Position numbers and translations under genes: made by a program. 64,000 nt of DNA from Nitrospirota bacterium (GTDB lineage: Bacteria > Nitrospirota > UBA9217): assembly GCA_963741205.1 (NCBI GenBank), contig CAVUHW010000012.1, forward strand, positions 1 through 64,000, read 5' to 3'. The notes beneath the pieces were generated by a model, which was not told the DNA's origin, did no database searches, and saw only the letters and a list, made by a program, of their open reading frames with translations. Each line of letters starts with the position of its first letter. Within the stretch, counting starts at the first letter, position 1. Shown here piece after piece: positions 1 to 64,000 of the stretch.

Positions 1-94
1 CAACATTTGGTGCCCGGCATGAGCTAGATCAATGCCGGCTTTTGACCGCAGAGGTTGATTGTTCGTCGCGGTAAAGCCGCGAGTTCATAAACGA

Positions 95-1998
<1,904 letters not shown>

Positions 1999-2002
<4 letters not shown>

Positions 2003-2298
2003 CGCCGGCGCCGCGCGAAGAACGGCCCGATCATCCCGAGCGTCTCGACGAGGCGGTCCGGTTGCGGCGCGGGCGGCGCGAGCGCTGGCAGCGCGAAGGA
2101 GAGCGGTCGATCGGGCAGAACCTGGCGATGATCGGCGCGCTCGGCTGGACGATCGTCACACCGACGTTGATCGGCATCTTCGCCGGCCGCTGGCTCGACC
2201 GCGCCTTCGGTTCGGGGATTTTTTGGACACTGGGCTTGCTCGTCGCCGGCCTGGCTCTCGGCTGCATGCTGGCGTGGAAGAGGATACACCGCGAATGA
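1999..2298 (+). CDS. atpQ: N-ATPase AtpQ (AtpZ/AtpI-like) membrane protein
   Basis: IGALGWTIVTPTLIGIFAGRWLD, two TM helices, canonical position. Confidence 0.85.
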
Positions 2299-2580
2299 CG
2301 ATGCCCACTTTTGCCCCGGCCTTGCAGCCGCCACTGCTCTCCTTGCCGGGCTCGCCTTCGGCTTGGCTTATTTTGCCGTGCTGCGACGGACGGTCGATCT
2401 CTATGCCGCTGGCGCACGGCCGCCTCGTACCGGCGGTTCTCACCGTCGGCCGCCTCGCTACAGCGATCTTATTTCTCGGCTTTGCGGCGAGGATCGGGGC
2501 GCTGCCGCTGCTGGTGGCGTTTCTGGGCTTTTTGTTAGCGCGCGTCGCTTGCGTTGCGCGCCGCGCGAAGGGCAGCGTGA
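2295..2580 (+). CDS. atpR: N-ATPase AtpR (frameshifted)
   Basis: Hydrophobic pieces AYFAVLRRTV and GRLATAILFLGF...LLVAFLGFLLAR between atpQ and atpB. Confidence 0.7.
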
Positions 2581-3252
2581 TGGCGTCGTCTCCGCTCGCC
2601 AGTGCAATCCTGTTCCATCTCGGCCCCGTCGCCATTACTCGGCCGGTGGTGACGACCTGGGCGATCATGGCAGTGTTGGCACTGGGTTCCTGGGTTGTGA
2701 CGCGCCGGCTCGCACTGCATCCCGACCGGCGCCAGGCGGTGCTGGAGACTGATCGTCACCGGCATTATGGGCCAAATCGAGGAGGTCATCCGCAAGGACG
2801 CGCGCCCATTCCTGCCGATCCTTGGAACGCTGTTCATCTTTCTCGTTGCCGCCAATCTGTCCGGCGTACTGCCGGGCGTGGAAGCGCCGACCGGAAAGTT
2901 GGAAACTCCGGCGGCGCTCGCGCTGATCGTCTTCGTCTCAGTGCACTTCTTCGGCGTGCGCGCTCGCGGCCCGCTTGGCTATCTCGCGAGCTTCGCCCAG
3001 CCGAAGCTGATCATGCTGCCGCTCAACATCATCTCCGAGGTAACGCGCACCTTCTCGCTGATGGTCCGGCTGTTCGGCAATGTGATGAGCGGCGAGTTCA
3101 TAATCGCGCTGGTCGTGGCGCTCGCCGGGTTGTTTGTGCCGATCCCGCTGATGGCCCTCGAAATCCTCGTCGGCCTGGTGCAGGCCTACATCTTCACCAT
3201 TCTCGCCACGGTGTTTATCGGTGCCGCGGTCGACACGGTCGAGCAAGGCTGA
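2580..3252 (+). CDS. atpB: Fo subunit a (one frameshift)
   Basis: MASSPLAS...; [14 protein letters not shown] with the essential Arg; [15 protein letters not shown]. Confidence 0.92.
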
Positions 3253-3262
3253 GGGGGCTTCC

Positions 3263-3505
3263 ATGGATATAAAGCTCATCAGCACCATCGCTGCCGCGCT
3301 TGCCGTGTCGATCGGCTCGATCGGCCCGGCGCTGGCCGAAGGCCGCTCGGTCGCCGCGGCGATGGACGCCATCGCCCGGCAGCCGGAGGCGGCGGGCACG
3401 ATCTCGCGCACCCTCTTCGTCGGTCTCGCGATGATCGAGACGATGGCGATCTACTGCCTGGTCGTGGCCCTGATGCTGCTCTTCGCCAATCCCTATGCCG
3501 GGTGA
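3263..3505 (+). CDS. atpE: Fo subunit c
   Basis: GPALAEG...IARQPEA...MIETMAIY; RBS GAGGGGG. Confidence 0.95.
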
Positions 3506-3507
3506 CC

Positions 3508-4260
3508 ATGCATTTCGACTGGTCCACCTTCGCGCTGCAGACGGTCAATTTCGCGGTTCTCGTCTGGTTGCTGCACCGGTTCCTGTACCGGCCGGTGTTG
3601 CGCATGGTCGACACGCGCCGCGCTGAGATCGAAAGCAATATGCCGAGGCGCGCGCGGCCGAGGCGCAAGCGAAGGACAGGCTCACCGCGGTCGAGGCAGA
3701 GCGCGCCGGCATCGCGGCCGAACGGGCAGCGGCGCTGAAGGAAGCAGCGGCTCAGGCGGAGGAGGCGGCGGCGGCGCGCCGCGCCCAGGCGGAGCACGAG
3801 GCGGCCGCGCTTCTCGAGGACGCGCGCAAGACCCTGGCTGCTGAACGCGAACGCGCTGGCCGAGGCGCGCCGCGCCGCGCTCGATCTCGGAGCCGAAATC
3901 GCCGGGCGGCTGCTCGCCGAAGATGCCGATGAAACTGCGTGCGGAAGCATGGATCGAGCGCATCGAGCAATATCTGGCGGCGCTGCCAGCGGCCGGAAGT
4001 CGATGCCCTTGCGCAGCAGCTTGCCGACAGCGTTCCTCTCATGGTCGTGACGGCGTCGGCGCTGCCGGCCGAAACCGAGGAGACCTGGCGTTCGCGGCTC
4101 CAGCAAACTCTGTGCGACCGACAGCCGTCGATTTCGCCGTTGACCCGAACTCGTCGCCGGCGCGGAGCTGCATTTTCCGAATGCGGTTCTGCGCTTCTCC
4201 TGGCAAAGCGCGCTGGCCGCGATGCGCGCGGAGATCGAGGCCGATGCCAACGCTCGCTGA
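3508..4260 (+). CDS. atpF: N-ATPase extended b subunit (frameshifted)
   Basis: MHFDWSTFALQTVNFAVLVWLLHRFLYRPV, Ala/Glu coiled coil, long C-terminal part. Confidence 0.85.
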
Positions 4261-5787
4261 CGATCTGCAGGGCTGGCTCGGCCAAAGCCGCGAGCGGATC
4301 GTCAAACTGGCGCTCGAACCTCGGCTCGAGCATGTCGGCCGGGTCGCCCAGATCGGCGACGGGGTGGCGACCGTCACTCGGGCTGCCGGAGACGCGGCTC
4401 GACGAGCTGCTGGTGTTCGAGGGTGGGGTGCGCGGTCTCGCGGTCGATCTCGGCGAGGCAGGCGATCGGCTGCGTGCTGCTCGGCGACACCGCCGGAATT
4501 GCCGCCGGAAGCATCGTGCACGGGACGGGCGAGGTGGCGCGCGTCCCGGTCGGCGACGCGCTACTCGGTCGCGTGGTGGACGCGCTCGGCCCGCCGCTCG
4601 ACGGCGGCGCACCGGTTGCCGCCGAGACGCTGGCTCCGGTCGAGCAGCCGGCGCCGGCGATCGTCGACCGGGCACTGGTGACGCGTCCACTGGCGACCGG
4701 GCTTCTCGTGGTCGACGCGATGATCCCGCTCGGCCGCGGCCAACGCGAACTGATCATCGGCGACCGCGGCACCGGCAAGACCGCGATCGCCGTTGATGCG
4801 ATCATCAACCAGCGTTCGAGCGACGTGATCTGCGTCTATGCCGCGATCGGGCAGAAAGCATCATCGGTCGCGCAGGTCATCGAGGCGGTGCGCCGATACG
4901 GCGCCCCGGAACGCTGCATCTTCGTCATCGGCGAGGCCGATGCGGCACCGGGCTTGCAATGGCTGACGCCCTACAGCGCCTGCACGATGGCCGAGCATTT
5001 CATGGCGCGCGGCCGTGATGTGCTGTTGGTCATCGACGACCTCACGAAGCATGCCGCCGCGTACCGCCAGATCTCGCTGCTGCTGCGCCGGCCGCCGGGC
5101 CGCGAGGCTTATCCGGGCGACATCTTCTACATTCATTCGCGCCTGCTGGAGCGGGCGGCAAAGCTCGCGCCCGAGCGGGGCGGTGGCTCGCTGACGGCAT
5201 TGCCGATCGCGGAGACCCAGGCCGGCAACATCAGCGCCTATATCCCGACCAATCTGATCTCGATCACCGATGGGCAGATCTATCTCGACCCGCGGCTCTT
5301 CTACGAGGACCAGAAGCCGGCGGTCGATGTCGGCAAGAGCGTGTCGCGTGTCGGCGGCAAGACGCAGGCGCCAGTGCTGCAGGCGCTCTCGGAAAGTCTG
5401 CGCCTCGAATATGCGCAGTTCCTCGAGCTCGAAGTATTTACCCGTTTTGGCACGATGGTCGACGAGCGCACCCGCAAGGTCATTGAGCATGGGCGGCGCA
5501 TTCGTGCAGTGCTGCGCCAGCCCCAGTTCGCGCCGCTCGACATTCGGCGAACAGGTCGCGCTGCTGATCGCGGTATCGGAGGGTGTGCTCGACGATGTCC
5601 CGCTGGACCGGGTGGATGCGTTCCGCGCCGGCCTCGGCGCCTGGCTTGCCCAGCATTGTCCGCGAGGCAGCTGGCGTTCGACGATCGGGCGGCGAGGCTT
5701 TCGGATGAGCTTGCGCGAACGCCTGACGACGCACTCAAGGCGCTGGCGCGTGCCGTCGCAATGCCAATGACGGCCGACCGGTCATGA
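4244..5787 (+). CDS. atpA: N-ATPase alpha subunit (frameshifted)
   Basis: [43 protein letters not shown]. Confidence 0.95.
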
Positions 5788-6750
5788 CCCGCCTCGCCGA
5801 ATCGAGGCCCATATCGCCACCATGGGCGAGCTGCTCGACATCGTCGGCGCCATGCGCTCGCTTGCCAGCATGCGCGTGCAGGAGGCGCATCGCTCGCTTC
5901 CGGACATCCGGCGGTATGCGGAGACGATGGCGGCAGGCGATCGGCGCTGCTCTGCTCCTGCTGCCCGAAGGGAGCGCCGGCAGCCGAACGGCAACCGGCC
6001 GCCGGGCGCTTATCTTGTGCACGGCCGAACACGGTTTTGTCGGCGGCTTCAACGAGCGCATCCTCGATGCCGCGCGAAGCGTGCTCGATCCGGAGGACGC
6101 GCTCTTCATCCTCGGCAGCCGAGGCGCCGCGCTGGCGCAAGAACGGGGCCGGCCGGCGGCCTGGGCCCATCCGATGGCGACGCGTCCCGAAGGCGTGCCC
6201 GAGACGATCCGGCATCTGACAGCCGAGCTTTATCGGCTGGATCGGCCGCGGCGAGGTCGCCCGCGTCGAAGTGATCTTTGCGCGCCACCGGCAGGGCGGC
6301 CGGCTAGGAGATCGAGCAGCGCCTTTTGTTCCCGGTTGATCTGACGCATTTGCGCTGGCCCGGCCGGGGACTGCCGCCGCTGCACAACCTGCCGCCTGAG
6401 GTGCTGCTGGAAAGGCTGATCGCCGATTACGTCTTTGGCTGATGACCGAAGCGGCGGTCGAATCGCTTGCCAGCGAAAATGCGGCACGTTTTGCCGCGAT
6501 GGGGGCGGCCCATGACAATGTGTCGAAGAAACTTGAGCAACTGCGCCAGGATGCGCGGCAAGCCCGCCAGAGCGAAATCACCACCGAGCTGCTCGACCTG
6601 GTGACCGGCGCGGAGGCACAGCACGATGCCGATCCACGCCACCGCGAGGCCCAACGAACGCAAGTGTGGCTCGCCGACGCGCCATGCTGGAGGTTGCGCT
6701 ATGTCAATGGCGACAGGGGCAGCGCGATCAATACTGAGACGTCGGCATAG
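5784..6750 (+). CDS. atpG: N-ATPase gamma subunit (frameshifted)
   Basis: [43 protein letters not shown]. Confidence 0.9.
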
Positions 6751-6774
6751 GCGCTATCCGGGAGGGGACGGCTG

Positions 6775-9634
6775 ATGTTTGCGCTCAGCTACCTGATCCT
6801 TGTCCTCATCGCCGCGCTGCCGCTCGCGATGACCGTTTTGCAGAATCGCGGCAACCCGCCTTCGCTCGCCTTTATCCACCGCATCTACCGGGACTTGGCC
6901 TATATCGCGGTCGTCGTCGTTGCGAATAATCGCGATCGAGACGATCTTCGCGATTGCGTTGCAGAACTACTGGTTCGGCGAGCTGGGCCAGCAATACCGT
7001 TATTGGCTGGCGCTCGGACTGCGCGTGGCGATTTTCGCCACGGTCTTTGTTTTCGGTGGATTGTTCATTGCGTTCAATCTGCGGTCGGGGTGCCGACCAG
7101 TGGCGATCGTGCCGCGGAGCGCGCCGTGGTTTGGCGGCTTCATCCTATCGGCGCTGGTCGCATTCGGCGCCACCAGTCTGTGGACGCCGCTATTGGCCTT
7201 CCTCGGGGCGGCGCCGTCGGGCGTCACCGACCCGGTCTTCGGCAAGGATCTGTCCTTCTACCTTCTCGCCCTGCCGCTTTATGAGGAGGTCATTTATCTC
7301 GTCATCACGATCCTTGTCCTGACGATCGCCGCTTGGGCCGGTATCGGCTTCCTGTTCTATCCGCGTCCGGGACAGCCCTGGCGGTACCACAGCCGTTACC
7401 CCGCCCTGATGGACGAGCGCTCACCCGATGGGCAGGAGGCGAGCGAGGCGCGTTTATTCGCCGCCGGCCGGATCGCCTGGGAAGGCTGGTTTCGCCAGGG
7501 GATGGTGCTGGGCGCCTTGTTCTGCCTCAGTTTCGGCCTCGCCCGGTTTTTCGCCCGATACCACCTCGTCATCGGCGGGCATTCGGCCGTCGTCGCCGGC
7601 GCCTCCTTTATCGACATCCATTTCTGGCTGCCGGCCTATGCCGTGATCATCGCCGGCTGGGTCGCAGCCGCCATCCTTTTGGCGGCGGCCGCCTGCGTAC
7701 CGCGCTTGCGTCGCTGGCTGTTCGCCGCGCCGTCGCATTGGGTGGCGCCGTGTGCGGTTTTTGCTGCGCTCTACCTCGCGGCGGCGATCATCCCGACTGC
7801 GGTCGAGCATCTCTATGTCGGGCCCAACCAGATTACCCTCGAGCAGCCCTATCTCGTCCGCAGCATCGCCGGCACGCGGCAAGCTTATGGGCTCGCTGGG
7901 CCGAACGTCGAAGAACAGGAATTCGCGGTTTCGGCAACTCCGCTCGGCCGTGACGATCTCGATAAGAACGCGGCAACGCTGCGGGATGCGCGCATCTGGG
8001 ACTGGCGCGCGCTCGAACCCCAGCTGCAGCAGATCCAGGGCCTGCGCCCCTATTACACCTTTGCCGGCGTCGACATCGACCGCTACCGGATCGACGGCGT
8101 CGAACGCCAAGTGATGATCACGGCACGTGAACTCAACGTCGAGAGGCTGCCGGCGGCGGCCCAGGTCTGGGTCAACCTCGCGCTCAAATACACGCATGGC
8201 TACGGCGCGGTAGCAGTTCCGGTCAATGAGATGGACAGCCGCGGCAACCCGGTGCTGTGGGCGCACGACATCCCGATCCAGGCCAAGGGCGATCTCGCGG
8301 TGACTCATGGCGAAATCTACTACGGCATGCTGACCCGCGACCGGGTCTACGTCCACACCACCGAAAAGGAGTTCGATTTCCCGCAGGGCGACGCGAACGC
8401 CGAGACCGTTTATGGCGGCCAGGGCGGTATCCTGCTGTCGAATTTATGGCGCAAGCTCGTCATCGCCCATGAATTCGACGGTCTGCGGCTGTTCATCTCC
8501 GGGTACTTTACCGAGCAGAGCCGGGTTCTGATCCGTCGCAACATCGTCGAACGAGTCGAGCGGCTGGCGCCGTTTCTCATCTTTGATCGCGACCCGTACA
8601 TCGTCGCCGACGGCGACCATTACTCCTACATCATCGATGGCTACACCAGTTCCGAGAACTATCCTTACAGCGAGGCCTATCATGGCTCGCTCTCCGGTTT
8701 TCACGGGCGCAACTACCTGCGCAATTCGGTAAAGGCCGTGGTCGACGCCTATAACGGGACGGTGACGTTCTACGTCTTTGGAGCCGACGATCCGATCATC
8801 AAGGCGTACCAGAACATGCTCCCGGGTCTGTTTCGCGAGCGCAGCGAGATGCCCGCGAACCTCCAGCGCCACATCCGCTACCCCGAGGATCTGTTTACCG
8901 TCCAGGCGGAAATGTACGGCACCTACCACATGACCAATCCCGCGACCTTCTACAATCGGGAGGATCGATGGGAGGTGCCGCACGAGCTCTATCGCGACCG
9001 CGAGATCGAGCTGCAGCCGTATTACGTGATGGCTCAGCTGCCGCGCGCCGAAAATCCGGAATTCATCCTGATGCTGCCGCTGTCGGTGGCGGGCAAGAAC
9101 CAGATGGCCGGATGGCTCGCCGGCCGATCGGATGGCGCCGATTACGGCAAGCTCGTCGCGTACCGCTTTCCCAAGGGGCGGTTCGTCGATGGTCCGGCGC
9201 AAATCGAGTCGCGGATCCATTCAGACAGCCGGTTTTCGGGCAATTTGAGCCTGTGGGATCAGCACGGCTCCCGCGTGATCCGCGGCAATCTGATCATCCT
9301 GCCGCTCAACGACAATCAATTGGTGGCGATCGAGCCCGTCTATATCGAGGCGGAGCAGACCAAGATCCCGACGCTCGCGCGCGTCGTTTTCGGACAATTG
9401 CTGCCCGACGACCGCAAGATCGAGTGGGCGGGCACCCTTAGCGAAGCGGAGGCCCTTCTGGTCGGGATCCGCGCGGAACAGCCAGCCGGACCAGCATCGG
9501 CGGCAACCGATCTCGATCGGCTCGAACGTGCTCGCGCCGTGTTTCGCGATATGCGGCAGGAATACGCCGCGGGCAATTTCGTCCGCTATGGCGAGTTGCT
9601 GCAACAACTCGAAAAGATCCTGCTGCCTCCCTGA
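6775..9634 (+). CDS. UPF0182 family membrane protein
   Basis: DPVFGKDLSFYLLALP, RIWDWRAL, YTHGYG, NYLRNSVKAVVDAYNG, HIRYPEDLF; frameshift near the N-terminus. Confidence 0.9.
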
Positions 9635-9900
9635 GGCCGACGTGCGCCCGCAGGCCGGCCCAACGACACGCGCAGGAAAGCGGACGCGCGGGGCGAGACC
9701 TTCTGGGCCCAAGTCAAGGCGGAAATCGGGGTGAGGTTAACCAAATTTGTCAAAGTAGACTTCAATGTCCTCATCGAATGCGGCGGCTTTCTGCGCCTGC
9801 GCTGCGCCGAGTGCACCCTGGGTCGCGCTGGTCGGGTAGCCGGTCGGGTGTCGGCGGGATCAGGGAATTTTTATTATCATCACGCGATGAGCATCTCGAA

Positions 9901-10920
9901 TATGATTACCGACTATCCTCAGCCGTTCACGCATGGTACAAAACAGGAACATATGGCTGTTTCTGGGGGTTTGGACGATGGCGCGGAACAAGGTTCAGTT
10001 TCAAAAGGGCCTCAGTGAGACCCAGTTTGCCGTCCTTTACGGAACAGAGGCTCAGTGCCGGGAGGCGGTGATGCGCTGGCGCTGGCCATCCGGCTTCATC
10101 TGTCCGATGTGCGGCGGCAAGCAGCACAGCGTCGTCAAGACCCGCGCGCTTTATCAGTGCACCGCCTGCCGACGACAGACATCCTTGATCGCCGGAACGA
10201 TTTTCGCCGCGACCAAGGTGGCGCTGACGATCTGGTTTCGCGCCATGTACCACCTCACCCAGAGCAAAGGCGGCATCTCCAGCATCGAGTTGGGCCGCCG
10301 GCTTGGCGTCACCCAGACCACTTCCTGGAAGATCAAGCACAAGCTCATGCAGGTCATGATGGAGCGGGACGCTACAAAGCGCCTGACGGGGCGGATCGAG
10401 ATCGACGACGCCTATCTCGGCGGCGAACGCAACGGCGGCAAGCGTGGCCGCGGTTCGCCCGGCAAGATGCCGTTCGTGGCGGCAGTCGAAACCACACCGC
10501 AGGGCAAGCCAATCCGGTTGAAATTGCGCCGGGTAAAGGGTTTCCGCCGCGCCGAAATCGCGACCTTGGCGACGCGCAATTTCGATCCCGCCAGCACCGT
10601 TGTCAGTGACGGACTGCGCTGCTTCACCGGTGTCGGCAGCGCCGGCTGCGTCCATCAGCCGATTATCACCGGGTCCGGCCGCAGGGCCGCGCTGAACCCC
10701 GCGTTCAAGTGGGTCAACACCACCCTCGGCAACATCAAGAGCGCCATCACTGGCACCTACCGCGCCGTCCGCGACAAGCATGTACCCCGCTACCTTGCCG
10801 AATTCGAATACCGCTTCAACCGCCGATACGATCTCGCCGCCATGATGCCACGGCTCGGCTACGTCGCAGTCCGAACCCCGCCGATGCCATACCGCCTCCT
10901 CAAAATGGCGGAGGTTCTAA
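9901..10920 (+). mobile_element. IS1595-family insertion sequence, right end degenerate
   Basis: Left end ATGATTACCGACTATCCTCAGCC; only partial inverted match GGCGGAGGTT at 10907. Confidence 0.75.
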
Positions 10921-11072
10921 TAGAATTCAAGCGCGCCATTCTCCGCGGGCCGCGGCGACGTGGCGGCGGCAGGAACAGGAAGGCCCCGATGCATCAACTG
11001 GCCTGCCCCTGCTGCCCGGCGAGCCAGAACCGCAGCCGCCCTGCTGTTGCCGTGCTGCTTACTTGTCGTTGA
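9978..11072 (+). CDS. IS1595-family DDE transposase (reads through past the expected end)
   Basis: Zn ribbon CPMC/CTAC, IEIDDAYLGG, VVSDG, YLAEFEYRFNRR. Confidence 0.9.
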   Translation: MARNKVQFQKGLSETQFAVLYGTEAQCREAVMRWRWPSGFICPMCGGKQHSVVKTRALYQCTACRRQTSLIAGTIFAATKVALTIWFRAMYHLTQSKGGISSIELGRRLGVTQTTSWKIKHKLMQVMMERDATKRLTGRIEIDDAYLGGERNGGKRGRGSPGKMPFVAAVETTPQGKPIRLKLRRVKGFRRAEIATLATRNFDPASTVVSDGLRCFTGVGSAGCVHQPIITGSGRRAALNPAFKWVNTTLGNIKSAITGTYRAVRDKHVPRYLAEFEYRFNRRYDLAAMMPRLGYVAVRTPPMPYRLLKMAEVLIEFKRAILRGPRRRGGGRNRKAPMHQLACPCCPASQNRSRPAVAVLLTCR

Positions 11073-12228
11073 ACCGATGCCCGCGCATGCGCAGGCGCCC
11101 TCCCCGGCGGCCGCATCGGCCCCCGAGGCGCCGTCCGCCCCGACGGCGATGGCGGTGCCGGCAATGGCGGGTCCGCTCGTGGCCAACCCGAACCCGATGA
11201 GCTTTGACGGCGGGCCGCTCGGCAAGGTCTATTTCACCGGCGCAATCAGCGGCATCGGGCTGTTCCAGAGCGATCCGGGATCCGCCAATCAGCGACCACC
11301 ACAACCACGTCGATTTGAGCAGCGCCCAGATCCAGCTGCAGAACACCGAAGGGTTGTTTCAGTTTTTCGTTCAGGCCGGCGCCTACTCGTTCCCGGCGCT
11401 CGGCGCGCCGTATTTGCATGTCCGGAAGGCGACCGGCGAATCTTCGGCCCGCTGCCGGTCGCCTACGCCAAGCTCGCGCCGAGCGATACGTTCTCGATCC
11501 AGGCCGGCAAGCTGCCGACCCTGATCGGCGCCGAATACAGTTTCACCCACCAGAACATGAACATCGAGCGCGGTCTGTTGTGGAACCAGGAGCCGATCGT
11601 AAGCCGCGGCGTTCAGGCGAATTTGACGCTCGGGGCGCTCGCCTTGTCGGCCTCGCTGAATGACGGCTTTTATTCGGACAGCTACAACTGGCTGACCGGC
11701 TCCGCCGCCTGGACCATCGACAAGCAGAATACCCTTACCGTTGTTGGCGGCGGCAATTTCGACAAAACCAACAAGAACGTCGTTTCCGAAATCGCCGCTG
11801 CTCTATAATAACAGCGATATCTTCAACGTCATCTATACCTACAACAATGCGCCATGGACGATCACGCCGTATTTCCAATACACCAACGTTCCGGGGAATG
11901 CCGTTCTTAGGTACCCCGAAAGACGCGTCGACCTACGGCGGTGCGATCCTGGCCAATTACTCGATCAACGACAATGTCAACCTGGCCGGCCGCTGGGAAT
12001 ATATCGGTTCGACCGGCGGCGCCGCCTCGCCCAGCCTGCTCTACGGCCCGGGCAGTTCGGCGATGTCGTTCACGATGACCCCGACCTGGCAGGACGGCAT
12101 CTACTTCCTGCGCGGCGATGTCTCGGTGGTCAAGGCCTTCGACACGACGGCGGGGTTGGCCTTCGGTCAGACCGGCAAGGCCGACGATCCAGGCGCGCTT
12201 CGTGCTCGAAACCGGCATAATGTTCTAG
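10989..12228 (+). CDS. Outer-membrane beta-barrel porin (BBP2/DUF1597-like), frameshifted
   Basis: Signal-peptide-like ...AHAQ, QAGKLPTLIGAEYSF, amphipathic strands, C-terminal Phe (ETGIMF*); start approximate. Confidence 0.75.
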
Positions 12229-12388
12229 CCGACGGTCTTGGCCGATAATCGGCCGGCCTTTGGCACGGTTCCTGCGCGAATTCATGCAGCGGAGACCGAA
12301 GTGGCCCGTAGGCGAGGGTGAGGCGGCGAAAGCCGCGATCCATTCTGGCGCGAGTCACAGGTTTCCCAAGCAGTCGCGGTGCGACAGT

Positions 12389-12859
12389 TCATCTGCTCGG
12401 CGGCGCTTCGGGGCAGGTGCCGGTGAGGATGTTGTAAATCTCGGCGTCGGTCTTGGCGGCGCGCAGCTGTGCGGCCGCCTCGCGGTCCCGCAGCCGGCGC
12501 GACACGCAGGCAAGCGCGGCCAGATGATCGTTGCCGGCCTGGTCCGGGATCAGCAGCAGAAACACCAGATCGACCGGCCGCTCATCGATGGCGGTAAAGT
12601 CGATCGGCCGCTCCAGCCGGGCAAACAGCCCGAAGAAATGGTGCAAGCCGGCAATGCGGGCATGCGGCACGGCGATCCCTTGGCCAACCCCGGTCGAGCC
12701 GAGCGCCTCGCGGGCCTGCAGCGCATCGAGAATTGCTTGCATATCGATCGCCAACAGCTTTGCGGCGCGCTGCGACAGCTCGCGCAGAAGCTGCGGCTTG
12801 TCGCCGATCCGGAGGGCGGCGATCACACGGTCGGGGGCGATCAGGTCGGTGATGTTCAC
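12389..12859 (-). CDS. ptsN: PTS IIA-like nitrogen regulatory protein
   Basis: REALGSTGVGQGIAVPHAR (phospho-His), PVDLVFLLL. Confidence 0.88.
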   Translation of the reverse strand: MNITDLIAPDRVIAALRIGDKPQLLRELSQRAAKLLAIDMQAILDALQAREALGSTGVGQGIAVPHARIAGLHHFFGLFARLERPIDFTAIDERPVDLVFLLLIPDQAGNDHLAALACVSRRLRDREAAAQLRAAKTDAEIYNILTGTCPEAPPSR

Positions 12860-12899
12860 CAGCGTCGCGCCTTTCTGTGAATGATTGCTGGAGGCGCGG

Positions 12900-13599
12900 T
12901 CAATCCGGAGCCCGCATCCGGTAGCCGACACCCTGCTCGGTCAGGATGTATTGAGGCTGCTCCGGGATTGCTTCGATCTTTTGGCGCAGCGCGCGGATGT
13001 AGATGCGCAGGTATTGGATCTGCCCCTCGCCGCCCCAGACCTCGCGCAGGATGAACCGATGCGTCAGCACCTTGCCCGCATGCGCGACAAACAGGCGGAG
13101 CAGATCGTATTCCCGCGGCGACAGCTTCACCTCGGCGCCCGCGCTGCGTGACGATGCGGCGCACGAGATCGACCATAAGCTCGCCGCAGCGGAATACCGG
13201 CCGCTCGCCCTCCTCCTGCAGCCGATGGCGTAGCGCGGCGCGGATGCGGGCGAGCAGCTCATCGATCCCGAAGGGTTTGGTGACGTAGTCGTCGGCACCG
13301 AGATCGAGCGCCTTCACCTTGCCGGTTTCGTCGGTCCGGCTCGATAGGACGATAATCGGCACGGTGGAGCCCTGACCGCGCACGCGCTCGATGATGTCGA
13401 GCCCGTTGATGTCCGGGAGGCCAAGATCGAGGACGAGGATGTCGATCGGACCGCGGCGAAGATCCTCCAGCGCGGCCGTGCCATTCTCCGCCTCGGTGAC
13501 AAGGTAGCCCTGCGCCGTCAGACTCGTCCGCAGGAAGCGGCGGATCGCGGGTTCGTCGTCGACGACCAGAACCTTGAGTGGAGCGGCCTTTACCATCAT
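12900..13599 (-). CDS. kdpE: KdpE response regulator (one frameshift)
   Basis: VLVVDDEPAIRRFL, LDLGLPD, GADDYVTKPF, OmpR winged helix ILTEQGVGYR. Confidence 0.92.
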
Positions 13600-16500
13600 G
13601 CGGCGATGTCCTGGGATGCTTCCTGTCCGGCCGGGACCGGAAAGGTGATCGTGAAGATGGCGCCGCGTCGGTCCTCGCGGTTGCCGGCGACGATCGTCCC
13701 GCCCATCGCCTCGACAAACCCCCGGCAGATGGCGAGGCCAAGACCGGTCCCGGTCCCGGCCCGCCGGCTATCGATAGCCTGCACGCGGTAGAACTTGTCG
13801 AAGATCCGGTCCAGATCGCCGGGTGGAATACCCTGACCCTCGTCGATCACCTGGAGTTCCACCTCGTCGCCATCCCGCCGCGCCACGAGGCGGACCTCGG
13901 TGTGAGGGGGCGCGTATTTCGCGGCGTTGTCCAATAGGTTGAACAGCACCTGCTCGAAGAGGACGGGGTCGAGCTTCAGCATCGGCAGGTCGCCGCCGAG
14001 ATCGACCGTCACGTGGTGCTTGGCCAACACCTTCCCGGCCCGCTCCAGAGCGCTCCCGACGATGTCGCCGACATCGATCAAATCGGTACGCGGCTGCAAC
14101 GCGCCCGCCTCGATGCGTGTCATATCGAGCAGGTTCGCGATAAAGCGGTTGAGGCGTTCCGATTCCTCCTGGATCGTCCCGATCAGCTCGTCCTGCGCCG
14201 CCTCGTCGAGCGTGTGACGGTAGTTCCTCAGGCTCGTCGCGGAGCCCAGGATGGACGCGAGCGGCGTCCGCAAATCGTGCGAGAGGGATGTCAGAAGGTC
14301 TGGCGGTGCCTCACTGGTTCGGCCGTGGCTCCGTTTCCACATCCCGCTCATCGAACCGGACATGCGGATTTACCGCATCCGGCTCTCGGACAAGACGTCA
14401 CGCCTTCACCCACGACGGGCCGCGACCAAGCCGGGTCAGGCGTACGAGCCCGAAGTGCTCGTAGAGGTGCGAGAGTGGATAGGCTCCGCCCTTGCGTCGC
14501 CAGACTTTGTGCTTGAAGCGCAACCACCGGCGCAACCGCATAGCTGTGTAGTTGTCGAGCACCCGATACGCTTTGCGGATGGTGCCAACGCTAAAGTAAT
14601 TGGCCCATCCGCGCAGCGCGTGGTTCAACTGCGCCACCAGCCTTGTGGTCTCTTGCCAAGTAGCCGCTCGGACGGTCAGCGCGTGGACTCTGTCGACCAT
14701 GCGCTTGAGGCTCTTCTTTGACGGTCGGTAGCCCAGCCGGGCCTTGCCCGTCTCCGGAGAGTACATCCGCCCGAACGTATAGCCCAGGAAGTCAAACTCC
14801 CCGTCCGGAACGCTGCAGACCCGTGTCTTGTCCTCGTTCACCGTCAGCTTCAGCTTGCCCATGATCTCGCGCAGGTGGTGCAGCGCCGCGTCGGCGTTGC
14901 CCCTCCGGCACAGGATCACGAGGTCATCGGCATAGGTGACGAGGCGAGTGCCAAGGCTGTCGCTCAAGGCCGAGCTTCTTCCACCCCAACACGAACCGGC
15001 GCATGTAGATGTTCGCCAGCAATGGTGAGAGGGGTGAGCCCTGCGGGATGCCGCGCCGCTTGTCGCGCGCCTCCGTCGTCCGCGTCTTCCGGCCTCGTTT
15101 GTCGGTTTCTTCGACGGGGCAGTCCAGCCACATCTTGATCAGATGCAGCACGCGCCGATCGACGATCCGGCGCGCCACCGACTTCAAGAGGTCGGAATGC
15201 GGAATGCTCCCGAAGTAGTCCGCGAGGTCGGCGTCTACGACTTCCGGATGGCCACGAAACAGCAGCTCCTCCACCTCCACGGCGGCCTGTTGGGCATTAC
15301 GCCCAGCGCGGTAGGCGTAGATTTCCGGTGGGAGGTCGGCTTCGAAGATCGGCTCCAGCACCAGCATCGCTGCCGTCATGCAGACCCGATCCCGCACGGT
15401 CGAGATGCCCAGCGGCCTGAGTTTGCCGTTGGCCTTCGGTATGAACACGCGTCTGATCGGCTCCGGTCGGTACGTCTCCTCCCTGAGCGCAAGCGCCAGT
15501 TCGGCCAGCCACCGCTCGACCCCATACGCCTCGATGTCCGCAAAGTCCTGGCCGTCCACCCCCGGTGCGCCCTTGTTCGAGCGGCACTGGGCATAGGCAT
15601 GCGCCAGAATATCTTCGCGGCCGATCTTGTCGTACAGGGCGTAGAAGCGATAACCGGCTTCCGCCTTCGCTTTCGCGTGCAACGCCATCTGCAGCTTCTG
15701 AACACGTTTCGGAGTTGTTAGGTTGCCCAATCTCCCGGTCCCGCGCCACTTGTTGCGTTTGTCTTGAACTGAGGCCCCTTCCCTCCACCGGCATTACCCG
15801 GCTTCAGCGGTACTACGGGCCTCTCCGCCACCCCACCGCGCCCGGCCTGTCCCTCACGGGCGTCCGGTTGATCATCCCTGATCACGCAATGGGGCTTCCC
15901 GTGTTGCGTGCGCTTTCCTTGTGTACATGCTGCCGCCAGTACCCCGGTGCAGCGGCTGGGCGTAGTCCTCGCTCATCTCACCCAGCCGTATCAGCCTTCC
16001 CCGATACGGCGGTCGGGTCGGCCTGCACATCGGCCTTTTCGGGGCTTGCTCGGCGTTCACTCGCGTTGCGGCCTGCACACTCGCGCGGTCACCAATTGTG
16101 GCCGCTATCCGAAGGCTTCAGACATTTCGTCGCCTCCATGCCTGCTCCGGTTGCTTCCGGCTGGAGCGATATCGCCGGGTGGGCCTCGCACCCACTGGAA
16201 AGCGCCGCCTTTTCACGGCGCACGCCGAGCGCAGCCGCTCGGTCTCCACCGACAGCCGCGCCTGCTCGACATCCTTGGCCAGGGATACCCGCTCGATGGC
16301 AAGCGCGGCCTGGTCGGCGAGGGCATCGAGCAGACGGCGCTGATCGGGCGTCAGCAGCGGGCCCTGGCGGTCGTTGTCGAGCCCGATCACCCCAACCGGG
16401 CCGCGCCCGGTACGCATCGGCAGAAACAGGCGCTTCGCGCCGGGCAGGGTGTCCGCGCCGCGACCCGCCGGCTCGATTGTTCTGCCAGGCCCATTTCGCC

Positions 16501-18266
16501 GCCGCGAGATCGGCCGTCGTCCAGAGTGTCCTCCGGCGGATAGCCGGCCCGCACCGCAATGCTCTCGTCTTCCGGCAGAAGCAGGACGACGCTGCACCTT
16601 CAGCATCGAGCGCGATCTGGAAGGCGGTCGCCCACAGCAGGTCGTCGAGATCGACCGCGCCGGCGAGCTTGCGGGCGAACAGGTAGAGCTCCTCGGTCGT
16701 CTTCGCGCGCTGGCGCGCGGTGAACGCCTGGGCGCGGACGCGCGCCGTCAGATTGCTGGCGATGACCGCCACCACGGCGAAGAAGAACAGCGCGACGACG
16801 TTCTCCGGGTCGGCGATCGTGAAGGTGTAGAGCGGCGGCAGAAAGAAGAAGTTGTAGGCCAGCACGCTCGCCAGGCACGCCAACAGCGATGGCCATAACC
16901 CGTAGGTGACCGCGCTCGCCAGCACCGCCGTCAGGAAGACGAGGGCGATATTGGAAATGCCGAGAAACTGCTGCAGCCCGAGCCCGAGTGCCGAGCGCCA
17001 CGCGCGACCAAGCCGAGGCTGCCCGCAGTAAGGCATTCGATGTCGATCGGCTCCTGGCTCGGCGCGGTTGCCACGCCGCGCGTCCGGCTCGCGCGCCGGC
17101 GGTTCCGGCTCGCGCTGCTCGGCGATGACATGAACGCTGATGTCGCCGGCTGCGCGGATCAGCTGATGCGTCGACCGACCCGCGCAACGGCATGCCGACC
17201 AGCGCAGGGCGGCGCGACTTGGCGATGACCACATGGGTGAAATTGTTCGCCTGGGCGTAATCGATGACGGCCGTCGGCCACGTCGGTTCCGGGGACGGTC
17301 AGAGCCTCGCCGCCGAGCCGTTCGCGCGAGGCGCAGGCATTCGGCGATCCGGTCGCGTTCGGCTTCCGCGAGCCGCTGCGATGCCGAGGTCTCGACGTGG
17401 ATGGCGGCCCACGGCGCCCGCAGGCGGTCGGCGAGGCGCCGGGCGTAGCGCACGACCGATGCGGAACTCGGCTCCTCGTTGACGCCGACCAGCACGCGCT
17501 CGCCGGCGGCCCAGGGGCCCGAGATGGCGTGCGCGCGCATGTAGCGACCATCTGCTGCGTCGACGCGCTGTGCGGTGCGGCGCAGCGCCAGTTCGCGCAG
17601 CGCGGTCAGATTGCCCGGCCGGAAATAGTGGCCGGACCGCCCGCTCCGCCTGCTGCGGCACGTAGACCTTGCCTTCCTTGAGCCGTTGGATCAGGTCGTC
17701 GGGCGTCAGGTCGACCAGCTCGATCTCGTCGGCCCGGTCGATGATCGAATCCGGAACGGTTTCGCGCACGCGAATGCGGGTGATCTTGGCAACGATGTCG
17801 TTGAGGCTTTCGACGTGCTGGATGTTGAGCGTCGCGTAGACATCGATGCCGGCGCTCGAGCAGCTCCTCGACATCCATGTAGCGCTTCGGATGGCGGCTG
17901 CCGGGTGCGTTGGTGTGGGCAAGCTCGTCGACCAGCACCAGCTGCCGGCCGGCGCTCGAGAATGGCATCGAGGTCCATCTCCTCGAGCCACGTGGCCCTT
18001 GTATTCGACCACGCCGGCGCGGAATGATCTCCAGGCCTTCGAGCAGCGCCTTGGTCTCCTCCCGACCATGGGTCTCGACGACGCCGACGACAACGTCGAG
18101 TCCCCTCGCGGCGCTTTGCCTGGGCTGTCATCAGCATCTCGAAGGTCTTGCCGACCCCCGGCGCGGCGCCCAGGAAGATCTTGAGACGGCCGCGGCCCTC
18201 CTGCGCCGCTTGCTGCAGCAGCGCATCGGGCGAGGGGCGGTGGTCATGTTCCGATCGGTCGCTCAT
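13596..18266 (-). CDS. kdpD: Sensor kinase KdpD interrupted by a group II intron (exons 18266-16224 and about 14298-13596)
   Basis: [29 protein letters not shown], Usp, TM and GAF regions; ETERLRSA|[13 protein letters not shown]; HATPase G-boxes. Confidence 0.9.
14299..16223 (-). mobile_element. Group II intron, 3' end (domain VI) apparently truncated
   Basis: 5' GTGCG at 16223; domain V GAGCCGGATGCGGTAAATCCGCATGTCCGGTTC after the RT stop; removal restores the kdpD frame. Confidence 0.9.
14398..15730 (-). CDS. ltrA: Group II intron reverse transcriptase/maturase, no endonuclease domain
   Basis: [39 protein letters not shown]; frameshift near 14960. Confidence 0.93.
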
Positions 18267-19021
18267 CACATTTTCCGTCCGGACGCCGCAGGACGCTGCA
18301 GACGTCGACGATGCTCGGTGCGCTTTTGCACCTCCAGGCGATAGCCGACCCGTGTTCCGTGAGGATATAGCGGGGATGGGCGGGATCGGCTTCGAGCTTG
18401 CGTCGCAGTTCGTCGGATGGCGAGCCGCAAGTATTGTGACCCGGTCGACGCACTGCTCGCCCCAAACCGCGCGCAGAAGCTCTTCGTGGGTGAGTACCTT
18501 GCCGGCGTTCTCGGCGAGACTCCGCAAGACTGCGTAAGGCTTTGCCGGCAGATGCACGTCCTGGCCGCGCGAGCGAACGCGGCGGTGCAACAAGTCGATT
18601 TCGAGCTCGCCGGTCACGAGCTGCGCAGGCTTTCCCTGCTCTCGCGCCCTGCCGGCGCAGCGCATTCCTGACGCGCGCCAACAGCTCCTTGGTCCCGAAG
18701 GGTTTGTGGATGTAGTCATCGGCGCCGCTGTCCAGAGCGTCGACGGTCGCGTCCTCGTCGCCGCGGCACGGACAGCGCCAGAATCGGGACCGAGGAGATG
18801 CTCGCGCACCATGCGGATGGCCTCGCGTTCCGCCGCCTGCGGCTGCATCGATATCCAGGATCAGACAGATCGAATTGGTACTTTGCGATGCACCCAGCGC
18901 GCCGCAGGCCGGCTCGATGTCCTGGACGCGATAACCTGCTGCCGCTGAGCCCGCGGCGGAGCAGGCGCCGGACCGCCGGATCCTCGTCGATGATCGAGCA
19001 TGCTTGGAGCCCTCGTGCCAT
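18263..19021 (-). CDS. Second KdpE-like response regulator (heavily frameshifted)
   Basis: [65 protein letters not shown]. Confidence 0.75.
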
Positions 19022-19107
19022 CGAGCTCTGCCCTTCAACGTCCGAGCGGCAGAGACGGCGCTTCTCACTCCTTCCTGCATCAGGCTGCGAGAGCGCGCGC
19101 ATTGCCG

Positions 19108-19715
19108 CTATTTGCCGGCGCTCGCGTCGAGCGCCAGGTTGAGCTTCAGCACATTGACGCGCGGCTCGCCGATGACGCCGAGGAAGCGGCCCTCGGTGTT
19201 GGCGTCGACCAGTTGCCGCACCTGGTCTTCCGACAAGCCGCGGGCCTTGGCGACGCGCGGCACCTGGAACAGCGCGCCGGCCGGGGTGATGTCGGGGTCG
19301 AGGCCGCTCGCCGAGGTCGTCACCAGATCGACCGGCACCGGCGTCGACGGGTTCTCGGCCTGCAGCTTCTCGGCGTCTTCCTTGACCCGGTCGATCAGCG
19401 CCTTGACGGTCGGGCCGGCATTGGAGCCGGCTCGAATTGGCGGCGTTGTAGGGCGCCGGCACCGTCTTCGTCGGATCGTTCGGGTCGGTGTCGGTGGTCG
19501 CCGACGGCCGGCCGTGGAAGTACTTGTCGTCGGCGAAGTTCTGGCCGATCAGCGCGGAGCCGATGACCTTGCCGTCCTTCTCGATCAGGCTGCCATTGGC
19601 CTGATGCGGAAAGACCAGCTGGGCGATGCCGGTCATGCCGAGCGGATAGATCGAGGCCGGTGATGACCGTCATGGCGACGATCATCACGATGGCGGGGCG
19701 GATTTCTTTCAACAT
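19108..19715 (-). CDS. kdpC: K+-transporting ATPase C subunit
   Basis: [39 protein letters not shown]. Confidence 0.93.
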
Positions 19716-19735
19716 GGGAGGATGTCCTCAGAGGC

Positions 19736-21862
<2,127 letters not shown>

Positions 21863-21905
21863 CGATGGTCATCGAGCGTGCCCCTCGAGGCTTGCTTGCG
21901 GTTGA

Positions 21906-23640
21906 TCAGTAAAGGGTGCCGGCGTGCATCGCGAAGTGCTCGACCAGCGGGCCGAGCGCGAGCGCCGGGAAGTAGGTCAGGCCGCCGACGATCAGGATCA
22001 CGCCGACCAGCAGGCCGACGAACAGCGGCTGATGCGTCGGGAAGGTGCCGGCCGAGGCCGGCACGATCTTCTTGGCGGCGAGCGAGCCGGCGACCGCCAG
22101 CATCGGCACGATCATCAGGAACCGGCCGATCAGCATCGCGAAGCCGATCGTCACGTTGTAGAAGAGCGTGTTGGCGGAGATGCCGGCGAAGGCGCTGCCG
22201 TTGTTGCCGGTGCCCGAGGTGTAGGCGTAGAGGATCTCGCTGAAGCCGTGCGGGCCCTGGTTGGCCGGGCCGGCGAGGCCGGCGGGCAGCACCGTCGCGA
22301 TCGCGGTGAAGCCGAGGATCGACAGCGGCAGGATCAGGATGGCGAGCATCGCCATCTTGACCTCCTTCGCCTCGATCTTCTTGCCGAGATATTCCGGCGT
22401 GCGGCCGACCATCAGCCCGGCGATGAACACCGCGAGGATCGCGAACAGCAGCATGCCGTAGAGGCCCGAGCCGACGCCGCCGAAGATGATCTCGCCGAGC
22501 ATGATGTTGACCAGCGGCACCGCGCCGCCGAGCGGCATGTAGCTGTCATGCATGTGTTGACCGCGCCGCACGAGGCATCGGTCGTGATCGTGGTGAACAG
22601 CGCCGAATTGGCGATGCCGAAGCGGACCTCCTTGCCTTCCATGTTGCCGCCGGCCTGCAGCGCGCTCGGCGCCTGGTCGACATGCAGCGCGGCAAAGGCG
22701 GGATTGCCCGGCGCCTCGGCCCAATAGGCGACGGCCACGCCGGCCAGGAACAGCACGCCCATCACGGCGAAGATCGCCCAGCCCTGGCGCTGGTCGCCGA
22801 CCATGCGGCCGAACACGTTGGTCAGCGCCGCGCCGATCGACGAAGATCGGCACGATCTGCGACGAGGTTGGTGATCGCGTTCGGGTTCTCGAACGGATGG
22901 GCGGAGTTGGCGTTGAAGAAGCCGCCGCCATTGGTGCCGAGCATGCTTGATGACTTCCTGCGAGGCGACCGGCCCCTGCGCGATCACCTGCTTGGCGCCT
23001 TCGAGCGTCGTCGCCTCGGTATAGGCGCCGAGGTTCTGCGGCATGCCCTGCCAGACGAAGAACCAGCGCCGACGACGATCGAGATCGGCAGCAGCACGTA
23101 GAGCGTGCAGCGGGTCAGATCGACCCAGAAATTGCCGACCGTCTGCGCCGAGCGCCGGGCGAAGCCGCGGATCAGCGCGATCGCGAGCGCGATGCCGGTC
23201 GCCGCCGACACGAAATTGTGCACCGTCAGCCCGGCCATCTGCGTCGAGATAGCTCATCGTCGTCTCGCCGCACGTAGGACTGCCAGTTGGTATTGGTGAT
23301 GAAGCTGACCGCGGTGTTGAAGGCGAGGCTCTGCTCGACCGCCGACATGGCCCTGCGGATTGAACGGCAGCACGTCCTGAAGCCGCTGCAGCGCATAGAG
23401 CGACACGAAGCCGGCGAGGCTGAACAGCAGCATCGCGACCGCATAGGTCACCCAGTGCTGCTCCTGCTTCTCGTCGACGCCGCAGAGCCAATAGATGCCG
23501 CGCTCGACCGGACCGCAGCACCGGCGACAGAAAGGTGCGCTCGCCGGTGAAGACCTGCGTCATGTAGCCGCCGAACGGCTTCACCAGAGCGTGACGATCG
23601 CGCAGTAGATCGCGATCTGGATCCAGCCATTCGCTGTCAT
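21906..23640 (-). CDS. kdpA: K+-transporting ATPase A subunit (canonical filters)
   Basis: [28 protein letters not shown]; [12 protein letters not shown]. Confidence 0.95.
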
Positions 23641-23667
23641 GATAAGGTGCTCCTCAGAACCGCCGGG

Positions 23668-23757
23668 TCAGAACTTTTCCGGGCGGATCAGCGCGTAGAC
23701 GAGATAGACCAAGAGGCCGAGCGTGACGGCCGCGGCCAGGCCGTAATCGATGATCAT
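23668..23757 (-). CDS. kdpF: KdpF peptide MIIDYGLAAAVTLGLLVYLVYALIRPEKF
   Basis: 29 aa, LxYLxYALxRPEKF signature, RBS GAGGAG. Confidence 0.92.
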   Translation of the reverse strand: MIIDYGLAAAVTLGLLVYLVYALIRPEKF

Positions 23758-23767
23758 CGATGTCTCC

Positions 23768-23851
23768 TCAGATCCGGTCGCAGCCGACCGTGTACAGGAT
23801 CGCCACGACAAAGAAGCCGCAGCCAACCACGAGCAAAACCGCGTCGAGCAT
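23768..23851 (-). CDS. 27-aa membrane peptide upstream of kdpF (MLDAVLLVVGCGFFVVAILYTVGCDRI)
   Basis: RBS GGAGA, single TM helix, stop runs into the kdpF RBS. Confidence 0.7.
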   Translation of the reverse strand: MLDAVLLVVGCGFFVVAILYTVGCDRI

Positions 23852-24204
23852 CAAACAATCTCCATTCGTCAGCGCTCGTGCCGGGTGGCACGAAGTGCAT
23901 CCCCGCTCAAGAACCAAGAGTTGGGCGTACGGTCTCGCCGCAAGGGCGCGTCGGATCTCCACAGGCGCCTGCGTCCTGCCTCGCCGCCAAGATCGCGAGA
24001 TCCGCATAAAAGTTCGAGACGGATCTGCCGGTCCCGTTCATTAACATCCGACATAGATCGGTACCCTCGCGCGCGGACCCCATCAGCCGGCGCTCCGCGA
24101 ACAAGCCGCCGCCGAAAATGTGCACGGTCTCGGCGGGAAACTCTCCCCGCTCTGGAAATACTACTCTTCAGCATAACAATTCGAGATAAAAATTCTGTCC
24201 CTTG

Positions 24205-24228
24205 ATATATAAAAATCATAAAAATTTG
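24205..24228 (-). promoter_or_regulatory. Putative KdpE-binding T-rich direct repeat
   Basis: Minus-strand TTTTTATGATTTTTATAT upstream of kdpFABC resembles the E. coli KdpE box; AT island in GC-rich DNA. Confidence 0.5.
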
Positions 24229-24403
24229 AGCGGAGAATGTATATAAACGCAGGCCATTTTGGTCTCCCCCGCAGTCGATTCCAGGCCCGATTGCAATGGC
24301 CACGAGCACTTATCGCCGGCAATTAAGCGCGTTCGCGAGGGGAAACCTTGATCTATATCAACCGGGAGTGTTGCAAGCCAGTCGGGGCCGACCAGACGGA
24401 TGG

Positions 24404-24718
24404 CTACGCCATGATTGCGTCGAGGACGCGCATCAGGACCCCGATAGCCAGAAAAGCCGCCATCTCGTCCCAGGCGGTCAACATCGCGGCGCCATGCCTT
24501 TGATCCCGAAACCACGCCGCCGCTCCGGCAAAAAAGCTATGCCAAAAACAGAAAAACGAGAGGGTTGCGAGCAGGGGATGGCCGAGATGCGTCGCCAGCG
24601 CCACCGAGACGGGTATTATGATCAGGAGCTTGAAGGCGAAAATTCGAATCCGCAGGCGCGACCCGGGGTCGAGCGCGTCAAAAGAAGTCGAAATAGAGCC
24701 GAGACATTTTTCCCACAT
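24404..24718 (-). CDS. Small hypothetical membrane protein
   Basis: Three hydrophobic segments, ...LTAWDEMAAFLAIG; start uncertain. Confidence 0.5.
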   Translation of the reverse strand: MWEKCLGSISTSFDALDPGSRLRIRIFAFKLLIIIPVSVALATHLGHPLLATLSFFCFWHSFFAGAAAWFRDQRHGAAMLTAWDEMAAFLAIGVLMRVLDAIMA

Positions 24719-25134
24719 ATTGCACTCTCGGGCCGAGCGTTTTTCAGCTCTTCGACGCCTGAGAAACGTGGAAGGCCGAGGCGATGGCGGCAACGAACCG
24801 CGACGCGCGGGTCTTCCCCAATTTCTCCGGCAGAAGGAGACGAGGGCCGAGCGTCCCAGCGATCGCCACAGCGCCGCAGACGATCCCTTATTCCGGCGAA
24901 TTTGGGCGCGCTCGCCGGTCGGCAGAGCCGATGCGGCCATCCCTCCTCCTGATTCACGACCACGTAGACCCCATCGACGAAGAACTCGATCAAGGCCGGC
25001 GCCCATGCGCATTCCCGTTTGGCGTATTCGAGCGCCTCGGACAGGTCATCGAACCGGGCCACCGATTGCTCCGGCAGGCCTTTGATCGACCAGGTTCCAG
25101 CCTGATCGCGGTGAATTTGAAGGCGCAATTCCAT
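24622..25134 (-). CDS. Hypothetical protein (3' end uncertain)
   Basis: Globular-looking N-terminal ~75 aa (WSIKGLP...LSEALEYAKREC). Confidence 0.45.
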   Translation of the reverse strand: MELRLQIHRDQAGTWSIKGLPEQSVARFDDLSEALEYAKRECAWAPALIEFFVDGVYVVVNQEEGWPHRLCRPASAPKFAGIRDRLRRCGDRWDARPSSPSAGEIGEDPRVAVRCRHRLGLPRFSGVEELKNARPESAICGKNVSALFRLLLTRSTPGRACGFEFSPSSS

Positions 25135-25161
25135 GATTTGATGCTCGCGGGCTAGCGCCCG

Positions 25162-25380
25162 TTAATGATGGGAAATCTCCGTCGAGGGCTCGACATGAAC
25201 CCTGGCGGCGTCGCCATCCGCCTCGTACAATGCGAAGCGCAACGCGTCCTTGCAGCTGAGAAAGACGCCTCCGAGCAGACCGTGAGCTTCAGAGGCTACC
25301 CAGCGCCCACGCTGATCACGCCGGATCGTGAACTCGCGCAGCACACGCTGCCCTGGCGGCAGGTCGAAATAGGACATCAA
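25162..25380 (-). CDS. Small hypothetical protein
   Basis: FTIRRDQRGRWVA...GGVFLSCKDALRFA; resembles small alphaproteobacterial proteins I recall near kdp loci. Confidence 0.6.
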   Translation of the reverse strand: MMSYFDLPPGQRVLREFTIRRDQRGRWVASEAHGLLGGVFLSCKDALRFALYEADGDAARVHVEPSTEISHH

Positions 25381-25390
25381 CGCACCCGAC

Positions 25391-25648
25391 TTAGTGGATG
25401 GCTCCGTGCGGCAGCGAAAGCAGCAACCGCACCGCCAGCGCGCCGATCATGATCAGCACCAGGACGGAAAAGGTTGCCCCGATTTCACGAACAGTCCGCA
25501 TCCGGGCTTTCGCCTGCTGCGAGGCATCCCTCTCGGACCGCGTCTCGCCTATTCGTTCGCCTCGAGACCTGGCGAAATCCATGACGGCCATGTGGCATTC
25601 ACTCCGCTTCGACACCAGTTCGGTGACGCGACAGAAAAGACCCTTCAT
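25391..25648 (-). CDS. Small protein with C-terminal TM helix
   Basis: IGATFSVLVLIMIGALAVRLLL; first of four co-oriented small ORFs. Confidence 0.5.
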   Translation of the reverse strand: MKGLFCRVTELVSKRSECHMAVMDFARSRGERIGETRSERDASQQAKARMRTVREIGATFSVLVLIMIGALAVRLLLSLPHGAIH

Positions 25649-26000
25649 CGATAAAAATTCGAGCCGTCTCGGAAGACTGGATTATAAAAAAGCCATAGAA
25701 GACCGCCGACTCGACTAGCGAAAGGCTGCCGATTTGTGCTTAAGCGGCGCGCCTTTCCGGTCCCATCTGCGAACAGAGGCGGTCGCGATCGAATTTCGTT
25801 GCGGCAGCACCTCCTGGGGACGGAAGATCAGCTCCAACGGGCCGGGATCCGGGGAATGTCGGTTTAAATGAATTTCCTTGTCAGGTAAGCCTCACGGCCA
25901 ATCGTAGCTCGGATTACCCACCCCATCGGGGGAATGCGGGTTTCAAGCGCCTGACATATCCCGGCTCGCTCTATTGTTGCCCGGACAGAGGGAGCGGCCG

Positions 26001-28490
26001 ATGACACTCGACCGAGATCGCGTCCTGCGGGGCGGCGAGACGACAGAATCGCAACCCGCAAATGCGGCGATTGCGCCCGGGCATCCAGGCACTCCCCCGA
26101 CCTGGACGAGCAGCGCCAAGGACATGGTCGGCTGCGCCTCGGCCCGGCGCGGCTGTGGTTCACGCTCGGCTTCGGCATCGTCAACGAGGTCTATTACCCG
26201 CGCGTCGACATTCCGCAGATCCGCGATCTCGGGTTTATCGTCGCCGGCCCCGACGGTTTCTGGTCCGAGGTCAAGCGCAACGAGAACTATACGCTGCGGC
26301 TGTGGCGCCCGGGCGTGCCGGCGGTCGAGATCGTGCACGAGCACCCGCGCTATACGCTGCGGCTGCGCATCACCCCCGATCCGCGGCGCGACGTGCTCGT
26401 CATCGAGTGCCGGCTGGAGCCGTCCGGCGAGGCCGGGGGCGACGGCGATCTCGGCCTCTATGTGCTGGTCGCGCCGCATCTCGGCGCCACCGGCTACGAC
26501 AATATCGCCGACGGTCGAGCGCTACCGCACGCGCCGCGTGCTGTGGGCCGAGCAGGGACCGTTCGGCATGGCGCTCGCCGCGGTCGACGAGCATCAGCGC
26601 GACGCCTTCGGCCGCGCCAGCGCCGGCTATGTCGGCAGCAGCGACGGCTGGCAGGATTTCGCGCGCAACGGCGCGATGACCTGGCAGTACCGCCACGGCC
26701 GGGCCGGGCAATGTCGCGCTGATCGGCGAGTTGCCGCGCCGCGCGTCTTGGCGCTCGGCTTTGGCAGCAGCGCCGAATCGGCCGCGACGCTGGCGATCTC
26801 GAGCCTCATCCAGCCGTTCGACAATGTGTTGCAGCAGCAGATCGCCGAATGGGAGCCTGGCAGGCGCGCTGCGCCGAGCACGGCGCGCCGACCGCTCGAT
26901 GTGCCGGCCGCGATCCGCGAGCAGGCTCGTCGTTTCGGCGATCGTGCTCCGCGCGCATCTCGACAAGACCTATCCCGGCGCGATGGTCGCCAGCCTCAGC
27001 GTGCCGTGGGGCGACACCGGCAACGAGCGCGGCGGCTATCACCTGGTCTGGCCGCGCGATCTCGTCGAATGCGCCGGCGCGCTGCTGGCGCTCGGCGCCG
27101 AAGCCGAGGCGCGCGACACGCTGCGCTATCTGATCGCGACGCAAAACGAGGATGGCCACTGGAACCAGAACCAGTGGCTCGGCGGCACGCCGTATTGGCA
27201 GGGGCTTCAGCTCGACGAGACGGCGTTTCCGGTGCTGCTCGCCGCCGCGCTCGACGAGCGCGACGCGCTGCGCGGCATCGAGGTCGAGGACATGGTGCGC
27301 CGGGCGCTCGGCTACATCGCGCGCACCGGGCCGTCGACGCGGCAGGACCGCTGGGAGGAGAACGAGGGCATCAATGCCTTCACCTCGGCCGTGTGCATCG
27401 CGGCGCTGGTCGCCGGCGCGGCGTTGCTGCCGCCGCCCGAAGCAGGATTGGGCGCTGGCGCTCGCCGATTTCTGGAATGCGCAGATCGAGGCGTGGATCA
27501 CGGTCAGCGGCACCGAGCTGGCGCAGCAATACGGCATTCCGCGGCTATTATCTCCGCGTCGCGCCGCCGGGCATCGTGACCGAGGCCGGAGCAAGCAGCG
27601 CGATCGTGCCGATCCGCAACCGTGCCGACGACGGCGGGCTGCGCGGCGACGCAGCAGATCGGCACCGAATTCCTGCAGCTCGTGCGCTTTGGGTTGCGCG
27701 GCGCCGACGATCCGCTGATCCGCGGCGTCGCTGCGCACTCGCCGACGCGCTGCTGCGCAGCCGACACCCGAACGGGCCCGGTGTGGCACCGCTACCGCGG
27801 CGACGGCTACGGCGAGCACGCGGACGGCCGCGCCTTCGACGGCACCGGCATCGGCCGCGGCTGGCCGCTGTTGACCGGCGAGCGCGGCCATTACGAGCTG
27901 TGCGCCGGCAACGACCCGCTGCCCTATCCTCGAGGCGATGGCGGCGATGGCCAGCCCGGGCGGGATGATCCCCGAGCAGGTGTGGGACGCCGAGCCGATC
28001 CCGGCGCCGGTTCTGTTCCCGGGCCGGCCAAGCGGGTCGGCGATGCCGCTCGCCTGGGCCCATGCCGAATTCGTCAAGCTCTTGGTGTCGCGCAGATCGG
28101 CCGCCCGTTCGATCGGCCGCGCGCGGTCTGGCAGCGCTATCGCGGGCGGCGGCCGAGCGCGCAGCACGCGTTCTGGTGGCCGCACGCCCCGATCGGCGCG
28201 ATGCGGCCGGCGCATGCCTGGCGATCGCCCTGCCGAGGCCGGCCGTCGTGCATTGGGGCCGTGACGGCTGGCGAGCGATAGCGAGGACCCGACCGGCGAC
28301 ACCGGGCTGGGCTTCCATGTCGCCGTGCTCGACACAGAAAGCCTACTACCAGGTGCCCGGATCGATTTTACCTGGCGCTGGCAGGACACTGGCGAATGGC
28401 ACGGCTGCGATTATACAGTTACCGCAGCTGCTCGGCTCAACGCATCCGAAGGTGGCGCCCAGGGCGCTGATGCCGGTTGAAACGGGTTGA
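26001..28490 (+). CDS. GH15 glucoamylase / glucodextranase-like (many frameshifts)
   Basis: APGHPG..WTSSAKD, VASLSVPWG, GYHLVWPRDL, QLDE, QDRWEEN, RGWPLLTGER, PEQVWD, PLAWAHAEF. Confidence 0.9.
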
Positions 28491-28799
28491 ATCGCCAACG
28501 CGATTTCGCCACCCGGCGCGCTATCGGCGCGATCAATTCGCTAACGGGCGTTCGGGCACAGCGTGATTGCGGATTTTCAGTTCATCGCTTTGCCGAAGCG
28601 GCGACCGTACCAAGCCCGCGAGCGACGGGCGCCGGCACTGGATGGGACAGGAAAGAACGAGCCACTCTGTGTCGCCGCTGCTGGGAATTGCGCGCATTGA
28701 TGTTCGGCCTCCGAGGCGTGGCGGCTGCGCCCCACGAGCATCAGATGAGTTGCGCGGTCCATAAGATAGGGGTTTCTCGTGTAGGTTTCCTCCAGGCCG

Positions 28800-29120
28800 C
28801 GAGGTGACCGGTGAGCATATACGCGAAACAGGGCCGGAGAGCGTAGTGACGGCGCCTTTGGTCTCGAGAAATCGGGAGAGCTAATGATATATGAAATATC
28901 ACCGCACCGAGCGCGACGCGGCCGCGGGCCGGCGGCGATGCGAAGCCATGGTCACTGAGCTCCTGCACGCTCTGAAAGGCGAGGAATGAGGCGAGCGTCC
29001 GCTTGGAGAGCGGGCGATAAAGCCCGATCACCGCACCGAGCAGAGCGGGCGACGTCGTCGCCAGCCCGTGCGGGGCGGCACCGAGTAACGGGATCAGGGC
29101 GGCGTCGTCATAAACACCAT
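28800..29120 (-). pseudogene. Possible remnant of a ZIP-like membrane protein N-terminus
   Basis: [40 protein letters not shown]; resemblance from memory only. Confidence 0.3.
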
Positions 29121-29473
29121 CGCAGTGGGTACCGACGGCGGCGACACAACATCGTTTGTAAATACAGTGATGGTTGCGGGAAGCTCGGCCGCCCGCAGCG
29201 CGGCGACGGCCGCCACAATCGTAAAATCTATACGCAAACTATACGCACCGACTGCCCACGCGATATCAACTCTTTATCCGGGGCCGCCCATTTCGCCGCC
29301 GTCATCGGTGTCACGTCGATACCGATTGGAACAGAGGTCGGCAGAGATGCAGCCCGATTTTGGAAGGTCGAGCCATATTCCGGATATTTCCTCACGGGTT
29401 GCGTATCGCGGCATCGCCCGAGCATCCGGTCATCGAGACGATCGAGCAGATCGCCGAGCGGGTCGCCGGGGGG

Positions 29474-29557
29474 ATGGTAGCTGTGGCGCCGCTGTTTTGG
29501 TTGACGCTCCTCCTCGCGTTCGTGGCGGTAGCGTTCGGAATTATTCCCACCCAATAA
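29474..29557 (+). CDS. 27-aa hydrophobic peptide [27 protein letters not shown]
   Basis: G-rich RBS-like run, single TM helix, upstream of the orphan kdpA. Confidence 0.4.
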
Positions 29558-29782
29558 GTGGAGATCGCGAGCGGCAGCGCCCGACCAGCCGGGTCGAGCA
29601 TAACCGGCTGATCTGTCTCTTGGTACGTCTCGCTCAACGCGCGACCAACCGATATGCTCAACTGCAGCAATGCGGGAGCTCTCTGATGTTTCCCTCAATC
29701 GTCGTGGACTTGCCGCCGGCCGGCGCTTTCGCGCCCGGCTGGCACTCCGCCAGCGGGCGATCTCCGGCGAGGAAGCACGCCG

Positions 29783-31513
29783 ATGAGCGTCGTCGGCTGG
29801 GGACAGATCGGCCTGTTGGCGCTGCTCATCGGTCTTCTGGTGAGACCGTTGGGCGGGTACCTGGCTCGCGTCTATGCCGGCGAGCGCACGGTGTTGCAGC
29901 CGATCCTCGGACCGGTCGAAAGGGCGCTGTACCGATTGGCGGGAGTCGACGCCTCGGCCGAGCAGAAATGGTCCGAGTATGCCGTCGCCCTCCTCCTCTT
30001 CCACGCCGTCGGGATCGTGGCGCTCTATCTTCTGCTGCGCCTCCAAGATCTGCTAACGCTCAATCCGCAACTCCTTTCAGGGACTTCACCGGACCTGGCG
30101 CTCGACACCGCGGTCAGCTTCGCCAGCAATACAAGCTGGCAATCCTATGGCGGCGAGACCACGCTGTCTTATCTCGCCCAGATGGCCGGGATCACGGTTC
30201 AGAGCTTTCTCTCCGCGGCAGCGGGCATGGCCGTCGCCGTGGCATTGATCCGCGGTTTTGCACGCCGCACCACCGGCACGATCGGCAATTTCTGGGTGGA
30301 CCTCACCCGCGGCACGCTCTACGTGCTGTTGCCGATCTGCATCGTCGCGGCCCTGTTCTTCGTGGAGGAGGGCGTGCCGCAGACCTTGGGCGACTACGTC
30401 CAGGCGGAAACCGTGGAGGCGGGGAAGCAACTCATAGCGCGCGGCCCGGTCGCGAGCCAGGAGGCCATCAAGCTGATGAGCGGCGATGGCGGCGGTTTCT
30501 TCAACGTCAATTCGGCGCACCCGTTCGAAAATCCGACGCCGCTGACGAACCTCGTCGAAATGGGGCTGATCCTGTTGATTGGGGCGGCCTTGACCAACAC
30601 CTTCGGCCGCATGGTCGGCAGCGAACGGCAAGGCTGGGTCTTGCTCGCGACGATGGCGTTGCTGTTCGGGCTCGGAATTGCCGGCCTGTACGCGCTGGAG
30701 ACGCGCGGCAACCCGGCGCTCGCCGCGGCCTCGGTCGACCAGGCACCCGGCCCCTTGCAGCCCGGCGGCAACATGGAGGGAAAGGAGGTACGCTTCGGCA
30801 TCGCCGGCTCGGCGCTCTATCGCCGAGGTTTCGACGGCGTCATCGGACGGCGCGGTTGATGCGATGCACGACAGTTTCCTGCCGCTTGAGCGGCGCCATC
30901 CTGCTCGCCAACATGATGGTCGACGAGGTGATCGTCGGCGCGCCCGGCTCGGGCTTATGGGGAATGCTGCTGTTCGCCCTCGTCACCGTATTCGTCGCCG
31001 GCTTGATGATCGGCCGGACGCCGGAATACATCGGCAAGAAGATCGAGGCGCGCGAGATCAAGATGGCAATGCTGGCGCTGCTCGTGGCGCCAGCTCTGAT
31101 CCTCGGCCTGACCGCATTGGCGAGCGTCGTTCCTGCGGGGCTGGCCGGGCCGGGCAATTCCGGACCGCACGGCTTCTCCGAGATTCTTTACGCCTATACC
31201 TCGGCGGCGGCCACCAATGGCAGCGCCTTTGCCGGGTTGAGCGCGAATACGCCGTTCTACAATCTGACGCTGGCGCTGGCGATGTTCGCCGGCCGGTTCT
31301 TCGTCATCGTGCCGGTGCTGGCGATTGCCGGCTCGCTCGCGGCCAAACGTTCCGATGCCGCGCTCCGCCGGCACCCTGCCGACGGACGGCCTTCAATTCG
31401 TTCTGCTGCTTGCCGGGACGATCTTGATCGTCGGCGCTCTCAGCTTCTTTCCGGCACTGTCGCTCGGTCCGCTGGTCGAGCATTTCGCTATGCAGGCGCG
31501 GGTCACCTACTGA
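29783..31513 (+). CDS. kdpA: Orphan KdpA paralog with divergent filter loops (frameshifts)
   Basis: Full-length KdpA features ([49 protein letters not shown]); no kdpB or kdpC follows. Confidence 0.9.
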
Positions 31514-31550
31514 CCAATGGTCAAGCCGCGTTGAGCGCAGATTTGGGCTG

Positions 31551-31796
31551 TCAGCGCGATCTCGTATCGACGACCAGGTCGGCGGCAGCCGATCCGAGAT
31601 CATGGTGATGAGAATAACGTCGCAGCATCTTGAGTAAGGTCGATTTTGGCACAGGCGTCCCCAATCGGAGCTTCGCCAGAACCTTAGGATTGACCTTCAG
31701 TGCCTGACTGACCTCGGTATCGCTCGCATAATGCTGGGAAACCATGTCCGCCCATTGCCGGCAAACAAACCAGGCGCGATCCTTCTTCTTGCTCAT
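31551..31796 (-). CDS. Small protein, possible XRE-like HTH
   Basis: [22 protein letters not shown] helix-turn-helix-like pattern; RBS GAGG. Confidence 0.5.
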
Positions 31797-31889
31797 CTGA
31801 CGCCCTCATCCTCGCTATATCGCCGATGGTTTCCCAGCGCGACCTATCTGCTTCGGCGCGCCGAATTTTTACCGTCCCCGCTCGCGTCG

Positions 31890-32123
31890 CTACGCCGCCT
31901 GCGTAATACCACGCCCGGGCGGTCGCTCATTCTGAACCGCGCTGTCCTGAATGCGGGCGCAGACGCCGTAATCGCGAAGACACTCGACCGCGATCTCGGC
32001 CTCGTCGCGCGGCACTCCGCGAACCCAAGCTCCATGCGTCAAGCTGCGTTGAACCTTGAGGCCCAAGGCCTCGGCGGCTGCTTGCGCATTGGCAGGAATA
32101 GCAATATCGACGAGATCGGCCAT
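31890..32123 (-). CDS. Small hypothetical protein (77 aa)
   Basis: RBS GGGGAG, MADLVDIAIPA...; co-oriented with the HTH-like ORF. Confidence 0.5.
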   Translation of the reverse strand: MADLVDIAIPANAQAAAEALGLKVQRSLTHGAWVRGVPRDEAEIAVECLRDYGVCARIQDSAVQNERPPGRGITQAA

Positions 32124-32299
32124 GTGGATCTCCCCGTCTCGAATGTTGTCACCAAACTCCGGCACGGCGCCGCGCCGACAGCAATTTCTTCGCCCGCGCC
32201 CGATCGTGCCGTGAGCGGTAGATCGAGATAACGGCGTAAAAAAACCATTCAAATCGGCGCATCGATTCGTAAACCCATGGCGACCTGATCGGCTCAAGG

Positions 32300-32330
32300 T
32301 CAAATCGTCGAGTTGGACGACTTTAAAATC
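32300..32330. other. Probable contig/chimera junction
   Basis: Abrupt change in composition, codon style and gene phylogeny; next gene lacks its N-terminus. Confidence 0.8.
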
Positions 32331-32692
32331 ATCCTTCTCGGGGGGACGATCACCCAGACCAGCAACAGCAAAGAAGGCACGGTCATCGAGGTCATCCAAA
32401 AACCCCTCGACTACTGGGGCAAACCCAAGCGTACGGACAGGACCGGCGGCCGGTTTCTCGTGCTCTCCCCCGCATACCTTAATGCGATGATCTTTGCCCC
32501 GGGCAGGGAGATCACCGTTGCGGCCGAGGTGGAAGGTACCCGCAGCAAGGCGCTGGGAGAGATGGAATACAGCTACCCGGTCGTCGCGCCAGGGAACTGA
32601 AGCTCTGGGAGCGCGAGCGTCAGTCCTGGGACAAGCCGCAATGGATCGATCCTCTCTATGATCCTTACAGCCCTGCCCGACAGGAATGGTGA
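32323..32692 (+). CDS. Slp-family outer-membrane lipoprotein, 5'-partial
   Basis: LLGGTI...IEVIQKPLD..GRFLV...GREITVAAEV. Confidence 0.8.
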
Positions 32693-32721
32693 CGAGAGTC
32701 GCGAGCCAAGCGAGGCTGCCA

Positions 32722-33225
32722 TGATCGAAAAAACCAAACCGATTATTCCCCGCCCTGCTACTGCTTGTCTTGGGATTGTGGTTTGCCGGCTGCGCGCCGA
32801 CATTCCCGCGGGAGATCACGGACAGGGTAGACAGGCACGTATCATTCAAGGAACTGCAGGCCGATCCCGAAAAATTCAAGGGCGTGTGGCTGATGCTCGG
32901 GGGTGTCATCGTTTCCTCCCGCAACGCGAACGAAGGAACGTATCTCGAGATTTTGCAGAAGCCGTTGGAAAGCGACGGCAGGCCGGAAGATACTGATGCA
33001 ACGGAAGGGCGTTTTCTGGTCCTGACCGAGGGGTATCTCGATTCAGCCGTATACCACCGCGGGAGGATAATCACCGTTGTCGGCGAGGTCGCCGGCCTGA
33101 AGACGATGCCGCTCGATCAAACCATGTATCAGTTTCCGCTTCTCGCGGCCAAGGCCCTCAACCTGTGGAAGCCGTCAAACGGCCCTCAATTCTTTTTCGG
33201 CGTCAGCGTTTTTCACCGGATCTAG
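32722..33225 (+). CDS. Slp-family outer-membrane lipoprotein
   Basis: Lipobox FAGC, LGGVIV, LEILQKPL, GRFLV, GRIITVVGEV. Confidence 0.85.
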
Positions 33226-33383
33226 CGCGTGAAACCCGGGGACGATGAATTGGCGAAACGGAGAAGGGGCGATAGAGCGTCGGCGGGAAGGGAGCTTCCG
33301 TTGTTCCACTTCTTCGTTTCTCCGCTTCACCCCCTCGCCGAGTCGGTTCAACTCCCCGCCGCTTCTGCGAAGAGAGGTCCCTC

Positions 33384-35207
33384 ATGAAACGAAGTTCTCA
33401 GCTCTTGTTCTATGTTCTCCTTGCCCTGATATTCGTCAGCATGTTCAGGATCTTTTCGGAACCCCCGAGCGAAGACATTCCCTACAGCACGTTCAAGCAG
33501 CTTCTGGCCGATAAAAAGGTGAAGGACCTCGTCATTACGCGGGACCACATCCGGGGAACCCGCCTTCCTGACAAGGGGGGTGAAAAAGAACGGCCGTTCA
33601 TGGTCGTCCGCGTTGAAGACAACGACCTGGTAAAACATATCGATGCCGCCGGCATTTCCTACAAGGGCGAGGTCAGCGAAAACTGGCTCAGGGATTTTTT
33701 GCTCACCTGGATCCTTCCGCTCGTGGTCCTCATCCTGATCTGGAGCTTTGTCTTCCGGCGCATGGGACAGGGCGGGCCGGGAGAAACGTTCATGAGCTTC
33801 GGCAAGTCGCGCGCCAAGATATACGGCGAGAGCGACGTCAAGGTCACCTTCAACGATGTGGCCGGCGTGGACGAGGCAAAGGAAGAGCTCATGGAGATCA
33901 TCGAGTTCCTCCGCCACCCTGACAAGTTCACCAAGCTCGGCGGCCGGATTCCCAAGGGCGTCCTGCTCGTCGGGCCGCCGGGCACGGGAAAGACGCTCCT
34001 GTCAAAGGCCGTGGCCGGCGAGGCCAAGGTCCCGTTCTTTTCCATGTCCGGTTCGGAATTTGTCGAGATGTTCGTCGGCGTCGGCGCCTCCCGAGTTCGC
34101 GACCTGTTCCAGCAGGCCGTGCAGAAAGCGCCCTGCATCATTTTCATCGACGAGCTCGACGCCCTCGGCCGCGCGCGGGGCATGGGGATGGCGGGCGCGC
34201 ACGAGGAGCGGGAGCAGACCCTGAACCAGCTCCTGGCTGAGATGGACGGTTTCGATCCCCGGAAGGGCGTGATCATCATGGCGGCCACCAACCGGCCGGA
34301 AATCCTCGACCCGGCGCTGCTCCGGCCCGGCCGCTTCGACCGGCACGTCCTGGTGGACCGGCCGAACATCAAGGACCGCGAGGACATCCTCCGGATCCAC
34401 ATCCGGGGCGTCAAGCTCTCGAAGGACGTTGATATCGCCGTGCTTGCGGCGCGCACGCCCGGGTTCGTCGGGGCCGATCTCGCGAACATTGTGAACGAGG
34501 CGGCCCTTCTGGCCGCGCGCAAGAACAAAACGGAGGTGGACATGACGGACTTCGAGGCGGCCATCGACCGTATCGTTGCCGGCCTTGAAAAAAAGCGGCG
34601 GGTCATGAACAAGAAGGAAAAGGAGATCGTGGCGTACCACGAGTGCGGCCACACTATCGTGGCCGAGCTTTTGCCTACGACGGACCCGGTGCACCGCGTG
34701 TCGATCGTGCAGCGCGGCATCGCGGCCCTGGGCTATACGCTCCAGCTCCCGACCGAAGACCGGTACCTGATGACCAAGGCCGAACTCAAAGACAAGCTCT
34801 GCGTGATGCTTGGGGGCCGCGTAGCCGAGGAACTCACCTTCAACGAGGCCTCGACGGGAGCTCAGAACGACCTTCAGCGCGCCGCCATCATCGCCCGCAG
34901 CATGGTGACCGAATACGGCATGACCGAGAAGTTCGGTCCCCTCACCTTCGAAAAGGAGCGCAGGCCCATGTTCCTCGACATCGGCCTGCCCCAGGGCGCC
35001 AAGGAATACAGCGAGGAAACGGCCCGGGAGATCGACCAGGAGGTAAAAAGTCTGATCGACGCGGCATACAAAAAAGTCCAGGAGATGCTTCAGGCGAACC
35101 AGGACAAGCTTAAACTTCTCGCGGCTGTTCTTCTGGAAAAGGAGACCGTCGAGGGTGAGGACATCAGGAAAATCCTGGGGCTTCCGGAAAAGAAGGAGCA
35201 GGGATAA
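33384..35207 (+). CDS. ftsH: ATP-dependent zinc metalloprotease FtsH
   Basis: Two TM helices, [29 protein letters not shown]. Confidence 0.97.
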
Positions 35208-35240
35208 AGCAGCCTCAAGGTCATGACCAAAGCCGGCAGG

Positions 35241-35274
35241 AAAAAGGCGCTCACGATTCTTGAGAGCGCCTTTT
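35241..35274. terminator. Bidirectional intrinsic terminator
   Basis: AAAAAGGCGCTC...GAGCGCCTTTT between convergent genes. Confidence 0.75.
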
Positions 35275-35386
35275 ATAGAGAATTGGAATCAATGAATGTT
35301 TAATGCTGGTATTTTCACGGGCGCGGCTACTCGCGTTCACTGCAGTTCTTTGTTGATTGTGCTATCTCCATCCAATTGCCAAAAAT

Positions 35387-35791
35387 CTATTTTTGGAAGT
35401 ACTGTCGAACTCTAGCTGCAATCTGACGATCGGTCATCTTGTCAACTGTCTCAATGCCGGCTATGCGACCACTCAACTTGGCGCTCTCGATTCGTTTTAC
35501 CAGCTCGCCCTTTGCCTCGCCGGGACCGAAAATCAGAATTAATTCCGCATTGCGAAGATGCGAAACTACCTCATCGTAGTATTTGTCGAGATGTTCCGTG
35601 AGGCCTCTCTCCTGCGCATCATCTGCTGGAACAAGTTGGGCTGGATAGGAAGTTGTTGAGCGTACGCCCTCAAAACGGCCGAGTTGTTTTTCCACATGTG
35701 AAATTATCTCTTTTACTTCCTCCCCTTTGTCTGTAACAGACACGATAATAGCCTTCCTACGGTCGATCCACAAACCCTTTGTCGTTTTCAT
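35387..35791 (-). CDS. Conserved protein, eRF1/pelota middle-domain-like (host-attachment-like)
   Basis: GLWID..KAIIV, ILIFGPGEAKGEL, ETVDKMTDRQIAA. Confidence 0.65.
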   Translation of the reverse strand: MKTTKGLWIDRRKAIIVSVTDKGEEVKEIISHVEKQLGRFEGVRSTTSYPAQLVPADDAQERGLTEHLDKYYDEVVSHLRNAELILIFGPGEAKGELVKRIESAKLSGRIAGIETVDKMTDRQIAARVRQYFQK

Positions 35792-36454
35792 AGGTTTCTC
35801 CCTGAGATATGATGTCCGCCCGTTGTTTTAAGTATACACCAGCAATCGTTCTTGGAAGCATCGCTTCCGCTGATTTATTCGCACTGGCGTTTTTGCATGC
35901 CTGGTTCATGCTTTTACCAGCCGGAGTTATTCGCCCTTGAATCAAGTCCGATTTATTATTCTTGAGAGGCAAAGGCCCCAATGAATCGGGGATTTCGCGA
36001 AGAGCCGTCACCTCTCGGTGAGGCAGGTAATGGGATGTCTCATATCATCTCAGCGGACACGCATTTTGACTCGATAAAGGAAATCAAGAGAGAGTGCGCC
36101 CGGAACTGTATGCGCGCTCCAGGACCGGCTGAATCGCGAAGAAAAAGGATTGAGCTATACCGACCTTCTCTTGATGTGGATCAAGGAGCACGTGCGAAGG
36201 AATCAAAACGGGTCGCGTAACGGCAAGACCCCGGAGCTTTCCCCCTGATTTCCTCGACGGTCAGAGATTGATCGGAGTTTTGTCAATTCAAAGTAACCCA
36301 TTAGACGAATTGACTGTATGGGAGTGGTTGTTTATTTTACCTAACGTTGTTGTCTGCTGAGCCTACAATCATGCAGCAGTGCCCAATATATCGGAGGGCA
36401 GTATACTACTTGAAGCAGTCCCCATTGCTTCCTTCATGACCTTAAGGGCCGTTA

Positions 36455-37393
36455 TTAAGCTATGTGTTTACTATCTCTGATCTTATCCGGCAAGGGGGCC
36501 AGGTTGCGTACGATGCCAAGCCAGGAAAACAGCACAAGGAGGTAATAGGTGATGTCGACCTCCCACCAGTAGAATCCCGCACGGGCGGTTATGGGAAAAT
36601 GGTGATGATTGTTATGCCAGCCCTCGCCCAGCGTTAAGACGGCCGTCCAGATGTTATTGCGGCTGTCATTCGGCATGTCGTACCTTCGCGAGCCGTACAT
36701 GTGATCGATGGAGTTGATCGAAAATGTCGCGTGGCTGCACACAACGGTGGAGATGAAAAACCCCCATACGAGCAGTTGAAGACCGTTGGTATTCAGGTCC
36801 GGCTTATACAGGGAAAGGAGATGCCCGATGACCAGGATGATACCTGCTTCCACAATGGGAATTGCATAGGAGACATTTTCGAGAAAAATCAGTTCCGGAT
36901 ACTTTAACCAATCCTTCACGTACTCCACGCGGATTCTTTTGTTCTCAGCCGCCAGTATCCAGCCGATATGACTCCAGACAAAACCTTGTATCCTGGGAGA
37001 ATGAAGGTCCTTCTCCGTGTCCGCGTAGATATGGTGATGACGATGGATGGCGGCCCACCATAACGGCCCGTTCTGCATGGCAGAGCAGCCCCAGAACGCG
37101 AACAGAAACTGAAAGAACCTGTTCGTGGCGAAAGCGTGGTGGGAAAAATATCGGTGATAGAATGCCGTGATCGCGAACATGCGGAGAAGGTAATACAGAG
37201 CGGCGAAGAGGACGGCAAACGCGCTCCACCCGACCCATAGGACCCCGAGAGGAGCGACATGGAACAGGACAAAGGGCATATTGTCCCTCCAGTATATCCC
37301 TTTTTTCCCCTGATCGCTTTGTTCGGGCAGGATGAAGAGGCGATTGGTCCATTGACGAATGCGGACGATCCACGTATCAAGTACTCTTCCCAT
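36455..37393 (-). CDS. Delta-9 acyl-CoA/acyl-lipid desaturase
   Basis: His boxes HRYFSH, HRHHH, HNNHH. Confidence 0.93.
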   Translation of the reverse strand: MGRVLDTWIVRIRQWTNRLFILPEQSDQGKKGIYWRDNMPFVLFHVAPLGVLWVGWSAFAVLFAALYYLLRMFAITAFYHRYFSHHAFATNRFFQFLFAFWGCSAMQNGPLWWAAIHRHHHIYADTEKDLHSPRIQGFVWSHIGWILAAENKRIRVEYVKDWLKYPELIFLENVSYAIPIVEAGIILVIGHLLSLYKPDLNTNGLQLLVWGFFISTVVCSHATFSINSIDHMYGSRRYDMPNDSRNNIWTAVLTLGEGWHNNHHHFPITARAGFYWWEVDITYYLLVLFSWLGIVRNLAPLPDKIRDSKHIA

Positions 37394-37646
37394 AACAGGA
37401 CTCTTCGCACCAACACGGGGAAAACCGTATGAATTTATTACATTGCTTCAAGTATATAACGTCGCTCGTCATTTTTCAACGAAGAAAAACCTTTATTGAA
37501 GAGGGGAATTCCGGGGTAGCTGCTGCTGATTTCAGGTTGATAGTGTATGAGCCCCTAATCGCGGACACTACAACACTTTAGGATGAACTAGGCTTGAGCC
37601 AGGCTATCTCCCGTGCACGAGTTGTGAGAGGCCACGGTTGGCGGTG

Positions 37647-37991
37647 CTAGCTCTCGTCACACTTTACACAGCGTGTGCATGTCGGGTCCTCCGAAAGCCG
37701 GTGAATATCGATTTCCTCGCTGCATACAAAGCAGTTTCCGTACTCGCCGGCTTCAATACGGCGAAATGCACCCTCAATTTTACCGAGTTGACGCTGACGC
37801 TGCCTGACTGCTTTCTCAACCACAAGCTGTTCTTGCATGGCACCCATGCGGGAAAGCCGGCCTGAACCGGCTTGATCCGGCTCCACGGCCTCTTTCGATG
37901 ATTCTTCAAGCATCTGAAGCTCCGATCTAAGAATAAGAAGCTTTTCTCTGAACTGTTCGATCTGTGTTTCATTCATTCGCGTCTCCGACAT
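37647..37991 (-). CDS. TraR/DksA C4-zinc-finger protein
   Basis: Coiled coil, GEYGNCFVC...CVKC. Confidence 0.85.
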   Translation of the reverse strand: MSETRMNETQIEQFREKLLILRSELQMLEESSKEAVEPDQAGSGRLSRMGAMQEQLVVEKAVRQRQRQLGKIEGAFRRIEAGEYGNCFVCSEEIDIHRLSEDPTCTRCVKCDES

Positions 37992-38039
37992 TTCTCGTTT
38001 GTCTCCAAGGGAACCGGCGGGGTAGCATTTTCGCTGCGT

Positions 38040-38912
38040 TCAGCATACCGAGTTTTTCAGGAACTCCTTTAGATCGCCCCCGATATCCTCCCTGACCAAA
38101 GCGTATTTTATGACCGCCTTCAGGTAGTTTAACGGATCACCGGTAGTCAGCCATTCTCCGTTATCCACCTCTTTGGCCAGAAAGATCCCCCCACGCTCAA
38201 CATACTGACGGATTGCATCGACGATCCAGAGTTCATTGTTTTTACCAAGTGGAATGTCTCTCAGAATATCGATAATATCCTGATTCAAAATCATCCGCCC
38301 GAAATCAGCCAAGTGAGACGGGGCCTCTTCTATGGATGGTTTTTCTATAATATTTTCTATTTCCGAAGAGTTGGGACGAAGCTTTACAATGCCGTAGCGG
38401 TTCACCATCTCTCGCTCGACTTTTTGCACCCCGATCATCAAGTGGCCATGCCTCTGATAATCCTCTATCATCTGTTTGGTGAAGGATACATTCGAGCGGA
38501 CAAGATCATCGCCCCAAACGTATATAAACGTTTCGTTTTCTACCAGGCTTGCTGCAGACAGCACCGGCGTACCATTCCCATAAGGCCCCTTTTGCCTGAT
38601 ATAGACGAAATTGGCCATCTCGGATATTCGCCGTATCTCCTCGAGCTGTTCCAGCTTTCCCGCTTCCTTTAATTCATTTGCCAGTGCCCAGTTATGGTCG
38701 AAGTGGTCTTCCAGAGATTTCTTATCCCATTTTGTGACAAGGATAATGTCCTGTATCCCGGCCTCCACCAATTCTTCTACGACCAGCTGAATAATCGGCT
38801 TGTCCACGATCGGCAACATCTCTTTGGGCATGGTCTTTGTTGCCGGAAGAAATCTCGTCCCGGCGCCGGCCACGGCAACAATCGCTTTCTTAATCTTTGG
38901 AACAGGCCTCAT
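38040..38912 (-). CDS. galU: UTP--glucose-1-phosphate uridylyltransferase
   Basis: AGAGTRFLPATKTMPKEMLPIVDKP, IEKP. Confidence 0.9.
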   Translation of the reverse strand: MRPVPKIKKAIVAVAGAGTRFLPATKTMPKEMLPIVDKPIIQLVVEELVEAGIQDIILVTKWDKKSLEDHFDHNWALANELKEAGKLEQLEEIRRISEMANFVYIRQKGPYGNGTPVLSAASLVENETFIYVWGDDLVRSNVSFTKQMIEDYQRHGHLMIGVQKVEREMVNRYGIVKLRPNSSEIENIIEKPSIEEAPSHLADFGRMILNQDIIDILRDIPLGKNNELWIVDAIRQYVERGGIFLAKEVDNGEWLTTGDPLNYLKAVIKYALVREDIGGDLKEFLKNSVC

Positions 38913-38927
38913 ATTGCCCCCTTATTG

Positions 38928-41900
38928 TTAAAGTATTCCTCTTCGCTTTATCTGGGCCGGTACCCTCATCTCGACCGCGTGCTCCTGACGATCGTCAACC
39001 AGGGAAATAGTCTGGCCGCTCTGCAGGGCGCCATCGACGGTCGCGCTCGCCTCCCTGTTGTCGCGTGTTTGCAGCACGGTGATATGGTAGATTGTTTCCC
39101 GGTACCTGTAGTGCATTGTAAACGAATCCCACTCCCAGGGCAGGCACGGCTCAAAGCGCAACTTGTCTGTTTCAAGCCGCAGCCCCAGAAGTGACTCCAG
39201 GATAAGCCGGTACATCCATCCGGCCGATCCCGTGTACCAGGACCATCCGCCCCTCCCGATGTGCGCAGGGGCCGCATAGACGTCGGCGGAGGCAACGTAT
39301 GGTTCTCCTTTGTAGATCGCGATCTCTTCAGGCGAGCTCGCATGGTTTATCGGATTGATCATCGCCAGAAGCTCCCATGCGCGGCTTCTGTCTCCCAATG
39401 CGGCAAAGGCCATCGCAGTCCAGACCGCGGCATGTGTATACTGCCCGCCGTTCTCCCTTACGCCGGGAACGTATCCTTTGATATAACCGGGATTCAGATC
39501 CGATTTGTCGAACGGCGGGTCCAGGAGCTGGATCAGGTTGTGTTCCCGTCGAACAAGAAGCTTATCCACCGCTTCCATTGCCAAGCGGGAGCGTTCGGCA
39601 TCCCCGGCGCCGGAGAGAACAGACCAGCTTTGGGCAATGGAATCGATACGGCATTCGGGATTGTTTGCCGAACCCAGCGGAGAACCGTCGTCAAAAAAAG
39701 CTCGCCGGTACCACTCGCCGTCCCAGCCGTGCTCCTCGATATTCCCGCGCAAACGATCGGCTTCTTCCTGGCAGCGCCCTTCGAATGATGGATCGCCATG
39801 CAGACGCGCGATCTCCGAAAATCGTACAAGCACTTCATACAGGAAAAACCCGAGCCAGACGCTTTCACCCTTGCCCTGCCTGCCCACCAGGTTCATGCCG
39901 TCGTTCCAATCACCCGAGCCCATAAGCGGCAGGCCGTGCTCGCCGCGGGTAAGGCCCCTCAGAATGGCCCGCACACAGTGATCGTACAGACTTGCCGTTT
40001 CTTCAGACGCATGGGGAAGATCGTAATACGAGTCCTCGTCCGGGTTTATTGGACGGCCTTCGATGAAACGGACGGTTTCATCCAGCACCCCGGTGTCTCC
40101 GGTTGCGAGAACGTAGCGGCACGCGGCCAGGGGCAGCCAGAGAAGATCGTCTGAACAGCGTGTTCGCACGCCCCGCCCCGTCGGGGGATGCCACCAATGC
40201 TGGACATCTCCCTCCTTGAACTGATGGGCCGCGCAGAGGAGGAGGTGCTCGCGCACGAGCCGAGGCTCGGAGAGGATGAGCGCCATCACGTCCTGCAGCT
40301 GGTCGCGGAAACCGAATGCGCCGCCGGACTGGTAGTATCCGCTCCGCGCCCAGAGACGGCACGCCAGGGTCTGGTAGAGGAGCCAGCCGTTGGCCAGCAT
40401 GTTGACGGATTGGTCGGGCGTTTCCACCTGCACCGCGCCGAGGGTGCGGTTCCAATACTCCCAGACTTTTTCCAGCGTCCCGCGCGCGGCAGCGGATCCC
40501 CGGAAGCGGCGCACCAGGTTGCCTGCGTCATCGGAGTTTCTTCCTGCGCCGAGCCTGAAGATAATCTCCCGCTCTTGCCCGTCCGCCAGATCGAAGGAAA
40601 CCTGGATAGCGGCGCACGGGTCCAGACCGGCGCCGATCCTTCCGGAAAGCCGCACACGGGTCATCGCAGCCGGTCTTTGAAGCGTGCCGTTTCGCCCGAG
40701 GAACTCGGTCCGGTCGCCGGTCACGGTCCGGGTCGCCTCGCCCGTATCAAAGAACGCGGTCCGGTCGATGAACTCCGAGTTATACGGGTTCCGCGCAAAG
40801 AGCGCGCCTGTTTTGGGGTCTATTTCGGTGATCACTTGCATTGACGTTTTCGGCCGAAGATCCCCAGTACCCATTCCACGTAACCGGTGGCTGAGAGCCG
40901 GCGCATTCGGCCTGATCTGTTTTTCACCTTCAATACCGTAAATTTGATCGATGCATCCATGGCAACGTAAACCCAGACCTCCGAGCTGACCCCGTCCTCC
41001 CTGTGCTCAAAGACGCTGTAACCGAAGCCGTGGCGGGTGACATAATGCAGCGCCCCGCAGCCCGGCAGCGGGAGGGGGGACCAGAAATGGCCGCTCTCTT
41101 CATCGCGGAGATAATAAGCTTCTCCGCCGGAATCGCTTATGGGATCGTTGTTCCAGGGAGTGAGGCGGAACTCGTGGGCATTTTCGCTCCAGGTGTAGGC
41201 AGCTCCGCTCTCCGAAATAATTGTCCCGAAAAGCGGGTTTGCGATCACATTCACCCATGGCGCCGGAGTCTTCTGCCGCGTGGCGGTCGCAATCACGTAC
41301 TCGCGGCCGTCAGGCGTGAATCCTCCGAGTCCGTTGAAGAAGATCAGGTCGCGGCGGGGCAGCTCGGCGGCCGTCGGGGTCTTCGGCGCGATGGGTTCGG
41401 ATCGGCGTGAGGCGCGGGACCGGCACATCCGCCAGGCGGCGACGGTGGATCTGGTCCCACAGCGTCCCCCGGCTGTCGGTGAGGATGGCGCGAGCGACCG
41501 TTTGCAGCAGAATGCGGTCCTCTTCCGATATCTGCTCCGCGAGCCTCAAAAAGATGCCGCCCGGTCGATCGGTCACGTTGGCTTCAATGCCTGCGGCAAT
41601 CAACCCCATGATTTGTTCTTGGAGCAGTTGCCGATAACCTGCTTGATCTTCGTTCCAGATCACCAGGTCCACCGCCAGCCCTTTTAAGTGCCAGTATGCG
41701 TGGGCCTGCACGAGTTGGCGCACCAGGTCGATGTTCGCCGGATCTGCGATCTTCACCAGCACGATCGGCAAATCGCCGGAAATGGAATAGCCCCACAGTC
41801 CGGATTGCCCGCGGCGGTTCTTGATGAGAACGCTCGCGTCGGCGCGCAGAGAGGAATTGGCATAGATGACGTTGCCGGCAAGGTGTCCATAGAGTTGCGC

Positions 41901-44900
41901 GTCGGCCTCCGTGGCATTGAGCTGTTGCAGGACCACCTGTCCGTGTGTCCACGCCAGGTCGAAGACGCGGTCCGCGAGGCGCCGATCCTGGTATTTCCCG
42001 ACAAGGCTTAACGCGACGTCGCGGGTTTCGCAGGCGCCGGAGACGATATCGATCGCCGCCGATTCTTCCGGATCGAGCGTGATCCGATGCCGGATCGAGA
42101 CAATCGGATCGAGCACGGAGCCCTGGCTGCCCGAGAGCGCCGCGGGTCCTCTCATCGCTTGCGGATCGGCGGCCGTGTTTCCGCGGCCGATGAACCGCAT
42201 CCGGTCGGTCTCGCAGGAAACTTCCACGGTGTCCGTCCCGTGCACTGCCATCAGGTGAAACATCCAGGGCACCGGCTCATTGAGAGAGCGGGGCCGGCGG
42301 GTGCAGAGGATCGCCTGGCGCTGGGGGAGGATCTCCGTCTGGACGAAGAGGTTGCCGAACGCCGGATGCAACGCGTCCGCGGCAGGCGATGCAAGAACGA
42401 CTTCCGCGTAACTCGTGATCTCAATCTCTCTGCGTGCTCTGCAGCGGTTGGTGATCGTGATCCTGCGCAGCTCAATATCATCCTCGGGAGAGACGGCGAT
42501 CTCGGTATGGGTATCGATAGTCATGGTCCCGGCGGCGGAACTCCGCTCGCGCGCCCGAGAAGATCGCTTCGTAGGTGTCCGGCCGTTTGAGCGTCGGCTG
42601 ATAGGCGGTCGACCAAAACTCCCCGCTCGCCGCGTCGCGGATGTAGCAGAACGTCCCCCAATTGTCGCAGGTGCTGTCCTCGCGCCAGCGTGTCACCGCG
42701 ATGTCCTTCCATCGGCTGTAGCCGCCGCCCGCGTTCGTGACCATCACGTGGTATCTGCCGTTCGACAGAAGCTGCACCTCCGGTATCGGGGTGTCGGGGG
42801 TGCCGAAAACCCGGACCGGCATTTCCGGGCCGACGGAAGTCGGCCGCAGGTCGGAGAGCTCGGCGGCGCGCGAAAAGAACGCCGTCGCCTTCGGAACCCG
42901 TTCCTGGAGCAACAGCGTGGTCGCCTGGAACTGCGGATCCGACTCGAATCGCTTCTGCATCGGACGGTCCAGGAGCAGATAGGCCAGTGAGAGGAGGCTC
43001 ATGCCCTCGTGATGTGCCAGGAAAGCCCGGACCACGGCACTCGATTGGCCGCGTCGTTGACGGGAAGGGGTATAGTCGATGGCTTCAAAGAAACCGTATT
43101 TCCCGATCGTACCCCTCGGCGGCGAGGCGCTGCAGATTCCGGCACGCCTCCTCGGGCGCCACCATCAACGCGAGCACCGAGGCGTACGGCGCGACGACCA
43201 GATCGTCCGCGAGGCCGCGTTTGAGCCCCAGACCAGGAACACCGAACGCGCGGTACTGGTAGTTGAGACGAATGTCGACCATGTTGTAGCAGGATTCCGA
43301 CATGCCCCATGGTATGCCGAGCTGCCCCCCATACTGGATCTGCCTCTTGACGGCCGCCTTGCAGGTCCGGTCGAGCAGCGTGTTTTCGTACGTCGGCATC
43401 ACCAGGAGCGGCATGAGGTACTCGAACATCGAACCGCTCCACGAAAGGAGGACCGGCTCTCCACCGGCGGTAGTGAGCAGGCGCCCCAGGGCAAACCAGC
43501 TTTCCTGCGGCAGCTGCCCTTGCGCAATCCCTACGAAACTGCAGAGCCTTGCTTCCGAAGCCAGCAGGTCGTAGTAACTCGTGTCCCGCCTGCGGCTGTC
43601 AACGTTGTACCCGATGGCCAGTAAATGGCTTGACCTGTCGAACAGGAAGTCATACTCCATGCGGCTGAGTTCTCCGGATTGCAACACAAGCTTTTCTATG
43701 GCCGTGATCCTCTCTGCGGCAGTATCGTTTTCTCTTTTCGCCAAATCGCGCAAAGTCGGGATATCATCAATACTGCAGATCGGACAACGGGGCGAGGAGG
43801 GTCAGCTCGTCAAGCGCGGCCCTGCATTGCCCGGTAAAAGCGCGCGCCCACCGTCCTGCCTGATTCTCCGAAGGATACCGGAATTATCGATCCGGGAAAG
43901 CAGGTCCTCCGCGGACGTTGTCAATTGAGCAAGGCAGGACCTCGCAGCCGTGAGCGTAGTGGCGGGGAATTGTACGCGGACTCCAGGTCGTTCTGAAGTT
44001 GAGCAAGGACTTCGGCGAGCTCAGTCGAGCCGCCGTTGGATCGTCTTCCAACCTGACGAACCTGAATCAAAAAGCCGTGACCGCTGGCAGCGGTCGCGAA
44101 GAATTTTGCAAGCTTTCCTGTTTGAGATTTCCTTTGCGTCCCTTGCGCCTTCGCGGTAAACCGTCTCTCCATTTTGACCAGAACGTGATTCTTCAGCTTT
44201 CAAAACGTCCATGAGGACCTGCAGGGTATCGGAGAGCCCGCTGAACAATCTCGCATGAACGATCTTGTGATCGGGAAGTGCGAGCAGACCCTGCCGCAAG
44301 GTGAGCAGATTAGCCGCAAGGTTCCCGCTGTCCACCGTAGATACATACTTGGGCTGCAGCGGCTTCAGAGACTGCGTGTCATACCAGTTGTAGAAGTGGC
44401 CCCGGTGCCGATCCAGGGCTTCCATTGTTCGCAATGCATTCTCCGTGCGCTCGATGAGTTGTCCGGCAGGAATATAGCCGAAGTCGTATGCGGACAGATT
44501 CGCAAGCAGCGCAAGTCCCATGTTGGTCGGCGACGTGCGATGCGCGACCATAGCAGCGCGATACTCCTGATAGTTATCAGGCGGCAGCCAGTTGTCCTCC
44601 GGGCCGACGAATGTCTCGAAGAAGCGCCCAGGTTTTTCGGGAAAGCTTTCGGAGAAAAAGGAGCTGGCGCGCGTCAATCGTGCTTCACGGTGCGTAAGCG
44701 GCCGGCTGATCCACCACGCGATGACGGGTGAAGCAAACCAGAGCACCAGGAGAGGCCCGGCCGCTCCCAACGCAGCCGGATTCGAAAGCGCCAGATAGAC
44801 CACCACGGCGACCGCGAGAAAGGGGGCGAACCACATCGTCAGACAAGCAGCGGCGAGGCCCGTTCGGCCCTTCCGGTCCGGGTCGCCTGACGGACTCCAT

Positions 44901-47735
44901 TCGAGAAGCCGCTTGTGCGTGACGAGCATTCTTCCTATCGTGCGCACGACCGCATCCAGACTGAAAAACGCCTCGTAGGGGAGGCACGCAAGCGTAAACA
45001 GATCGTGGGCAAAGCGCCTGCCAATGGACCGCCCTGCAGCAGCGAGATGCTGCCGGAGAAGCACCTCGCGCGGTTTTTGAAGCAGATCCAGGATAGAGGA
45101 AATAAAAGAAGGGATCAGAATAATCCCGATCACTGACACGGTCCAGAACCAGGGCGAAGACAAGATCGTCCAACCGAGCAATAAGAGGAGCGTCATTGCC
45201 GAAGGCACGAGACTGCGCCGAAGGTTGTCGAGGAGCTTCCATTGGGACAGCAACGAGAGAGGATTCTTCCGGCGCTGCCGGTCACGCGCAGACCCGGGGC
45301 CAGGGACAACCGCCCGCAGCCAGGACAGAAGCTGCCAATCCCCGCGAATCCACCGGTGGCGGCGGCTCACGTCCGCGCTGTAGCGGGGAGGATATTCTTC
45401 GTACACCATTACATCGCTCAACAGTCCGGCTCGAGCATAACACCCTTCGATAAGATCGTGGCTCAGGATCCGGTTCTCGGGGAAGCGTCCGCTCCAGCGT
45501 CCGCTCGAACGCGTCGACATCGTAGATCCCCTTGCCGATAAAGGAGCCTTCAAGAAAGAGGTCCTGGTAGACATCCGAGACAGCGCGCGTATAGGGGTCA
45601 ATGCCCGGGTCGCTCCCCTCCATGCGCGCATACCGCGACCGGTTTGTGCCCGGCAAACTCACCGCCACCCGAGGCTGAAGGATGCCGTACCCCGCGACAA
45701 CACGCTGCTTGCCTTCGTCGTATTGCGGACGATTCAGCGGATGCGCCATGGCTGCCACGAGCTGCCGGGCCGAATCGCGCGGCAGCTGGGTATCCGTGTC
45801 CAGGGTAATCACATACTTCACGTTGAGCAGCACTGCAATATTGCCGACGACGAGGGAGAACCGGTCACGCGAGCCGCTGCGAAGAAGTGAATTCAGTGCC
45901 GCAAGCTTTCCCCGCTTGCGCTCGTAACCCATCCAGACGCCCTCCAAGGGATTCCATTGGCGAGGGCGGTGAAAAAGGAAGAACGTATCGCTCTTTGCCT
46001 TTCCGTACTTCTCATTCAGCTCTTCGATTCTTTGCCGGGCGAGCAGCAAGAGCGGTTCGTCCTCCGGCAGTATTTCTTCCGATGCGTCCGGAAAATCAGT
46101 CAGCAGTCCGAAGTGCAGGTTTTCATCGCGATTTGCCAGAAACCTGACTTCCAACGCCTCGACCAGATTCTCGATGTCGGGAGCGCTCGTGAGGAATGTC
46201 GGGATCACCACCAGGGCGAGAGATTCCTCCGGAATTCCTTCGGAGAAGTCCATTCGCGGCAGCGGATGCGGCGCCACCAGCAATGTGGCCAGCCAGTTCA
46301 CCAACGCCACCGCCAGCTGGCTTCCGCCCAGCAGCGAAAGGAACCCCATCAGCGCGAGCAGCCAATCCGGGTACCCGCCTGCATGCGCCTTTGCCAGCAG
46401 GCTCCCTGTGAAAATCACCGTCATCAGTGTGATCGAGCCCAGATAGAGGAACAAAGGAAACCTGCTACTCGCCCTTCGAAGGGACTCTATGACAGATAGC
46501 CGGACCCCTGCCAGGTGTTCAAGCTGCGCCAGTCCCTTGTCGATCAGGTAGTAGCCCACATGAGCCGAGCGCTCGTCTCCGCTTTGAGTGTCGTCTTTAC
46601 GGGCCGCGCTCGCGCGCGCAATCCGGACCGCGTTGGCTGCCACCTCCCCTTCAGATAGCCGGCCGCTCTTCGCAATCTTTTCCACCACGTGACGGTAACG
46701 GTCACGAGTAGAAAAATCCATTTTTCTGTATGTACCGCGGGGGTCCTCACGCAGGGTCTGCTCGACAACGCTCATCGTCTCGACGAACTTGCGCCAGTCC
46801 ATCCCTCCCAGAAATCGGAGGCTGCCGATGCTGTTGCTGATGGAAACCTGGTCCGCGGCCTGTTGTTGGCTCTCCGACTGCACCAACTGCTCGATCGTCA
46901 GACCGGACTCGGAAAGTCGATGCTCGATCCAGGTGAGCGGCAATGCCAGAGCGGGGCTCTGTCCCTTCAACCGGCGGGCAAATTCCGCAACAAACGAGCT
47001 CACCATCGGGGGGTTCGACCGCGCCATGTCCGCAGTCACCAGGATCAGGCTCTTCGGATCCTTCTCGGCAATCTCGGTCATCTGTTCCGCCCATTGGGCG
47101 GCGCTGTTTCGTTCGATCATGTTGGCGGCGATCCGGGCCCCGACGCGTCGGAGATTCTCGATCAACGCCAGGCGCAGCATGATGGGGATCGCCCACAATT
47201 CTCCCAGCTTCAGGACGGTGACTGACTGGTAGGCCGCAATAAAACTGCTGAGGCTTTCCGGGTCCACCCGCCCGTCGCCGTGCGAGATCGTTTCCAGGGC
47301 GATGTCATAAACGCGCGGAAGCCCGGCAGAGGGTCCATTGAGCAGGCGGGGCAGCTCCCGGCTGTAACCCTTTGGCAAGTGTCTCCTTGCCGTCCGGATC
47401 TGTTCTTCGATCAGATAGAAGTTATCGAGCAGCCATTCGGCTGCCGGCATGATCCTGCGCTCCGTCTTGACCGCTTCTACCAGCAGGCTGCGGGTCCCGG
47501 CCAGGATGGCTTCATTCTCAGCCAACCGCGCCAGAAGCCGGTCACGAGCGCGTCCCGGGTGGAGCGTGTGCAGGCCCGCAAGGGTCTTGCCATGCTGCTC
47601 CATCTGGTCGCTGCTGAACAATTCCGATCGCAGTGGCGGCTCGTAAACGGCGAACTTTGCTTCCCGGCCTTTTTTCGGAAAGCGCGCCAGCACATTGGGC
47701 AGGTTCCCGAGAATGGTTTTGTTGCTCAACTTCAC
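38928..47735 (-). CDS. ndvB: Cyclic beta-1,2-glucan synthase (GT84 + GH94), several frameshifts
   Basis: [83 protein letters not shown]. Confidence 0.93.
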
Positions 47736-47970
47736 TGGCTGATACTCTCCTTAAAATACAAACCTTATAAAACCACGGGTCAGCTGCGGGACACACGTAT
47801 AAGGCAGACGCATGCTTTTTATCTGTGCTTCCAACTTCCCCCGGCGCTTAGGGTGCCTAGCGTGAGAGGGGGGATGCGGCGAAACCGCCTGTGGTTAATG
47901 ACATCTTGGTTCCGGCTTATCCCGTTAGTATATCAAGAATGTTATCAGGTCGTTATCCAATATTCATTCG

Positions 47971-48864
47971 TCACGTATTTGTCGATATCAGAGGTTTGAC
48001 CGCTGGCCTTCGCTTCTTGAAAACCCGGATCTCGACGTCCACATCCAAAGCAAGCCGGTCAAGGGCCTCCACCTTGGCCTTGGTCTTCAGATCGATATTC
48101 CAGAAATAGGGCGTCATTGCCAGAAGGTCCATGATCGCCGAGCTCTCTGTAAGCTCAAGCGGATAATTGATCCTCGTTTCACTGGAAAGAGAAAAGAGTT
48201 GTTCGGCCTCTTCGCTGATTGTTGATGGCGCATGCTCCCTGGCATTCGGATAAATGACCTCCCGCAGGCCGTTGAGGTGCCTTGGGCCGGGGCTTACGAT
48301 CAAGAGCCCCCCTGTCTCCCTAAGCACCCTCGAGAATTCTGGAAAGTCAGCAGGCGAAAATACATTCAGAATCAAATCAAGGGAGGATTGTGCGAAGGGG
48401 AGGTCGATGATGCTGGCAACAAACCAGTCCATCGTCCTGTCCCGTTGGGCGGCTTGGCGGACGGCAAATTTAGAAATATCCACTCCGTAGTATTCAACAG
48501 GGATCCGGGTCCTGGGTCTCTGCATCAGGAACTCCTTGAGGCGTTTGAGATAAAAACCCTCGCCGCAGCCAGCGTCAAGAATGTTGAAAGCGCGTTCACT
48601 CCCGGTGCCGGGGAGATCGCCCGCAACAGCTTCATTGATGCCGTTCGAAATTCTGTCGTACAGTCCCAGGTCCAGAAACCGCCTCCTGCTCCGGATCATT
48701 TCCTTGCCGTCGCCAGGTTCTTTGGAATTCTTCTTGTGAGAAAGCAGAACATTGACATACCCCTCGCGGGCAGCATCGAAGGTGTGGTTATTGGAGCATT
48801 GGTAGCCGTCGGAGGAGTTAAGCAGCGGATTCCGGCACACGGGGCATTGCAGGATGATGGTCAT
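47971..48864 (-). CDS. rlmA: RlmA-like rRNA m1G methyltransferase
   Basis: CPVC..C...H zinc finger, LDAGCGEGFY, LLAMTPYFW. Confidence 0.85.
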   Translation of the reverse strand: MTIILQCPVCRNPLLNSSDGYQCSNNHTFDAAREGYVNVLLSHKKNSKEPGDGKEMIRSRRRFLDLGLYDRISNGINEAVAGDLPGTGSERAFNILDAGCGEGFYLKRLKEFLMQRPRTRIPVEYYGVDISKFAVRQAAQRDRTMDWFVASIIDLPFAQSSLDLILNVFSPADFPEFSRVLRETGGLLIVSPGPRHLNGLREVIYPNAREHAPSTISEEAEQLFSLSSETRINYPLELTESSAIMDLLAMTPYFWNIDLKTKAKVEALDRLALDVDVEIRVFKKRRPAVKPLISTNT

Positions 48865-48962
48865 AGGATCACGTCAGCTCCTGTTTTTGTCTGTAACTCT
48901 GTCTGTGGTTCATGTTTCTCCTTCAGTGTAAAGCAACAAACTCCGCGTTGTTATGCTGGCTG

Positions 48963-48995
48963 AAAAAAAACAGGCCCTGACATGATCAGGGCCTG
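48963..48995 (-). terminator. Intrinsic terminator (original cspA terminator)
   Basis: CAGGCCCTGA-CATGA-TCAGGGCCTG hairpin followed by T8 on the minus strand. Confidence 0.8.
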
Positions 48996-49118
48996 CAAAG
49001 GTCTATGCCTTAGACATAATGGCTGACAGTTGAAAATCAAGTGACCTGCCCCTTGCAACGTGGGTTATACTTGGGAACCCGGTTCCCAAATACAGAGCCA
49101 CAACCAAGGAGGCAGGTC

Positions 49119-50227
49119 ATGAAACATTCTATCATTTTTGTCGGACTCGATGTACACAAAGATTCGATCGATATCGCCATGGCCGATGACGGCAGAAACG
49201 GCGAGATCAGGTTCTACGGCACCATCGGCGGCGATCTGGCATCGCTGGACAAAGCGATCCGGAAATTCCGCCGTTCAGGCGTTGAGCTTCGCTTCGTATA
49301 TGAAGCGGGACCCTGCGGCTATGAGATCTACCGGCACCTGACCGCACAGGGATTCCACTGCGATGTTATCGCGCCTTCGATGACACCGAAGAAGAGCGGC
49401 GACCGAATCAAAACCGACCGGCGGGATGCCCTGACTCTTGCCCGGCTCTACCGGGCGGGCGAATTGACACCGGTTTATGTCCCCCGCGAGGACGATGAGG
49501 CCATGCGTGACCTGGTTCGGGGCCGGGAGGATGCTGTAAACGCAACCCGGAAGGCCCGGCAACGCTTGAGTGCTTTCATTCTTCGTCATGGATTCCGGTA
49601 TTCGGGCGCAAAAGCTTGGAGCGTAGCCCATCTGCGTTGGCTTGCGGACATCAAAATGCCGCATCCGGCCCAGCAGATCACGCTACAGGAGTATATCCAC
49701 AGCATCGAAGAGTGCTCGGAGCGTGTAGATCGCCTGACCGAGCAGATATTGAAACTGATCCCGACATGGCGCATGGAGCCGGTAGTAAATGCCCTGCAAG
49801 CCCTACGGGGCGTGGCACCCATCGTTGCATCGACCATGGTGGTCGAGATCGGAGACCTCAGGCGGTTTGAGAATCCCCGGCAGCTCATGGCCTATCTGGG
49901 CTGGTTCCATCGGAGAACTCCAGCGGCCAGACCACAAAGCGGGGTGGGATCACCAAAACGGGCAACGGACATGCCCGGCGTGCGCTGATCGAGGCAGCCC
50001 AGGCATATAGTTTCCCGGCCAGGGTCAGCAGAGCGCTCCGAAAACGTCAAGAGGGCCTGCCGCGCGAGATCAAGGAAATATCCTGGAAAGCCCAAGTGCG
50101 GCTCTGCGGACGATTCCGCAAGCTCATGGCCAAGGGGAAGAACAGAAACCGAACCGTAACCGCGATCGCACGAGAGCTTTCCGGTTTCATGTGGGCCATT
50201 GCCAAGGAAGTGCCCATGCCGGCATAA
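49119..50227 (+). CDS. IS110 DEDD recombinase (frameshift near 49900)
   Basis: VGLDVHKDSI, YEAGPCG, KTDRRDA, SSG..ITKTGN, AIAREL. Confidence 0.93.
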
Positions 50228-50324
50228 TGCCAGGAATAACTTTCAAAGAACAAGACGGCTATTAAGGAGAGCAACCAAGACCAAATACAACTATCCAGGG
50301 TATCATCAGAGACGCGACCACGAT

Positions 50325-50470
50325 CAGGAGAACTCTCGTTTAAACTATGGAATAAGGCTCATGCCGAACTTCCGCTTTTAGAGCGAGACAGCTCCGCGAT
50401 GAAGACAAGTCATGCGGTCAAACCCGCGAATATCAGAGTGATCAATCGTCGCCGACAGGTCCCGTCTCTG
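50325..50470 (+). ncRNA. Putative bridge/seek RNA
   Basis: Two stem-loops with internal loops matching the target and the donor junction; boundaries approximate. Confidence 0.7.
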
Positions 50471-50561
50471 ATTATGCCCTGGAGCAATAACTGATATCAT
50501 CCCTTTTGCATAAAGGGGCGGGGAAACTGTTTTGTCCTTGACAACTGTCAACCATATCAGT

Positions 50562-50762
50562 TTAGAGCTTTACAACGTTGGCTGCTTTGGGACCCTTGGG
50601 TGAGTCGACAACGTCGAACTGAACCTGCTGGCCTTCAGTCAACGACTTAAAGCCGCTGTCCTGAATGTCGCCAAAATGAACGAACACATCGCCGCCATTT
50701 TCACGGGTAATGAATCCAAAGCCTTTGGAATCATTGAACCACTTTACTGAACCTGTCTCCAT
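50562..50762 (-). CDS. cspA: Cold-shock protein
   Basis: [19 protein letters not shown]. Confidence 0.97.
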
Positions 50763-50811
50763 GGTAAGCTACCTCCTTCTTGTGAAATTGAAGCGACGGA
50801 AAAGGACAAAA

Positions 50812-50906
50812 AAAATACCGCAAAGTCAATCAGTCTTTGCGGTCTCCCTACAAGAACATCCGGAACTTCTATATAAGATAATGCTCCTTCTGCGCCGGAA
50901 TGTCAA
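50812..50906 (-). promoter_or_regulatory. cspA promoter and structured 5' UTR
   Basis: TTGACA-N17-CATTAT; hairpin ACCGCAAAG...CTTTGCGGT in the leader. Confidence 0.5.
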
Positions 50907-50994
50907 TGGTTATTATTGTTCAAGCGGTAATAGCCTGCCAGTATTCCACGGGTCCTGACTGAAAACGGGCCAGAATGATTGACAAGCAAGAAGT

Positions 50995-51031
50995 AAAAAA
51001 GGGCCAATTTCTTAGGAAATTGGCCCTTTTT
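50995..51031 (-). terminator. Terminator after tRNA-Asn
   Basis: AAAAAAGGGCCAATTTC-TTAG-GAAATTGGCCCTTTTT. Confidence 0.85.
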
Positions 51032-51038
51032 ATGGCTA

Positions 51039-51114
51039 TGGCTCCCGGAGCAGGACTCGAACCTGCGACATGGTGGTTAACAGCCACCCGCTCTACCGAC
51101 TGAGCTATCCGGGA
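51039..51114 (-). tRNA. tRNA-Asn(GTT)
   Basis: Cloverleaf, anticodon loop CTGTTAA, GTTCGAG, CCA. Confidence 0.96.
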
Positions 51115-51353
51115 ATGTGAGGTGTATTTTTTATAACTATTTATACCCCCGACCATAAGGTTAAGCCCGCTTCTGCGGGACTCTTCCGACTGGGAACCTA
51201 CCGGGGAATACGTTATTACAGCGCGTGGTGTGTTCGTTCAGGCTGGTATAAATACCATATATAACCTGATATGTCAAACAGTTCTTTAGAGAAACCGAGG
51301 CAACTACGTAACCATTCGGCAATTACGCTGATGTGACCAGCCTGATCCACACC

Positions 51354-51948
51354 CTACCGCTCCTGCCCCTTCTTCAGCTCCATGATGACAAGTTTGGCGA
51401 TAGCCTTCAAGGTGTCGAACACGCCAGTGCCGTCTGCGGCGCAGGCCTCGAAATCCGGAACATTGCTCGTGGTTGAGGGCCCTGCGCATCTCATCGACCG
51501 GCACCACGTTCGGCAGGTCTCTCTTGTTGTATTGGATGATATAGGGTACCTTGTCGAGGTCGTACCCTTGCTCGGAAAGATTGAGGCGCAGGTTTTCGAC
51601 GCTCTCGATATTGGCTTCCATGCGTTCAATCTGAGAGTCGGCAACGAACACGATGCCGTCCACACCCTTCAGGATGAGTTTGCGGCTTGCGTCGTAGAAT
51701 ACCTGGCCGGGAACGGTGTAGAGATGGAACCGCGTCTTGAATCCGCGGATCTCCCCAAGGGCGAGCGGCAGAAAGTCAAAAAACAGCGTGCGTTCGGTCT
51801 CCGTGGCAAGCGAGATCATCTTGCCCTTGCTGTCGGGGTTCGTCTTTTTGTAGATCCACTGCAGATTGGTCGTCTTGCCGCAGAGGCCCGGGCCGTAGAA
51901 GACGATCTTGCAGTTGATTTCTCGCGACGAATAATTGATAAAGGACAT
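51354..51948 (-). CDS. mglA: MglA small GTPase
   Basis: [26 protein letters not shown]. Confidence 0.95.
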
Positions 51949-52000
51949 GGGGCCGAACTTCCTCTCTTGCGCGCGTATCAGGGAATGCTGCGAGGCTGGG

Positions 52001-52495
52001 CTATCCGAAAAGCTTGTCGATATCTTCGTCGGTTATCTCGGCAAAGGGGGACTCGCTGCCCTTTCCGGGCCCCTTTTCCGTTTCCACTTTCTGCAGCAGG
52101 TTGTTGAAAATGCTGCCGAGCGCCTCGGCGCTCTTTTTCACCCGGAGCCGCACGAGACCCAGCGATGAGCGCTGGTCGAATATAACCACCAGGATCACCC
52201 GCTGGCCGATGATGGAGATATGGATGTTGTCCCGCGCGCCTTCGTGGAAAAGGATGGAGAACTCCTTCTCGCCCAGGAGCTTGGCCATGCCGCCGGTTGC
52301 GGCGATGTTTCCCGCGGTAAGTGACGCCAGGGATGTCGTATCGAGGTTTTCCGTTTCGCCGGTCGCGGCGATGAGCTGGCCGTTCTTATCCACGAGGAAG
52401 ACGACCTTCGCATTCGCCTGCTGCAGGAGACGCTGGAGTTCCGTGTCTATCTGCTTAAACTCTTCGTCATACATGACCAAGTCGGAACCCAGCAT
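52001..52495 (-). CDS. mglB: MglB roadblock/LC7 GAP
   Basis: [36 protein letters not shown]. Confidence 0.95.
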
Positions 52496-52673
52496 GTTTT
52501 CATCTCCCCATTCAAAATGTGCCGCATCTGCCCGCCGGCAACGTGCGGTCCGAGCTATTAAACCATACTAACCATGAGATTTCAAGACTTTTTTTGTTCC
52601 CGACCTGAACATAAAAATAGCCGGGGGTGCGTCTCCCCGGCTCGTGATGATGTCTGCCAGTATCGAAAACCGG

Positions 52674-53627
52674 CTAGCTCTTGGACATCTCCTGGAGCTT
52701 CTTGAGGCTCTCCCAGTCATCGTCCACGTACTTCTGGAACTGCGCCAGGAGCGCCTCGTTGCCCGGGGCAAAAAGGTGCTTGAACCTGCCCTGGGGCTTG
52801 AGCCACTCGGCAACGGGCTTCTTCCGGTCCTTGGGGTCGTAGTTGATCGTCCACTTGCCGCCTTCCACCTCGTACAGCGGCCAGTAGCAGGTATCGACCG
52901 CGAGGCGGGACAGCAGGATCGAATCGTTCGTCTGGGACCGCCAGCCGCGGTTGCAGGGGGACACGACGCCCATGTACGCGGGGCCGTTCGTGGCCAGCGC
53001 CTTCTTGACCTTGGTTATGAGGTCTTTCCAGTTGTGGGGCGACGCCTGCGCGGCATAGGCCACGTTGTGCGCGGCCATGATGCGCGTAAGGTCCTTGCGG
53101 CGCTGCGATTTGCCGGGCACCTTGGAGCCCACCGGTTGGGTGGTCGTGTCCGCGCCGAAAGGCGTTGCGCTCGAGCGCTGGATGCCGGTGTTCATGTACG
53201 CGCCGTTGTCGTAGCAGATGTAGAGCAGCTGGTGGCCGCGCTCCATGGCGCCCGAAAGCGCCTGGAACCCGATGTCATAGGTGCCGCCGTCGCCGCCGAA
53301 GGCGATGAACTTCATCTCCTTCTTGAGTTTGCCCTGCTTCCGGAGCGACCGGTACATGGTCTCGATGCCCGAGGCCGTTGCCGCGGCGTTCTCGAAGGCG
53401 CTGTGCATCCACGGCACTTTCCAGGCCGTGTACGGGAACAGGCAGGTCGAGACCTCGAGGCAGCCCGTTGCGTTCGCGATCACGACCGGTTCGTCGATGG
53501 CCATCAGGACCTGGCGTACGATGGTCGGCGCGCCGCAGCCGGAGCACATCCGGTGCCCGCCCGTTAGACGCTCCTGCTTGTGCGTGAGTGATTTCAGGGT
53601 CAAGGGTTTTTCCTGTGTCGTGCTCAT
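52674..53627 (-). CDS. porB: Pyruvate:ferredoxin oxidoreductase beta subunit
   Basis: GHRMCSGCG, ATGCLEV, GGDGG..DIG, YMNTGIQRS. Confidence 0.92.
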   Translation of the reverse strand: MSTTQEKPLTLKSLTHKQERLTGGHRMCSGCGAPTIVRQVLMAIDEPVVIANATGCLEVSTCLFPYTAWKVPWMHSAFENAAATASGIETMYRSLRKQGKLKKEMKFIAFGGDGGTYDIGFQALSGAMERGHQLLYICYDNGAYMNTGIQRSSATPFGADTTTQPVGSKVPGKSQRRKDLTRIMAAHNVAYAAQASPHNWKDLITKVKKALATNGPAYMGVVSPCNRGWRSQTNDSILLSRLAVDTCYWPLYEVEGGKWTINYDPKDRKKPVAEWLKPQGRFKHLFAPGNEALLAQFQKYVDDDWESLKKLQEMSKS

Positions 53628-53644
53628 GGTATTCTCCTTGGATA

Positions 53645-53721
53645 TAACCACGGAGTCACGGAGATACTGGAAATCTATTATCCGAATGCTTGTCAGCTTG
53701 CCTCTGCGTCCTCTGTGGTTA
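53645..53721. repeat. Imperfect palindromic intergenic repeat (about 9-nt period)
   Basis: TAACCACGGAGTCACGGAG ... CTCTGCGTCCTCTGTGGTTA. Confidence 0.65.
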
Positions 53722-53731
53722 AGGGTGTCTA

Positions 53732-54923
53732 TTAATTTCTGACCGTGATATATTCCTTCATCATGCTTCACCTTGCCGGTCTTTGCGACCTCGATGGTCT
53801 CATCGAGCACCTCATCCACAGTGAGCGGCATCAGGTCCCTGCCGCCGAGTCCGTAGATCTTGTTGAACATGAGCGGCCCCTGGCGATAGGGGTACACGGC
53901 GGGCGCGATCTCCATAAAGAGCGGGCCGTAGCCGCCGTAGGAATCCGCCCGGTCCATGACACAGACGGCCTTGGCGTTCTTGAGCGCAGCGCCGACTTCC
54001 TCGTACGGAAAGGGCCGGAACACGCGGGGCTTCAAGAGCCCTGCCTTCACGCCCTTGTCGCGGTAGCGGTCAACTTCGTCCTTGATCGTTCCGGCGGCGG
54101 AGTTGAGCGCAACGAGAACGATCTCGGCGTCTTCGAGGCGGTAGGATTCGAACAGATCGTATTTGCGGCCAAAGCATTTGGCAAACTCGTCCGAAACATC
54201 CTGGATGACCTTTTTCGCGTTCACCATGGCCTCGTGCTGCGCCCGCTTGTGCTCCATGTAATAATCCGGCAGGACCAGGGCGCCGATGCTCTTGGGGTTA
54301 TCGATGTCCAGGAGCGGGTCGATCGCGATATAGTCGCCGATAAACTTTTTCACCTCGTCATCGGGAAGGAACTGCATGCTCTCGATCGAATGGCTGATGA
54401 TGAACCCGTCCATGTTGACCGCGATCGGCAGCCGCACGTCCCTGTGCTCGGCGATCCGGTATGCCATGATCGTGTTGTCATAGGCCTCCTGGGCGTTCTC
54501 GCAGAATAGCTGGATCCAGCCGCAGTCGCGCATGCCCATGCCGTCGGAGTGGTCGCCGTGGATATTGAGCGGGGCCGAAAGCGCCCGGTTCACGAGCGCC
54601 ATCAGGATCGGCAGGCGGTAGCCCGAGGCGATGTGCAGCATCTCCCACATGAGGGCAAGGCCCTGAGCGCTCGTGGCCGTCGCCACTCTGCCGCCGGCTG
54701 CCGAGGCGCCGATGCAGGCGCTCATGGCGCTGTGTTCGCTTTCGACCAGGATCGTCTCGGTGTCCACCTTGCCGTTCGAAACGAAAGAGGTAAAGGATTC
54801 CATGATGCCCGTGGACGGCGTGATGGGATACGCCGGCATGACATCGGGGTTCAACTGGCGGAGCGCCTCTGCAACAGCCTGATTGCCGGTGACCGCCACG
54901 GTCTTTGTCGTCGTTACTGCCAT
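53732..54923 (-). CDS. porA: Pyruvate:ferredoxin oxidoreductase alpha subunit
   Basis: AYPITPST, ESEHSAMSAC, TATSAQGL, YGLGGRD. Confidence 0.92.
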
Positions 54924-54924
54924 G

Positions 54925-55220
54925 TTATTTGCCCTCCTCTTCCATGACGATGGCCTTGTTGCCCTTCTTGCCCGGGCACTCCATGGCGCAGACGCCGCAG
55001 CCCTTGCAGTGGTCGTAATCGAAGCCTGATCATTTTCTCGTCCTTTACCATGACCGCAGTATCCGGGCAGTAGACCCAGCAGAAGAGGCACTGGATGCAG
55101 TTCTCCTCGATCCACCGCGGCTTGAGCGAACGCCACGAGCCCGTTTTATATTCATTCGCATTCCCGGCCTTCAAGCACCGTGCCGGCATGCGGCAGCTCT
55201 TTCCAGTTCATCTGTTTCAT
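54925..55220 (-). CDS. porD: POR delta subunit (2x4Fe-4S)
   Basis: TGSWR, CIQCLFCWVYCP, CKGCGVCAMECP. Confidence 0.9.
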
Positions 55221-55793
55221 CCTTCGCTTTACCTCCTCGTACCCGCGCTTTACCGCGGCGAGATTGCCGTCGATGATCTTCTGCGCGAACTTTTTCCCGA
55301 AGCTGCCCTTCACGTCCTCCAGCAGCACGTCCATGCCCACGATGCCGGTGGCGCGGTTCACCGCGCCGAGCATGCAGGAGTTCGGCATGGTCCTGCCGAT
55401 GGTCTCGATCGCGATCTTCGAGGCGTCCACGGTGAACACCTTCTGGGAGGGCTTCGCCTTCAGCTTCTCCCGCACTTCCTTCGGGTCCTTGCCCGTGTTG
55501 ACGACGAAGACGGCGTCGTCTTTTGCGCCCTCGGCAACATTGATCGCGTCGAGGAGCGTGGCGTCCACCACCGCCACGACGCCGGGGTTCAGCACCGGGC
55601 AGTGCATGCGGAGCGTCTTTTCGCTGATGCGGTTGTAAGCGCGCAGCGGCGCGCCTGCGCGCTCGGGCCCGTATTCCGGGAAAGCCTGCACATTGCGGCC
55701 GCCGGACAGACATGCGTCCGCGAGCACCTTGGCCGCCGTGACGGTCCCCTGACCGCCCCTGCCGTGCCATCTGATCTCAATCATTTCTGCCAT
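55217..55793 (-). CDS. porC: POR gamma subunit
   Basis: EIRWHGRGGQG, FPEYGPERAGAP. Confidence 0.92.
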
Positions 55794-55817
55794 ACTAACC
55801 TCCCATCAAAGAGCTCA

Positions 55818-55923
55818 TTGGAAATTGAAGATTGGAAATTTGAAATTGCAAATTGTATAGGCTGTAAACACCGCGCCGAAGGCGCACCACAAATTTACAA
55901 TCACCAATTTTTCAGTCTGCAAT
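55818..55923. repeat. Inverted heptamer-period repeat
   Basis: GAAATTG/GAAATTT/CAAATTG arm facing an AATTTAC/AATTTTT arm. Confidence 0.6.
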
Positions 55924-55942
55924 GAGTACCGCTTTGCGGGAC

Positions 55943-56647
55943 TCACATCTCCCTCCGCCCTTCGAGCGCCCGCTGGACGGTGTTTTCATCGGCGTACTCG
56001 ATGTCGCCTCCCACGGGAAGGCCGTAGGCGATGCGGCTCACGCTGATGCCCAGGGGCTTGATCAGCTTCGAAAGATAGAGGGCCGTGGTTTCGCCCTTGA
56101 CCGTCGGGTTCGTCGCGATGATGACTTCCTTGACCGCGCCGGACCTGAGCCGCTCCATGAGGCCGTCGATCCTGAGGTCTCCGGGGCCGACGCCGTCCAG
56201 GGGCGAGATGGCGCCCAGGAGCGCATGATAGCGGCCGCGGAAGATGCCGGTCTTTTCGAGGATCAGGATGTTGCTCGGCTCTTCAACCACGCAGATCCGT
56301 GTAGCGGTCCCGTCTTCTCATCGCGGCAGATGCCGCAGGGCTCGTCCTCGGTGATGTTGTTGCAAACGGTGCAGTACCGGCTGTTGTTCTTGAGGTCCAG
56401 GATGGCCTGCGGCGATCCCCGCTGCCTCGTCCTGCGACATGCCGAGCACGGCAAAGGCAAGGCGCTCGGCGCTCTTTCTGCCGATGCCGGGCAGCTTCAT
56501 GAAGGCCTCGACCATCCTGCCGAGCGCCTTGCCCGAAACTTCCGCTGCCTGCGCGCCGGCCTTCTCCCTGTTTCGGCTGTTCGAGGAAGTCCGGGACGAT
56601 TGCTCCTGTTCCTTCACTGCCGTCCTGTCCTGTTCACCTTGAATCAT
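55943..56647 (-). CDS. recR: Recombination mediator RecR (frameshifted)
   Basis: [46 protein letters not shown]. Confidence 0.93.
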
Positions 56648-56717
56648 AACTCATGGCTCTTAGCTCACAGCCATTGCGCAGAGCTATCAACCATGCGCAA
56701 TCAGCATGATCCGCAAT

Positions 56718-57038
56718 CTAAAACATCCCCGGGGGAAGCCCCATGCCGGCGGTGAGCTTGCCCATTTCTTCCTTCATCAGGTCCTGCGATTTTCTGAGCG
56801 CTTCGTTCACCGCGGCAGTGACCAGGTCCTGGAGCATTTCGATGTCCTTCGGGTCGACCACCGAGGGGTCGATCTTGATGGAAAGGACTTCCTGCCGGCC
56901 GTTTGCAACGACGGTCACCATGCCGCCGCCGGAAGAGGCCTCAACGGTTTTTCCCCCGGCTTCTTCCTGGAGCTTTTTCACCCGCTCCTGCATCTGCTGG
57001 GCCTGTTTCATGATGTTGCTGAGCATGTTTTTTGACAT
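56718..57038 (-). CDS. ybaB: YbaB/EbfC nucleoid-associated protein
   Basis: [30 protein letters not shown]. Confidence 0.95.
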
Positions 57039-57251
57039 GGAATGTCCTGGACAAACGAGATTATAAAGCTGCTAAGAAGGCTTATATTAAAAGATATTTT
57101 GCGGTTTTGCAACAAAAAATGCGGGGTTTATGGAATATATAAAAAAATCAAATGATTCCCGACGGGCACATCGGGACGTATTTATGTTCTTCCGGGCAAT
57201 TATGACTCCAGCTGAGCCAGCAGTCATAGAGAGGTTTTCTTAAATGACCTG

Positions 57252-58903
57252 TCATGTTTCAGGGTTGTCGGCTTCGATCACCTCGCCGTCAAACAATTTG
57301 GCGACATCCTGGGCTAATGCATCATGTTCGTCAGGCTTGGTTTTTCTGGGGCTTTTCGGTTTTGATACCGGTTTCGTGGATGCTTCAATGGCCTGCACCT
57401 GAACTGATACCTTTTTACCCAGCACTTCCCCCGCAACCTGTTCAATTACGCTGCAATTTTCGGGTTTCTTTACCTGGCCTGCCTGAAAATCGCCTTTCAC
57501 TCCGATCACCAGCGTCGTATCTGAAGTCTCAAGAAGCCTGCTCTGGTCGAGAAACGGGGCAAGGCTCGGCTTAACTGATTTCAGCACGGTCATGACCCTG
57601 ATCCAGAGATCATGCACTCCGCCGCCAGCGGCTGCCGGTCGGGAAACAGCGGCTGCCGATGCCCGTCCGGCCGGTGCATAGGGTGCAGGCCCTTCGCTCA
57701 CCCGGTGCGCTGAGTGAGTTGCGGCATTAAGAGAAGCCGCCGGCGATTTGCCCGATGCAAGCCGCGCCTCGAGCTCCTTCATGCGGCCGAGGACGTCGGC
57801 GAGGGGCTTGAGCGGCGCGAGGCTGCAAGCCTTGATCAGCCCGATCTCGAGCGTGAAACGCTGGTGCGGCGACCAGCGCATCTCGTCGAGCGTCTTGGAC
57901 AGGCTGTCGAAGAGCATGAGCAGCTGTTCGGCATCCGCACTCGCCGCCTGCTGCCTGATGGCCTCGATGTCTGCTGCGGGAAGCTCGATGATGTGGGCAG
58001 GGTCTGCCGCGATCTTGACGACCATGAGGTTCCGCAGGTGCTCGACGACGCCGGACAGGAACTGGCGCATGTCCTGCCCCTGCTCCAGCAGGGCGTCGAC
58101 CGACTTCAGGAGGCCGGCGGCGTCGCGCGCAAGCAGGCCGGCGGCGAATTGCAACAGCCTCTCCTGGGCAACGGCCCCGAGGGTCGCCTGAAGGTCGTCG
58201 TCCTTTATTTCCATGCCGCTGTACGACACGGCCTGGTCCAAAAGGCTCTGGGAATCGCGCATACTGCCTTCCGCGGCGCGCGCGATCATGGCGAGCCCCC
58301 GGTCGGTTATCGTGATGCCCTCGGCAGCGGCGATCGTGCGGAGACGATCCGATGATATCATGGAGGGCAACGCGCTTGAAGCCGTAGCGCTGGCAGCGGG
58401 AATGGATCGTCGCGGGGATCTTTTGCGGCTCCGTGGTGGCGAAGATGAAGATAACGTGCGGCGGCGGTTCTTCGAGGGTCTTTAAGAGCGCGTTGAAGGC
58501 CTCGTTCGTCAGCATGTGGACTTCGTCGATGACGTAGACCTTGTTCTTGCCGCCCACGGGCGCGTACTTGACGGCCTCGCGCAGCTCGCGGATATGCTCG
58601 ATGCCGCGGTTCGACGCGCCGTCGATCTCGATGACGTCAACCGACGTGCCGGCCGCGGTCTCGAGACAGGAATCGCATTTGCCGCACGGCGTCGGCGTCG
58701 GCCCCTCTGCGCAGTTCAGCGCCTTTGCGAGGATGCGCGCCGTCGTCGTTTTTCCCACGCCGCGCGGGCCGGAGAACAGGAAGGCATGGGCCAGCCTGTC
58801 CCGAGGTGATCGCATTCTGGAGCGTCCGGGTGATGTGCCCCTGGCCGACCACGTCCTCGAATACCTGGGGCCTCCATTTTCGCGCCAGGACCTGATAACT
58901 CAT
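57252..58903 (-). CDS. dnaX: DNA polymerase III gamma/tau (frameshifted)
   Basis: [40 protein letters not shown]. Confidence 0.95.
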
Positions 58904-58928
58904 GAAACCCTCACGGAGAGAACCCGGT

Positions 58929-59041
58929 TAGCCATGGATGAACACTGATCAACACGGATGCAAATTCCTCTTTTGAGCTCCGCTTTCACCATACACAGGC
59001 GGCGTTGCCTTGATCCGTGTAAATCCTTGTCTACCGTGGCA
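58929..59041. repeat. Imperfect palindromic repeat (about 9-10-nt period)
   Basis: GCCATGGATGAACACTGATCAACACGGAT ... ATCCGTGTAAATCCTTGTCTACCGTGGC. Confidence 0.6.
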
Positions 59042-59071
59042 ACAAAGTTTTCGCAATACAAAAAGGCTCAT

Positions 59072-59172
59072 AAACCCGGGCACCCCTGCGGCACACCCGG
59101 AACCCGCTTACCGCTGCTTCCTTCCGGACCTGACGGGGTTCACGGGACCGCGGTTGCGCAGGACCCGGGCTC
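59072..59172 (-). ncRNA. ffs: SRP RNA (4.5S)
   Basis: GTCAGGTCCGGAAGGAAGCAGC helix-8 motif in a long hairpin, upstream of dnaX. Confidence 0.95.
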
Positions 59173-59185
59173 ATGAGCGCGTTAC

Positions 59186-59253
59186 TATTTCGGATTTGTC
59201 GATTGCGGATTTCGGATTTTCCATTCCGCATTCCGCATTCCGCAATCCGCATT
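59186..59253. repeat. Inverted heptamer repeat (ATTCCGC)n
   Basis: ATTTCGG/ATTGCGG arm then ATTCCGC x3 and AATCCGC. Confidence 0.75.
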
Positions 59254-59259
59254 AAAATA

Positions 59260-59347
59260 TGGCGGAGAGGGTGGGATTTGAACCCACGTTAGGTTTCCCT
59301 AAACACGCTTTCCAAGCGTGCGCCTTCAGCCGCTCGGCCACCTCTCC
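59260..59347 (-). tRNA. tRNA-Ser(GGA)
   Basis: Anticodon loop TTGGAAA, long variable arm, GCCA. Confidence 0.95.
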
Positions 59348-59453
59348 GTTTACTGCAATTCAGGAGTGCAGAGTTAAGAGTTCGGATCACAGTCTCGTAT
59401 CTTTAACCGCCGAACTCCTGAACTCAGAACTCCGAACTCTGCTATTATGTACA

Positions 59454-59543
59454 TGGCGGAGAGGCCGGGATTTGAACCCGGGGTGGAGTTACCCCCACAA
59501 CAGTTTTCGAGACTGCCGCCTTCAGCCACTCGGCCACCTCTCC
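59454..59543 (-). tRNA. tRNA-Ser(CGA)
   Basis: Anticodon loop CTCGAAA, long variable arm. Confidence 0.95.
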
Positions 59544-59625
59544 CTTAACTTCAGTTCGGAGTCGAGAGTTCTGGAGTAAACGGAGCGTACCCTTCACTCC
59601 GAAACTCCGAACTCGATACTCCAAA

Positions 59626-60087
59626 CTATTTAGCTCTCAGCTTTTCAAAAAACTTCTGGAGCACTTCCCGGCACTCTGCTTCGAGCACGCCTGGCGTGAT
59701 GCGATACGTATGGTTCAGCCTCCCGTCCCGTACCACGTCATACACCGAGCCGAGCGCGCCTGCCTTGGGGTCCCTGCAGCCGTAGACCAGTCTGCCGACC
59801 CTCGCCAGCACCAGCGCCCCCGCGCACATGAGGCAGGGCTCCAGGGTCACATAGACCGTTGCGTCCGAAAGCCGCCACCTGCCGAGCCGTGCCGATGCTT
59901 CGCGGATGACCAGCAACTCGGCGTGAGCAGCTGGGTCCTGCCATGTCTCCCGCATGTTGCGGGCCGCGGCAACGACCTCATCGCCGATGACGAGCACCGC
60001 ACCGACCGGCGTCTCGCCGATGGCAGCGGCCTTTTCCGCCTCCGCCAGGGCCAGGCGCATAAAGTCTATATCGGTCAGCGGCTGCAT
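59626..60087 (-). CDS. tadA: tRNA adenosine(34) deaminase
   Basis: PVGAVLV, AHAE, TLEPCLMC, DPKAGA. Confidence 0.95.
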   Translation of the reverse strand: MQPLTDIDFMRLALAEAEKAAAIGETPVGAVLVIGDEVVAAARNMRETWQDPAAHAELLVIREASARLGRWRLSDATVYVTLEPCLMCAGALVLARVGRLVYGCRDPKAGALGSVYDVVRDGRLNHTYRITPGVLEAECREVLQKFFEKLRAK

Positions 60088-60157
60088 AGCAAGAGGTTCT
60101 CTTCTCCACTCTGTCTTTGTTACGAAATTGCCCCTTGCGTCTTGTGTGTCCGAATGT

Positions 60158-60234
60158 TGGCGCGCCCAAGAGGATTCGAACCTCTGGCCTACGGATTCGT
60201 AGTCCGTTGCTCTATCCAGCTGAGCTATGGGCGC
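60158..60234 (-). tRNA. tRNA-Arg(ACG)
   Basis: Anticodon loop CTACGAA, GTTCGAA, CCA. Confidence 0.96.
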
Positions 60235-60317
60235 ATAATAAAGCGCACCGATGCGCAGAAAGCGCATCGGTGCATGAACGGATATAACGTATAACCCGGA
60301 ACTCCCGGCCGCCAGCG

Positions 60318-60829
60318 CTACTTGGACACTCCGCCGACGAGCGTGATCGCGATCTTTTCGTGCGGAAACGGATGGATTTCGGGATGCATCGAGTATACCC
60401 AGCCCTTCCACTCTTCTTTTCCCGGCTCCTGGACGACGATCTGAGCGGCGGGGTTGTTCGGCTTGTCTGACGCAGAGGTGATTTCCTTGTCGCCCATCTT
60501 GAAATCCGGGAGGAACGCAAGAACCTTCACCTTCATGTTCGTGTTCGGTATGGCCAGATCAGAGCCGATTGCCACGACATACTCCTTCGCGCTCTTTCCG
60601 GTCTTATCCTGGATATTAAGCTTCACGGCGGTCCACTTTGCCGCAATCTCTTTCGGCACGGTGACCGTGCGTTCTACCTTCGGCACATTTTGCATGCTGC
60701 GGCGGCATGCCGCCTTCCATTGCCGGATGTCCAGGCAGGCATCTGAGGCTTCTCCTCCTTCTTTTTGCATGCCCCGAACGAAACTGCAAGAACGACAACT
60801 ATAGCCACTGCAACCATCTTCTTCAACAT
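60318..60829 (-). CDS. DUF2155-like lipoprotein (frameshifted)
   Basis: Lipobox FGAC-KKKEE, FLPDF, NPAAQI, GWVYSMHP..HP. Confidence 0.65.
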
Positions 60830-60917
60830 TGTGTTACCCTCCTTGGTATGTATGCCGACTGGTAATAAAATAATTACTCACTGCCCTACCGGGCATCCTG
60901 CCCTGCGTTTCCAACAA

Positions 60918-61007
60918 TGGCGGAGAGGCCGGGATTCGAACCCGGGGTGGAGTTACCCCCACAACTGCTTAGCAGGCAGCTGCCTTCAGCCGCTCGGCCA
61001 CCTCTCC
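60918..61007 (-). tRNA. tRNA-Ser(GCT)
   Basis: Anticodon loop CTGCTAA, long variable arm. Confidence 0.95.
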
Positions 61008-61104
61008 CTTTACTACAGTACACAGTACGGAATTCGTAGTACAGATATGAAACGGGAACTACGCAATGTACGGATGTTGTATGCTCTGAATTCTTCTTTA
61101 TACA

Positions 61105-61190
<86 letters not shown>

Positions 61191-61223
61191 GGTTTTACCG
61201 ATTGTTTAAACCGTTCCAACCGC

Positions 61224-62521
<1,298 letters not shown>

Positions 62522-62548
62522 TTAAAGTATCATTCTCCTCTTCCATTG

Positions 62549-63341
62549 TCAATAACTTTTCTTGGCAATCCTGTTCTCGAGCGCCCTGATTTTGATCTGG
62601 ATGGCCTCGGGATTGGGGTAGAGGGACTCGATCTCTTTATAAATCGCAAGCGCCTCCTTCAGCCTGTCGCCTAACTCAAGGCATTCGGCAAGGGCAAACT
62701 TCGCTTTAATCGTGAGCTCCTTATCCTCATTGTGCTCAAGGGCCTTTCGGTAAAACTGCTCGGACAGGTCGAGCTCGCCTTTCGAAAAAGCCGCTGTTCC
62801 GAGCCGGAAGTACGCCAGTCGGGACTGCGGACCGTTCGGGAACTCGGCCAATTGCTGCAACCAGATCTCCCTCGCCTCTTGTATCTTGCCGGTGCGAAAG
62901 AGACACTCGGCAACGCTGTAGAGACTCTTTTCCCGGACGTCGCGGTTCGAGTATGCCGTTGCTTTTCGGTATTCCTCGATGGCCCTCCCATAATCGTTGT
63001 ACCCGAGTTCGTAGATCTGTGCGATGTACCACTGCGCGTGGGGAGCCATGTCGCGCCGCGGATAGGTCTTGAGCAAAAGCCGCAGTGTCTGGAGCGCCTT
63101 TTCGGTTTCGCCAAGGTATAAAAACTGCGTGACTCCGGCCCAGTAGAGCGCTTCGTCCGCTTTAGGGCTTGAGGGATGCTCTTTGACGAGCTCAAAATAT
63201 TGGGCTGACCGCAGCCTGATAATCTCCGGCATTCCAGCGCTTGGTCGCCGCTTCGTATTCGTTGCTCGCTGCCTTGTCGTACACGTCACACCCGGCCAGC
63301 AGGACCCCGATGAGAAGCGCTATGAACGCCGTCTTTTTCAT
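62549..63341 (-). CDS. TPR-repeat lipoprotein (BamD/CpoB-like)
   Basis: Lipobox LAGC, repeated TPR-like helical units. Confidence 0.75.
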
Positions 63342-64000
63342 GTCGCACTCGCTGTCCTGGCCGGCGGGCGGCTCGGAGACGCCCTTTTCCGCGGCTGATT
63401 CCTTCTCATCCTCGCGCTCTGCCACTTTGGCGAAGCTCACGACCTTGTCTCTCTCCTCGATATCGAAGAGTCTGACGCCCTGCGTGTTCCGGCCCTGTAT
63501 GGAAATGTCCTTGGACCGGATGCGCAGAACCTTGCCGTTCGATGTGATCAGGATGAGCTCGTCCTCCCCGGACACCTGGGCCATGCCGATGACCCGGCCG
63601 TTCTTCTCGGTGATCTTGATGGTAATGATTCCCTTGCCGCCCCTGCCCTGGCTGCGGTAATCCTCCAGCGTGCTCCGTTTGCCGTAGCCGTTTTCGGTCA
63701 CCGTGAGGATCGTGGAATCGTCGCGCACGATCTCCATGCCCACGACCTCATTGCCCTCATCGAGCCTGATGCCGATCACGCCCTTGCCCGTGCGGCCGAT
63801 CTCGCGCACGTCGGCCTCGCCAAATCGGATCGAGAGGCCGTCGCGGGTGCCGAGGAACACGTCCCGGTCTCCGTCGGTGATCTCGGCGGAGATGAGCTCG
63901 TCGCCCTCTTCGAGGGTGATGGCGATAATGCCGGACGGCCGCGGATGGCTGTAGGATTCGAGTTCCGTTTTTTTGATGATTCCCTGCTTGGTCGCCATCA
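63338..64000 (-). CDS. gyrA: DNA gyrase subunit A, C-terminal part (runs off the window)
   Basis: Beta-pinwheel repeats GRTGKGVIGI, QGRGGKG, QGRNTQGVRL; acidic tail. Confidence 0.92.

Follow-up and report, generated by a model that had tools for sequence, protein, structure and literature searches.

Organization of the insertion sequence and its target site

The 64,000-nt stretch of DNA analyzed here (the window) contains an IS110-family insertion sequence (IS) of 1,547 bp, with one AG core counted, next to the cold-shock protein gene csp (Table 1). The boundaries of the element are apparent from a comparison with 22 related loci that keep both ends, as the flanks diverge exactly outside the common sequence. 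On the plus strand, the flanks read ATGCCTT-AG / IS / (AG)-TTTAGAG, corresponding on the minus strand to CTCTAAA-CT-AAGGCAT, which a preliminary description of this locus had reconstructed as the empty site. The reconstruction is borne out by 7/7 same-genus loci examined (L084-L090), in which the site is uninterrupted: the csp 3' end, TTTAGAGC or a 1-nt variant of it, abuts the terminator-side flank, with exactly 2 nt (AA, GA, GG and others) in place of the window's AG plus the IS. Insertion has thus added the IS and one 2-nt core. Since the csp end and the terminator flank are contiguous in the empty sites, the element inserted 1 nt beyond the csp stop codon and parted the gene from its terminator.

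The two subterminal inverted repeats are 14 nt long and 13/14 (93%) complementary, and the non-coding ends measure 105 nt to the left of the transposase gene versus 333 nt on its 3' side. The predicted fold of the left end is a strong hairpin in which the transposase's GGAGG ribosome-binding site and ATG are buried, and this modeled structure likely serves in translational control of the transposase. Beyond the right flank, the csp 5' region (50603-50928, minus strand) scores below threshold against the cspA thermoregulator (52.3 bits versus 78), and a tRNA gene (51042-51114, minus strand) lies just upstream of csp.

Table 1. Positions of the insertion sequence, its predicted RNA and neighboring features in the window.
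Feature	Position	Strand	Evidence or remark
Terminator-like csp hairpin	48970-48996	-	Now across the IS from csp
Left target half ATGCCTT and left AG core (49012-49013)	49005-49013	+	Just inside the csp terminator region; contiguous in same-genus empty sites
Insertion sequence	49014-50560	+	ACATAATGG ... CCATATC-AG; ends common to 22 related loci with both ends
Candidate -10 box CATAAT, promoter only in the circular form	49015-49020	+	Read from sequence; 18-nt spacer to TTGACA
Left subterminal inverted repeat ATGGCTGACAGTTG	49019-49032	+	5 nt inside the left end; repeat search
5'-UTR hairpin pairing GUGACCUGCC with GGAGGCAGGUCAU	49041-49120	+	Fold -44.6 kcal/mol, z -4.69, 0/200 shuffles as good
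Transposase, N-terminal 260 codons (DEDD/RuvC-like domain, coiled coil, start of Transposase_20)	49119-49898	+	Pfam PF01548 7.1e-17, PF02371 4e-08
Frameshift, one base missing	~49897-49902	+	Between ...MAYL and GLVPSENSSG, inside the GLxPxxxxSG motif
Transposase, C-terminal 109 codons, +1-shifted frame, rest of Transposase_20 with SG motif	49898-50227	+	PF02371 profile positions 42-76
Predicted bridge/seek RNA gene, closing stem and two arms, three-way junction	50294-50483	+	RNAalifold on 27 relatives
Closing stem P1, 5' arm	50294-50319	+	Pairs with 50458-50483; 26 nt, 88% complementary; 18/21 pairs changed on both sides
Target-binding arm	50327-50395	+	GGAG/CTCC and CTCG/CGAG stems, internal loop, GGAA/TTCC stem and hairpin
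5' target guide TTTAAA-CT-A (TTTAAACTA)	50339-50347	+	Equals minus strand of right flank and core (TCTAAA-CT); would pair with plus strand
3' target guide CTTTT-AG	50375-50381	+	Equals plus strand of left flank and core (GCCTT-AG); would pair with minus strand
Donor-binding arm	50396-50452	+	GCGATG/CGTCGC stem, internal loop, GCGG/CCGC hairpin
Donor loop 5' strand AAGACAAGTCAT	50402-50413	+	Expected left-end guide ..ATGTCT absent; only GTC matches
3' donor guide ATATC-AG	50430-50436	+	Equals right end and core
Small hairpin CCCTTT/AAAGGG between RNA and right end	50501-50517	+	Fold; hairpin at equivalent place in aligned relatives
Candidate -35 box TTGACA of circle-junction promoter	50538-50543	+	TTGAC conserved in aligned right ends
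Right subterminal inverted repeat CAACTGTCAACCAT	50542-50555	+	3 nt and core inside the right end
Right AG core and right target half TTTAGAG	50559-50567	+	Contains the csp stop codon (csp on minus strand)
Cold-shock protein gene csp	50562-50762	-	Pfam CSD 3.4e-29

The transposase reading frame and related copies

The open reading frames of the element encode an IS110-type transposase split over two frames, the stop codon of the C-terminal piece lying at 50225-50227. The hallmark domains of the family, PF01548 (DEDD_Tnp_IS110) and PF02371, are found across the two pieces, with the motif reading GLVPSENSSG. A second copy of the element resides in the window's own genome, on contig 32 (locus L002); it shares 72% DNA identity, has the same ends and donor loop as the window copy and carries an intact 370-aa gene. 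The N-terminal piece is 72% identical to this intact paralogue and the C-terminal piece is 77% identical to paralogue residues 261-367. The paralogue protein matches NCBIfam NF033542, 'IS110 family RNA-guided transposase', with 269.9 bits versus a cut-off of 140.

An extra base is present at the frameshift position in 21/21 aligned relatives and in related-copy contigs from 4/4 sequencing runs compared; these contigs represent relatives at 90-99% and not the window copy (none of the runs had more than 0.35 of the sampled words of the window), and a true deletion and an assembly error are both possible. As the missing base falls inside the GLxPxxxxSG motif, the assembled sequence puts the serine-bearing catalytic C-terminal part out of frame. 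The preliminary description had taken the recombinase to be complete, which the broken reading frame contradicts. Judged by its assembled sequence, the window copy is non-autonomous, and the frameshifted transposase may render it inert.

To collect relatives, we used the intact transposase to scan one genome per species, which yielded 79 loci, mostly from Nitrospirota, deltaproteobacterial-type and betaproteobacterial genomes, and the 3' non-coding region can be aligned in most of them. Four copies (L016, L017, L021 and L022) measure 1,746 bp versus the usual ~1,545 bp and hence hold ~200 bp of extra sequence. In the window's own genome, a 165-bp fragment on contig 4 (L003, 6232-6396) is 87% identical to the middle of the transposase gene and is a remnant of a third copy. 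The left flank of the contig 32 paralogue (1478-1502; ..TTAAGGAACG) disagrees with its 3' guide GCTACTAG, the core there being CG and not AG; the mismatching flank belongs to the region of a 447-aa ORF. Another locus with guides identical to those of the paralogue, L039, sits in a matching site, and the paralogue may be a rearranged or off-target insertion. The neighboring 447-aa ORF was considered as a TnpB-type gene and dropped, as Pfam returned no match.

Architecture of the predicted guide RNA

RNAalifold, applied to 27 distinct sequences of the window's wider clade, folds the 3' non-coding region into a three-way junction with a long closing stem, which sets the size of the predicted RNA at ~190 nt. 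The previously assigned extent, 50325-50470, is too short, as the closing stem reaches 50294-50319 and 50458-50483. In the consensus fold, 95.7% of cells are paired by standard pairs and compensatory changes occur in 27/45 pairs; none of 500 shuffles reached any of five measures, and sliding the partners by 1-3 columns lowers the pairing to 35-46%. The window sequence folds alike on its own (z -7.76, 0/200 shuffles). Across 72 loci, the donor-binding arm is the most conserved part of the RNA. The stems described earlier in the first arm are in place (CTCG at 50335-50338 with CGAG at 50384-50387, GGAA at 50349-50352 with TTCC at 50370-50373), and so are the loop strings TTTAAACTA (50339-50347), TTTTAG (50376-50381) and ATATCAGA (50430-50437). 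A search of Rfam returned no match for the RNA region at E values up to 1, the only nearby hits being the tRNA and the sub-threshold cspA thermoregulator.

In the minimum-energy fold of the window sequence, the start of the 5' target guide (50339-50342) pairs with the AGAG that follows the 3' guide (50380-50383). This pairing lengthens the CTCG/CGAG stem and partly shuts the target loop, and it is not conserved in relatives.

A metatranscriptome library (run X16) holds a 146-nt Logan contig covering 50305-50451 of a close relative with the guide TTGACCCTA, which is uninformative on transcription, ends and strand; the contig spans exactly both arms of the relative's RNA. Many contigs of several runs break at 50452, which is where relatives diverge, so that contig ends say nothing about the RNA ends. 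Two candidate features were rejected: a promoter-like site at 50199-50228, considered as the RNA's own promoter, lies in conserved coding sequence and is one of 2 such sites versus 1.1 expected, and ATTATG (50471-50476), considered as a left-end guide, belongs to the closing stem and, unlike the left end, differs among relatives.

The donor loop and the ends of the element

The 3' strand of the second loop reads GAATATCAGAGTGATCAA, in which ATATCAG equals the last five bases of the element followed by the AG core, in agreement with the initial assignment of this strand to the right end. With the next A, the loop equals the predicted circle junction, CCATATC-AG-ACAT (in its longer form CCATATC-AG-ACATAATGG), over 8 bases. 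The identity to the junction had been claimed for the whole of ATATCAGA; the 7 nt ATATCAG are indeed conserved, whereas the eighth base, A, is not kept in relatives, and betaproteobacterial copies read CAGC, with no A after ATATCAG.

ATATCAG is present in 69/72 loci and the right end reads xxCATATC in 64/64 loci where it was located. Both being nearly invariant, loop and end cannot covary within this set, which leaves room for another reading: the RNA would be a seekRNA that reads the target only, its second arm a protein-binding scaffold, with the ends recognized by the recombinase through the subterminal inverted repeats and ATATCAG resembling the right end only because both are conserved. 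This reading gains from the 5' strand of the donor loop, which has no left-end match in the window's clade, and from ISEc11, for which an 82-nt seekRNA with only target matches sufficed for transposition according to PMC11187229.

More distant elements argue for pairing between loop and end. In L123, on a Rhizobium rhizogenes plasmid (49.6% identity), the right end and core read ..TATGAG-AG and the loop and core GGATGAG-AG, so that both have changed to ATGAG-AG. In L121, annotated as ISSfr2 family (57.3% identity), the end ..CATGAG-AG stands against the loop GTATCAG-AG, with a single mismatch and an unchanged register; the core lies 3 nt before a conserved GAT[C/A]A in the window, L121 and L123 alike. 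The last five end bases match the element's own loop at 5/5 positions in the window, 4/5 in L121 and 5/5 in L123, a small sample read by eye, whereas the window's donor guide matches the L121 and L123 ends at 2/5. The ISEc45-like elements L122 and L124, from two enterobacterial plasmids, were left out of this comparison, as one is truncated and the other allows no firm choice of register. The sequences of L121 and L123 speak for a real right-end guide.

The left end presents a different picture depending on the clade. In the betaproteobacterial clade, where AG+ACAAG makes up the left end, the 5' donor strand reads its reverse complement, CTTGTCT, and in L065, whose left end is ACAAA, TTGTCT is preceded by T, not C; Desulfopila copies carry TGTCT. 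These left-end matches, along with the loops of L123 and L121, make an RNA confined to target recognition quite improbable. In the window's clade (..CAAGTCAT..), comparison of the 5' donor strand with the left end gave a fit to the expected ATGTCT at GTC only. Because this strand is degenerate, the left end is perhaps not read by the RNA there, and one half of the donor may then be recognized by the RNA and the other half by a protein that acts on the inverted repeats.

The target guides covary with the insertion sites

Guide positions were set from the conserved scaffold and not from the flanks, the 5' guide being the nine bases after ..CTCG and the 3' guide the eight bases up to and including the G that precedes the 3' half of the stem. 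The donor-arm anchor was located in 72 loci and both guides were extracted from 71 (L024 was lost to the pattern); 10 nt of right flank were at hand in 65 loci and at least 8 nt of left flank in 61. The window is counted among the loci, and two loci with a guide shifted by one base were kept unadjusted.

At the window's own site, the 5' guide matches 5/6 non-core positions and the core, with a possible G-U pair at the odd position. The 3' guide matches TT and AG exactly (2/6 non-core), or 4/6 counting G-U, as its two U-for-C positions would form G-U wobbles. As read from the sequence, the window's guides thus fit their own site in the csp stop codon region, CTCTAAA-CT-AAGGCAT.

This relationship extends to the family. 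The 5' guide matches the reverse complement of the right flank at an average of 4.28/6 positions at its own site versus 1.79 at sites that belong to other guides (53 unique pairs, 32 guides), and the 3' guide matches the left flank at 3.08/6 versus 2.09 (59 unique pairs, 21 guides). For each guide, none of 20,000 permutations reached the observed value, and the covariation is also seen within loci L001-L041 alone. The signal of the 5' guide spans positions -5 to -1 (0.53-0.94 matching) and that of the 3' guide positions -3 to -1 (0.51, 0.85, 0.95). Some fits are poor: three unique pairs match the 5' guide at 2/6, and several sites reach only 2-3/6. The insertion sites of other copies had been named as the check on the loops, and this covariation supports the assignment of both strands of the first loop as target guides. 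The 3' guide is informative family-wide only at ~2-3 positions plus the core.

The core covaries as well. Among 65 loci, guide and site read CT/CT in 28, TT/TT in 25 and CC/CC in 2, and the other 10 differ. In the betaproteobacterial loci L042-L080 (for example, L045-L052), the core of the 5' target guide is TT and that of the 3' target guide and both donor strands is AG/CT; every left junction in that clade is AG, and of the right junctions 25 are AA and 5 AG. This mismatch between guide cores may show which strand's core survives recombination. In L014 and L027 (and L013), the 5' guide core is CC with GG at the junctions (at both ends in L014), and the 3' guide and donor loop keep AG.

A coincidental match between loops and flanks, with the folded region acting in the transposase mRNA merely as a 3' UTR or terminator structure, is practically impossible. 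The brevity of the matches, the two wobbles required by the 3' guide and the single known insertion with the window's guide would be in its favor, but both guides and the core covary with the flanks across the family, mismatched pairings reach at least 5/6 non-core matches in only 20/1,643 cases (0.012), and variable guide positions are flanked by conserved stems with compensatory changes.

The window's guide TTTAAACTA occurs in no other of the 71 related loci parsed, nor in copies from 61 genomes of the family, and an exact search of metagenome contigs for the window's target loop returned 0 matches. The new specificity announced in the preliminary description applies only insofar as every lineage of the family has guides of its own.

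A proposed model for RNA-guided transposition

Our data indicate that the element is very probably an IS110-family IS with an IS1111-type layout, in which the 3' non-coding region encodes a bridge RNA (seekRNA) of ~190 nt. The model below builds on the observed anatomy, the conserved fold and the loop matches to the target and right end, and borrows RNA production, recombinase binding and strand exchange from published relatives. By analogy with IS621 and ISEc11, the element would excise as a circle, and the joining of its ends would create the candidate promoter TTGACA-N18-CATAAT, from which the transposase gene and the RNA would be transcribed; related contigs of the sequencing runs compared contained no circle junction. 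The RNA would then bind the DEDD/serine recombinase, as in the characterized systems. The internal loop of the first arm would pair with both strands of a short target around the AG/CT core, the 5' guide reading ~5 nt plus core on one side and the 3' guide ~2-3 nt plus core on the other. The loop of the second arm would pair with the joined ends of the element, the match being clear for the right end (ATATC-AG) and the pairing weak for the left end in the window's clade. Finally, the recombinase would exchange strands at the core.

As assembled, the window copy would depend for movement on the recombinase of another copy, for example the contig 32 paralogue. A more far-reaching possibility, which we regard as rather unlikely, is that the frameshifted copy persists as a guide-RNA donor, since its bridge RNA is intact and it has its donor loop and ends in common with the paralogue: the paralogue recombinase (72-77% identical) would load either RNA, aim at two targets and mobilize the defective copy in trans. 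If true, this would be a natural one-enzyme, two-guides arrangement.

Systems of this kind have been known since 2024, and the window element is one with its own guides, defective as assembled. With it, RNA-guided recombination gains a well-documented natural case, in a large family spanning Nitrospirota, Deltaproteobacteria-type and Betaproteobacteria genomes. The 32 different 5' guides in the loci fetched amount to a natural reprogramming series for a bridge RNA with IS1111 layout and a short target (~5+2+3 nt). Guide design could draw on three further traits of this sub-family, namely the apparently degenerate left-donor guide, the unequal cores on the two guide strands of one clade (TT versus AG) and the closing stem linking both arms. 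For the host genome the situation is ordinary, with one defective and one intact IS copy.

Comparison with known systems

The layout of the element resembles that of the IS1111 group, as the preliminary description had recognized in assigning it an IS110-family guide RNA of IS1111 type: the RNA lies downstream of the transposase and the inverted repeats are subterminal. Siddiquee et al. 2024 (PMC11187229) show for IS1111-type elements that an essential RNA, encoded in the non-coding region 3' of the gene, co-purifies with the transposase and is transcribed together with the gene from the junction promoter. As in the seekRNAs treated there (ISEc11, ISKpn4, ISPa11 and ISPst6), the window's RNA is located in a long non-coding region downstream of the transposase. 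The 14-bp subterminal inverted repeats of the window fall within the 7-17 bp given for the group. In IS1111-type seekRNAs the top-strand match stands 5' of the bottom-strand match, and the window's guide complementary to the top strand likewise stands 5' of the bottom-strand one. Relatives of the window element have been naturally re-targeted by swapped guide bases, as reported for IS1111 seekRNAs in the same paper. The window transposase, however, is only ~26% identical to the IS4321-family protein, over residues 66-328, and, at 369-370 aa, is longer than the 330-350 aa given for IS1111 transposases. The effective guides also fall short of the 13-20-bp targets that PMC13604230 tabulates for IS1111 elements.

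The RNA also shares several traits with the bridge RNA of IS621, as set out by Durrant et al. 2024 (PMC11208160). There, the 5' guide pairs with the bottom strand and the 3' guide with the top strand, both including the core; the donor loop is analogous, and a promoter is rebuilt in the circle. Both RNAs have two arms with internal loops and a CT/AG core, and in each loop the 5' guide is identical to one strand and the 3' guide pairs with the other, both with the 2-nt core. A longer 5' guide is combined with a short 3' guide, in keeping with the nine-base LTG and four-base RTG quoted for IS621, and the window holds a candidate for a circle-junction promoter. In contrast to IS621, the window's RNA is placed at the 3' end of the element and not at the left end, the order of strand reading relative to the transposase is reversed, and a long closing stem joins both arms into a three-way junction. 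PMC11208160 also predicts that IS1111-group elements carry bridge RNAs in their right end. For IS621, Hiraizumi et al. 2024 (PMC11208158) describe a tetramer that cleaves the top strands, forms a Holliday junction and resolves it. At the protein level, the window's transposase matches the solved IS621 and ISCro4 chains only in their Tnp-domain part, over residues 202-295 (E 4.7e-09 and 1.9e-11, respectively).

The closest named transposases belong to the ISSfr2/ISEc45 group of ISfinder, with 57.3% identity over 99% of the protein to a plasmid gene annotated 'IS110-like element ISSfr2 family transposase'. This element, L121, carries the same RNA scaffold downstream of its gene (GGAGAACCCTCG, 9-nt guide, hairpin, guide-TAG), followed by a donor arm reading ..CAG-AG-CAT-GATCAA; it differs from the window in its ends (ACTAAATG... 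/ ...CATGAG) and in its guides. We found no published description of an ISSfr2/ISEc45 RNA in the available parts of the literature, where these names appear only in supplementary lists of two 2024 papers; the list accompanying PMC11187229 places ISSfr2/ISEc45 beside IS110-type names, and the supplementary tables of these papers may already classify the group. On the evidence of its sequence, the window element is a member of the IS110 family, with an RNA that would work like a bridge or seek RNA, a layout of the IS1111 type and a protein nearest to the ISSfr2/ISEc45 group.
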